DNA of 64,000 nt from the NCBI GenBank assembly GCA_029717555.1, contig JAMDHS010000036.1, positions 124,001 to 188,000 of the forward strand, given 5' to 3'. The notes under the pieces are model-generated. The model saw nothing but the letters and a program-made list of their open reading frames with translations, ran no database searches and had not been told where the DNA came from. Of this stretch, positions 1 through 64,000 are shown one piece after another. Each line of letters begins with the position of its first letter. Position 1 is the stretch's first letter. The DNA comes from Peribolospora baueri (taxonomy: Eukaryota). A program made the translations under genes and the position numbers.

Positions 1-1222
1 AGATCCTCCTCCCTCCTCACGCCGCTCAACGGATCCTCGTCCTCCTCGTCCACCTTGTCGACCCCACCTCGACCGCCTGACTTGCCCAGCCGAGAGATAG
101 CGCCACTCTCGACACCGCTGGCGGCTCGCTTCACGGCTCCCTTGCCTCTGCTCGCCACAAGCGCAGCCGCCTCTGCCGCCAGCGCCGCGCTCGTCTTTTG
201 CAAGGGACGCTGGTTTTCGACGCTGGCTGGACCATCGCTAGGTAAGCGGGGCAGGACGGGAACAGCGCCGCCACCGGATCTACCGCTAAGTCGGAGGGGG
301 CCGACGGTGGAGGAGTAGGCGGGCGATTTGGAGCCCGAGGGGGATTTAAAGTCGGGATCGGCAATGAGAGCAGCAACATCCGCGTCGGAAATCTTCAGGT
401 CGCCGAGTCCAAGTTCGGCTAGCACGTCGTCCTCCTCCTCTCCGGTTTTGTCGCCCTCCTCCTTGCTCTTGTCTTCTCCACCTCCGGTCGCCGCAGCGGA
501 CGTCTCCCCTCCCGCAGTACCAGCAGTGTCAGCAGAGGCCTTGGGCTTCTTAGATTTGGACTTTTTCTTTTTCTTGATGCCCTCATCGAGTCGGAGGAAG
601 AGGTCCAGCTCTCCGTACTCGACCGCCTCTTCGAACTCCTCGAACGTCCCTCGCCATTCGCCATTCACTAGAATGTTCGGAAAGGTAGGGTCCCGAATAG
701 CCTAGTCGAGGTGGGATGAAAGACATATGCCGAGTCGGGCGATAAATGAGTCGGTCAATCATCTTTCCCTGCAGAACCAAAGACCTCTAACGGCGAAGGA
801 AAAAATTCGAAAGGACGCTCGCCCACCTTTCGTTTCCAGCGCTTTTTCTGCTCCTCATCCGATGCCAAGTCAATTATTGTGAAGGGTATCTGAAGGACCA
901 GAAGCATAAGACGAATTGCTGTCGGCATCGTACTCGCGGGCGAACGTCGCTGCACACGCGATCCAGGCCGCATCCGCGCGGCAAGCCTCGACCAGTCAGG
1001 ACGTAAAAAAGACGCACCTTCTTGGCCGACAAGACGCTGACGTATCTTTCATGCCTCCCTCGGACCTTGTGGTTGCTGAGGATATCTGGAAGAGACGGAG
1101 AGGGCACAGGCCGTCGGTCGGCCAACATCGGAACTCGATCAGCCTTGCGCTCTGCCGCCGTCCTGTTCTCCACACTACTGGCCGAGATACGCACAAGTGG
1201 AAAAGAGCTCTACGGTCGCCAT
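1..1222 (-). CDS. SH3BGR/glutaredoxin-like (thioredoxin-fold) domain protein with long acidic/Lys-rich tail; 3' end runs off the window
   Basis: Manual splicing gives MATVELFSTYILSNHKVRGRHERYVSVLSAKK-IPFTIIDLASDEEQKKRWKRK-...AIRDPTFPNILVNGEWRGTFEEFEEAVEYGELDLFLRL, typical of the SH3BGR family. ATG at 1222, GT-AG introns, frame open to position 1. Confidence 0.8.
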
Positions 1223-1448
1223 TTGGAGTTGGGACTGAGTGCCATGGAAGCTATAGCGTCGCCGAGAAGGTGTGGTTGTCGTTTCTTATGATGGCAAGGG
1301 TTGTGTATTCTCGTCGGCCAGTCCGAATCTTTCGAGAAGGTGAGTCGGATGCTTAGCACCGTCAGCCGCAGCACGGCAAGAATGACCCCGGTCACCACCA
1401 CCAACATCACCGACTTCGCGTCCTCGAGTGCGAGCGCAGGCAGACGAC
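1223..1448. promoter_or_regulatory. Compact divergent (probably bidirectional) promoter between SH3BGR-like gene and KGD4
   Basis: Only 226 bp separate two head-to-head ATGs. Confidence 0.55.
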
Positions 1449-2158
1449 ATGTTCTCCCTCACGGTAGTTCGGAGGGCCCAGCATGTGCACAAGCCCCTAA
1501 TCCATTTCCTCGGCAAGCGCCAGGCACCTGTTGGTGAGCTTGGAGCTTGGGAGTGCGGCGGGGCGAAATCGCGTCAGAGAATGCCGAAGGTCGTGCTGAC
1601 ACTTTCGCCTTCCTTTCGTCTCATCGTCTCCTCATACGCTCTTCCTAGAACCTCATACCCTTCATGCGCACCCGTTAGCGCCAAAGGAAATTGTTTCTGA
1701 TTTTGACAATTTCCTCGAAAAGTAGGCCATATCGGACGAGAGGATAACGCGCCGTCACGGAAGCGGGACCTGGAGAGCTAGTTTGACCGGATACGTTGCC
1801 ATTTCCCAGGTTCAGGACCGGTCCACACATCAATTCCAATGCTATTTCCATCTCCTCTTCTTCCTCCCGTCCGTCGGCTCCGTCACATTCGTCCTCAGGC
1901 TCTTCGCCTTCAAGCGGTGGTAGTGCACAGCATGAGTACGTTGGGGAGCTCCCTTCGCGATACCGCAACGCGGGCGCTACTATTAGTCAGCGGGAGATAG
2001 AGGCGATTGAGGTGAGTAGAGTTGGATGGTTTTGAACATTATCCTGGTCTCCGTGCTGACTGACCGCGCTCGGTGTTAACATCATCCATTTTCTCCTTGT
2101 TTTCCGTGACACGATCTGCGCGCTATCACTGAAGTCGGGCGGCGCGACGCTGTTTTGA
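1449..2158 (+). CDS. KGD4: Alpha-ketoglutarate dehydrogenase subunit Kgd4 / mitochondrial ribosomal protein S36 (YMR31) family
   Basis: Four exons give MFSLTVVRRAQHVHKPLIHFLGKR...HAHP...ELPSRYRNAGATISQREIEAIESGGATLF*. The N-terminal PLIHFLGKR and C-terminal EIEAIESGGA motifs are family hallmarks. Confidence 0.85.
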
Positions 2159-2596
2159 CGGCCTTCTCGCGTCTTCAGTTCTGCTAGGCCATGGCCATAG
2201 ACCTACTCCGTCCTGGAGCGAGGACAGGAGTGGAAAGTTGAGGGCGCCTTCACAATGAAGTGACTTGCGAAGGGCGATGAGTCGGGTCTTTGGAGGCTAA
2301 GCTGGATACGCGTCGTCCCTTAGAATGGCATCCATTCGGGTTCGGATTTCGCAGCGTGCGGATTAGAACAGAAGAGAAGTTTACTTGGCACACGATGAAG
2401 AGTCATCAAGCATCGTTTTCTTAGCCATCCCTCCATTGAAGGCTACTGGCTCGTTCGCCGATGAAACATAAGCCCAAGGTGGCTGTAGACCGGGAAAAAA
2501 ACCATGCACCCTCCCCCTCTTCCTTTAGCACTGGAATGGTGGTCAGTGTGGGGGCTTCAGAACGGCGAGGGGTGGGAGCGGAAGGGGAAATCGACG

Positions 2597-3251
2597 TCAT
2601 TCAAAGGTGAAACCGGAGTCGCGGTGGGCGTCCTCGAGCTGCTCGCGTTTAGCTGCGCGAATAGGGCAGTCGTTGCTGGTGGGAGGTGGTCGATCTCCTC
2701 CCTGCCGTCCTCCATGCAAAGGACGCAGGCGAGCCCAGTGTGGGGACACTCTCCCGTTGAACATCACCTGACTTTCAGGGCAGACGCACTGGCGAAAGGA
2801 GTGGGAGGATGAAGCGCATCTAGCGCAGCGGGGGGGTGGCCGTACAGTGGACGGCCGTGTGGTCCAGGGCGCAGCACCGATAGCATTGGCGAACCGACTG
2901 CCTCGCCTTCTCCACCAGCTTGAGCTCGCACGCAACCGCGAGGCCACGTTGGATCGCGCGGTTGGCAGTCTCCTTGTTGCCGAAGAGCACGATCAGGCTA
3001 GACCTTGGGCTAAGTCGCCCAGGCACTCCTCGCTGCTGGGGACGAACGTCGTGGACACTCCGTGGATGATGACGGGGTAGAGGCGAGATTTTAACCTCAG
3101 CCCATCACTCAACAGGGGGATCCAGGTCTCGTCGGTTGTCGTCGTCTTGGTAGCGTCTTCCTCTTTGAGGAGGTGGATGACGATCTCCTTGGAGCGAGGT
3201 CGAACGAAGACCGCGGGGACTAGGATATCTTCGCCCCTAGAAGATTTTACC
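2597..3251 (-). mobile_element. Degenerate non-LTR retrotransposon (LINE/Tad1-like) ORF1 gag fragment, left copy
   Basis: Minus-strand frames give LYPVIIHGV, SSLIVLF...ANRAIQRGL, and zinc knuckles QCYRCCALDHTAVHC, RCARCASSSHSFRQC and CVLC...H...NDCPIR. It is broken by frameshifts and a stop, and no ORF2/RT is seen. Confidence 0.75.
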
Positions 3252-3935
3252 TCGCGACCAACTACTCACCCACCCCAGGCCGAACCCTGCTCCGACCCCT
3301 ACACCTAGTTGCCCATCAGTTAGGACCTCACCATAAGCTCGAGTCGTCTTTTTCCTCTCCATCCACCTTTGACGCTTATCTGGATGCCCCCCAAGGCCAC
3401 CCCAATAACCCCGACAAACCTGTCCTGGCTGACCTCGCCGCGACCGTGCTCAAGTACAGAGTACAGGCGGCGGTAAAATCTTCTAGGGGTGAAGACATCC
3501 CAGTCCCTGCAGTCTGGGTTCGACCTCGCTCAAAGGAGATCGTCATCCACCTCCTCAAAGAGGACGACGCTACCAAGATGACGACCGACCAGACCTGGAT
3601 CCCCCTGTTGAGTGATGGGCTGAGGTTAAAATCTCGCCTCTACCCCGTCATCATCCACGGAGTGTCCACGACGTTCGTTCCCAGCAGCGAGGAGTGCCTG
3701 GGCGACTTAGCCCAAGGTCTAGCCTGATCGTGCTCTTCGGCAACAAGGAGACTGCCAACCGCGCGATCCAACGTGGCCTCGCGGTTGCGTGCGAGCTCAA
3801 GCTGGTGGAGAAGGCGAGGCAGTCGGTTCGCCAATGCTATCGGTGCTGCGCCCTGGACCACACGGCCGTCCACTGTACGGCCACCCCCCCGCTGCGCTAG
3901 ATGCGCTTCATCCTCCCACTCCCTTCGCCAATGCG
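2785..3935. repeat. Long inverted repeat: arms 2785-3251 and 3472-3935 (~465 bp each) around a 220-bp spacer
   Basis: Direct reverse-complement comparison; the ORF track also shows identical peptides on opposite strands (2820..3026- vs 3694..3900+). Confidence 0.95.
3252..3935 (+). mobile_element. Degenerate LINE ORF1 gag fragment, right copy (inverted relative to left copy)
   Basis: Plus-strand ...VLKYRVQAAVKSSRGEDIPV...LYPVIIHGV... and QCYRCCALDHTAVHC carry the same lesions as the left copy. Confidence 0.75.
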
Positions 3936-4211
3936 AGCGACGCGCGCTCGCGACGTCGTTGCCGTGATTCTGGTAGGCGCCCCGGGCGGAGGCCCAGAGC
4001 GGGCGCCGAGGTGGCCTGGGGGGAGACAGCCAGATGAGTGAGGTATGGGAAGCGTCAAATGAATCAGTGGAAGGTCGCCGAGGAGTAAGTAGGGTTATCA
4101 CCGCAGTCTTTCTGCGAAGGCCATCCTTCCCTCGCGGCACACCTTTAAGAAACCTCTCCGCCGCTCCCTCCTCCTTCACGGCAAGCAGTCTTCTGTCCAT
4201 CTCTCATCATC

Positions 4212-7072
4212 ATGCCTACGGTGACAAGATCCAAGCGCAGCCGCCCCGCGGCGACCACTTCTCCTGCAAAAAAGCAGAAGGTCGATGTCAAAGGCAAGGC
4301 CAAAGGCACCTCTTCTGCCGCCGCCGCCGTGCGAGCCGGGGAGGAGGCGGAAGGCGAGGTAGAGCAGAAGGTCACGGCAAAACGGCCTATCACTCGAGGG
4401 AAGGCATTGTCGGCAGTCTATGATGACGATGACACGAGCGAGGAGGAAGGCGACTCGGAGGTGGGCATGGATGGGGACGGAGACGGGGAAGGTCTGGAGA
4501 GCGATGACGGAGGCGAGGAGGAGAAAGATGAGGACGAGGAGATGCAAGATGAGGAGCAGCCGAAGCGAGACCCCAAAGGTGAAACTTGAAAGACGCAGTG
4601 GTTGGGGCTGGCTTGCGTGACTGTAGGCGTGGCTGACTTTCCCTGTCCTCTTCTTACCTCCCCACTCCTACAGCCAAACGAGAGGCCCGTGAAGCCGCCA
4701 AAGCTGCCCGGCAAGAGCGCAGAGCTGCCAAGCCCCATGCCTCTCTCATCGCCGAGGCCAAGCGTGTGTGGTCCTCTTTGCGACAGAAGGACATCAGTGC
4801 AAAGGAGAGGAAAGTGCATTTGGCGGAGATGATGGAGATCATCGGAGGAAGGGTGCAGGAGGTCGTGTTTAAGCATGACGTGGGTGACACGCTCGCACTC
4901 CTTCGTATCGAATTGCTTCAACGTGAAGTCTTAGAGCACGCACAGCTGATGCGATGGACTCGGCCTTCCTTTTTCTCCTACTATTTTTTTCATGTCGTAG
5001 GCTTCGCGCATCATCCAGTCTGTCGTAAAATGGGGAGGCAAGCCTGAGCGTGAGCAAGTCGCTTCTGAGCTCAACGGCAAGTATATTGAGCTTGTACAAG
5101 GAAAGTATAGCAAGGTGAGCCAGACTATAAACTGTTTCTGGAATGTGTGCTTCCAAGGCCTTTTTTTTTCTGCGTTGAGCTGTGCGGCTAACATGACTAA
5201 CTTGCCGGTTATTGCCGTTCCTCTTCTGCAGTTCCTCGTCGCCTCCATCCTCCGCCACACCCCTTCCGCCGTACCCATGATTCTGTCCGAATTTCAGGGC
5301 CATATCATCCGTCTCCTCCTTCACGCACATGCCTCGCCCATCGTCGCCGATACCTATGCCATCTTCGCCAACGCTGACGGTCGTCAAATGATGGTGCAAG
5401 ATTTCTGGGGCCCAGAATTTCGTCTTTTCGATAAAGAGGCTGGTGTAGCGGGGAAGAAGGGGGATGGCAAAGGAGAAGGGAGAAGGAGGTTGTTGGGTGA
5501 CGTGTTGGACGAGATGCCGGAGCCGAGAAGGAAAACGGTGTTGGAAAATGTGAGGGAGAGCTTGAGGAAGTTGTGGGACAATGAGTCAAAGAATGCCATC
5601 AGCTACGCTATCGTGCACAAGGGTGAGTGAAAAGGTTTCCGTTCATTTGCAGTCCTCTTCTAGCGATCGCTGCTGACACTTCCGGCCGCACTGTGCGACG
5701 CTACAGTCATGATGGACTACGCTACGTACGGTTCAGGAGACGATGCCGAGAAGCGTCAGAGAGACATGTTTGAGACGTGAGTGTGCAAATTTGTTGCATG
5801 CACACTGCACATCGCGGTGCTTCGTCACTCTCCCCATCCTGTCCCGCCCGCTCAAGGCTTGTTGTTTCCGCGCTTCCGACTCTTGCTTGTCAGCATTATC
5901 GACCAGCTCCCCGAGATCGTCCACACGCGCGATGGCTCTCAGCTAGCCCGCATGTTCCTCGCCGAGGGGAACGCTAAGGACAGGAAGCAGATCATCAAGG
6001 TTCTCAAGCCTCATTTGGATGCGCTCTGCAGGGACGAGCAGGCACAGCTGGTTCTGTTCACTGCGCTCGACGTCGTTGACGATACCAAGCTGATGGCTAA
6101 GAGCGTCATTCAGGTGGGTTCTCACCGGCCACTGGAAGGCGAGATCAGATTGTTGCATATTCACCCTCGTTTCTTGTTTGTTTCTTTCGTGCCCCTTCAG
6201 GAGCTTGCCCCGCTGTTCCCCTCTCTCTGTGCAGATAAGAACGGACGGAAGGTCCTCTTGTACCTCCTCTGCCCCCGTTCATCCCGTTATTTCACCCCAG
6301 CAACGACGCGTCTGCTGGCCGAGACGGACTCGATTCGGAGTCGAACGAGCAAAAAGGACCCGAAGGTCAGACAGGGGGAGGTGTTGGAGGCCGCAAGTCC
6401 TGGCCTGTTGAGGATGGTAGCGGGTGAGGGCGGTACCATGAGGCAGGAGGGCGAAGAAGTGGTGCTTCCGAGCGGCATCGAACTGTTCAGGGATACGGCC
6501 AGCTCATTGATAGTCCTGGAGACAATGTTGTACGCTCGAGGCGACAAAGCTCAGGCCATGTCCGCTCTTTTGGAGCCCGTCGGGGCGCCTTATCTGGATG
6601 ATAGCCAACGGGAAGCCGGTCAGGAGCATATCATGGATCTCTCCCATACCCAACGAAGTGAGTGTTCTTCCCATGCTTACGAACCTGCTATTTTTATTGG
6701 AGCTTAGCTCGTTCACCCTTTTCGCCCCGCTCTTCCCGCTTCACTTTTTTAGTCTACAAAACCCTCATACAAGGTGGCCACTTCGACATCAAAACGAAAA
6801 CGGTTCACGTCATCGACGCCGCCTTCTCGCTCTCCTTCGCCAAAGCCTTCCTGGCTGCTGCGGGGAAAGAGAATATCGGGGCGTTCGCAAAGGGCGGGGG
6901 AGCGTTCGTTGTCGTCGAGTTGATCGAGCGATTAAGGAAGGCTGGCGGGGAAGGGAAGAAGGAATTGGAGGAGATCAAGGGTCTGTTCGGTGGGAAGAAG
7001 ACCAGGGCAGAGATCGAGAAGGCAAAGCCGAAGGGCGGCGAGCTGTTGTTGAACAAGCTCGCTGAGCTGTGA
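4212..7072 (+). CDS. PUF6: Pumilio-homology/CPL domain nucleolar protein Puf6
   Basis: Acidic/basic N-terminus, then VWSSLRQK...KHDASRIIQSVVKWG, YSKFLV, HTRDGSQLARMFLAEGNAKDRKQIIK, LFTALDVVDDTKL, KKDPKVRQGE, YKTLIQGGHF. Multiple GT-AG introns. Confidence 0.92.
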
Positions 7073-7826
7073 TGTTTGGACGGCCGAGACGGAGCGGAGC
7101 GGGAGAGGTCCAATCGTTCGTCGTCCGGTTGCGTTTTCATCTCGTTTTTGGTCGCCCGCGATAAGTTTACCTAGATTCGGGCTTTCGTCGGGACCTCGCT
7201 CCGTGTCTTCTCCACATGCACACCCTGCCTTCTGCTCAACTCGATCTGTATATCAGTTGTCGACAAGCACCCGTCGAGCGAGTGTTGAACCGCACCGATG
7301 AAAAGCCCCTCCAACGACGCCATGCCTGCCGGCCGTCCCGGCTCGCCGCTTCCCACGTCGCGATCCGCTATATCGGAGCCCAGTCTAACGGCGGACGCCC
7401 GGGTGTGCAGCCTGAGTGAGACTACCTCGTCCCACAGGCTCCTCCTCTCCAACTCTTTCGAGACCAGGTGCACCGTCAGAAGGGAAGAGCAGGATCGGCG
7501 CGACATCGAGGGGCAAAGTAGGGCGGGCTGGAGCACGGAAACGGCTGGGGGGATGCAAGTGAAGGGCGGGCACCGGCACCACTGGCGCCCGACGCCCGCC
7601 GGAAAATCTTAAACTCGAATGTCCCGCTGTCGGTCTGAAAAGCGTAGAGTACATGAAGGCGAGGAGTTCGGCGGAATTTCGGCAAGATAGATGGACGAGA
7701 AAAGTCCGGAGAGATGAAACAAAGGCCAAGATAAACGGCGGGGAATAAGCGCCTAGCATACGGGGGGGCGCGGCGAGTTTTCCATGTAAAGGTGCTGAAG
7801 GGGGCTTTGGAGAAGGAGGCGCACGT

Positions 7827-9051
7827 TCACTTAAAGACAGCGATGAGAAGGATGAGCAGGATGATGACGAGAAAGATGATCGTGCAGGTCGATCCTGAGA
7901 TGAGAAGCATGAAAGAGAAGGCGGGGTGTTAGTCTGGAAGGGGCCTTTGACAGGAGGTCTTACCTCGCTCCGTCCGCTCGATTTCCTTTCTCGCTCACCA
8001 TGATCTCTCAACCCCTGCTCGACGGCCTTCAATCTACCGCTCGCCCTGCCAAGCTTCAGTCCGGTGCGCTCCACGTCCGAGTCCATCTCCCCGAGCAGGT
8101 TCGAGTGCAACTCGAGCTCCTCGTTCATCTGCAAGGAGATATCCCGCTGTCGGTTGATCGAGACGGAGAGCGAGTCTAGTTGGTTGTCTTGTTCTGCGAC
8201 CGGCCGGGAGTGAGAGATTGTTAGCGAAAGATAAAGCAAAAGGAACAACCGTGGTCGTCGTCTGGCGCTCCCCTCGGCACCTTCGACTCTCTCGCAGCCA
8301 CCTAGAACCGGCCAGCTCACCGTTCATCATGTCCCTCTGCATCTGCACCATCTCGTCGTTCCTCAACCCGCCCTTTCCGCCCTCCTCCGCGCCCTCCTCG
8401 TCGTCGTACCGATACGGCTGATCAGCTATCGGAGCGGACCACGCCGATTTCCGCTGAGACGTCGAGGAGAGCTCGCCGGTCGAGTTGGTGTCGTCGTTGG
8501 AGGCCGTTGGCCGAGATGCAACAGATTGAAGGGAAGGGTAGCTATGGCGAAAAGTGGGCGGACGAAAAGAGAGAGAGAAAGAGAGAACGAGAACGAGAAG
8601 ACAGGGTAGGGTCGGTGGCCCCGTCGAGGATGGCAGGAAGGAGAGCGAGGGGACGTGTCCGAGCGCGAGCGCGCGCACCGCCCCCCAGCGACCAAACTCA
8701 CTTCTTCCGGAGCTCGTCCACCATCCTCTTCCCTTCCTCATCTTCCTCCAATATTCCCGTCAGCCTCTCGAGCCCCTTCTGCAACCCGATCAGCTCGTCC
8801 TCCTTCTCCTTCACCTCCGCCGGCCTGACCGCATCGCCTTGCTCGATCCTGTTCTGCTCCTCAGAGAGTTTCTGAATGCCGGATGCGAGCGTGTTGAGGT
8901 TCCGACCGATGGTGCGAGTGTTGGTGGCGGAGGTGGGAAGGGAGAGAGAGAGCGTGCGTTGTCGTTCGAGGAGCAGGGAGAGAGTCGAAGTGGTCAGCGC
9001 CGAGAGTCGTGTAGCGGCCGGGGAAGAGGAGAAGGGGTTCGAAGAGGTCAT
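7827..9051 (-). CDS. SYN8: Syntaxin-8-like Qc-SNARE
   Basis: N-terminal RLSALTTSTLSLLLERQR helix bundle, SNARE coil EQDNQLDSLSVSINRQRDISLQMNEELELHSNLL, and C-terminal TM CTIIFLVIILLILLIAVFK*. Confidence 0.85.
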
Positions 9052-9709
9052 GCTGCAAGGCCCCGGCTAGGTGACGATGGCGAGGGCGAGGGTGAGGGGT
9101 GAGAAGGGATGAAAGCGACGAAATAGGAGTCGTCAGGTGGTACTCGAGGCCAGGCCAGCTCAGGTGAGATCGGTGTCGACGACGATGGCGCACCGGACGA
9201 CGTCCGACCGTTGTCTGGAGCTTTGGCCATCACGTGCGCGAACCGCAGCCACCGCAGCCACGTCGCCCTTTCTTTGTTTGGCCTTCTTCATCGATTCCAC
9301 GCTTCGACCGTGGTGAGATGAGAGCAAGGGGATGAAGAACGTCGCCCGTGGAATCGTCCCCGGGCACGCCGGGCGCGCACGGTGAGAGAGAACGTCCAAA
9401 GTAAGGACGGAACGGACGTCGCTGCCGACGGAGGTCGGACACCGATGACCACGTGACGAGTAGCATCCTAGGAGCTCAGCCAGACTCGGAGTACACAAAG
9501 GCGTTCCCCTGTCCAGATCCACTGGAATCGATTACCGAGGGAAGAAAGAAAGAAGCCATGGCGACGGAAGAAAGGATCATCGACCGTCCTTGACTTATAT
9601 ACATTCCAGCGCGCGGTCATGCGATCATCAGCGGGGGGAACGGCCCTCGGGCCCACAAGGGTCGTCCGATCGATCAGATCGAGTCGGTTTCGAGCGACGA
9701 GGACGTGAA

Positions 9710-12136
9710 TCAAGCAAAGGCTTGAACGCCAGTGATGGCTTTGCCGAGGACTGTTCAGCGGGAAAGGAGGGACGGAGGCGAAAAAAATAAGGTTAACTAT
9801 TGTCCGACGAGGGGCCTATTGCGAACGACCAAGGACGACAAGACGAAAAGACTCGCTCAAGCCGTGGACGTCGTGGGTGCCTGGAAGAAGGAGAAGGCAA
9901 GGCAGACAGGCAGGCAGACAGACAGGGAGGGCAGAAGGCGAGATCAGCATCCTCAGTCGAGCCGACGCGGACGGCCTTGGAGCCCTTTTGGGCGAGCGGG
10001 GACGGACTGACCCTCGTACGTGTTGACGACGTGCAAGTTGGCAGCGATGCGGCCGAGTGGGTACTCGTCGCTGGCGGCGTTGCCTCCAAACACCTCCATG
10101 AGCGTCCTCGCGTGTTGAAGCGCCTTGCCGCAGTTGTTGCGCTTGATCATGCTTACCATCTCCGGCGACCACTGCTTGGCGTCCTTCAAGCGCCCGAGCT
10201 GCAGAGAGGCTTGGAGGCCCAACGCGGCTTCCGTAGAGGCGTCGGCGAGCTTCTTCTGTACGAGTTGGAATGCCGCCAGAGGCTTTTTGAATTGCTTCCT
10301 GCGGAGGAGGAGCGGAAAGGTAAGGAAACAAACGAAGAGGGAGAGGCAAGAAAAAGAAAAACGTTGAGGGGACGATTGGGTTGTAGATGACTTTCCTGGC
10401 ACGCCTTGAGGCGGCCAGGATCAGAAGACGAAAGACGGGGGCTTACCGGTCTAACGCGTACTCCCTCGTCCTCGTGATACACTCCTCCAAGGCGCCCATG
10501 GCGCCCCAACTAATACCATACCGAGCCGAGTTGAGGCATTCGAACGGCGCCCCGAGCCCGGGCTTGGCGTGTGGGAGGAGAGCGTCGTGAGAGACTTTGA
10601 CGGCGTCCATGAAGATGGAGCCCGTGACCGACGCGCGGAGGGCGGTCTTGTTCTTGATCGCCGGGGCGGACAGGCCTTTCATGCCCTACGATTCACGCAC
10701 GCGGTCGCCGTGAAGGGGGAGACGGAGAGGGGATGCACGCCAACGTCGTCGGTGACCAAGTACGCCGGGGAGAGTGGGCGTGGGTGGGTACGAACCTTTT
10801 CAAGAATGAACCCTCGGATTTTGCCGTCCCACTTGCAACGAGCCCACTGTGAACATGCGAGGGCAGCGTTTTGTGAGGAGGAGACGACGACGACGACAAC
10901 GATGGCTTCCCGACAGGCACAGCGAGACGAAAGAGGTGGAACTCACGATGATGAAGACGTCACTGCAGCGACACAGCGACATGGAAGAGGGAGGGTGGGG
11001 AAGTGGAAAGCGGAGCGAAGGCGGCGGCGGCATCAACCAGAGTGCCCGTCAAGTCATTTTCGCCTCGGTCAAAGCGAGGGGAGGGGAGGGATGAGCTGCT
11101 CACGCGTGAGGAGAATTGGAAATCCAGGTCTTGCTGCCGCTGATCTCAAAGCCGCCATCGACCTCTGTGGCGGTGGTCTCCATTCCGGCAGGGTCGGAGC
11201 CGTGGTTGGGCTCGGTCAAGCCCTGGCGGACGGGAGTAGGAGAAAAGGCGACAAAGATGTAGAAGGAGATGAACACATATGATCGACGCCCCCCTGCCGC
11301 TCAAAAACAAAAACTTGGCGCTCACAAAGCATCCCACAAGCTCGCCCTTTGCAAGGCCAGGCAAAAACCTCTCCTTCTGTCGTTCGGTTCCAAACTGATC
11401 GATGGGGCCCATGACGAGCGAGCTTTGAACGGACATGATGCTCCTGTAGCCCGAGTCGACTCTTTCCACCTCCCTGGCGATCAGACCGTAGGACACCGAG
11501 TTGACGCCCGCGCAGCCGTAGCCCTTGATCGTTGCGCCGAGCAGGCCGAGGGAGCCGAGGGAGCGGAGGATCGAGGGGTCCCATGCTGCGACGAGGGAAC
11601 GGAAGGGGGAGAAGAGCTATGAATACGACGAAATGAGCAATGGCGGACAACTTGGTGCGCGCGCGAACCACTCACACTCGTCCCGGTACATCTCGAGTAC
11701 CTTTGGCTGGAGCTGCTCTTGACAGAACTCTCTAGCGGTTTCGCTGTTTCGGCCCGGGGGGGGACGTCTTAACTACGACTGCAAACGCAAACGAAACGAA
11801 ACGAAACGATATGACGGACGGACGACCACGCACCTAATCGCAACCTCCTCATCAGAAAGTTGAGAAGCCAAGTTGAGCGGGTCTTCCCATTCGTACTTTG
11901 CAAACTCTGCACCGACAACGACAACGACAACAACAACGACACCCGTCAGTCAGTCAGTCGGTCGGTCGGTCAACCACGTCGGCTAAGATAAAGAAAGCCA
12001 AGCCAGACTCACTGGTCATGCGAAACGCAGCATCATCAGGGCGCGATGCAGAGCTAGCGACTGCCATGCCCCTGGCGGGTCGAAGCGCCGTGGCAGAGAG
12101 GGAGCGAGGAAACGAGGAGCGCAGCAAATTTGACAT
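9710..12136 (-). CDS. GCDH: Mitochondrial glutaryl-CoA dehydrogenase (acyl-CoA dehydrogenase family)
   Basis: [100 protein letters not shown]. Has a targeting-like N-terminus and many introns. Confidence 0.95.
11785..11830. repeat. Intronic microsatellites (AAACG)n / (ACGG)n
   Basis: aaacgaaacgaaacgaaacg and gacggacggacg are read directly inside a GCDH intron. Confidence 0.8.
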
Positions 12137-12839
12137 GGTAACGCGACGAACGACGTACGGAGGGGCTAAAGATGGGCGAATCTCGATGGGGGAGAGGGAG
12201 GGAGGAAGTGCGAAGAGGGAAGAAGAAGGATGCGAAAGCCAAGATGGATGCGGGGGTGGGGGACAGACTGCGCCCGGGTCGGCTGTTCGGTCGTGCCGGC
12301 GTCCGGGACCGCACCGCGTTCGGCCATTTCGGTCCAACGCGCCCTCTTCTCTCCACCACCCCACCCGGACGCTGCGAGGCCGGAGACCGTCAACGGACCA
12401 CTCTCACAAGAGCTTTCTAGCATCATCCTCGAGCCCAGCGCAATTTCACCTCGCCAATGATCGGCGCAAACACCATTTCTTCCGAGCGGCAGGAGCATGG
12501 GTTATAGGTCGATCCGATTCCAAGGGAAATGAAAAGGAAATACCACAGAGTCGTCGGCGCGGACGCAGTACACATACGCACGGAAGGGGGAGGAGGAAAG
12601 GGGGATCCATGTAGAAGCTACAAAGGGTAAAGCGACCCAAGAGGAGAAAAAGAAGAAGAAAAAAAGGGACCGATCAGGGTAGTTGTGTTGAGAGAGTGCG
12701 AGAGGCGAGTCATTACGGGGGTGGAAATATGCGAGCGACAAGAACGTCTCGGAAGGGGAGCGGAGATGCGCCACCGTTCCCGTCGGCGGACCGACAGGAA
12801 CCCGAGTGCGAGGATCCTGTCTCTTCTGGAGACATTGTC

Positions 12840-14070
12840 TTAGTTCCTGCCGCCGATCTCGAGGACAGGAAGGGTGAAGTAGGACGTGTCGGGCTGTGGA
12901 GGGGGGAGAACGAATGGGAAGGGTGAGCAAGTCGAGAGGACGAGAAGGCAAGGTATCGCCGAGAGAGTGGAGGCCTGCTCACCGTGAGCAAACCGGCGGC
13001 GGCGACGTAGTAGGCGATCATGGAGGTGATGCTGTGCGAGACGAAACGAGGACGATCCGTTAGTTACAGAGCGACATCGCTCGCGTATTGGGCGCTCTCA
13101 GTTCGTCCGACTCACATGCCGATGGCACCGCCGGCGGTCTTGACGGCCGCCATGCCGGTGAACTCGGCGGCGAAGAGGAGGAGGAAGGTGAGGTCGAGGC
13201 TAATGGATGGCGAGCGAGATCAAAAGCGAATTCAGCGGCGGTCGTGACGGAGGAAAGGACGAGAGGAAAGGCTCACAAGAAGAAGAGGGCGATGAGGCCA
13301 CCGGACGAGCGGAGGGAGGAGATGAACATGATCTGGAGCAAAGAAGACAGACGATGGTCGATGTGAGCCAAAGGCGGTCGTGGAAGACACACGCATGCAT
13401 GCATGTATGCACTCACGAACGTAAAGATGAACCAGCCGGCGAGGTAGATGCCGATGGCGTTGGCCATCTGCGTCTCGTCCGAGCCGTAGGCGGCGCCGAT
13501 GCCGGACCAGGGGATGAGGATGAAGGCGTAGGAGATCCAGAAGCCGCCGTAGGAGGAGAAGGCGGTGGCACCGAAGGTGTTCCCGGCAGCAAACTCCCAC
13601 ATGCCGGCGAGGAGCTGGCAGAGGCCTCCGTAGCCGAGGGCGAGGCCGACGATGAGGTTAGGGACGCTCACGCCACGGGTGGAGACGTTGTACAAGGAGA
13701 GAACGAAGGTGGTGGTGGCGAAGGAGCAGAGGCCTGTGGGAGAGAAGAGGGGGGACGGAGGTGAGAAGCGGCCGGTGTCGGTGCCAGCCTGTTGTTGTTT
13801 TGCGTGGCTGCCCACTCACCAAGAGGAGCGGGGCTGTGGGACGCGAAGCAAAAAAGAAGACACGAATCGGTACGATGGCTGGTCGCTCGCTCTCGCTCGC
13901 GCTCGCTACTCTCCCTACTCTACTCACTTGGCAAACTTCCTGTGGTAGACGGGGAAGGCGGGCTGGGTCGAGTCGAGGGCGTGACCGCCGGGGGTGACGG
14001 CGCGGTTGATGGGGGCGCCTTGGTAGCCGCCGCCGTTGTTGGGGGCCTTGTTCTCCTCGATGGAAGCCAT
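12840..14070 (-). CDS. ADY2: GPR1/FUN34/YaaH family acetate/ammonium transporter (Ady2-like)
   Basis: QPAFPVYHRKFANPAPLGLCSFATTTFVLSLYN, YGGLCQLLAGMWEFAAGNTFGATAFSSYGGFWIS, GIYLAGWFIFTF, C-terminus YFTLPVLEIGGRN*. Confidence 0.93.
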
Positions 14071-16176
14071 GGCTGTGGTGGTGGTTGTGGTTGTGGTGGT
14101 GGTGGTGGGGAGGACGGGGAAAGGGACGATGGGGGCGGCGACGACGGAGACGGCGAGGGGAGAGGGGAGAAGGACAGGCGGGAGGCGGAAGCGCGAGTCC
14201 GGGGAAAGGGCGGGGTTGAAATAGTCGACGACGACATTCGACAACATCCATCCATCCGGCCTCCCTCCCTCCTTCCCTTGCCTTTCCTCCGTACCTCCGC
14301 TTCCGTCGGCCCCCCCCTCTCGCCGTCTACGCCGTCGCCCCCGCGGATCCTTCTCCCCCTCCTTTTTCTTTTGTGCCTTCTTGTTGTTGACTTGGCGCGG
14401 ACGAGCGGGCGGGCGGGGAAGGCGACGCGACGGGGGGCGGCCAGGCGTGGCATGGCAAGACAAGAAAAAAAAAAGCAGGAAAAAAAAAGAGGCGAGGCGA
14501 GGCTCGGTGGACTAAGACTAGGGCTAGATCGTCAGTAGCCCCGACTCGCTAGGCCCTCCGCATCTGCACCGCGCGCCAGCCACCACACGCACCCACCCAC
14601 GCACGGCGGCCACCAGGTCGGCCGGCTGGGAGGGGCACGAGGCGACCAAGCAAGGCATTCTTCATTCCCCATCCTAATCCCACCGTAAATACATACATAC
14701 ATTCGTATTCGTGCACTCCTTCATTCCTTCCTTTGTGGACACGTACATACCCCACGCCACGCAGACCCTGGCCGCCAGGTCGAGCACGTGCACCGTCCCC
14801 CGCTCGCAACGCGCGGAGGAAACGAGAGAGAGGGCCGGGGCACCGCTCATTGACGAACGACCGACCGACCGACCGTAGACGCACCGCTGTGTGCGCTCGC
14901 GCTAACCACGTCGCGCTGACCGTAGACCGGCTTCCTTCGCGTCGGCCGCACGAGATGGACCGGCTCGAGGGCGGGCAGGAAGAAGGAGGGAGGGAAGGAG
15001 CGCTGCGCGTCTCCCTCTTCGCCTCCCCCCCGTCTCCGCATCCTTCTTCTTCCCCACCGGCGAGAGCCGGAAGAACATGTCAAACCCCGCACGGCCCTTC
15101 TCCCTCCCCCATCGCCCCTCCTTCCATCGTCGCGCACAGACGGGGGCAGTAAGACGTGAGGGAGGGGGCGAGAAGGAGCGGCGGATGTATCGGATTGTAG
15201 CGCGGCAGAAAAAGTAGGGGCCGAGAGCGTGTAGACCAGTCAAAACAAGACAACGACGACGACGGCGACGGCGACGCTAATTATTAGCTGCATGTCCCCG
15301 GAAGTCCGATCCCAACGCGCTTATTAAGCGTCGCCGTCGTCGTTCGTTATTATGGGGTCGCGCCCAAGCTAATGAAATCGGCCCTCCTTCGTTCGCCCTT
15401 GGTGCCGGACCGGCTTGTCTTGTCTCACCACCGACTGACCGGCTGGACTGACTTTTTGACCGACACGCGCGAATGGAATGGAGGAGAGATGGATGGCCAA
15501 AGAGAAGGAAGGAAGGAAGAAAGGTTCGGTTCGGCTTGGCGGCTCTCGCTCGCTCGGCACGGGCGGGGCGACCGACGTGAATTACATTACATGGTGCAGA
15601 TGACCACCCCCCACCGTCCCTCCATCCTCTAGCCTCCTCGTCCTTCCTCTTCTTTCGCGTTATCACCGATCACCATTCATCGATACGATGGATGGATGGA
15701 TGGAGGGATGGATGGAATGGGACCATCTATCCCCCTCCCCATGATGATGATGGATGACGTGGGACAAGATGGACAAAGTAAAGTGGCCCACGTGCGCATC
15801 CCTCCTTTCCCCTCGTTCACATCCACTCCCTCATCCCGTCCAATGCGTCGTCCGTGTAAAGAAAGAAAACGGCGAGCGGTTGGGGTGATAATATCGTATT
15901 GTATGTGCCGCAGTTCGTGAAGGGACGGACGACATGAACAACAACAGCAGCAGCAGCAGGCGTCCCCGCCTCGTGATGCACGGCGGGGCCCCGGCCGTCT
16001 GGAGGGAGAGACGGACGACCGGACGACCGTGCGGAAGAGGCGTCCGCGAGACGGAGTGGTCTCAGGTCCGACGAACGGACGAACGGACGGATGACTGGTA
16101 GGTTTGGTTGGTAGGTTAGGGTGGTGGTGATCAGCGCTCCAGTCCGAACAAACCGCTCTCCTCTCGCCCTCGCGCC

Positions 16177-16212
16177 CATGGCATGACATGGCATGACGTG
16201 ACGTGACGTACG
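16177..16212. repeat. 5-bp tandem array CATGG/CATGA/CGTGA containing three overlapping TGACGT
   Basis: catggcatgacatggcatgacgtgacgtgacgtac is read directly. Confidence 0.85.
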
Positions 16213-16428
16213 CACGTCCACCGACCGACGTCTGACCACACCTCGCGATTATTTCTCCCTCTCCCCCATCGGCTAGAACCGGGGAATGGGAAATGGGGGG
16301 GAAGGAGGAAGGGAAAAGGGAAGAAAAAAGTGAACGACGGTCACGCTCGTCGGCGCCTGCCTACTTGCCTGCATCCGACGCGATCGACAAGGGAAAGCGA
16401 AACCAGGAGCTTAGCCCAGCTTAGCTCA

Positions 16429-16656
16429 ACACACACACACACACACGCATATATAATATGTGTATGTACGTACGGTGACTTACTTTGGCACGCATGCATG
16501 CGTCCATCCATGCTCCTGCTCATGTATGTGCGTGCGAACTGCGCGCACGGGCGACCGGGACGACGAGGGGCCGGACGGACGAACGGAAGGAAGACGAGCG
16601 ATGACGAACGATGACTTTGCGTGCGTGCGTGTGTGTGTTGCATGTGTGTGTGCGTA
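16429..16656. repeat. (CA)n tract and downstream (GT/GC)n tracts, alternating purine-pyrimidine region
   Basis: acacacacacacacacac at 16429-16446 and gcgtgcgtgcgtgtgtgtgt...tgtgtgtgtgcgt at about 16619-16655. Confidence 0.85.
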
Positions 16657-16800
16657 CGGTGTTACAAAAGAATAGATCCCAGAACGCGCGCCGTGAAAGG
16701 AATCTTCTCTCCGGTCCTCATCGCCCTCGCCCTCGCCCTCGTCCTGCTCCGCCATACAATGCAGTCAGTCACTCTCCATCCCCACCTCGCATCACCGCCG

Positions 16801-19800
16801 CTACCACGCTCCCCCCGTTCCCAGCTTGCCACCGACGCCCGCAGACGCAGGCGCAGGAGCAGGCGCAGCAGGCGCTGGTGCAGACGTTGTTGGTATTGGA
16901 GCCTCCAGCGGCAAGTCCGGGATCGGCGTGCTGAGGTAGACGGCGCCGATCAACGCCGTCGGCTTGATGCTGATCACGATCAGCCCGCAGTTTGGGTTAC
17001 CGAACTTGACGACGGCCACCTGGTTCGTTCCACGCAGCAGGGACGGAGAAAAGAAAAGAAAAGAAAAGAGAAACTAGCAAGCTTCAGCGCTTGCCGCTCT
17101 CAAAACACCCGGCTAGCCCACCCACCGTGCGCTTGTTCGCCAGGCTCTTGGCCAGCATCGCATACAGGCCCTCGTTCGTCAACGGTCGCCCGTTCACGGC
17201 CGCCATCGCGCCCGTCGACGCCATCGACCCCTCCTGCCCCGCCCCCGCCAGCGCCGACTGGGGCACGGGCTGGAAAGTGAGAAAGGGGATCTTGTGCGCG
17301 ATCGCGTGCTTCTGAAGCGCTTGGATGTTCATCTGCTGGATCGACGTGATGGTCAACTTGTTCGGCCAGCTCGTCGGGTTCCTTCATCGCCCGAGAGAGA
17401 GGAAATGGGAGCAACGGCCGTCAGCCAAGAAAAGAAAAAAAAAAAAAAAACAAGCCTTTCTCCCACACCGACTCACAGCTCCGACATTTGCGTCTCGCTG
17501 CCCCTCGGCCCGGGTGCCAAGACAGCGGCGACGACAGTCTGACAGTCCTTCTTGTTCTTGTTTGCGTCTGTCACGCTCCAGGTGATCGGTCCCGACCACA
17601 CCGTTCTGCCCACGTTGCCGAAGCCCAGACTGCTCGGCACGGACCCGACGCCGCCGCCGCCTCCGCCTCCGCTCTGATTCTGATTCTGATTCTGACTCTG
17701 AGTCTGTTGACCTTGCACGCCTTGTTGTGGTTGCTGACCTTGTGCTTGTTGCGGTAGTAGTAGTCGTTTTTGTTGTTGTTGCTGCTGTTGCTGCTGCTGC
17801 TGCTGTTGCAGAACGGAACCACCCACACCCACCGAACCCCCCATCCCGTTCCCGTTCCCATTCCCGTTCCCATTCCCATTCGCTCCATTAGCACCACCTC
17901 CATTCGCCTGCGAGCTCGCACCCTGCCTCCTCATCATAGCATTCTGCTGCGCCTGCGCCTGCTGCTGCAAAAACAGCGCCGCCGCCGCACCCGGCGGCAA
18001 CTGCGGCCCTCCAATATTGATGCCAAGCTGAGAGGCAGCTTGCGCGATGCCAGCTAGGTTGCCCATCAGTTTGCCTAAGTTCGAGTTGACTTCGCCCGGT
18101 GCGGCGGCGCTGGCCGTCGCGCCCGATGCGAGCAGGCGGGCTTGCTGCGCGAGCATGCCCTGCTGTTGCACGATTTGATTCCGGAACGCTTCCAGGTGCA
18201 CGTTTGAGCGGCTCTCCCCTCCTGGCTGTTGTCCCTGCCCTGTTGGTTGTTGTTGTTGCTGCTGCTGCCGAGTCAACATCTGCAGCACATTCTTGAGCAT
18301 GAGCGCCTGTTGTTGCTGAAGGAATTTGAGCTTGGCCACCTGACCCATGTCCGGCCTGGGGGGAGCGGCCCCCTGTGGCTGTTCCGACGACACGCCCCTC
18401 CCAGAAGTAGTATCGTTGGGGCCGACGGCGGTGATGGGCGCCGCCGCGAGTGGGTTCGGCGGCAGCTGCAGCTGCATGGGAGCCCCTCCGTTCAGCTTGA
18501 GCGCCTTCGCTCGGCCCGCATCGCCGACGGCTGTGGAAGCCGACCGTTTGAGGGCTGCGAGAAGAACGAGTACAGGTGTAAAGGGCGAGGGATGAGGGTG
18601 CGAACGCGACAAGAAAAGAAACACAGAGGTGGCGAAAAAGGCAAGCGTTGAAGCCCGTCAAATGGAGAAAACGGATGGACTTACCTTTTGTGAAACCGGC
18701 CTCTTTGAGGCCGGACAGCAAGACGACGTCCCCGTCCACGCGGCGCAAGGGCGCTCCTTTCTCGTCCGTAAGCACGCCAACGTCCTCGGGAGGGACACTC
18801 AAGAACTGAAAACAGAAGACGACGTGATCGGCCGGACGGAGGAGATCAGCACGGAAGTTGGAGATTCCAGATGGCGACGCCCCACTCACTTCCTTCCACC
18901 TCTCCACCACCTCCTTGGGCGCGTCCACAGCGACGTAACACCACCCGATGCCCCTCTCTTTGGCTTCCTGTGCGCATCTGTGCCACCCCCAATCGTCGTA
19001 CCGTCTGCGAATGTTGCAGCTCGGCCGTGCGGCGTCACCGTCGCCGTCGCCGACACGGGCGAGAGAGGAGGAGGCCGCCAAAGCCGAGGAGGAGGAGGAA
19101 AGGTGGAGAACATAGGTCGCCACGAGGGGTCCATGCGCCGCGCGGGCATGGGAGTGAGCATGGGGACGCGCGGGGAGGGCGTCGAGAAGCTTTTCGTCAC
19201 AAGTGGGCGAGCGAACGGGAAGAAAGAAAATGTGAGCGGGCACCGGTCGCGTTGGAACGTGCAGAAGAGGCCGAGATTCACGGCAGGCGGAGAAGCAGAA
19301 GAAAAAAAAAATCACCTCGAACGCCCCAACGAGCGTGTCCATGAGCGCGGTCTGGCCCTGCTTTGCCGCCTCCACCTCCGCGCTTCTCGCCTCTCCGGGA
19401 GGCCTATCACTTGCTTCCTCCGCGCCCAATTCTTCCAACACTTGCCCATCCCAATCGCTCCCCAACGGAGCATGCGCATACTCGCCCATCCAGTCATCCC
19501 GTTTACATTCCTCCAGGAAGGAAGACGATTTCTGCCAGGGTCTTCTAAGAAGCGGGGAGGTGCGGCAGCAGGGAGACGTCGGGTGAGAGGGATAAATGCA
19601 AGCCGATATGAGGAGCTGCGAAGGGAGGGTGAAGGAGTGGGACGAAGGTCAAAAGGTAAAGTGCGGAGGACGAGATGAATGAGTTACTGTGTGTGGTGCT
19701 GGAAAGAGGGAGAACGGAGGAGACTGGAAAGTCGGCTCACTTGCGCTGCTGGGTAAAGCGACCCGATCCGCCTAGCCGAAGAGAGTAGAGCAGGAAGCAA

Positions 19801-20056
19801 GGGCAAGAACGGATGGGTGAATGGACGCTGTGGGCAATTGAACGGAAGGGTCTTTCCTGTCTCTCTCTCCAAGAAGAACTCACCGAACGACGGCCTCCAA
19901 ATACCTCTCCCTGACGCCGCCCGGACCATTCCATCCTCGCCTTCCCTCTCGAGCGCCAAGGGCGCCGTCGACAAGACAGACGAGAGCCACCTCGTTGGAC
20001 AAGGGCGGCTGTGGACGGCTCGGCCCGGGCGCTGCTGCTCCCATCATCATCATCAT
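16801..20056 (-). CDS. Putative Mediator subunit Med25-like protein (N-terminal VWA-like, Gln-rich linker, C-terminal ACID/PTOV-like domain)
   Basis: N-terminal VALVCLVDG...YLEAVV...YRLAFI...ALMDTLVGAFE...YVLHL...VVLLSGL, then polyQ/GN repeats, then VWSGPITW...SWPNKLTI...FLTFQ...LANKRTVAVVKF...LIGAVY. The CDS is well supported; the family assignment is by motif resemblance only. Confidence 0.6.
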
Positions 20057-20729
20057 CGCCGAGCTTGGCCCAGGCCCCACGGCGGCGGCTGAGCTCGGGC
20101 CTGCGACAGCGGAGACGGAGGAGGACAATATGGGGGACAATGTTGGAGAGGCAGGTTTGGGACGGGAAGGAGGGAGGAAGCGAGCGTTGTGCTCGAAGCA
20201 GCGCTGTAAGTTACCGTTGGTGGGCGCTGGAAAGGGGGCTCGAGTGAGGTAGTGTGTCGGAGAGGCGGCGGTGGAGGAGGACGATGATGGACGACGGTGG
20301 GTGACGGCGAAGCGAACGGAAGGTGATGAATGTCGCTGAGCGCTCCTCTTTGGCGTCTGTGTATGCCAAACGGATGCGGGACTTGCTCGCAAACGTCGAC
20401 GTGGACGTCGAGTTGGGTGAAAAACGGACGAATAGAGGTCGTGGACGTGCACAGACGACGACGACGGCAGCGGCTGCGACGACAATAACAACAACAACAA
20501 CGACGACGACGACGATCGTCGATCGATCCTTTATTATTATTAGTCCGGCGACATCCGGCCCTCCTTTCCTTCCCCTTTGTCGCCATCCATCCACCCTCGA
20601 ACCATTCGTCCACCCCTCACGTGGCTCATCCGATCACCTCGGCCGCCGCCGACCTTTACAGAGGACGAGGGCGGGGACGAGGACGAGGACGAGCCGACAC
20701 GAGCACCAAGCGTATCCCCCGCTCCAGCA

Positions 20730-22877
20730 ATGCCCAGACCAAACACCTTCAAAGAGCGCAAACGCCGACGCACCGCCGCCGGCGGGCGACCTGGTGGCGG
20801 CGCTCGCATCGACTATATCGACGAGACTGGCAGCGATGTCGAGCTGGGCGGCGGAGGTGCGGACCTTGCTTCCGGGGATTGGGGTGACATGGAGTGGTCG
20901 CAGGACGAGGACGAGGACGAGGAAGATCTGTGGAGGAAGGGGTTGGTGTCTTTTGGCGGCGGCGGCGGTGGTGCAAGGACGATTACCCGCTCCACCAACC
21001 GACAGTCACAGCAGCAGCGACGAGGCAACAAGCGAGACCGGCACCGGCACCACACCCAACAGCATCCAAGCGCCCCCTCGACGAACGAGGAGGAGGAGGC
21101 AGAAGCTCTCCGGGCGCGACGGCGCTCTGCGCTCGTTCAGCGAGCGTACGAAGCACGAGTCGTGCGAGATGACAAGCTGGCGGACGAGGTGATGCTCCCC
21201 ATGCCTTCTTACGCCGCCGACCCCCAGCAGGGGCGAGAGCGAGATCGAGACGGTGACGAGTGGCGAGAAGGCCTAGAGCATGTTGCAGGAGATGGAAGGG
21301 CGGCTATGGGTTTGGGCATGCACGGGCTCATCAAGTGGACCGGCGAGGTGGAGGGCAAGAGGGGGGAGACGGTGGAACTTTGGGTCGACAGGTGCGCTTT
21401 CCACCCTTCTGTTTGGTCATGTCAAAGGGATGCGGATACGTCCTCGTTTTCGGAACCACTTCAGCGAACCTTCTTTCTGCTCTCCGCCCTCGAACCGAGG
21501 CATTTCGATGTGGCCGAGTTGAGCGTATCATCTGTAATTCACCGCTTGTCTTCCCTTGGAGGCGCTCACCTTCTTGGAGGCCGCTGTCGCATCCATCTCT
21601 ACATACGCGGACGGGGAATGGTGTAGATGTCGTCTAGCGGACTGTTTCGAGCGAAGGGAAAGAAGAAGGGAGCAAGGGGAGGTACGGAGGGAGAAGGGCC
21701 AGCCTATCTGTCCCTCATGGCGTGACGACGGCGGCCACGCCAGGCCGGGCGAACGAACGCACCGGAGCCGCTCTCGCCCGCTCTCTACACTTCCTCCCAC
21801 TGAACTGCTCCTCTCCTCCTCCCCGCCGGAACTCGCAGGTTCGACGCCCTCCTCCTCCTCCCCACCGTGCCGGCCCCCCCGCCAGCGTCGGGCACGAAAG
21901 GAGAAGCCCTTCCTACGGAGACACAGGCGCAAGCTCTTCCTCCAGACCCTTCCTCGGAGCGAGGATGGTCGGACCTGGACAGCGACGCCGAGGACTTGTT
22001 CTTTATGGAAGATGACGAGGCGGAGGAGTACCTCCGGGACAGGAAGAGGAGGAGGCTACTGGACTTGAGACAACGGCGCGTCGAGGCCCTCGGCGCTGAA
22101 CGGGGCGACGAAGACGGGATGTGGGGAGGAAAGGAGGACGAGAAAAAGGACGAGGAGGAGGAGGACCCAAACGTGGTGAGTGCCGGTACAGGCGAACCTT
22201 TTTCCAATGCCATCTCACTCCATGGACTCTCGATCATCGCCGGCCCGGCCCAGCCCTGGCCTCGTCTCACGCTGACCGTCTTCATCGTTCCTTCTTCGTT
22301 TGCGACCCACCGATTCCGACGAGACCAGCCGTCAGAAGACCAGCTGACGCTGATGCGCGCGACAGCGCGTTCCATCCTCTCCGCTCCCAACACCTCGGTG
22401 GCGGAGATGCGCGTGCTCGTCAACCACGGCAGCGATCCCCGGTATGCGTTCCTTCGACGGGGGGCGCAGCAAAAGTGGAAGGAGGTGTGGGAGAGATTGA
22501 GGAAGGGAGAGGCGGTTGTCTTGAGGAAGAAAAAGGGCAAGGAAGAAGGGATGGAGGTGGTGGGCGAGCAGGAGGTGGAAGAGGAGGAGGATGACAAGGG
22601 CAAGGGCAAGAGCAAGGCTTTGCTGGTAGATTACGGGAGCGATAGCGATAGCGACAGCGGCGGACAGGGTGAGACGGACGTGGTCACGCACGGCCCGACG
22701 GCGTCGGCTCCCGCAGCTTCGACCTCAGCACCTGCCGCTCCGTCGACGACGACCCTCACACCAACAGCAGCAAGCCCTCGGGCGCCGCCGCCAGTGGACG
22801 ACGCAGAGAAGGCGAAGAGGCTAGCGAGGGCCAAGGAGTGGGCCAGGAAGCGCAAGGAGGCCAAAGCGTCGCTGTAG
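20730..22877 (+). CDS. Suppressor-of-white-apricot (SWAP/CLASRP)-like splicing regulator: DRY-EERY domain plus SURP-like domain
   Basis: AYEARVV...GLIKWTG...LWVDR|FDALLLL across intron 21392-21838, GWSDLDSDAEDLFF, then LMRATARSILSAPNTSVAEMRVLVNHGSDPRYAFLR, LLVDYGSDSDSD and KAKRLARAKEWARKRK. Confidence 0.7.
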
Positions 22878-23365
22878 ATAAGGCCGAACCAGCGTCGCAA
22901 ACGAGCGCCCACCTGTTCTGGATTCGTGCAGCGTCTGCCAAACGCCCGCCTTACTGCTTAAGCAGGCCCATCAAGACAAAATTCAAAGCCTCTTTTGTCG
23001 CACTGGGGACTCCAGACGTCTCGAAGATCTGGCAAAAAGTTTGTGCCCCTTTCCTCCTCTAGTACGTCTACGTACACGTACATGGAAGCGTCTACCGGTC
23101 AATGAATCCCGCGCGTCCTTTAAGCTCAAGCCAATGGGGCTGAGATAGGGAATAAAAAGGTCTCGTATCTTCCAAGCGTCTACCGATTGAAATGTCAAGG
23201 CAGTGACAATTGGTGAGCCCATGTCCAAAGCCAAAGGACCCCCGAAACCTGAAATTGCCAACGTCCTGTGGAGTTCCGCCGCTCGTCGCTCGTCAAGGAG
23301 AGGTCCAATTTGCCGTAAGAGGAACCCAGGGCGAGAGAATACGAAATGAGGAGCTCCGGATAAGT

Positions 23366-24614
23366 TCAGTCGACGAGCTCAAGCATCAGCTCGCCTCGGA
23401 CGGCGTTGAATAGCTTCAGGCGCGCTCCCTCCTGTACGGGGCACAAAAGACAAGCAAGAAAGACGTGGGCGCGAGCCGACGAAACACGAAAGAGAAAGCG
23501 GTCCTATCAGTGAGGTCGAGCGAGGCAAGATGTCGGACTCGGCTCGACTCCACTCACCTTGACGGCTTGCTTCAACTCTGCCACGGTGAACTTGCCCTCA
23601 ACAAGCTCGCCCCTGTCCATCAGCTCCTCCCTCATCACTCCAGCGAGGAGCCCACAGTCCAAAGAAGGTGTGACCCATTTGAGCACCTTCTCTCCGCTCC
23701 TCACAGAGTCGTCCACCGGCATCTCCAAGGCGACGTTGCCGATGGAAGATTCAGTGACATAGGAGCTGGAATTGAACAGGATCACGTCAAAGAGCGCTGG
23801 TGGGGGTCCAAGACTGGCTCCTTTGGGGTCGATGATAGATGTTGATGACCAGTACGAGTTGAGAGATGGATAGAATGAGCCCTGGGCCTTGACCCAAAAC
23901 TCGCCAGGAACATCTCCTCTTCCGATAGCTCTGCTCACCATGCCTCGCCCTCGCATCATCGTACATGGCCCTGCGCGTCGTCTTGTGTGCTCCAAGCGCG
24001 CCTGGAGAGCCTGTCGGCCTGTCGTCCAGTTTGACCTTGTACAGAGCTGTGTGAGTGCGCAGTCAATTTTAGCCTGCTGCACATCTGCCCTGAGGCCAGC
24101 GAGGCATTTCATATCTGTTGCTTGCGGAGACATCCTCGTGACCGGCGCATGCTGATGGAAGAGCAAGGAAACACGATTCATACCCACTTGAATGCGCCTT
24201 TGGTTGCGTTGGGGGCAAGACCTGACTCGTAGCTTCCGGCCCACCCTTGCGAGGGATCGTGAGGCTGATCTGGTGCCGCACGAGTGTGTGGTGCGAAGGA
24301 ACTTGAAGAGATAAGAGAGCGAACAGAGTTTGACAGCAGTGAGGGCACTTCCTTCCTCTCACCTTCTGCTTGTGCTCCGTTCCAACGCTCTGCACACATC
24401 TCCTCAGCTCCTTCAACACCTCCTCTTCATCGATCCGTGCGCTTGCCCACTCTTCAGGGCTCTCCTTCCGGAAAGCGTCCAGCGACCGGTGGAGTCGCAT
24501 AAAATGCCGAGGCAGGAGAAAGAAAGTCTCTTCGACCATTGGACCGTTTGACTGAGATGGTGCCAAGGAAGGGTCGTACAGGATGGCCGTGAGCAGAGAG
24601 TAGTCGTTCTCCAC
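23366..24614 (-). CDS. ABZ2: Aminodeoxychorismate lyase (Abz2/PabC-like, aminotransferase class IV) portion
   Basis: [37 protein letters not shown] (catalytic Lys motif), FDVILFN...[36 protein letters not shown]. Confidence 0.85.
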
Positions 24615-26918
24615 GCCCTTCTCCTCGCATGCTGAAATCGGAGACGTTCCATTTTGGACATTGGACGAGATTACGGCCTGAAAAGAGAAAAAAAAAAGCG
24701 GGGCAAATCAGACGCAGTGATGCCATCAACACGCCGCTTCTCGGCTGTACCGAGGCCGCTTTAAGACGGCAATACGAAGATTCAACCCGACATCACTCAC
24801 GTATTTCCCGGTTCTCGTCCATGTACCTCCGCTCTCCTCCTCCAGTTGATGCAATTGCACCCTGCTCTTCAGTCCGACGCACACGTCCGCCTTGTTCGTC
24901 CTAAGAGAAAGCAAGGTGACCCCCTCCCATCTGTCTCTTCCTGCCGCGCGCTCGGAGGGAGAAGAGCCAATGGCGTCCAGGAAAGGAGTGAGGGGATCCC
25001 ATTTGGCGTCACTGACCAGTTTACGGTAGTTCAGGTCACCCTTGAAAATAACAAGCGAGGAGTTGCGGAGGTCCGAATGAAGATCCGGGGACACGGAGCG
25101 GAGGCGCCAATATGGGTTTTGGGTCTGTGGACAAGCGGAGGCGTACGATGGACATATGAGCTTGACCGTATGAGCTTATGCGCCGCCGAAACCACCCTAT
25201 TCTCAGGGCAGGAGCATCGGCGGCCGAACAACAGACGATCATCAGAGTGGAAAAGCAACTAACAGTCCAAAACTCATCCGCACGGACTTTGATCTTGCCC
25301 TGGTCGAAATAGACCCTCCACCTCTTTAGCAGTTCATCAATTACCTCCCTCTTCCCTTCCGGGCCAGTGCCAAACACGTTGGGGTCGGCGAGGAGGGAGA
25401 AAAGAGAGTCGATGTCGGAGGGGACCACGTCGGACACAAACCAAGAAAAGTTCTTGGGGTGAAGGAAGACTTGGGAGGCGTATCCCGCATCGAGAAGGTA
25501 CGAGGTAAGGATGAGGTCCGCATAGAGCTCAAATCCTGAGCATAATGGTCATATTGATGTGGCGAAGGGGAAGTCAAAAACTCAGTATATAGCGACCTTG
25601 GCTGCTGGTGGGAAAGAGAGAGGAAGCTAAAAGCAAAGCACAAGACCTCACCAGAGTTGTCCAATACAATATCGACCCTTCCGTCCCTCAAGTTCTTGAT
25701 GTGATTCCACACCTCGTCCACGTCGTTGACGATAACGTTCTTTTGCGAGGCTGCCAAGCCAAATTAAAGAGGGGTACTGTTCAAGCTCAATGACGTCACG
25801 CACACCAGAGGGGCCATGCTCCTCCAGTCACGATGGTCGCACGAAAGCATCCGCACGTCGCACCTTTGATGGCTTCCTTCCCTTGAAGCTTCTGGATGTC
25901 CTCGTAACTCAGGTTAGTGAGAAGAGAGAGGTCCGTCGCGTTTCCCCAGAGGGATATCTGGATCATCTCGTCCTGGGGGAACGCGACAAGTTCATATCAG
26001 CCGATAGAGCATGCTCGTCAGTCCAGTGTCAATATTGACAAACAAACAATGAACTCAAACGCACGAATATGAGCATCCTAGCTTCCTCCTCCCGCGTTTC
26101 TTTCCGTCCACTCTCGAGCTCCTTGACAAGTTCGATATACCTGGCCGCCAACTCCTCGATGGCAACCTTGGACGCGACGAAGGTGGAGTCCTTCTGACGC
26201 TTGAAAATGTCGTACGTCTTCCAGCGCGGTGATTTGGAATTTGAGAAAAAGGTGTGGAGGAGGCGGTAAAGATAGCATTCTGGACGATACCATACGACGG
26301 AGGAGGGCGTTAGGACAGTGGATTTCCTCCGATCAACCATGGCGAGGGGAGCAAAGCTCACCGGTGTACAGCCACGGGGAATCTATCCACTTGGCATCCT
26401 TAAGAAAGGCGAGCTCATCATTATAGGATGCGACGTCTCCACCGCCGTCCTCTGGGATGGGCCTGCACGCAAAAAAGAGTGAGTACCGACAGTAAATTCG
26501 GTGAGGTGGAAATTGGGCCAAGTATGCCGAAAGATGCACAAGCTCACTTTAGCTTCACGTTTCCTTTGATCGCCTCTACTACTAAGGAAATCTCTTCCGC
26601 AATCCTTTCTCCTTCCTCTTTCTCCTCTTCTGTCAACGAAGCGTCCTCGGCGAGCGTCTTGAGCACGTCCTCCCGAGCGCCGTTCACGATCTTCGGCCAG
26701 CGGTCTTTGGCGGTCTCGTGCGCGAAGGTGCCCGGTACGCCCAGATGGCACCAGGCTTTAAAGAGAGGATGAGTCAAGAGACAGAGGCTTAGAGCGCGGG
26801 CATGAGGCATTTGCAAGGCTCAGTAGACCCTGCTTGATCGAAGTAGTTGCGACCCAACATGGCGCAGGAACTCACGAACATCGCAGTCGTCGGGCGAGTA
26901 TTTGCGCAGCTCGGTCAT
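23366..26918 (-). CDS. Predicted fusion protein: DUF89/ARMT1-like damage-control phosphatase + 4-amino-4-deoxychorismate lyase (class IV PLP enzyme)
   Basis: One spliced frame runs from ATG 26918 to TGA 23366. The junction intron 24678-24800 joins [43 protein letters not shown] with no stop. Confidence 0.75.
24666..26918 (-). CDS. ARMT1: DUF89/ARMT1 (YMR027W-like) metal-dependent phosphatase portion
   Basis: [104 protein letters not shown]. Confidence 0.92.
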
Positions 26919-27487
26919 AGTTTTTGGCTCGGATGGCTGATCGCTTCTATGTTTCCCTGAATCGAGCACAGGTATGGCGATTGGTTGGAAGACAAGGGGT
27001 GGTCTAGACGTAACCTTCCCGTCCGTAAACGAACCAAGCCTCATCGGTCTCGGCGAAACGACGTGGCAGGGCACGTGACCATCGATCACGCCTATTGACG
27101 CTCGGCGTCGGCCATGTTCGTAGCGGCAGCGCGACGAGGAGTACTTCGACGCCGGTGCCCGCGTTGGCGTCGTCTTGCGGCGACGTGGCCGGCTGGTCCG
27201 GTATTTTGTTGTCGGCCGGAGAAGAGTCCGTTCAACTTGGGCTGTACGTCTCGTTTGCCCAAGTCTCGCGGGCTTGGACGTTCTCTCGAAACTTCGGTGA
27301 TGTGAGTCCGTCCGGCTGGCGTAGTGTTCGCCGGACCGTGACGCGTACGATCGAAGTGATCGGCAGAGCGGATTGATTGATTTAACGGCTGCGTCCGACG
27401 TCGCCACTCGTCTTTCCTGCCTCCTTCCAACGTACCTCATCGACCGGCTAGCATCGACGTATTCGCTCCGTCCTAACACACACAGGC

Positions 27488-29397
27488 ATGCAGAGCCTTC
27501 GCTCCGCCTTTCTGCCTCTCGGCGGCACCTTCCTTCGCGGTCTCGGGGTTTCGCCCGCGGGTTCCTCCCGACTAGGACTCGGGCTAGCAGCACCCGCAAG
27601 TGGTCTTCGAGGCTTTTCTAAATCGTCCACTCGCCTTGGCCTCGAATCCTCCTTTCGGCCTCGCCGTGTCCAGCGTCCCCTGGCACAGCACGCTCAAGCG
27701 CTTCGAAGCCCCTTTCCCGTTTCCGCTGGTGCCCACGGTCGCACCTTCTCCACCACCGCTCGTCGCACAGCGCGTCAAGGGGGCCGCTTCCAGCAAGCGT
27801 TTGCGAGTCCTCACGGCGCTCTCGACGCTGATGCGCCCACTTCTATCGCTCAGCCTGGTGGATGGGCGAGGGTGCTGACTTCGCTCGGGATCATTGGCGG
27901 CACAGCCTATGCCGGTGAGTGGCGAGGAAGAGCGGCCTGGACACCGAGGCGGTCGATGGCACGATGTTTGAAGGAGCACATGAACCTGGTTAGCGACGTT
28001 TCATGACCTTCCTTCCCTTTCCCTCTCGCACCAACTACTTCAGCGAATCTCTTCTTCAACCGCGAGACCCGTGCTCCTCTCCAGCTTTTTGAGCGTGAAT
28101 ACCTCAACTCAACCTTTCGGTACCTCGCCGGGGGACTGACGATGACGGCCATTACGGTGCGTAACCAATCTCAGTAAAGGCTTTCGTCTTTTTCACTTTC
28201 CCTTGGGTTGACAAGTACAGTGCCTAATTGAACTCGGTGAAGCCCTGCTTCCTCTTATTCACTCTCTTATATCCAGGCTGTCGGCCTGCACAGGATCGGC
28301 TTCTCAAGAACGGTTATGATGGCGAATCCTTGGGTCGTACTCGGTGTGGGCCTGCTTGGCAGCATCGGTGAGCATTTGTTGCGGGCATTTCATACGCGCG
28401 CCAGGCTATCGTCAACGCCATCCATCTGAGTCAACCTCTTCTTTGCGCACATGTAGGAGGAATGATCGGCACTCTAAGCATCTCTCCAGAAAACAGGATG
28501 TCTAAGTTCGCCAGCTGGGCGCTCTTCAACTTCAGTCAAGGTGCCGTTCTCAGCCCGCTGCTATTCTTCAGCCCTGCCATTCTGGCCCGCGCCGGGCTTT
28601 ACACTGCCGGAATCATGGGGGCCCTCTGTGCGTAGACTTTCCCTCGTTAGGTCGTCAGTTGGATTCCGGCCTCTCCCTTTCACTCATTCCTCCATCCACA
28701 CTCTGTGTCTTGAAGGTTATATTGGCGCTACTGCCCGCGACGGCCAGTATCTCTGGCTCGGCGGTCCTTTGCTGGCAGGTGTCACTGTGGTAAGTATGCT
28801 TTCCGGGCCCCTTTTTCGTCATGCTGTCTAAATAGGTTACATTTTCATCCGTCCCTGCCTTTTACTCCTTCCCACTCAACCTCGCCGCCAGGTCGCCCTC
28901 TCATCCCTTGCTCCGCTCGTCCTCCCGATGACTGCCTTTCGCGCCCTCGCCGTCACCGAGGCAGTCACTCTGTATGGAGGGCTCGCCGTCTTCGGAGGCT
29001 TCATCCTTTTCGACACGCAGAAGGTCCTTCGCGACGCTGGGTTGGTCGCTAGCGGCCAGATGAAAGCCGACCCTATGGCGGAGAGCGTCGGTCTCGAGCT
29101 GGATTTGTGAGTCTCCGATGTCATCACACTCTCCTCATTGTGGCACTCACCGTCTATGTGGTTGAGGTATCGATTGATGTCCTCCCGTTACCGACTTGAC
29201 TCCATGCGTGCAGCATCAACATTTTCGTAAGTGTCACCCATCGGCCTCTGCCCTCTTCTTTCCCGGCTCGTGAGGACCATACGTTCTCACTTACGAGGCC
29301 ACGCTCGCTGAATCGGCCCATTTCTCGCTTCTTCAAACTGTCACAGGTCCGCATGGTCCAGATTCTGGCTTCGAGGGAGGGTAATAAGCGGCGTTGA
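27488..29397 (+). CDS. GHITM: Bax inhibitor-1 family mitochondrial protein (GHITM/MICS1/TMBIM5-like)
   Basis: Targeting-like N-terminus, NLFFNRETR, YLNSTFRYLAGG, MANPWVVLGVGL, FSPAILARAGLYTAG, YLWLGGPLLAG, LYGGLAVFGGFILFDTQK, LELDFINIFVRMVQIL. Confidence 0.9.
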
Positions 29398-29702
29398 CGA
29401 CGTCCGGCTATGACGACGGCCTTTTTTTTCTTTCCTTGTCGTTCTGCCTTTACCTGTCGGTCTGGCCGGTGCGCTCGTCATGTGCAAACCATGCCGTGCG
29501 CGGACGTGCCTGATCGTTGTAATCCAAGATGGTTGTAATCCAATAGTCGCAATGTATACGTAATAACGTTGTCCCCTCCCTCCCGCTTCGAAGTCCGAAA
29601 CGAAAACGGAAGTCGACCCCCTCGTCGTGCTCGGAAGCAAGCAATTATATATTAAAAAGAGGACGGGGGATGGCGGAGATGGTATTGGGAAAGAGAAAGG
29701 AT

Positions 29703-31654
29703 TCAAACGGACGGCGCAGGCTTCTTACGCGCCCAAGCGTACACCATCGTCATATAGGCGGTCTTGTTATCGTCCCACATTTCTTGCCGTGCTTGGGACA
29801 AGAAGTGTGCGATGCTGTTGTGGTTTGAGGGGGAGAGACATCTCGATAGATGAGCATCGAGATCGAGAACGCAAGGAAAAACTTGCCGGTCGTGTACGCT
29901 CTCGTAGGTGAGGAAGGGCTCGGGACTTACTATGCCTCATTGTGGTTGTCCTCGATGAGCAGGGGCCTGTCGAAGAGGATGGAGAGCGGGGGCTAAGTGA
30001 GAAGCAAAGCGAATGGACGGGAGCGACGCGTGTGAAAAAGTTCTGAACGCCTCACTTGACGAGAGGGACAGCGTATTCGATATCCTTGGCGAACCATGTC
30101 CCGGCTTGATTTGCCACCGGGTCTATCGAGCGAGCGCGACTCTGTGTTATTCCGCAATTCTTCTTGACCTTTGGACATCGACCCCAGAGGTGCTCACTCA
30201 CCAGTGCGAGAGGGGCCGAAAGGCCACTTCACGACCTCATATTGAACGTCGTACAGATCAGGATGCTCTTGCAGTAAAGGAAGAAGCTTTCGGCCCTGTT
30301 CAGAGCAGAAATGGTCAGCGGAAATGTTATGGCATGCTCCAAGACGCGGAGGACCCTTTGGAAGGTTTGGTCCGTTCACACTTACTCCAAGCGCTGTAGC
30401 TCCCTTCCCTTCCACCAGTCGGCGCAAAAGGTCGCCCAAACGACGCAGGTTCGGGACGGACTTTTCATCGGGGATTTCAAACCACTCCCAGATCTCGCAG
30501 AAGAGACCAAGTCCTCCGGGAGCGATGGCCGAGACGGCTCCTGAAATGTAGTCAGGCCAACTTTTCACGCCGTACCTAGAAGGGGAAGGTCACAGTAGCC
30601 CTTCTCAGTCGCTCGAACATACACAAGCGAGAAACTTGGGGAAGAATCCACTCAACGAGACGAAGCGAGAGTGAAGCAGGTCGTAGCGCTCATTTTCCCT
30701 TGTCTATGAGGGAGCAACGAAAACGACAAGCGGGTTGGGAGAAGAAGTGAAGCGATCAGCGGGAAGCGCGGGACGGACAGAGGGACGCGCCGAGACGCTC
30801 ACCATCCAAGGCTTGTTCAGGTCATCGATCTCAAATGTAACGTTGGGAGGCACGTCGAAAGGCTGAATGGGCACCATGTCCATGCCCGTAACGTCGCACG
30901 TGGGGAACTCGAGCGCCTGCGTAGTAGAAGGCGAGCAGTGATAAGCGACAGAGCCGAGAGAAGGAGCAACAAGAAGCAATGGGCGCGCACGCACCATTTC
31001 AATCGCCCAGATGCCCGAACCAGTCCCGACGTCGAGGACTGTTGTGATGCCAAGGCACATCACTCCATATTAGAGGCAGCGCCACGCAAGCGCATAAACC
31101 TAACGAGGAAGTGAAGAAAAGAGACACACTTCGCCTTTTTCGCGTGGCCGAAAAGTTCATCAGAACGTCCAACACGGGTGCCTTCGGATGATAGTTCCTG
31201 TCGCCCAGGAGTTTCTGGTGGATCTGTACGGGCGGATGGCAAAGGGAGGAAGGGGAAGGGAAGGGAATGAGCGAGCGTTGAATGTTCGGCGCTGCCGGTA
31301 GTAGACGGTCGCACGGAGAGCACGAGCTGTCATGCTTACCAGGTGTTGCACGTCCAACCGTGCGATCTCGTCGTCGTCGCTCGGCAGACTGTATGGGTTC
31401 TCCGTAGCATGGTACCTGCGTCCGGCTGCGTTGCGGGGATGTCCGTCACTCGCGGTTGGAGGCGTGCGCTACGCAAACATGGCAGGGCTTGACATCATAT
31501 CATGCATGCAAGGGCTCAACTCACCCTCATCTTCGCGAAAGAACGCGTCCATGCCAGAACTGCTGATGGTCATCGTGGACCTTGGTGACATGGTACCCGT
31601 CATGTCCGACTGTTGGTCATGGTCCTGGTCGTCGCGCTCTGGTTCGAGTGACAT
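29703..31654 (-). CDS. Class I SAM-dependent methyltransferase (LaeA-like/Methyltransf_23 family)
   Basis: GRRYH...[43 protein letters not shown]...[34 protein letters not shown]. Confidence 0.9.
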
Positions 31655-32189
31655 GCTGGCTGGACGACCTTGGAACGCTTTCGGAGGTTGGTTTGCAACG
31701 GAAAGACGGTGGGCTGGATGGAAGGAGGAAAGATATGGTGGGGTCGGGGGGACGAGAGAAAGGTACTTGTGGAAAATGTACACTATATCGGCCCTGTCAG
31801 TCCGTCCGGATCTCGAACCCGGTTTCGTGCGAGGTTCGGCTGCGATGGCGAAATTGAGTTTCGCGGTCTGCTTGTTTAAGGCTCGGTTTCATCTCCAATC
31901 TCGATCATATCCCAACTTAACCGACTGGCCACAAGCCATTGCTGACCTGACGAGAGAGCGTCTGACTGGAAAGAGAGAGATGCTTTGCCCGGGTTTAACG
32001 CCCTGGCCCGTACTTATATGCGCTAGTGGCATGGCGTGCAGTGCTAGCCAACCCGGCCATGTCCGCTTCTTGTCGGTCATAGCCGGCACGACGGGGTCTT
32101 GAGGATCCTCCACAAAGGGTATTACAACAATGCACAGTATCCTATTACACCTCAAACGTCGGCAGCGATTGCACTCCAGTGGTCCTCGT

Positions 32190-33404
32190 TCACGACGCCT
32201 CCGCCGCCGCCGCCGCCGCCTTCTCTTCTCCTTCCGGTTGCCGTCTCGCCTTGCCTTCTCCACCCTCTTCGCCCGCGCCGGCCGCGTCGTCACTTTCGCC
32301 CGCCTCGCCCTCCGTCTTCTTCTTCCTCCGATCGATCTCTTCGTAGAACTCGTTGGCATCGTTCATCTTCTCCACCTCCTCGTTCATCCTATCCAGCCAT
32401 CGTTGGAGCAAAGACGCGTTGTCCCGCTTCAGATCTTCGTTTCGTGCTTCGATTTGGGTGATCTCCAAAGAAAGCGCTGCGAGATCGTCTTGGAGAATCT
32501 GCGAGGGCGAGGGCAAGGGTCCATCATGAGGGCAAACGGAAAAGATAGCTTAACCGAGTGGATGAATGGCGGGCGCCTCTCCCCCTTGTCAAGTCAGCTC
32601 ACCTCGATGGCCCGCTCCTTCTCCCTTACCACGCCTTCGTGCTCCTCCGCTTTCTTCCTCATCCTTTCTCTTTCCTCTCTCAACACCCTCAGCTCCTCCT
32701 GATCCACTCGAGAAGTTTCTTCCCTCTCCCGTAGCCTCTCGTTCATTACCAGCAATCGCTGCGCGTTCTGTCCCTGTGTCTTGTATAACGACGCCATCTC
32801 ATCGCGGAGCTGGGACAGCTGCGTTTCCAGAGAGGCGACATAGGCTGCTCGGACAGGGTTGCTGTGATGTGGGAACGATGCGGGAGTGAGAAGCGAGAGG
32901 TGCGAAAGGTGTCGCGCTACAAGCAAGTTCCCGGGCAAGGACAACCCAGACTCACTCGGCCCCATCTCCACCCCCACCACCGGCAGACGCCACAGCGCCT
33001 TTCCCCTTGACAGTGCCCGTCCCTGCGTAGCCCCCTCCACCAGCTCCGTCGCTTCGGACCGAACCGGCCGCCCGAAGGAGCGACTGGTTTCGCTCTTTGA
33101 GCATGCGGGTCTGCTGCGCCAGTCGACGATCTACAGAATGATTTGTTGGCCAAAAAAGATCGAATCGACAGGGGGGATTGAATCGAAAGAAAAGTTAGCC
33201 AGTCCGTCCAAAGTACTACGCTCCATTCTCAATATTGGATTGAGAAAACCAAAGATTGAAAACGAAAGAGAGACCGATAGCAAGATATCAAATCCCCTCA
33301 CAGCTCTCAATAAACCCCAAATAAGCCTTCTCCCTCGTATCCCTCTCCTCTAGTCTCTGTCGCAATATTTCTTGCCACGGTACGCCCGCGGCCATCGTGG
33401 CCAT
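32190..33404 (-). CDS. ATG16: Autophagy protein Atg16 (coiled-coil, no WD40)
   Basis: WQEILRQRLEERD...FIESY, AYVASLETQLSQLRDEMASLYKTQGQNAQRLLVMNE, ILQDDLAALSLE...NASLLQRWLDRMNEEVEKMNDAN. Confidence 0.9.
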
Positions 33405-34274
33405 CGTATGCGGGTTGATCGGTCACTGGCGGTGGCGGTCGCAGTTGGTTCGCTCCCGAGCGCTCTTGCTCGCCCCGTTCGTCCGTCCGATTGCGCGAGC
33501 GTCGATGGAGCGCGAGCACAAAATAGGTGAAGCAGGGAGCGAGAGGAAATAGTCAGAGCCAGAAGACTTGCTCTACGCGTCTAATAAGCCGCAGGGGATG
33601 TAGAACTGCACCTGTGAGGCCGGGAGAGTTGAACGAGTGGTGGCCCTTGCTTACCGCAGTGCGGGGCACGTGCCGACCAGGGGTATCTACTCAAGATCCC
33701 CTGGACGCATTCGACGTACTTCGCAAACGCCTTCGGTGTGAAGTGGTCGAACGGCACGCAGAAAAGAACGAAGCGAAGGAGAAAAATCCTTCGTCGCCAG
33801 CTCCCTTGCGTCATTCACCGCATAGTTTATTTTGTTGTCCTCATTCCGCTGACAAGTCCAACTCTGACATGGAAATCGGACCCACTTCTCCTGGCGACCC
33901 TGCAACCGTTTGTACGCTCGAGCCAAAATGTTTTCCTGCACGTCCAATCTTCATGTCTTCATGGCGGTGACAACTACTATCGCCGCATCTATCCTGGTAG
34001 TCACAAGATGCGCTTACACGCCTCGAACGCAGTTGATTCCGTCGGATCAGGCACCCTTCGACGCGATAAGGTTCATAGAATGAACTTCGGTATACAATGT
34101 TCCCTTGACTAACTTTGAATGTCAATGTGCTCTGATTTACGGTTCTCGGCAGGGTGAAGCCTTGCATATTTCCCCAATCGCCTTAGCAACGTGTCCCCTT
34201 GGAATTAGAGCAACCGTTCATCGCCTCGAACTTGTCGATGCGGACGATATTGGACGTCCCACGCTTCCGTGGTA

Positions 34275-35547
34275 TCAGGTCAGGTTGTTGAAAAGACGGT
34301 CTCCCTGGGAGGGTGAAATGGGAAGAGCAACTGAGTTAACGGCATCAACGGCATAGCATCGACGAGACTGGTCTGCAACGCACAGAGTCACCGAGGCCAG
34401 GGAGGATATATCCCGCATCCGAGAGCGTTTCATCCACTGCTCCGACCCTGGTAGGTTAAATAGAGAAGCACATCGTGGAGCCCCAAATTGAGCAAGCAAC
34501 GATAGCGAACGGGGAAGCGATAGGCGGTCCCAGTTCATTAACAAAGTACGCGGAGCCGACACTCACCAAAGCTGGATGTCGGGACACTCGGCGAGGACGT
34601 GCTCGACGCCCTTCCTGGAGCCGAGGATGCACAGAAAGTGAATTTTGTCAAAGGGGATTCCCCATTCGTTCTGATAGCGTCAAATTGCATCACATTACGT
34701 AGCTCAGTTCAGGCGTTCAAATAGGGCATCCAATGATGAAAGGAGTCCTTGAAGGTCGCATTCACTCACGATCATCTTGACACACGCAATTGCCGTTCCA
34801 CCGGTCGCAATAAGCGGATCAAGGATAAAGACGGTGTCCACGTTGGGCTGGGCCGGCAGCTTGGAGTAGTACTCGACGGGCTGAATGACGAGCGCGAGAG
34901 ACAAGAAGAAAGGGATTAGATTAGATCGACGCGTATAGAGGAGGGAAAAAGAAAAGGATCTATGGGAGCTCATTCAATGTCATCTCACCTGAAGCGTGAA
35001 CTTTTCCCTAAATAAGCCGATATGCTGCACGACGGTCTGGGGCGGGAAGAGGTCGAGAAGAGCTACAGGCAAGAGAAGCAGGGAGAAAGGTGAGAGGGGA
35101 AGGAAACGATACTTCTCCCATCAGGGTGGGCGCAGCAACAAATACAACAATGAGCAATTGGAAGGTGCCTATTTCACTCACCATCCGTCATACCCAGACC
35201 TGCGCGAAGGATGGGTACAAGGCCGATGCGGTCCTGAGATTCGGTTGGTCCGAAGAGAGGGGCAGTGAAACGGGAAGGAACAGCATAGTGAGAAGCCTTT
35301 TCTCCCCGCCGTCAGCGCCACCTCACATCCAGAAGAAGCTCACCGCCAGCTCCTCTCCTGAAAAGGTCTGGAAAGGACTCTGAAGACCGTCGACCTTCTT
35401 AGTGGGGAGGCCCTTGCTGGCCTCGATGGCGAGGATGGAGGAGATGTCCTTGACGAGGGCGCGGAACTGCTTCGAGTCAGCCCATACTTGGCGAAGGAGG
35501 GTGAGCTTGGAGGAGAGAAGAGGATGCTGGACGACGTGGAGGGACAT
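34275..35547 (-). CDS. FUR1: Uracil phosphoribosyltransferase
   Basis: HPLLSSKLTLLR, IGLVPILRAGLGMTD, HIGLFRE, PVEYYSKLP, ILDPLIATGGTA (PRPP-binding), AVDETL...YILPGLGDSGDRLFN. Confidence 0.92.
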
Positions 35548-38142
35548 TGTGATGGTCACTGGGAGAGATGGGGAGGGAGTAAGAGATGCAGAGGCAAGTG
35601 TGCTGAGGTCCGGTCTGGAAGGAGGCGGTTTGTGTACCGGGGCGACGGAAGCAGAATCGTTATCGCTCGATCACTATCTTCGACGTGGCCAGCCGAGCGG
35701 GATATAGAGCACGCAACGAAACCTGCTTAGCCCACCACCATCAAGATGGAAAAGCAGCCCACACGTCTCACAGACCGTAGACAATCTCGAGTTATCCCGA
35801 AACAGTCCCACCTGAGGGAGAGATGGACATTGAGACTTAGGATTTACGGCTTTTCCAGCTCGACCACAAGCTCTCCAACGGCTCATCCACAGCGCGGATC
35901 CAAGGCGAGCAGACTTGTCCGCACAGGCCCCAAGTCTTCGTATCTCTTTCTATCGCCCGACAAGGAAGACTACTCAAGAAAAGGGAGCGATAATTCGAGT
36001 TTTAGGATTCCATTGCCAACATTTGCACACACAAGCCTGCATCTCTGCAAGCTGGATACCTCTGCCGTCATACCGTCCTGCGGTCTTATGTCCGGGCTAC
36101 ACAGACTTCTTTACTTCCCTGCGAATGTCTGAAGATTTTCTGGCACTGAGTAATCCTGCCATGAAGACAGGTAGGGACCGTGCGCTTTGGAACGACATCT
36201 GCGTTGAGAACTTTGTTCTCTCCTGTCTGGCTGCTGAGACAAATAAAGTCACCCATGGCTCTTCTTTCGCTTTTCCGTCTCGTCGCCACCCGCATCGTCG
36301 CATTTCTCTCTTGCCTCCGACTTATCGTTGTACTTTCTGTGTAGAGTTTTCATGATGACGTCCAGCGGTAGTGAGAGAGTCGAACAGGTCGCACGGCGCC
36401 GGGTCAGAGCGCTATCTGTATCCGCTGGCGCCTTATCAGCCGGCCGTTGTGGGCTTCACTCGCTCTCCTCGTAACTGTATAGTTCACCAGCCTGTTGGCA
36501 GCAAATATGTGGTTTGAACATGAGAACGAAACTTCTCTAACAGGACCGGCTAAGCGCAGGTCCGGCTGGACTGTCTTTGAGCGCTTGGATGTTGTGACTT
36601 GAGGTCAAGGCCTTTCATTCATCTACGCGGGCATCGTTCACCGCAGCGACGTTCGAGCACGACAGGCTCGAACGAGACGGCCGAGAACGGTCGCACATCA
36701 TCGCACATCATCTTGTCCTCTACAACCGCCGTTCTTCTCCCCGTGAGACTGCCCCTTTCGCCTGCTTGTCTTTCGCCAGCCCGGAATTGGAGCGGACTGG
36801 CAACTGTCGACAGAGCCGACGGCGTTGCACTTTTCCTGCCTACCCTTTCCTGTGTGACCTTCAAGGGCAAGGAGTGTTTGGGGTATGATAAAGACGACGT
36901 GGACTGAATAGACGACTGGGGCGAGCTACTCACACACGGACGGCTCGTCCGCGGCGTTCCTTTGAGGAACTGGCCTAGAAAAAGTGCCAAGCGGTCGCGT
37001 ATGTATTGTTTGAATGTTGGCGATTCGCTTTAGTAAAACGTTCAGCTGTGCTCGTCTACAGCCCGAAGAAGAAAAACCAGAAATGCTGGCATCACAATTG
37101 GTTGAGCTGTGGTGAGCAACTTTGACGATCCATGCTTCCAGCGCCGGCTGGAGGTCTGGAGCTGATTGTCTTTCCCTCCGATTCCATCGTCAGCGCGTGT
37201 CTCCGTCCGTTGTCCGCACGGCTGCAAGACGCTCAAGATGGATTATATGCAACACGTCACCTCGATCACTTACGACGAGAAGAAGGAGCGCCCGCGCCTC
37301 GTGCGAATGTCGTGTCTCCGTGTGGTGGAGGAGTGCATCGTCTAGACGATAAAGGAATACGTCAGTGACTGTCACCCTTTCCTTCCGTTCCATCCCAATT
37401 TTACCTTCTGATGTCACCTTACCCACTTTCGTCTGACAAGCCTTGCTGGTGTGATGTCGATAACCCTGACTGGCTGGTCGACCTTATATTCGATTTCAAT
37501 CGTTCCTTTAATGTGCGCTTCCCTTCGAAGAAGATGGGAAGCTATTTTGAGGGAAGGGGGTGAAGCCGTCGTTGGTCAAGGGAAGATGCGGAAGACAACG
37601 TAAGCCCGACGCTGTTTCCTGGCGCATCGTAGTGGCCTCTCGTCCCGCCTGAGTGCAGCTCCGAGGTTAAGAGGCGGGGAAGGATGGATAGAATGTTTTC
37701 GATCTCAGTGTGACGATTCCCGTTTCGTCCGGTTCCTACCGACGTGGCATATATGCGTATACCTGGCCCCAGCGATCATGGCGGTTCGAGAAAAGAAAGA
37801 CTCTCATCGTTGTACAAGCGTGTACCTTGCAAGGTTCGTTGCAGCCCGTTTCCCTTGTTTGTCGCACGTTGTCTCCACGCGAACCGGTCCGCAGTCATGG
37901 ACTGATGCAAACCGGCGTATATTATTTGGGTTGCTGTACTGGATTAAATAAGTATACGTCCGGGCTCATATCACGAGCCGCCCCAACCGCCGCGATCGAC
38001 CCCCTACCGCCTCACCGTCACGCAAAGACACTGCTCATTCGGCCCGTCATACCACCGTAGAACGCCAACTTCGCTTGCTTGTCGCTTTTCTCCTTGTTGT
38101 TAGCTCGATTTTCTTCACCCATCTCCCCGACAATTGGCCACC

Positions 38143-39504
38143 ATGGCTTCTCGCAAGAAGGTCCTCCTCAAGGTACGTTACTACTGTGAACGCTACGCTT
38201 GATCGGACTCTGTCGGAGCACAGCGACTAGTGCCTGACCCAGCTTTTTCCTCGACAACCAACGTCCTTCTCGACGATGTCCCTCTTCTACTGCTAGGTTA
38301 TTATTCTCGGTGATAGCGGGTGAGGTTTTTTTTTCTCGAAGTCTGGCGGTTGCACACGCTGTCCGATTCTGATGGCCGTCTCGGCCTCCCTATCCGTGGC
38401 CAACTGACACCCTCCGTCACTTCCCAACCCTTCCTGCTTTCGAAACCCCCTTGCCGATCGGTTTACTTTAGCGTCGGAAAGACCTCGTTGATGAACCAGT
38501 ATGTCAACAAGCGCTTCAGCTCGGCTTATAAGGCGACGATCGGCGCGGACTTCCTGACCAGGGAGGTCATGGTTGATGATCGATTGGTGACGATGCAGGT
38601 TCGTCTGCCTTTTTACGATGGGCTCCCAAAGGCGATTGGTACCAGTTCTGGGACTGACCGGCTACCGTTGCCTCCCTGCTCGTCTGTCTCTCTTACCTCA
38701 CTTTTTGCTTGGTCAGCTGTGGGACACGGCAGGACAAGAGCGCTTCCAGTCTCTAGGTGTGGCCTTTTACCGTGGCGCAGACTGCTGCGTCCTCGTATAC
38801 GACGTGAACAGCTCCAAGAGCTTCGAGGCGCTTGACAGCTGGCGCGATGAGTTCCTCATCCAGGCCAGCCCGCACGACGCTGAGAACTTCCCATTTGTGG
38901 TGTTGGGAAACAAGATTGACATGGAGGAGAGCAAGCGGATGGTGAGTCATCTCGCTCAGCGCCGCTCTTCGGGCAGAATTTTGCTAGGTTCCTCGCTGGG
39001 CCCGGGTTTGCTCGAAACGGGTGGACGTGGGACAGTCAAGACGTCTTCTCTCGCTGGGTTTACAATGGAATGGTGTTCAGAATGGCTGGCTCTTTCGTTT
39101 CCCCCACTTGCATGGTGGCGGACTCTTACCCTGTTTGTCTATTTCACTTGCTACACTCACAGGTGTCTCAAAAGCGCGCGATGACGTGGTGTCAATCCAA
39201 GGGCAACATCCCGTACTTTGAGACGTCAGCGAAGGAGGCCATCAACGTCGAACAAGCTTTCCAGACCATCGCTAAGAACGCTTTGCAGCAGGAGGCCGAG
39301 GCTGAGCTGTGAGTAATGGCTGTAGGGACCTCGGGGCAAAGTGGACGTTGGAACCGCTTTTTGCCTTTCTAGTCGAGCTGTGGCACCGATTATTGACGAT
39401 CGTTTCTTGTCGTCCACCTTGCTTGTTTCCATTACAGTTACGCCGACTACCCGGACCCAATCCGTATCGATTCTGACAACGCTCAGAGCGGCTGCAGCTG
39501 CTGA
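38143..39504 (+). CDS. YPT7: Rab7-family GTPase Ypt7
   Basis: [72 protein letters not shown] and C-terminal CSC prenylation motif. Confidence 0.97.
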
Positions 39505-40923
39505 GGGTGCTCCTCTCCGGAATAGGTGGTCGACCAGTTAGTCTCTCGTTCTCGTTCCCCCTCTTCTTCTTTTCCTTCCTATTGTCCCGGCTGGTCATGC
39601 TGTCGGAGGAGAGGCGGGAAGATGGATGGAGTGGAGTTGTCATGCCGTCCGTTGGCCGTCTCTGTCCGATCGATCCTTCGCTTCCAACTCACCTGTCCTC
39701 ACGCGTGTCTGCCACCCCGCCAGCATGGACTGACTGACTCGTCTGTTTGAGCTAGCTATCCTTCACTTCGTCTCTGTCCTCCCCCACGGCCGTGCCTACA
39801 TCTTATGGCTTCGCCTTTGTTATCTGTACGATCGAGTTCTTGCTGCTATTGCCACTATTTCCATGAGGCGGCCCCGAAGGTTTGTGCGCTGTTGGGTCGA
39901 GCGCAGGTCCGTTCCTGTCATTGGTTGTTCCCCCAATTGACCCGCGAGCGTTTATGAACAGGGGCCGTTCGTTTGACTGGTCAGTTGGGGGCCGTTCGGA
40001 CCAAGTGTTGCGTTGTCATGCCGAGGATGGCAACGCTACGAGAGACGAGCTATTTAGTCAGCAGAGATCGAGGGGATCAGGTCGAACTCATTTTCGCCTC
40101 CTTTTGGAACGCTCGCGGGCGGGGCATGTCCCATCTCTCGTACCTCCCAGGATGATGCCTCGTTACGCTTGCGTCTCCGAGACGGCCGCTCGCTGCCTGC
40201 GACCTGCTCACGCGTTCCGACGCGGCGACAACGACCAATGGACGGACGGAGGGGATGACCCGCCATCTTGGTCCTCGCTCCTCGCTCCTGCTCCTCGCCC
40301 CTCAGCCACTTCACTTCGTTTCACCCGCCTCTGCCTTGTCCCGGCGGTGCCCGTCGAGCAACGTGCTAACGAATACAATACAATACCGCCCATTCCATCG
40401 CTTACCGTCCACTTTCGACGGACCCACGTCGTGTTAGCCCGTCGTGTCGTCCGTCGTCCGCGACGTCGAACAGCGTTCGGACGGACGCCAAGGCACACAC
40501 ACTGAGCATTCGCCCGCCATTCAGCCCGTTCTCTCGCCTGTGTGTGTGCGTGCACTCAAGGGAAGATTGAGTGCGTGTGTGTTTGTGTGTGAGTGAGAGA
40601 AAGATATAGTAGACAATGATCCTACTTCCTAGACGACCTGGACGCTTCATTCTCCTCCACCTCCCGATTCACACCCTCTTTCCATTCGCTCCTCCTCGAT
40701 CCTGCCTTTCTCTCCTTTCACACTTGCGTTGACGTCCTATCGTTCCCATCCCCGTCGTGACCCTGGGACGTGGGCGTCCTCCCTCTTCTCTGCCCACTCC
40801 GACGTTTTCGGTCCTGCTCGGTTGCTGGTACAATCGCTCGGGCCACGAGGGACGCAAGCCCACAACTTTCCTTTCCTTTGACAGCCTCGAGCCGGACTCG
40901 GCAGGTCACCTTCCTTCGTCAAG

Positions 40924-43900
40924 ATGGGTCAAGCACCCTCCTCCCCCGACTTCCGCGCCTACGCTTATGAATCTTACCCTACCCCAGGCGACAAGGATCG
41001 CCTCGCTCCTCCCGCTCAGGCGGACACTCTCAAGGAAGGCAGATTCAGTCTTCGCAATCGCCGACGCGCCAACTCGCAGCCCTCGCGAACCGTCATCAGC
41101 GCGCCCATCGGGCCTCTGAAGCATGTCGATGGCGCAGGTGGACCGGGCAGCTCGGTGTTCGGAGTCACCGTAAGCGATGTGGCTCGCCAGAGGTCGAAGC
41201 GGCGCGGGCCGGAGGTCGGAGGGGCTGTGGACGCGATGGAGGAGATCCACGACGCCGGCGACGAGGCCCGGTCGCCCGCGGCGGAGGGAAGGCACAGTCT
41301 CAGTGGCGCGATCCTGCGCCCGTTCGCGACGGCTGAGCCGTCGCGTGCTTACAGCTCCTTCGGCTTCCGACCCGGCATCAGCCCGTTCGAACGAGACAGC
41401 CGATTCCAGAATGCGAGTAACGTCTTCGCCAGTGTCCAAGGGCAACACCGACCGTGGGCGGATGACGAGAATGGTCATGCCTCAGCTTGGCGGTCAGAGG
41501 GAGAAAACAAGAGGGCGACAGCCTCCGCGGGTGGTGTCAGTGTCGGGCGGATGCGCGCTTTGCGGCTGAAGCTGGCTTCGCACGCCAAAGAGCAAGGCAA
41601 AGAAGGCGGACGGACCAGGACGTCCACCGCCGCAAATGGTGACGATGCGCTCCCCTTCCCGGACACCGCGGGCGATGGTCAGCCCCGCATCCACAAGGCA
41701 GCCTTGGCGAGCATGGACACCCTCGTCTCGCCCGACGGCGCTCCTTCGAGCCTGGCGGCGGCCTCGGTATCATCATTAGGCTACCGTCATCCTCGCACCA
41801 AGAGTCGTGCAAAGGCCTCATCGACCTTCTCTTTCACCTCGTCCTCCACCGCTCATCCTCGCGCCGTCTCTGCGCCGATCGTGGACGCTTCGAAAAAAAG
41901 CGTTCGGGCGCGCTCCTGCACAGCCGCTCAAGTCGCCCCAGAGGCAAAGAACGAGGAGCAGAAGGAGCATGGCAAGCGTCGCGGCAACCGTCTCCGCCGC
42001 CCCGCTTCCCGCCGTCCTCCGTCCGCGATCGCGGAGGGTCGGAACAGGCCTGCGACGCAGGAGGCTGGGCGGCAAGACGAGGCGCATCGGTGGAACGAGT
42101 ACCTGGCAAGGATGACCGGCCGGGCGCAAGCGAACGAAGGCAGGGACGTGGTGGCCAGGCCGCACTCTGATGGCTGCCCGGCCGGCGTGCTCACTCCGGA
42201 GAGCTTTCAACGACCGAGGCGGATGCCGCACAAGTCCATTCCCCAATGGCTCGGCTCGGTGCAAGGTCGCACGGGCCAGGATGGGGGTCACGTGGTCCAT
42301 AGCATGACCTGTCGGACACTCGATTCGTTTCGCTCGCACTCAGACGCGGGCGAGGATGGTGGAGAGCCGGATGACGACGAGCGTTGGGTCGACGTCAGGC
42401 GGCGAGACGAGCAAGACGACCACGACCACGACCACGACCAACAAGCCGATGCGTCGACGCCAACATCTCGGACTCGCAGATCCCTCCTCCCAGCCCTCGA
42501 TCTCTCCGCGGCTGGCCCGCTCGGCTCCAAGATATTCGACGGCATCAGCAGCTCGCCGGTCTCGTCGCCCCGGCGCAAATCAGGAGCAGGGGGAACGCCT
42601 CGACGGCGCCGCGCACGCTCCGCATCTCCCGCAGACACACCGGGCAGAAAGCCGAGTCCACCGTGCGAGCTCGAGGAGTGGATGCTCCTCGCTGGACAGC
42701 AGGCGCGCTTCGCAAGCCAAGGCGAGGACCGCAGGACGTCTGTGTTCGTGCCCTCCTTGCTCGACGTGCCCATCCTCCCCTTCGTCGCCGCCGCTCTCGC
42801 AGGCACGGACGGCATGACCGACACCGTGACCAGCACCAAGTCGGACGACCTCTCGCCCGCCGAGGATCCGCCTGTCGGGCCTGTTCCGCCGCCTCGGCCG
42901 AAGTGGCGAAGAGGGAACAGCTCTTCTTCGATAAACAGCCTTTCTCATGCTGCCGCCGGAGTCAAGGCCCAAGCTCTCGCCCAAACGCAAGCCCTTCGGC
43001 TGATCGCGCACGATCGGCACTCGCTCAGCACCATCGCGAGTAGTCGCAACGCCAGTCGGCAGGGAAGCAGCAACGACATCGTTGACCAGAGTCTCAGCAC
43101 TACCGCCGCTAGCACCATCACGTCGTCCGCTCAAAGAACGACTTTGGCGCAGTACGGCCTTGGATCGGATTTCAACGTGGGTGGGAGAGGCCCGCTGCGC
43201 GTTGTCAATGGTACGGACGGCGAGGGATGTCCATCGCCCGCCGAGCCCGTCATCCAGACGACGGCGAGCCAGAGCATCTTCGGCTCACAGTCCGGTCGCA
43301 CCATGAATACGGTCACCAGCGGAACGGCATCTGGAGCGAGCACCCTTGCGATGTCGAGGAACAGCAGCTATAGCGCCGCGCCCGATCTGCTCAACTGGAA
43401 CGACGAAACCGCCGCTTCGGTCGAGACTAGCGCCCAGGATGGGCACGATGGGAATCACCTGAGCCCCCCGACGACATCTAGAAGCCTCAGTGCCAGTTCG
43501 AGGGGACGTCGTTCCAATGCTTCCACTCGCCCTTCTGCGGCATCCGCCACTCAGCCTTCGGCTGGGAAAGGCTCTAGGGTGAGAAGGAAACCAGTGCCGT
43601 TGTTCGAAGAGGGCCAGAAGGACAAAAATGCGGCCGCACAGCCCGGCACTGGCGTTCTTGCTCTGTCCGACTACCCGCCCACCGATATCGAGCAGCCCCC
43701 CGTAACCACCATCCACCCTTCAACGACACCCACATCGCCCATCTCCTCCGTCTCCATCCCACCCCCTCTCAGCCCGCCTCCTGCACAAGCGTCTCCACCT
43801 CCCCAGCTCCGTTCTCCATCTCGCAAATCCAGGCCTCTACCCGTGCCACCCACCTCTTCTGCCCGGGGCCCCGCTTCTCACTACAAGGTCTCCGCACCGC

Positions 43901-46008
43901 CGCCGCTTCCATCGTCGACACCGTGGCTGTTCGTCAACGAGGGACTCCAGCCCAAGCCGCTCTCGCCCGTTCCTGCCTCTCCCAAATCGTCAGCGGGGTC
44001 GGCTGGCAAGGACATTGACGGCAAGGACGGGAATGCCACCGTCGCCGCAGCCAAAGGCGGGAGGAGCGAAGACGAGGATGAGGCTTCTTCGGATTTGTTT
44101 CCAGCGCCTCCGACAAGATCTGATACGTCGAACGGGGGGCGATCGAGGCCTACATCAGGCCATGGGCCGCTCGCTCACGTCGAAGCTGGCCTCAATGCCT
44201 ACTTTGACGCCTTGGTGAGCGGCCGTGCGCAAAGCCCACTGGGTAAAGGCGCTGCTCGTCGTGATGGTAGATTAGATGTTCGCCCGACCGCACGAGGGCA
44301 GACGACGGAGGCTGCGCCTTCGGCTCGCCGCTCCCTGGCGATCTCTGCCGGCTCGGAGGAAGATGAAGAAGAAGAGCCGCCGGAGGAGGTGCAGGTTGTC
44401 GTCCCTCAGAGCGTGGCCGTCCTCGGCTACGCCATGCCAGTGATGGAGACATTTGGGCAGCGCAGGAGGAGCGCAAAAGAGGAGGAAAGGGAGGAGGCAT
44501 TGAGGAGGGAGAGAGACAAACAGGAGAAGGCGACGTGGGAAAGGGCGAGGAAGAAGTCGCTCGGTTCCAGAGAAGACGCCATCGAGGCTATCCGAGCTGA
44601 CATGGAGGCGCGCGGGGAAGACGGTGGCAGTCGACTTGCGTTCGGCTTGCACGGTCGGCAACCTGCTGGCGTATTCTTCCACCCTTTCCATCCAGACCAC
44701 CCTTCTCTCTCCGTCCCGGACATACCAGCCATGCGTGCCATGCCCAGCATTCCCACCGAACTCAACCTCGCATCATCATCGCCTTCCGCTTTCTTCGTCA
44801 ACGCAGGCAAGACTGCCCTTCCTCCACCCCCTCGGAGTAGAAAAAGGTCAAACAGTACTACGAAGCAGCGCTCGGTCTCGTCCCCCGGTCAAAAGTCGGA
44901 AGGTCGCAGTGGTCAAAAACGGCGTTCTCGGTCCGAACGGAGCCGCGCTCGCCGCCACTCCGAGCCGAGGACGAATAGTTCTTCAACCACTGGGTCTCAT
45001 CGAGGAAGCTCGTCCGGCTTTGGCGATTCAGCGGAAGAGGGCGGAAGAGATGCCACTGAGAGCTCTGGTTCAGCAACGAAAACGACCTATCCTGGTCATC
45101 CTTCGGGTCGCCGGCGTCCGTCCGCCCATATCAGGTCGCCTGCATCTCACGGCACCTCAATCCCTTCGCCGGCGCCGCCAAAACTGCCCAACATGTCCTC
45201 TCTCCCGCCTTCTTCATCATTTCCTCTCTCCTCTCAACGCGGCGAAAACGCGCTCCAGCGACACGTTGCCGCCGCGACCGTCTCCAAACCGCCCTCCAAA
45301 CACGGCAAAAGCGGTTTTACCAAGGGAGATATCCTCGAGTGGCGTAGGACGAGCGACGCCAATCCCTCCGCGGTAGCGGCGGGGATGATGGTTTCGGCTG
45401 GCGGTAGTAGTCTGACAGCTCAGGACCGAGTGGTTGCGACGCGATTGCCAGGTTCGACCTGGACGACTGTCAACGCTGAATGTTCCAACAACCAGCTCTC
45501 GGCGATCCCGCGACGAGACAGTGAGCCCTCGCTGTCCTCGCTCTTTGCCCCTGTTCCGGTCCAATCCCATAACGACTATAACGATGGCCAGCAGCACGAG
45601 GACGACCGCCGCCGCCGCCGCTGCAGCAAGAGCGTCGACGTCTCTTGGGGAGCACTCTCACAGTCGCAACCGCAACCGCAACCGCAACCGCAACCTTCCG
45701 CGCAGCCACAACCACATCTACAAATTTCGGCGCAGCCACCTACGTCATCGCCGACTTTGAAGAACGGCTGGACGCCTTTCTTCGACAGCTCAGATCCAAG
45801 GGTCCCCTTCCAAGGAGGCCAGCCCTATCCCCTGCACAATGTGAACGTCAAGAAGAAGCGGTTAGAGTGGGAGGCCAAGGCCAAGGCGGGTGGCATCAGC
45901 GCTGGAGCTAGAGCTGGAGCTTCCGCTCGCTCTACGGAGCCTTGGTCGACACCGCACCTACCTTTCTCTGCCACTATCGGTCAAGGCGTGCCGAGGAGGG
46001 TGACCTGA
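40924..46008 (+). CDS. Hypothetical 1694-aa intronless, S/P/R-rich, probably disordered protein
   Basis: 5.1-kb open frame with ATG, low-complexity composition, a short charged coil and no recognisable catalytic domain. Confidence 0.7.
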   Translation: MGQAPSSPDFRAYAYESYPTPGDKDRLAPPAQADTLKEGRFSLRNRRRANSQPSRTVISAPIGPLKHVDGAGGPGSSVFGVTVSDVARQRSKRRGPEVGGAVDAMEEIHDAGDEARSPAAEGRHSLSGAILRPFATAEPSRAYSSFGFRPGISPFERDSRFQNASNVFASVQGQHRPWADDENGHASAWRSEGENKRATASAGGVSVGRMRALRLKLASHAKEQGKEGGRTRTSTAANGDDALPFPDTAGDGQPRIHKAALASMDTLVSPDGAPSSLAAASVSSLGYRHPRTKSRAKASSTFSFTSSSTAHPRAVSAPIVDASKKSVRARSCTAAQVAPEAKNEEQKEHGKRRGNRLRRPASRRPPSAIAEGRNRPATQEAGRQDEAHRWNEYLARMTGRAQANEGRDVVARPHSDGCPAGVLTPESFQRPRRMPHKSIPQWLGSVQGRTGQDGGHVVHSMTCRTLDSFRSHSDAGEDGGEPDDDERWVDVRRRDEQDDHDHDHDQQADASTPTSRTRRSLLPALDLSAAGPLGSKIFDGISSSPVSSPRRKSGAGGTPRRRRARSASPADTPGRKPSPPCELEEWMLLAGQQARFASQGEDRRTSVFVPSLLDVPILPFVAAALAGTDGMTDTVTSTKSDDLSPAEDPPVGPVPPPRPKWRRGNSSSSINSLSHAAAGVKAQALAQTQALRLIAHDRHSLSTIASSRNASRQGSSNDIVDQSLSTTAASTITSSAQRTTLAQYGLGSDFNVGGRGPLRVVNGTDGEGCPSPAEPVIQTTASQSIFGSQSGRTMNTVTSGTASGASTLAMSRNSSYSAAPDLLNWNDETAASVETSAQDGHDGNHLSPPTTSRSLSASSRGRRSNASTRPSAASATQPSAGKGSRVRRKPVPLFEEGQKDKNAAAQPGTGVLALSDYPPTDIEQPPVTTIHPSTTPTSPISSVSIPPPLSPPPAQASPPPQLRSPSRKSRPLPVPPTSSARGPASHYKVSAPPPLPSSTPWLFVNEGLQPKPLSPVPASPKSSAGSAGKDIDGKDGNATVAAAKGGRSEDEDEASSDLFPAPPTRSDTSNGGRSRPTSGHGPLAHVEAGLNAYFDALVSGRAQSPLGKGAARRDGRLDVRPTARGQTTEAAPSARRSLAISAGSEEDEEEEPPEEVQVVVPQSVAVLGYAMPVMETFGQRRRSAKEEEREEALRRERDKQEKATWERARKKSLGSREDAIEAIRADMEARGEDGGSRLAFGLHGRQPAGVFFHPFHPDHPSLSVPDIPAMRAMPSIPTELNLASSSPSAFFVNAGKTALPPPPRSRKRSNSTTKQRSVSSPGQKSEGRSGQKRRSRSERSRARRHSEPRTNSSSTTGSHRGSSSGFGDSAEEGGRDATESSGSATKTTYPGHPSGRRRPSAHIRSPASHGTSIPSPAPPKLPNMSSLPPSSSFPLSSQRGENALQRHVAAATVSKPPSKHGKSGFTKGDILEWRRTSDANPSAVAAGMMVSAGGSSLTAQDRVVATRLPGSTWTTVNAECSNNQLSAIPRRDSEPSLSSLFAPVPVQSHNDYNDGQQHEDDRRRRRCSKSVDVSWGALSQSQPQPQPQPQPSAQPQPHLQISAQPPTSSPTLKNGWTPFFDSSDPRVPFQGGQPYPLHNVNVKKKRLEWEAKAKAGGISAGARAGASARSTEPWSTPHLPFSATIGQGVPRRVT

Positions 46009-46622
46009 GTGGCATCGCGCGGACACGGGCGACAGGGTGTCGCCCTTGTTAGTTAAGCCTCGTGCAGTTCGTACGACGCCCTTCCTCTTTCTCCCTCTGC
46101 GAATTGGCCACTCCCGCCCTTTCGGCTCCATTTGCCCCAAAACTCCACGTCACGCTGCCGATCACACAGATCACTCGTTTGACTCTCTTAACACTTGCTT
46201 CACTGTCTTTACGTTCGCTTGACTTTCGCTCGACTCTCTTGTAGAACTTTTCTCTTGAATCATCATTCGCGGTGGCCGTGTCCGCCTGTTGTACTCAATC
46301 CAATGTACGTTAGCTCGTTTTGGCCTACCCTGGATGGAAGGTCTTTGTTGTTGTGTTGATGGAGCGACGTCGTGGGCTCATTTCGCTCAGAGGCCCAAAT
46401 TTTTGAGGATGAAGAGGGAGGGAGGCTGAAGGGCGGACAGCAGGCATTTTATACCGTCGACCGAGAGGAGAGGTGCCCGCCGCCCACTTGTTAAAAAAAA
46501 AAAGCGAAGGACCACTGATCAAACTGAGACCAGCGTGAAATGTCCCATGAATTCCGGTATAACCAAAGACTACTCCACACGTCCATCCCCGTTCATTCAT
46601 CGCTCTTCTCGCCTTCCCTGCT

Positions 46623-48383
46623 CTACTTCTTCCGCTTCTCCCCCTCCTTCTTGGGTCTGGACCCGCCGTCGTCCACCTCCACGTCGGTGTCTCCATCTCG
46701 TCGTCGTTTCTTCTTCTTATCCTTCTCCCTCTCCTTTCCATCTTGCCTCTCCTCATCCCTTTCGCCTGCCTCTCGCTTTTTCTTCCTCTTCTTCTCCTTC
46801 TTTTCTTCCGCCCCTGTCGCTAGCTTGGCGTCTGCAGGCCCTTTAAGCGACACGGCAGGCTCTGCCGCACCCACAGCGACATCCCGGCCCTCTTCGTCCT
46901 TACGAAGGTCCTTCTCTCCCTGCTCCTCCTGTTCCTCCTCTTCTCCGACAACCCAAACAGTCTTCTTTCCCTCCCCCTTCTTCTCTCTCCCGCTCCTAGT
47001 ATGAGCCGTCGCTGCGCTCTCGACCGTCACAGGGCCCGCCCTACCTTCCCTCTTCGCCTTAGCAATGGCTACGGCGGCCTTCCGAGCCGCGAGCTTGCGA
47101 GAGAGGTACTCTTGTACAGACAAGCCGGCAGAGTTGTTCGCTATCTGGACTCGGTCTTCTGCGCCGTTGTTCGTCGAAGTCGTTGTTGCGGGGTCCGGTG
47201 CAGGCGTAGTTAGCGACGTTGATGGTGTCGTACCAGCGGGGGTGCCTTGCTGAGAAGAACTGGCTGGCGCGGTCGAGATAGGCTCCAGCTTAGTGGCAGT
47301 AGGCTCTTCATCGTTCGTCGTCGTAGAGGAAGACTCATCGTCCTCCTCGTTCCTTGCATCCTGGAACGCCAGCTTCCCTTTGTCCTTTTTTCTCTTCCCC
47401 TCCAGCTTCCGTGCGGCTTTTCGCTCTGCCTTTTCGCGTGCCTTGCGTTCCTTTCGCTCCGCCTTCGTCTCCTCCTTGGGCGGTTCGGCTGGAGTAGTCA
47501 CTTTGGCCGCTGGAGGAGACACTGGAGCAGGGGTGGAGGAGAGAGTAGCGGGAGACGACGTCCCGGAGGTGGAGGCAGAGATGCCGAGGATCTCGTTGAC
47601 CGACAGCATATTAACCCCAACGAGTCGCTTTGCGGCCAAAAACTTGGCTCGGTGACTTTGCGCAAAAGTAAGAAAGGACAGGAACTGGAATGTCATTCCT
47701 GTGATGCCTTCGAGCACATGATCAAATCATGCACCAACTTACGCTAATCGCACTGGCTTCGGAGCAGTAGGAACGTTCTCTGCGACGACCGTGGAATTCG
47801 TCTCAGTAGGCGAGAGGTGGGGCACGTCGATGGCCTGGGAATTGACAACACCAGTCGCCTCGGTAGTCTTATCCACTTTCCCTTCGGCCTTCTCGCCCTT
47901 CTTGTCCTTCTTGCCCTTCTTCTTCTCCTTCTTACCGTCTGCGCCGTCTGCTCGCTTGCGCTTCCGGGCAGCATTGTCGGTTGTAACCCCTTCCGTCGGT
48001 GGGGTCATTGTCGACGGCGAAAGACTGTCCATATTCACAGACTCCACAGACCCCGGAGCAGCAGGCGCGACAGCGTTGAGCTTGGCGAGCAAAGCGCCGA
48101 AGGCGTCGCTGTTGCCCAGCCAAGCCTCAGGGCCTGCCTTGCCGCTTTCCCTCAGCTCCTTCTCCCTGCGCTGACTTCCAACGCCCTTGAAATCTTGCTT
48201 GAACGCGACGGCGATGTGCTTGGACGTGCCCGTCCCCTCGAGGCCGAGCCCGCGGCCCGAGCCAGCGTCCCAGCCCATCTGGGCGAGCATTCGGTGGCCA
48301 TACGAGTCCTTGTTCGACACCCAGCTGTGGCCGCGAGGGTCGGGTCCAATCCGCTGCTTTTCGCGGCGGCCCGCTAATCCCAT
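46623..48383 (-). CDS. PXR1: G-patch domain protein Pxr1/Gno1/PinX1-like
   Basis: MGLAGRREKQRIGPDPR...YGHRMLAQMGWDAGSGRGLG...KGVG, FGALLAKLN, (A)HRAKFLAAKR, LSVQEYL, KKE/D-rich tail. One intron at about 47657-47742. Confidence 0.85.
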
Positions 48384-48621
48384 GGCGTGCAACGAGCTCG
48401 AGGAGGAGTAGCAAGCTGATGGAGAAACGACTAAAGGGCAAAAGGACCGGAAGAGGGCCCTGAATGCTTAACTGAACGGCATCGCAGGCACCCACTCAAA
48501 AATTGACTGCGGCATATCGGGAATAAACGGGTTCAGGCGGCTCTAGTATCGACACCATCGAATCTCACGACCGCTCTTCTTCCAACGACATCGAGTTCCT
48601 TCATCACACAACGACAGCACC
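48384..48621. promoter_or_regulatory. Compact divergent promoter PXR1 / MRPL25
   Basis: 238 bp between head-to-head ATGs. Confidence 0.55.
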
Positions 48622-49346
48622 ATGGCCGCCTCGCGAACACAGGGCGCCCGAGTTCTAGCCCGTAAGGGCCTCGACGTCCTCGACCGATTCCTGGTTCGAG
48701 AGGAGGCTCTTGCTGCTCGAACCGCTGACTCCAGCTCCAACGACGCCAACACGAACAGCAACCCATTTACGCCTTCCCCAAATCCGCGCACTGGCAATTA
48801 CAACCCCCCGCGCTACTCCCTCCGACGACAGGCCGTGCTCGCCAAGAAGGCGATCCAGTCGGGACGAGTGGAAGACGTGCCAGCTTCTCCGAAGGTGTCG
48901 CGCATCCTCGCCAGGGCAGGCATCGAAGTTCTCACTCCTTCCGCAGCACCCGAAGTCGCCTCCGACGGAACCCGAAAACCGTCCACGGCAACGTTCAAGG
49001 ACGCGGAAGGCCGAACAGTATCGTTGGATAGGAGGGGACCTTACGAAGGGAAGGTCAGCAAGCGACTGTTCAAGGGCACAAAAGCTGAGAGGGACGCCCC
49101 TAGACGGCAACGGAGGACGAAGGAGAGCATGGAAGGGATGGAGGCTACTATCGCCGGCTGGAAAGCGGTGAGTACCTCAGAGAGGGACCAAGGACGGCAC
49201 TAGCCGTCCTCGGACGACCAGGAAGGGGATGTCCGGGTCTACCGCGTAGCTGTCAGAGTGAAGCTCATAATCGTTCGCGTTTTCGTCTCCCTCTTCAGGC
49301 GAAGGCGGAAGAGAAAGCCAAGTCGCGACCATCCCTTCCTTTCTAG
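48622..49346 (+). CDS. MRPL25: Mitochondrial ribosomal protein mL59 (MrpL25)
   Basis: NPFTPSPNPRTGNYNPPRYSLRRQAVLAK, LFKGTKAER, MEGMEATIAGWK; last exon ends PSLPF*. Confidence 0.85.
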
Positions 49347-49759
49347 ATAGATGATGTATACAGTATTTCCGGCCTCTTCCCTCCTCGTAACATGACTGTG
49401 GATACGTACCACGTCTAGAAACAGCACCTGCACGCTTGCCTCTTTTGAATGTGGGGAGGTTCGTTTTGACTGCCAATAGACGATGGCCGCCCAGGGAACT
49501 GAGTTGTCTTGGCCATATGCGACGAACAGGCGAGAGATAGAAGAAGTGAAGGATGGGGAGTGGGGTTGGAGAGACAAGTGAACCGAAAGACTGGCTTAAG
49601 GATACAGGCACTATGTATGGTCATGACGGAACCATGCAGATGGATGGCTGAATCGATGAATAAATGGACGACTACGTTTGTAGAAGAGAAGGGCTTGGAG
49701 GATGGCCACATAACCTCACGGTTGAGGGAGAGAATGGAAGGTAGGGAGGGGCTAATGAT

Positions 49760-52700
49760 TTATTTATGCTCCTCCTTGACGATGTCTTCCTTCCTCGGCC
49801 TCTCCTCCTCCTTCACCTCGCCGTCCTTCAAAAGCTGCTTGCCTTGCCCAGCAATATCCTTCGCGTCCTCGGTCCGAACGATCCCAAGCCCAATCTCCTC
49901 TCTTGCGAGGTCCAGGACGTGGTCGAGCGGTACGAGCCCGTCATGATCGATGTCAAGCTTCTTCACGAGCTTTTCGATCTCCTCTTCCGCCGGACGGTGT
50001 CGAATAACTCGAAGAGCCTGCTTGAGATCCTCGACGCTGATCTGACCCTGCTCGTTGGTCTGAATCGTGTTCATACGGTTCCCGAACTCCTTGTCGTACT
50101 CCTCCAACTGTTTGTCAATCTTCTCCAACAACACCCGTACCCGTTTGGCAAGGGAGCGCTGTGCGGCGGTCTGCGAAGTTGGCGGCGCCGCTTCGGCTTC
50201 CCCGCCTTCGGCCTTTGCTGCCTTCTGCTTATCCTCTTGCTCCTGCGGCTGCTGCGGCTGCTCACCCTGTGTGCACGAGCAAGGAAAGGAAAGGAAGTAG
50301 AAATGCGTCAGTTAGCTCGGAGGAGGACCCGCTTTATCCGAGCCGCATCTCAGTCTCACCTCTTCAGTCTGGACCACCTCGTTCATGAGGTGTGCCAGCT
50401 CTTCACGCTCTTTCAAGACGGCCGACTTGGCAGACAGGATCGCGCAGGCTTCGCCAAGCTCGTGGAGTTGCTCCTTCGTCATGCGTGCGTCTTCCTCGGG
50501 TAGTACCTCCTGGAACGAATGAATGTGATGTGAACACCAAAGCGTCAGCATCAGGTACCACTGCCTGTATCGCCCCGGTCGAGGAGTCGCTACTGATTTG
50601 AGAAGCACTGATTTGACACCAGGGAGACGATGACTCACCTCTCGCTCGGGCTTCATCTCCTTGGCCTTCTCCTCCTCCTTCTCCGCCTCGGGCGTCTCCT
50701 TCTCCTTCTGAGCCTCCCGCTCTCTCTCCTTTTCCTTTTCCGCCTTGCGTGCCTCCTCCTCTTTCGCCTCCTGCCCACGCTCCTCCTCGATAAGATCCTC
50801 CTGCTGCTCCAGGACCTCGAGCTTCTGCTTATATGTCGCAGAGTCCGGAGATACTTCGAGCTCGGCTTCGTTGAGCTGTTACGAGATGTGGCCGGAAAGA
50901 GGGAAAGGTGATACGGACGTTAGAGTATACCCTTGCTGTATCGGTTCCTAGCTGCGCAATCGACGGGAAAGAGGTACGAACAAGAGTATCGGGCAGAGAG
51001 CTCAACGTTGCTTCCAGGCTCTTCAGGTGACTATCGTCCTGATGTCCGTAGTTGAAGGCCTTGCTGAGGATGAGCAACGTCCCGGAGATGCGCGTGCGAA
51101 CGTGCAGATCGATCCACTGCTCTAGCTCCTCACGCAGCCGCGCCGGGGAGAGGCCAACGGTCTGGATACCGCGGGACTGGCAGGCCGACTGCAGCTCCGG
51201 AATCGTCAGCGAATCGACGCCTTCGGTCGCGATGGCCTGTAAGCGGGAGAGGGGGTTCAAAGTTAGACCGCTGTCCAGCAGCATCTGATAGCAAGCGATG
51301 AAATCGACGCACGATGTCGTCTCGTCTAATAGTCGTCAACCTGTGCCGAATCTGATAGCGAAGGTAGTTATCCGTGCCGAACGCGTTGATGCCCATGTAT
51401 CGACACATGCTGACGAGCTGGGGCCTAGAGAGGTTGTCGAGGGTGAGGTCATCCTCGAAGAGCTTAGCCACCTTGATGATGTCGTCCCGATTCGGCTCTT
51501 CACCGGTCGCGCGGACCTATATGAGATGGCAGATATATAAGAGGAGACAGAATCATAAGCACTTCGACCACCGCCTAGCAAGGTGAAGATGAAGGAGGAG
51601 ATGCGACGGCTTACCTTGCGGAAAAACTCTTTGAACTCTTCCGAGTTCTTAATCATCGCCGAAGCCTTGATGCCAGACTCGCGAATAGTTTCCTGCAGGA
51701 ACTTGGCCATCTGCAAGCGTACTTTGAGAAGCTTGCGCTTCTTCTCTTCCTAGGTAACCAAACCGGCCGAGATTACCAGTGCAAGACACGTGCGCCGTCA
51801 AGCAGGGTACATGAGATGATCGTGCAGTGTTAGCGCATCAAACTTACAGCAGCAAACTTGTCCTCGAACGTGCTCGGCAACATGTTGGGGAAGACCTTGA
51901 TGGCAACGGGGAGGAGTAGTTCTCCGAGCGGGATGATGATGAAGGGGATGAAAGGGATGAGGCGAAGGAGATCTTGCATTGTTCGCTTCAGCTGTGAGGC
52001 GCGGAGAGAGGTTTGTGCGGTAGAAAATCAAGGAGTCTATGTAAGCAAACTAAGGCTCTCTTGGTCAAATGGAAGTAGAAGAAAAAGGGGCGGAGGACTG
52101 GCCCCGTGAATTCACCTGACGGTGCTCTCGCCTCGTCAAAGTATATCCAGACATGACCCTCTTCAGCAATCTCGCCGAAATGCTGACTTCTTTCCCGAGC
52201 AGCTTGGTACCATGCCAATAGTGGATGGCACCATCCTTGACGGAGATCCACAAGCGCTTCATAAGAGGCTCTTTGGGCGTGGCTAGCGCCTTTGTGGAAG
52301 AGGAAGATTCCTTCCCCGTCTCTTCCTTCTTCTCCGCGACCGCCTGTGCTGGAGAAGACAACGAAGACTGAGATTCAGCTTTGGGAGTCGTTGTCTGCGT
52401 TGCTGTGGAGCTGGATTGCGATCGAGGGGGAGACAGTTGGGTCTGCGACTGAGGGGAGGAAGATGCAAAACGGGCGAGTACGAGAGGGGTCGCGGCTGTT
52501 CGACCCGGCCGTCTTCGCTCATCGGCCGTGAAGAGGTACGGCGATCGTGCGGAGCCGAGCTGGGCTGTCGCTAAGCGCACGAATGCGAGCGACGAGGCTG
52601 GTGGTGACGAGAAAAGAGGGAGTGTCAGAAGGGCGGCGAGTACGAGTCAGCAGCCTAATCCTGGAATCTGTGCAATTAGGCCATGGAGCGCATTATGAAT

Positions 52701-52793
52701 TACAAGCTCACCTTGCCGTGGTCGACTGGCAGCGAGCAAGCTCCTGCTTGCGAGCAATCCGATCGACCTCGTGTGAGAGAGTGCCAACGACAT
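49760..52793 (-). CDS. MDM38: LETM1/Mdm38 mitochondrial inner-membrane protein with C-terminal EF-hand-like region
   Basis: [10 protein letters not shown]...[71 protein letters not shown]. Confidence 0.95.
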
Positions 52794-53075
52794 GGCTGGC
52801 TTTGCGGGTGGTTACTAGCTAAGTCTACGTGCGAGAGAGAAACAATTAAAAAACAAAAAAAGTACACAGAAAGAAGAGCGAGTGTAATGGATCCACAATC
52901 GGACGGGCGAGGTTGAGAAGGAGAGGCGGTTGATGGTGGTGGTGGAGGAGAAACGTTTCCGTTATTCGTAACTCTTCGCGGTGCCCGGCTCGGGACTCGG
53001 ACTTGGGTTCGGCCATAGGCGGACATATCGTGGGAAGACTAATCCTCGTCCCGACTGTTTCCATAATGTTACAAT

Positions 53076-54595
53076 CTAATCCGTCTTCGTCTTCGGAACT
53101 ACAAGGGAATCCGATCTGACCCTCAATTTTGGGACCGCCGGGTCCCAAGGTCCTGTGATCTCGCTGTGGAGAGGTTGGCAAAGTAGAGCACGTCAGTCGC
53201 CGCGTCTATCCCGAAAGCGAGTGTGCATATGCAAACCCACTTCTTCCACTTCTGAGCTCCCACGAGCCACGCGGGGCAAGCAAAGCTTACGAGGACGACG
53301 CTGACAATGTAGGCGAACGCCGCCGTGGCAGAGAGGGGTACGAGAAGGTATAAGGTGAAGGCGAGGAGGACGATGGAGAGGATGATATCGAACAAGTGAG
53401 ATGCCGGTGGAGGTAGTGACTGCATATTGAGTGAAGCGAACATGCGGTCGACGCGAAGGCAATAATAATGAGCGCAGGTAGGCGACGAACGACAAGGGCC
53501 ATCAAAAGTGAATACGACAACCCACGCGCATATACCGTCTGCCCAGAGGGAAAAGAGCAAACCACTGTACGGCGAACAAGATCAGCGCGAATACATCGTG
53601 ATCGGATGACAGACGGGAGGCCAGCACGACCGATGCAGAGATGCCGGCGTTGAGGGATAGCGTCGAAGAGAGGCTGAGGACAGTGAATGCAACACAGAAA
53701 GAAGATGAGACACCGACAAGGGGGGCAAACAGCCCTCTCTGCGGAGGGGACGTCACAACCCACCTCCTTCCACCACCTTTGACCTCCCCCCTGCCGTACT
53801 CCGCCAAAACGGCATTCATGCAAAACAAAGCAGCCGACATCGCCCAGATAGAATCGGATGTGGTGGCCTCCGTGAGAGTGCGGAGGACAGGAGAAACGGA
53901 CAGAAGGGTTACTGCTAGGACGAGAGAGGAACGGAGAGCAGAGAGGACTACGGAAATAATCGGACGTGTGGCGGAAGGGTAAGAGAGCAAGACGCGGATG
54001 GTGAGCGCATCGAGTGCGGACAGACGACGCTTCACGTTCGTCTTACATACGAGCCTAGCTCACCTCTTCCTCGCCTCGCCCATCCCACATTCGTTCCACT
54101 CCTCCGCTTTCCATCCTCCGCCTTCCCAAAGACCGTTTCCCAGGCGTACAACCCGGCAGCGGTAGCAAAAGAGCCCCACGAAACCAGCGTCCTGGCCTCC
54201 AGCGAGCCGTGGTAGAGCCGGACAAAGAGGGAAACAAATATCAGGATAGACGAAAAGTGTTGGGTTATGGCGAGGGAGGACAGAACCAGAGGAGTGTAGG
54301 CGTAGGGGCGGTAGTTGGCTGTGAACGGTACATGTTGGCGAAAGGAGAACGCTGAGCAATGGTCAACTTTTTCCACCTAGATATAAGAAACGACCCAAGC
54401 TTTACTTCTTTTAGACAGACCACACCACCCACCGTTGCGTTTCAGCTGACCGAGAAAAGAGCGCGGAACGAAGTTGTCTGGGTAGTCCTGCTTCTTCCAT
54501 AGTATTTTCTGCCAAGGTTCTTTTTGCTGATCCTCCCCCTCCCGCTTCTGTTCCGCTTCTCCTGTTCGTCTGCCGCGTCGCTGGCCCGCCGACAT
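53076..54595 (-). CDS. GPI2: GPI-GlcNAc transferase subunit C (PIG-C/Gpi2)
   Basis: WQKILWKKQDYPDNFV, SPVLRTLTEATTSDSIWA, LSLNAGISASVVLASRL, QKWKNEITGPWDPAVP. Confidence 0.93.
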
Positions 54596-54863
54596 CCCCG
54601 GTGCCTCCTTGGTTACTCTATCCGGTTGGTCGTGATGTTGCCTGGCAGAGTTGAGCAGGTGGGACGTGCGGTGGTCGCCGCAGTACGTCACGACGTCGTA
54701 CCCGTCACGGATGGTATTATTACTTCTTGGCTTCCAAACCGCAATATTTGGACTACCTCCAACAACCCTCGAACCAACCTGCTCCTCCGCCGTCTTCACC
54801 TTCAGGCTCTGGTCAAGGAGGAGGTAGGACTGGCTGTAGGAACGACGCTGCGAAGGACGAAGG
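54596..54863. promoter_or_regulatory. Compact divergent promoter GPI2 / DCTN5
   Basis: 268 bp between head-to-head ATGs. Confidence 0.55.
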
Positions 54864-55867
54864 ATGGCGCCTAGATCGCTCAACACGTATAGTCGCGCCG
54901 AGTACATCGAAACGGTAAGCGTCGAATCTGGCTCCCTCCCCTCCGTCGAGCCACCACGAGGTTTTGTCTCTATTCCATCTCGTAATCTTGGCTGAGCGTA
55001 CCCCCACCTTTCGTCACTCATTTCCATATAATCCGTTTAGGCCGGTACTGGCAACAAAGTCTCCCGGCGCTCAGTGATCCTTGGCTCACAAAACATCATC
55101 CTAGGCGGCAAATGTATCCTGCAGACGTCCTGCATCGTGCGAGGAGATCTAAAGAGGGCGGGTTCTAGCATCGGTAATGCGGTGGTGATCAATATTGGCA
55201 AGTACTGTGTGCTGGGGGAGGGGTCTGTCATCCGACCACCTTACAAGACCTACAAGGGGTGAGTAAACGGTAGCGCAGGTCAAAAGCGCTCTCCTTCCCG
55301 CCAGGCGGTCTTTTTTCAGCTATCTACATCGATTTCTCTGCCCTGGCCTCTACAGCGTGTTTTCCTACTACCCCATGAAGATTGGTGATCACGTCATCGT
55401 AGGTGCCGGCACTATCCTAGAGGCCGCCAGCGTGGGCAGTCACGTAGAGATAGGAAGAAACTGTGTCATTGTGAGCTCGAATCATCTCTGACGCACCTTG
55501 GTCGAATCCCGTGCTTTGCTAACTCTACGGCCATCATCCCCCCGTCTATGCGACAAAGGGTCGATTCGCCATCATCAAGGACTGCGCCCGAATAGCTGAC
55601 AACACGGTGATTGCCCCAAATACTGTCGTTCCCTCTCACTCTGTGTACGCCGGTTCACCAGGTGCGTATGTGGTGAGGGGTCGTCGCGTCTGTTGCCTGT
55701 CGAGACGACTGTATCCTCAGCTGCTCTAACCTGACAAGAGGCCGTCCACCGCTTCGGCTGCCATCGCATCCACAGGTCGATTCCTTGAGCCCCTCGCAGA
55801 GACGTGGCTCGAGCAGAACGAGCAGAAGCGGAAAGCCTTTTACAATTCCTTCCTGCCTCACGACTGA
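54864..55867 (+). CDS. DCTN5: Dynactin subunit 5 (p25), left-handed beta-helix
   Basis: EYIET...GNKVSRRSVILGSQNIILGGKCI, IRPPYKTYKGVFSYYPMKIGDHV, IIKDCARIADNTV, YAGSPG. Confidence 0.93.
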
Positions 55868-56215
55868 TCGACGGACTGACCTGTTGGCGGCCGTTATGGA
55901 CGTCTGTCTGGCCGAGTGTTTTCCAAGCGATAAGCCGACTCGCGCGGTAGATGTTTTGTACTTTACGTGGACGGGGACGGCTTGTGCATGATACCCACCT
56001 TGCCCGCGACCCAATTCGGCTTGCATCATAGCAATCCAGAAGAAAGCAGTCGCCCGTGCCTGACGAATAATAAATGGATATTTCAATGACCCGTCTTGAC
56101 TTGGATTTGCATCGACCACGTGGCAAAACGGCCGATCTCGAGGTGATCTTCAGTGAGTCCATCCCGTCCAGAGCCAAGCATTCCAACCACAATCTTCACA
56201 GCGAGGACGACGACC

Positions 56216-57305
56216 ATGAAGGGCGTCAAGGCGTCCACGGAGATTGACGATATCTTCGCTCGCAAGGGCAAGGGCAAGGAGAAAGCCGGAGCTGGGAATG
56301 GAGTTGCAACGAGCTCGACGGGAGAGGAAGAGGGGAAGAAGAAGGGCGGCAAGACGAAGAAGCGAAAGGCCGCGGAGGAGAAGGAGAAGGAAGAGCAGGA
56401 CGTTCGGCCAGACGTGGGAGGGGTAAAGGTACAAAAGCGCAAGAAGACGAAGGTTGACGAGAAGGAGGACGAGGACGGTGCCGCCCCTGCCACTACCACC
56501 TCCACCGCCGACGGGAAGAAGCGTAGACGAATGCCCGAGACGGTGGTGGACCCCTCCACCGCCGTAGCTGGCGGATCAACGTCGACGGCTACGAAGGGGC
56601 GAGCCGCAGAAAAAGGGGGAGCGGGAAAGATGGGGACAAAGTTTGTGCCGGAGGAGGACAGGGACTTTGTCGATTCGAGGGGGTCGTCTCGTGAGTTGCC
56701 TCTTGGCGGTCTTTGCGCCGCCGCCGCCTCTACGCCGACTCTCCTTCGCTGTAGCGAGCATTAAGAGAGATGTTGTTCGTATGAAAGTACTGTTCAGACA
56801 GACCGCTGACTCCTTCCCTGGCTTATTCCATCGGTCTTCCATCGCATTATATTCCCTTCGACGGACTTCTCCGGCGCTTCGCTCCACCTCTGTCTTCGTG
56901 CGTCTCTGTAGGCAAACGAACGGAGGAAGGCTACCCCATCTACACCTTGGACGAGCTCAAGATTGGACAGGGCGGCGGTGAGTGAGATGCGTATACGCAG
57001 GCTGGCAAAGGGACGGGGGCGCCCATCTTTGTTCTCGTCGCTGCCGTGTGGTCGGCTTCGGCGTACGCAGACGAGACGGCCTGTGCGTGCGCCTTTCCGT
57101 CGGACCGCCTGGCTCACCCGTCGTCCTTTCCTTGCCGCCCGGTCAGACACATCACTTTGTCCATTCGACTGCGATTGCTGTGAGTGATCACCCCCTTCCT
57201 TCTCTGTCTTCCCCTCTGCCCGCGGAGGACGGCCCCGCCCATCCACCCGTTTTGGTGTCTGCTCTTTTCATCTCTCTTTTCTCTATTCTTTGCACAGGTT
57301 TCTAA
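56216..57305 (+). CDS. DUF1764 family protein (Lys-rich, C-terminal CPFDCDCCF)
   Basis: EIDDIF, PETVVDPS, FVDSRG, RTEEGYPIYTLDELKIGQGGDTSLCPFDCDCCF*. Confidence 0.88.
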
Positions 57306-58469
57306 ACGCTCTCCTCTTATAGCGATGACAAAATTCGGTCTTGCCGCCATCACACCGCCTCGTCTGTCCATATGTACGCGACCACCTCTCCTTCCGTTCG
57401 GTCCCTTCTTTCCATCCCGCCCCGCTTCCTCTGCAATCCAGCAGCCAATTAGACATGTACAAATACGGTGCGGCGCCTCCACTCTTCTCCAGAGCGACTT
57501 TCGGTAAGCCAGTTTAGTTGGCCAGTCGGTTCTGTCCCGTCCTGTCCGGCAAGGGAGAATACGAAACGAAACGAAACGGGCACGGGCACGGGGCCATCCA
57601 TCATCCCCCAGCCGGACCTGAAGGCGCGTTCGGGCTCGACTCCGCATTCATTGGCTTTCTAGGCGGCGACGGGCAGGAGGGCAGGCGGGGCAGGACTGGT
57701 GTGGCTTCTTCGCTCCCGGACCATGTAACAGGGTACTTACTGTGCGAGCAAGCCGCTCGAGCGAGTGCTCGACGGCGCTGGAGGGGAATGGGATGTGTGC
57801 GTGCACGTCGCAACATACACACACCGTGCCGTGCGTATGGTGATTCGACCCTCGGCGTCGTCCGTCGAAAAACGAACGTAATCCTCCCCTTTTCGCCCAT
57901 TCCGACCAAGAGTCTCTCTTCTCCTCACACGACATGGCCGTCACGTTATATTCATCGACGTTGCCATTTGATTGCTATTATTGCTATTGCCCGTTTGGTT
58001 GCTTTACCATTCAGCGTTCTCGGCTACATCATCTTACCCGCCGATCGGCCTTTCACTACACTACTACGTACGTGACGTGGACGTTGCTCGACCTTGCTGC
58101 CCCTCGGTCGGCCCGCCCGAAAACCAGCGGAGAAGCGAACCGAGACGAATCGAATGGGAGACGGATGGATGCGAAGGATGGGATGGGGACGAGAGAGGAG
58201 AGGAGGGTATGGCGGGACGAGAGGGGAAGAAAAGGAAAAAGAGGGCGATGAAAAATTTTCAAAGAAAAAGAAGGAACGAGGAAGGTTGGTTCGATGGAGG
58301 GCATAGAAAGCATATACAGGACAGGACGTACGAGGAGGCCAAACGAATCGAATCGCGAATGGAATCGAAAGACCGGATCAAGAATCAAAAAAGCCTAAGA
58401 ATTCGACATGAAAGGAAAAGAAAAAAACGCTTATCCAAACGACCCGATGCAATGGGCTCCAACAACCGA

Positions 58470-61400
58470 TCAAGCCGACGCCGAGCCGGACTTATCGCCC
58501 TGCCCTCCCGCCGCGGCCGTCGGCGTCTGAGCGCGACTGACCTCACCAGACTCCTTTTCTGTGCCTGCTGCGCTCGACGGTCCTGCGCCCGCACCCGCAC
58601 CGCTGGCAGATTTGGATGGCGGAAACGTGGACGTGGACGTAGCCGTCGCGGCAGCGGCCGCCGCCTCGGCGTCCTCGTTATCGTCATCCAGCTCGTCTAC
58701 CTCTCCGGCCTCTTTTTCGTCTTCCTCTGTCGGCGCCGCGGGCCCGTTCCTGCCAGCCGCCGTCGCCGCCGGCACAGTGGGCAGAGGTGCATCGACGCCA
58801 GCGGCCGCCGACGAGGAGGACGCGGGCGGAGCACCGGGAGACCGAGGAGGAGATCGGCTCCTAGCTCGCTTTGACGCGTCGTCCCTGTGCCCTTGAGCCG
58901 GGCTCGGGCCTCTCTCGTCGTCCCGTGCTCGCTTTCCGAGCGCACCGGGAACGTCAGCGTCTGACCGGCCGCCACCGGAGCGGGGTCGAGGCGCGGCGGC
59001 GGTGGCGCTTCTCGAAGGCGAGCTATGAGGAGCACTGGAGCCACCGTTGACTTCGGCCCGAGCAGATGCAGCGCCGGCGAGACCCATGAGAGCGTCGGCG
59101 GCGCCGTCGTCATAGTCCTCGTCGACGAGCCTAGAAGGAGGGGGCCCGGGTCTGGTGTAGGACGACGACGTCCTGGGGCTCGCCGGAGGCGACTTGGCGC
59201 GAGAGGGCGATGAGCCAGTCGAGGGTGGCCTGTTTTCCTCTTTCCTACCCGCCGCTCCCGACGTCGAAGATTTGCGATCGCTGCCCGAGCTCAAAGGAGC
59301 GCTCCGAGCATGGGCAGCGCTCGGCGAGCCAGACGTCGCCGCGGCGGTGGCACCCTGTTCATCCACCCGCTCTTTCCTCTTCCTCCCATTCCCGTTTCCG
59401 CTCCCGTTCTCGAAGCCGATCGGACTGGCAGAGACGCGAGCCCTCGCTCCCGACCCGGCCTCCTCCTTTCCCTTCGCACCGCCGCCACCACCACCACCAC
59501 CACCACTAGCCCTTCCCCTTGTGGGCCTGCCCTTGGTCGCCGGCTGAGGAGTGAGCGCGCCGCTGTCGGACGAAGGGGGTGGTGCGGCGGTAGCCGCGGG
59601 CGGAGGGTGCATCGCGCCGCTTCCGCTTTCGCCGCCTTCTTGTCTGGCCCACTCGACCGTTCCCCTCTCTCGCTCAGGCGCCTCGCCCGCGTACACCTGC
59701 TTTCGAGAAGGAGTAGAGGAAGAGGGAGGCGGCGGCGGCGGCGGCGCGCCGTAATAGCCACCTTGGGTCGAGCTTTCAGGGCCCCACGGCCGGTCGTTAC
59801 GCGGATCGTACCGGCGGTCGTGCTCGTAAGGCGAAGCGTCGTATATGTGTCGACCGTGCGGCGGAGGCGGAGGGTAGCCGCCAGGCGAAGGCGGCCTGCC
59901 TCCGGACATGCGCCTACTCTCGCGCGACGGTGACTGGGGGCCGCCGTGTGCGCTCGGCGGCCGACCGTACGCAGCGGGCGGAGGGTAGTGTTGGCCCGGT
60001 GACGCGCCGGTCCGAGCCTGACCTTCGACGGCAGCCCGGCTCCTCCCCCAATCTCTCCGATCTCGCTCGTCGTAGACTGGATGGTGTGAAGGAGGCGGGC
60101 CATACCTGCCATCAGGAGGATACGGGGTATAGCCGTGCTGAGACGGGTACGGAGGAGGGTAGCCCTGCTCGTGCTTCGTCCTGGGCGAGGTGCGCGGCGA
60201 GGGCGAAGGGCCATACCGACGGTCGTGTGGTCCGGGGCCCGGCGAGGGACCGCGCTCATGGGGTGGAAGCGCGTGCGGAGGCGGACCGGTAGGTTCATGT
60301 CTCAACGGTGGCGGTGGAGGCGGCGGCGGCGAAGGACGACCATAGTGGCCCGGCGGCGGCGCATGCTCGACCTCCATAGGAGCGAGAGGAGTATGAGGCG
60401 GCGGCTTGGTCCCGCGGTCATCAATGTTGGCGATCTGTGGCGGCTGACCGCGGAACGGATCTTGACCAGCGGGCGAGGGCGGGCGCGGTGGCAGTCCTGG
60501 ACCTGGGAGCTGTCGAGGACCATCGCCACCTTCGCCGATGGGCGGCGGCGGCGGCGGCGGTGGCGGTCCGCGCGCACCTCCTCCCGGCCCTTCCTGAGGC
60601 GGATAGCCTCCTGGGGCCGAAGGCCCTCCGGCCGGAGCGGAGGCTGGGGCCCCAGAAAATTGCGACGGAGGTCCGGCAACACCTTGAGTGGCATACGCCG
60701 TAGGATGAACGTCCTGCGGCATGGGAGCGCTCGGAACCTGACCTCCGGTCTGCTGTGCGTTCCTCAAGAGGGCCAACCTTTGCTTGATGCTGTGATTGTT
60801 CGGGTCGAGGTCGGCGGCACGCTGGTAAGCGTCGATGGCGTCGTTGACCTGGTTGTTGCAGCTCTCGTAGAGCGAGCCGAGGTCGAACCAGACTTCGGAA
60901 ATGTAAGGGTTGAGCCGAATGGCGCGCGAGTAGGCGTCCAAGGCGTCTCGGAACTGGTTGATTTGGTAATAAAGCACACCGATGGAGCACCAGAACGTCG
61001 GGTTTCGCCCGTCCCGGTAGACGGCTTGCTGGTACGCCTCGTACGCCTTCTTGTAGTTCTGACCGGCCATGTAAGAGCGACCGAGAAGATACCAGCTCTG
61101 CGCATCGTTGGCATCTGGGAAACCGGGAGAGAAGGAAACCGGATAAGTAAGGCGGTGGCCGCTCACCATTCGCCTCGTTCGACCCACTCACCCGACTCCA
61201 AGCTCTTGGTCAAGTACTGTATCGCCAACTCCTGGTTGGCGAAACTGGCGCCATTCTGGTGGTAGAGCCAGCCAAGCTGCTGCAAGACTTTGGCGTGCGT
61301 GGGGTTTTCCGCAAGCACGCGCTCATAGGCGTCTTTCGCCAAGTTGTACTGGAAGACGGGCGACCGCATACATGATCAGCATCACATCGGTCGCTGCTGT

Positions 61401-63017
61401 GAGAAGCTTGTGAGTCTCAGAAAAAGAAGCGCTGAAAGAGACTCACGTCTTTCTGCTGCTCATAAACGTGCCCGATTTGGAACCAGATGTCGATCTCGGT
61501 CAGAGGCCTCGGAGGGTTGCTGAGGATGTATCGGAAACACTGCCGAATCCGTTCGGATGCGCGACCGCTACGTGTCAGCACACACAGTTCACGAAGAAAA
61601 CGGACGGCTCTGGAGTATTTAACGTCCCGGGGACCGACGCTCACTTCCAAGCTCTGATCATACCGATGCTGGTGCTTGTAAATGATACCAAGGCGGAAAT
61701 AGATCTCGTTTGCCTTGTCATAAGCTGTGAAGCCCCGCGCGCGCAAGTCCGACCAAAGCGAAAAAGAATCAGCATCGCAGAACCTCACGACCACACCACG
61801 TCCAGTGCACGAGAGAAGCATCTATTGGACGGAACGGCCACTCACAAGGGTCCATTCTCACAACGCTAGCGAAAGCTTCCTCCGCGTGCTGCAAGCTGCC
61901 GTATCGGTCGTAGAGAATGCCGATGCCGTACCAGAGCTTGGGCTCTTTCGGGTTCGGCAGGTGGTACAACGCCTGCTGATAGGCGGTGTATGCCTTTTGT
62001 AGATCGTCCATCATGAGGTAGCAGTGGCCTTTGCAATCGTTTGCCGGCGACCAAGAACGGGGGACAAATCACCGTGTTGTTGAGTGACAAAAATGGGCGC
62101 CGATCGCGTCGAAGCGAGAAGATTCGATCTGACACTCACCCAACGCTCCCCAAGTCTCTCCGTTCTCCGGAGACAAATGGAGGACACGTTGAAAATAGTC
62201 GACGGCCTGTCGGAAGGGGAAAGAGCGGCAGGCGGTCTGAGCGCGATCGGGCTGAAGGCACTGGCTTTTCGATCACGGGCTTCGCGTTGACGGCTCACCT
62301 TGGCATGCTGATCCAGTCCCCTGTACACGGTCGCTATGTCACTGAGCGCCTGGATGGAATACGGGTTATGCCGAAGGGCTGACTCGTAGGCAGCAATCGC
62401 ACGGTCGTAATCTTCCATCTGCTCCGCCACGCGACCTGTTCGAGCGAAGGCGAAGGAAAATAAAGTATAGGACGGACGAGGTCAGAGGGAAAAGTGGCCG
62501 AAACGCATCGGATACCGGAGAGCACGGCATCCAAAGAAAGTAGCGCACGCCGCCCGCTCGAAAATGAATAGCTCGATTTCCCATGATTGGCGAACGGCAA
62601 GTTTTCACTCGTGGCCAAAACCTCCACCTCGGGAAGGGATGCAGATAGATGGGAAAGAGAAAAAAATCGCCAAAAGCTCCCGACCTTTACAGGTACTCAC
62701 CGATTTGCAACCAGGCGGCCTCGTTTGCCTGCGCGAGCTTGGCCAATGTCCCATTCGGCGGTGGCCCCTGTCCCGGCGCGCCGCCAGGCCCGGGCGGGGC
62801 GCCTTCCGGTCCCCTTCCCGGCGTGGGGGGGCCCGGTGCTCCTTGAGCGCCGGCGCCGGCGGGAGGCCCTGTCATGGGCACTCCTGCGCCGTTCTGCATC
62901 CCTGTTGAGCCGGGAGGCGGCGGGAGAGGTGGATGACCGGCGGAAGACGGCGGAGGCGGAGGAGGCACGCCATTTTGCTGATGTTGGGCCGCCTGCTGTT
63001 GTTGCTGCTGTTGTTGC

Positions 63018-63049
<32 letters not shown>

Positions 63050-63652
63050 CTGCTGCTGCTGCTGTTGTTGTTGTTGCTGCTGGTGCTGCTGGTGAAGATG
63101 GTGCTGGTGTTGCTGCATTTGGTGAGCCGTCATAGGGTGCCCCATCGGCGGAGGCGGCCCACCATTCATCATGGCCGCTTGCTGAGCCGCGGCGGCGGCG
63201 GCAGAGCCGGGAGGAGGACCGGGCATGCCATTCATAGGGGGACCGGCTCCGGGCTGCATGGCCCCCATTGGGGCGCCGGGCCCGCCTGGAAGGACGCCGG
63301 AGGGAGGAAGAGGCTGAGGTGCGTGGAGAGGCGTGTGGATGGGCGTGCTCTGGCTGTGCGAAGATGCGCCTGGAGGGGGCGGACCGGGCTGATTGGCGGA
63401 AGGATGAGCGCCGGGCGGCGGGGGTGGGCCTCTGTGGGGATGGTACTGAGATGGATGGGGTGCATGGTGGGGAGGCATAGGTTCGGCGCTCATGGGCGGA
63501 GGCGGCGGGGGCGCATAGTGTGCGACGGGCGGTAGGGGGTGAGCGGGATGGTGCGGATGAGAGGCATGCTGGGGGGGTCCAGGCGGAGGAGGACCTTGCT
63601 GTGGGTGATGATGGGTGGGATGGTGATGAGAACGATGGGAGGGGGGGGGCAT
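58470..63652 (-). CDS. CYC8: General transcriptional corepressor Cyc8/Ssn6 (TPR repeats, polyQ N-terminus, long disordered C-terminus)
   Basis: LAQANEAAWLQIG, AYESALRHNPYS, AYQQALYHLPNPKEPKLWYGIGILYDRYGS, EIYFRLGIIYK, DIWFQIGHVYE, AYQQAVYRDGRNPTFWCSIGVLYYQINQ. Confidence 0.96.
62992..63090 (-). repeat. CAG/CAA polyglutamine tract in CYC8
   Basis: Mixed ctg/ttg run on the plus strand translating to about 30 Gln. Confidence 0.92.
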
Positions 63653-64000
63653 CGTCGTTCACTCGGCGCGTGTCGTGGTGGCCGGGTAAGGGCCGGCGAA
63701 GAGAAGGAAGGACGGCGGGGGACTGTGATCGACGTCAGACGGAGGTGGATGATGACGGCGTGGCTTGGATGGAGGGAGGGGGGGTGGTGGAAGAGGAGGA
63801 GGAAAAAAAGTGGAGGTGGCGAAGAGGAAGGAGTGGATGGATGGAGGCGGCGGCGGGTTGATTGATGTATGGAGGGGGTCGCGTGTTGGGATGGGATGGG
63901 ATGGTGGTGAAGAGGAGGAAGGAAGGAAGCCGGGCGGGCGGGCAGGCGGGAGGTTTTGATGAGGAGGGGCAGGCGCAGGGAAGGGAAAGGGAAGGGATGG

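Follow-up and report, generated by a model that had tools for sequence, protein, structure and literature searches.

The in vivo substrates of the subfamily III DUF89 enzymes are unsettled. For one of them, Schizosaccharomyces pombe Duf8901, PMC9062747 lists the active-site residues (N192, D195, D248, N249, D286, D363, and K401) with their roles, Asp248 being the phospho-acceptor nucleophile, and describes RTxK as the motif of subfamily III, located ~40-50 aa from the C terminus in proteins of ~380-480 aa. The single earlier DUF89 fusion, to pantothenate kinase, had pointed to a role in CoA metabolism and is counted among the fusions that led to functional discovery (PMC4921024, Table 4). The pairing of ADC synthase with ADC lyase is also a known fusion, one that makes sense for substrate channelling (PMC4921024). 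In the present work, analysis of a 64-kb window, the whole stretch of DNA considered, points to a different pairing. Specifically, we regard it as probable (roughly 70%) that a genuine in-frame gene fusion, transcribed as one unit, encodes a 734-residue two-domain protein in which a DUF89 phosphatase is followed by a class IV PLP lyase. The gene is of fungal type, all 12 of its introns are GT..AG and of similar size (82-141 nt), and in a tblastn search of the window with the fused product this locus alone matches. The gene model is as follows.

23366..26918, minus strand: the whole proposed fused gene, with 13 exons totaling 2205 nt (734 codons and a TGA stop); exon model assembled by coordinates
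24801..26918, minus strand: exons 1-8, the DUF89/ARMT1 subfamily III phosphatase domain, aa 1-457
26918-26876, 26755-26548, 26462-26362, and 26279-26065, minus strand: exons 1-4
25972-25864, 25750-25652, 25535-25264, and 25124-24801, minus strand: exons 5-8
starting at 24677, minus strand: exon 9, with AVISS first, then the linker and the start of the lyase, and no stop
24269-24188, 24046-23939, 23820-23558, and 23431-23366, minus strand: exons 10-13
23368-23366, minus strand: TGA stop of the fused frame

Over its full length the DUF89 half can be aligned with 18 complete fungal DUF89 proteins (37-47% identity), and its matches in the PDB are S. pombe Duf89/Duf8901, yeast YMR027W, and one further DUF89 entry. 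In a Pfam scan carried out exon by exon, which within the DUF89 half covered exons 4, 7, and 8, PF01937 scored 64 bits for exon 8, 50.7 for exon 7, and 27.9 for exon 4 (cutoff 25). All seven of the Duf8901 active-site residues are identical here in phmmer alignments against PDB chains of Duf8901/Duf89, and the positions of two sites are given below.

25656..25661, minus strand: the Asp-Asn pair in VLDNS, corresponding to Duf8901 Asp248/Asn249, aligned to 7t7k_B 249-250 (native numbering +1)
24891..24902, minus strand: RTNK, matching the subfamily III motif RTxK, with a Lys that corresponds to Duf8901 Lys401 in the alignment to the S. pombe Duf89 chain

The protein as a whole departs from the size and motif position described for subfamily III, as it is 734 aa long and its RTNK lies ~307 aa from the C terminus. 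This misfit stems from the fusion and not from the domain, since the DUF89-homologous part itself ends ~35 aa past RTNK. As judged by its residues, the N-terminal 462-residue segment is a subfamily III DUF89 phosphatase with an intact catalytic site, and by analogy with Duf8901 it is predicted to be a metal-dependent enzyme that acts via an aspartyl-phosphate intermediate.

The case for a fusion depends most directly on the junction, where three features lie end to end.

24678..24800, minus strand: intron 8, 123 nt, with a GTGAGT donor, a CTGAT site, a T10 tract, and a TTTTCAG acceptor
24663..24677, minus strand: AVISS, the last conserved DUF89 strand and the first five codons of exon 9, aligning with AV[IV][SQ]F of homologues
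24606..24662, minus strand: linker of ~19 codons with neither a stop nor an ATG, within which the stop codon of the relatives falls

Exon 8 ends in GGG AAA TAC at 24801, and the conserved end motif GKY|AVISS is split by intron 8. The splice 24801|24677 is backed by homology, because it rebuilds GKY|AVIS exactly as it is found in relatives. Of 80 related metagenome loci, 72 carry the motif without interruption and reach a stop 2-30 residues (median 5) beyond it, and it is present in 16 of the 18 aligned fungal DUF89 proteins, 15 of which end within ~10 residues of it. At this locus there is no such stop, and the fused frame runs on for 272 codons beyond AVISS. The original prediction had described a canonical intron, with its CTGAT site, T-tract, and TTTTCAG, restoring GKY|AVIS between 24800 and 24678, and the motif in relatives bears this out; it had also described a stop-free linker of about 17 residues, of which the freedom from stops is upheld (24662-24606) while the length becomes ~19 residues.

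Within the linker, codon log-odds are +0.10 per codon in the fused frame versus -0.19 and -0.14 in the other two, the value for the whole CDS being +0.17. By our own estimate the chance of an open 19-codon linker is ~0.4, to be multiplied by 1/3 for a shared frame, which taken alone is not rare. The spacing is more telling: AVISS and the first lyase strand are located in one exon, and the ~60 nt that separate them are too few to hold a stop codon, untranslated regions, a promoter, and an initiation codon. The same spacing bears on the proposal that the fused frame is artefactual or arose very recently as a lesion, the DUF89 stop and the lyase start having been removed by miscalled bases, misassembly, or a deletion confined to this strain, so that the fused product would be nonfunctional or missing from the species as a whole. 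Such an origin would fit the observation that the DUF89–lyase architecture was seen in no relative examined, but one error would not suffice to create it, as the ~57 nt from AVISS to the first lyase strand cannot accommodate the stop of one gene together with the promoter and start of another and the UTRs of both. Both domains, moreover, are intact with their catalytic residues conserved, the introns are clean, codon usage in the linker is coding-like, and the junction contains no N, repeat, or composition break. We therefore consider an artefact or recent lesion very unlikely.

A genuine fusion is further supported by the lyase frame, which has no evident start of its own. This frame is open back only to 24707, where it meets an upstream stop at 24710-24708, and no in-frame ATG is present between that stop and the first lyase strand (DYSLL codons at 24605); the original prediction had likewise placed no ATG ahead of the first conserved lyase motif, and none occurs from 24707 to 24605. 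The relevant positions are given below.

23366..24605, minus strand: class IV (fold-type IV) PLP domain, ADC-lyase-like, comprising the rest of exon 9 and exons 10-13
24573..24602, minus strand: first lyase strand (10 residues), by eye like the FELFETMLLED at the head of the class IV domain in the PabB–PabC fusion protein P0121
24539-24537, minus strand: first in-frame Met of the lyase frame, 3′ of the first conserved strand
23982..23984, minus strand: Lys of HKTT, the presumed PLP-binding lysine, aligned to HKTT of P0121

In P0121, the FELFETMLLED stretch stands right behind the PabB domain. The start of the PF01063 profile is also upstream of the Met at 24539-24537. Because no ATG lies ahead of the first conserved lyase strand, the DNA admits no simple reading other than a fused frame. 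A more elaborate one would have the lyase made mainly, or additionally, as a separate protein, by way of transcription initiated internally, within exon 8 or intron 8, and an alternative first mini-exon or acceptor, with DUF89 perhaps translated from an mRNA that retains intron 8. A script recovered six combinations of ATG, donor, and acceptor that reach the lyase frame 5′ of its first strand, among them one in which an ATG at 24822 is followed by splicing from the strong GTGAGT donor of intron 8 (24800) to an acceptor with its intron end at 24632. Retention of intron 8 could in turn end DUF89 cleanly, because the 123 nt of the intron are divisible by three and include in-frame stops, the resulting stop falling 24 codons after GKY. 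However, chance alone would be expected to yield a handful of these combinations within 600 nt, four of the six rely on weak donors (GTCTGA or GTCCAA), and the regular acceptor, the first AG past CTGAT, is preceded by a far stronger pyrimidine tract. An intron-retained DUF89 would also lack the AVIS strand kept by 72 of the 80 relatives. On this evidence separate production of the lyase appears unlikely. Two other ways of ending DUF89 were considered and rejected as the principal route, a 43-nt intron inside the linker and splicing of the intron 8 donor to the 24632 acceptor in the DUF89 frame: in both, the conserved VIS or AVIS is lost and an unrelated frame is entered.

The second half of the protein, as read in the fused frame, belongs to the class IV PLP enzymes. 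PF01063 matches exon 12 at 43.2 bits (cutoff 28.5) and exon 9 weakly (E 0.099), both in single-exon scans, and the spliced lyase aligns with the class IV domain of P0121 over 226 residues and all five exons (E 6e-17, 31% identity), an alignment that includes HKTT and TESSI(G/A)N. The motifs HKTT, a further 14-residue stretch, and FNAVRG are present, and eight residues follow FNAVRG before the TGA. The Lys of HKTT we take, from class IV enzymes, to be the Schiff-base lysine for PLP. Matches to the PDB are 3qqm (E 1.2e-5) and yeast Abz2, 4k6n (E 0.0064, in one exon, exon 12); exon 11 has no match there. Searched alone, exon 9, the weakly conserved junction exon, gave no significant homologue in a word-indexed search (none of 89 candidates scored), in the PDB at E up to 10, or in NCBIfam. 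Its Atlas scores were below 0.9 and serve as leads only. An HMMER search with exon 9 that covered 1.84 billion representatives returned one match, P0123, a tandem-repeat protein of 754 aa that was matched in 13 stretches and was set aside as spurious.

These results could also describe another fold-type IV enzyme, an aminotransferase or a lyase acting on a different substrate, in which case the fusion would have no relation to pABA or folate. The best NCBIfam matches are the PRK07546 models, named only "hypothetical protein" by NCBI, the pabC equivalogs reach only E 0.06-0.11, far short of their cutoffs, and the match to Abz2 is weak. Yet Abz2 outscores a branched-chain aminotransferase-like PDB entry (0.0064 versus 0.12), and the nearest full-domain relatives, P0121 and P0122, are fused to chorismate-binding PabB; exon 12 matches only these two among longer proteins, and both are PabB–PabC fusions (PF00425 plus PF01063). 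A different activity is thus fairly unlikely, and the lyase half, a complete fold-type IV enzyme of the short, Abz2/PabC-like kind, is most likely one that converts 4-amino-4-deoxychorismate (ADC) to p-aminobenzoate and pyruvate.

Searches for the same domain pairing elsewhere covered proteins, loci, and domain architectures. PF01063 was found on none of the 120 best-matching DUF89 proteins (0/120), and no class IV homologue was detected in the flanks of 80 related DUF89 metagenome loci (0/80), 56 of which have at least 1.5 kb downstream; these 80 loci likewise show no conserved adjacency of DUF89 to a class IV gene and lend no support to the link between phosphatase damage control and folate or PLP metabolism that the original prediction had raised. 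All 30 matches to exon 8 among the Atlas clusters carry PF01937 alone (30/30). Nothing linking the DUF89 and class IV PLP families was found in the literature searched, a search whose scope did not extend to published comparative-genomics tables of DUF89 fusions. The results are consistent with the rarity of the DUF89–lyase pairing, none other having been found among relatives whose best identity is 52-60%, the closest reached by the searches and including no close kin of this organism.

Collectively, the original prediction of an in-frame DUF89–lyase fusion holds at the level of the DNA, where one 734-codon frame contains two complete domains and the lyase has no start of its own. The complete class IV PLP domain that it described is recovered in the 226-residue alignment to P0121, with HKTT and FNAVRG present, and the Pfam check that it proposed places PF01937 (exons 4, 7, and 8) and PF01063 (exon 12) above cutoff, exon by exon. 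Its statement that such a fusion was not known from elsewhere is in line with the domain-architecture searches. We infer that the fused mRNA and protein are made and that both enzyme activities are present. A plausible route is that two co-oriented neighboring genes lost the intervening stop codon, the intergenic DNA, and the start codon, which would leave the lyase reliant on the DUF89 promoter and start codon. The two active sites would most likely be independent, with the fusion merely setting one-to-one expression.

A second, different vitamin-pathway fusion would offer a testable hint as to what DUF89 phosphatases protect. Within a "Rosetta stone" reading, the subfamily III DUF89 enzymes would act in or beside pABA/folate or PLP metabolism, maybe by clearing compounds that would poison the PLP lyase, such as a damaged B6 vitamer or a side-product that carries phosphate, and the fusion would be conserved in an unsampled fungal lineage; we regard this reading as speculative and rather improbable. 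If the fusion is instead a lineage-specific accident, it would still show in a natural setting that two unrelated enzymes can be joined end to end and tolerate it, and it would caution gene callers, which might split or truncate such a gene.

Compared with the stand-alone subfamily III DUF89 proteins (S. pombe Duf89/Duf8901, Saccharomyces cerevisiae YMR027W, and human ARMT1/C6orf211), the N-terminal half presents the same domain throughout, with the active-site residues, RTxK, and GKY-AVIS in common; those proteins, however, end a few residues past AVISF, whereas 272 more follow AVISS here. The locus resembles the PANK4-type fusion in that the enzyme joined to DUF89 belongs to a B-vitamin or cofactor pathway. 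In PANK4, the kinase domain is N-terminal of DUF89; in contrast, the partner in the present protein is a PLP lyase located C-terminal of DUF89, and a PANK4-type arrangement is contradicted by the N terminus, which from its first residue onward can be aligned with fungal DUF89 proteins that stand alone. Proteins of the Abz2 (4k6n) and PRK07546/Mlr3007 (3qqm) type share with the C-terminal half the short fold-type IV domain, HKTT, TESSIGN, and the GLLxG loop, but they stand alone with their own start codon, and similarity to them is low, with no PDB match for exons 9 and 11. The PabB–PabC fusions P0121 and P0122 have as their partner the preceding pathway enzyme (PF00425), whereas the partner here is a phosphatase without a known pathway role; the upstream half is DUF89, and PF00425 was seen only in P0121 and P0122, which sets this protein apart from the PabB–PabC type. 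Nevertheless, in those fusions, as at this locus, the class IV domain is C-terminal and stands right behind a short linker.

The fused gene lies on the minus strand, which was read to locate exon boundaries, and its exons were assembled by coordinates. The 13 joined exons span 2205 nt in a single frame of 734 codons that ends in a TGA stop (23368-23366, minus strand), and all 12 introns are of the GT...AG type, with sizes of 82-141 nt. The window sequence does contain the fused reading frame, and the coordinates and motifs of the original prediction were right to within one base.

Features of the fused DUF89-lyase gene
26918-26876, minus strand, exon 1
26755-26548, minus strand, exon 2
26462-26362, minus strand, exon 3
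26279-26065, minus strand, exon 4
25972-25864, minus strand, exon 5
25750-25652, minus strand, exon 6
25535-25264, minus strand, exon 7
25124-24801, minus strand, exon 8
24902-24891, minus strand, RTNK (RTxK motif)
24800-24678, minus strand, intron 8 (123 nt; GTGAGT donor, CTGAT site, run of ten T, TTTTCAG acceptor)
24677-24363, minus strand, exon 9
24269-24188, minus strand, exon 10
24046-23939, minus strand, exon 11
23820-23558, minus strand, exon 12
23431-23366, minus strand, exon 13

Elsewhere in the window, a 357-codon plus-strand frame (21804-22877) is convergent to the fused gene and ends ~490 nt from its stop; it is rich in acidic and Ala/Pro/Ser runs and has no Pfam match. By far the longest stop-free frame of the window (40882-46008, plus strand, 1708 codons) has no Pfam family at E ≤ 0.001. 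Several TPR repeats (TPR_1, E 1.2e-17) lie towards the N terminus of a 905-codon minus-strand frame (58470-61187), and a plus-strand frame at 5781-6707 carries a CPL (NUC119) domain (E 4.1e-29).

The N-terminal part holds a complete DUF89 phosphatase, apparently active by the look of its residues. Pfam model PF01937 scores above cutoff on exons 4, 7, and 8, and 18 full-length fungal DUF89 proteins can be aligned with the gene model from residue 1 through GKY-AVISS, with 423-452 positions aligned and 37-47% of them identical. When single exons were compared by phmmer with the PDB chains of Schizosaccharomyces pombe Duf8901 and Duf89, residues identical to Asn192, Asp195, Asp248, Asn249, Asp286, Asp363, and Lys401 were found in the fused protein; passages of PMC9062747 describe these residues as binding metal or the aspartyl-phosphate mimic, or as required for activity. 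By the definition given there, subfamily III proteins are ~380-480 aa long and carry RTxK ~40-50 residues ahead of their C terminus.

The splice that would create the fusion joins GKY, the last residues of exon 8, to AVISS, the first of exon 9, and homology supports it. The motif G[KRS][YF]-A[VL]xxF is uninterrupted in 16 of the 18 aligned fungal proteins, 15 of which terminate within ~10 residues of it; the exceptions among the 18 are P0100, with a long tail, P0083, which has diverged, and P0115, which falls short of the end. The tail of P0100 (a Cetraspora pellucida DUF89 protein) runs ~100 residues beyond AVIQF, in contrast to the other aligned homologues. S. pombe Duf89 ends 9 residues past GKY. 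Among 80 metagenome loci retrieved using exon 8, 72 carry the motif in frame, followed by a stop 2-30 residues on (median 5), whereas the fused gene has 272 open codons past AVISS; the remaining eight loci are truncated, interrupted, or diverged at the motif. Retention of intron 8, as computed from the sequence, brings a stop 24 codons past GKY and loses the conserved AVIS strand. The length of this intron is a multiple of three, and there are in-frame stops inside it.

The C-terminal part makes up a whole fold-type IV PLP domain. Exon 12 is matched by PF01063 at 43.2 bits (cutoff 28.5) and exon 9 only weakly, and among NCBIfam models exons 11 and 12 come nearest to those of PRK07546, which describe short class IV proteins. 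Against PDB entries, exon 12 matched Mlr3007 (3qqm, E 1.2e-5) and the yeast aminodeoxychorismate (ADC) lyase Abz2 (4k6n, E 0.0064), with a branched-chain aminotransferase-like entry poorer than Abz2 (E 0.12). The only database proteins found by exon 12 were the PabB-PabC fusions P0121 and P0122, both with PF00425 and PF01063 (by Pfam scan and by precomputed annotation, respectively). The spliced lyase part aligns with the class IV half of P0121 at E 6e-17 (31% identity, 226 residues), and because this alignment crosses all four exon junctions, with HKTT and TESSI(G/A)N matched, it validates the model of exons 9-13.

The lyase lacks a start codon of its own. The lyase frame is closed upstream by a TGA at 24710-24708 (minus strand), and no ATG lies in it between that stop and the DYSLL codons at 24605, bearing out the claim that the lyase lacks an in-frame ATG before its first conserved motif. 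Its first in-frame Met (24539-24537, minus strand) lies downstream of a 10-residue segment that by eye resembles FELFETMLLED of P0121, which opens the class IV domain immediately after the PabB domain. The gap between the final strand of DUF89 and the opening strand of the lyase is only ~57 nt. Codon log-odds were derived from four other long frames of the window; on this scale the linker averages +0.10 per codon when read in the fused frame, against -0.19 and -0.14 in the other frames, and the entire fused coding sequence scores +0.17. The junction region occurs once in the window, without N and without a composition break. A script found six hypothetical ATG/donor/acceptor combinations that would yield a separate lyase start, one of them joining an exon 8 ATG (24822, out of frame), through the intron 8 donor, to a TTTCAG acceptor with the intron end at 24632; all six are without any support. 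The fused frame is the sole simple way to supply both the conserved end of DUF89 and a start codon for the lyase. The predicted in-frame fusion thereby stands at the DNA level, with an open frame, GKY-AVISS restored, and no lyase start, and we place the probability of a genuinely expressed bifunctional DUF89-lyase protein at roughly 70%.

No second instance of the DUF89-class IV architecture was found among the 120 best DUF89 proteins, the 80 metagenome loci, and 30 Atlas matches. Of the best 120 of 504 DUF89 matches at E ≤ 0.001, 119 have PF01937 alone, one has PF10256 and PF01937, and none has PF01063. The sole two-domain case among the matches listed, P0068 (1020 aa, from a Claussenomyces MAG), may be a merged gene model. 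By tblastn (E ≤ 0.01; window lyase or P0121 class IV domain as query), no lyase homologue was detected at the 80 metagenome DUF89 loci, of which 56 reach 1.5 kb or more past the end of DUF89. All 30 Atlas matches carry PF01937 only. The compared relatives are just 40-60% identical in exon 8, and the set therefore does not reach the organism's own lineage, so that absence elsewhere says little on conservation of the fusion within that lineage.

The fusion most likely arose when neighbouring genes were joined within a restricted lineage, with their activities independent of each other. The phosphatase might have a real metabolic link with pABA, folate, or PLP chemistry, but this is unsupported and we consider it improbable. 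The literature search found no paper combining ARMT1, gene fusion, and folate, and ABZ2 did not occur together with a DUF89 name among the matches listed for ABZ2/YMR027W/ARMT1/C6orf211. A single paper, PMC4921024, was found to name both DUF89 and ADC lyase, and in the passages considered here the two are unconnected: ADC lyase is mentioned for its fusion to PabB, and DUF89 for a fusion in the CoA pathway through which it was assigned as a phosphatase. Both families are well known; the domain architecture pairing DUF89 with a class IV lyase is new.
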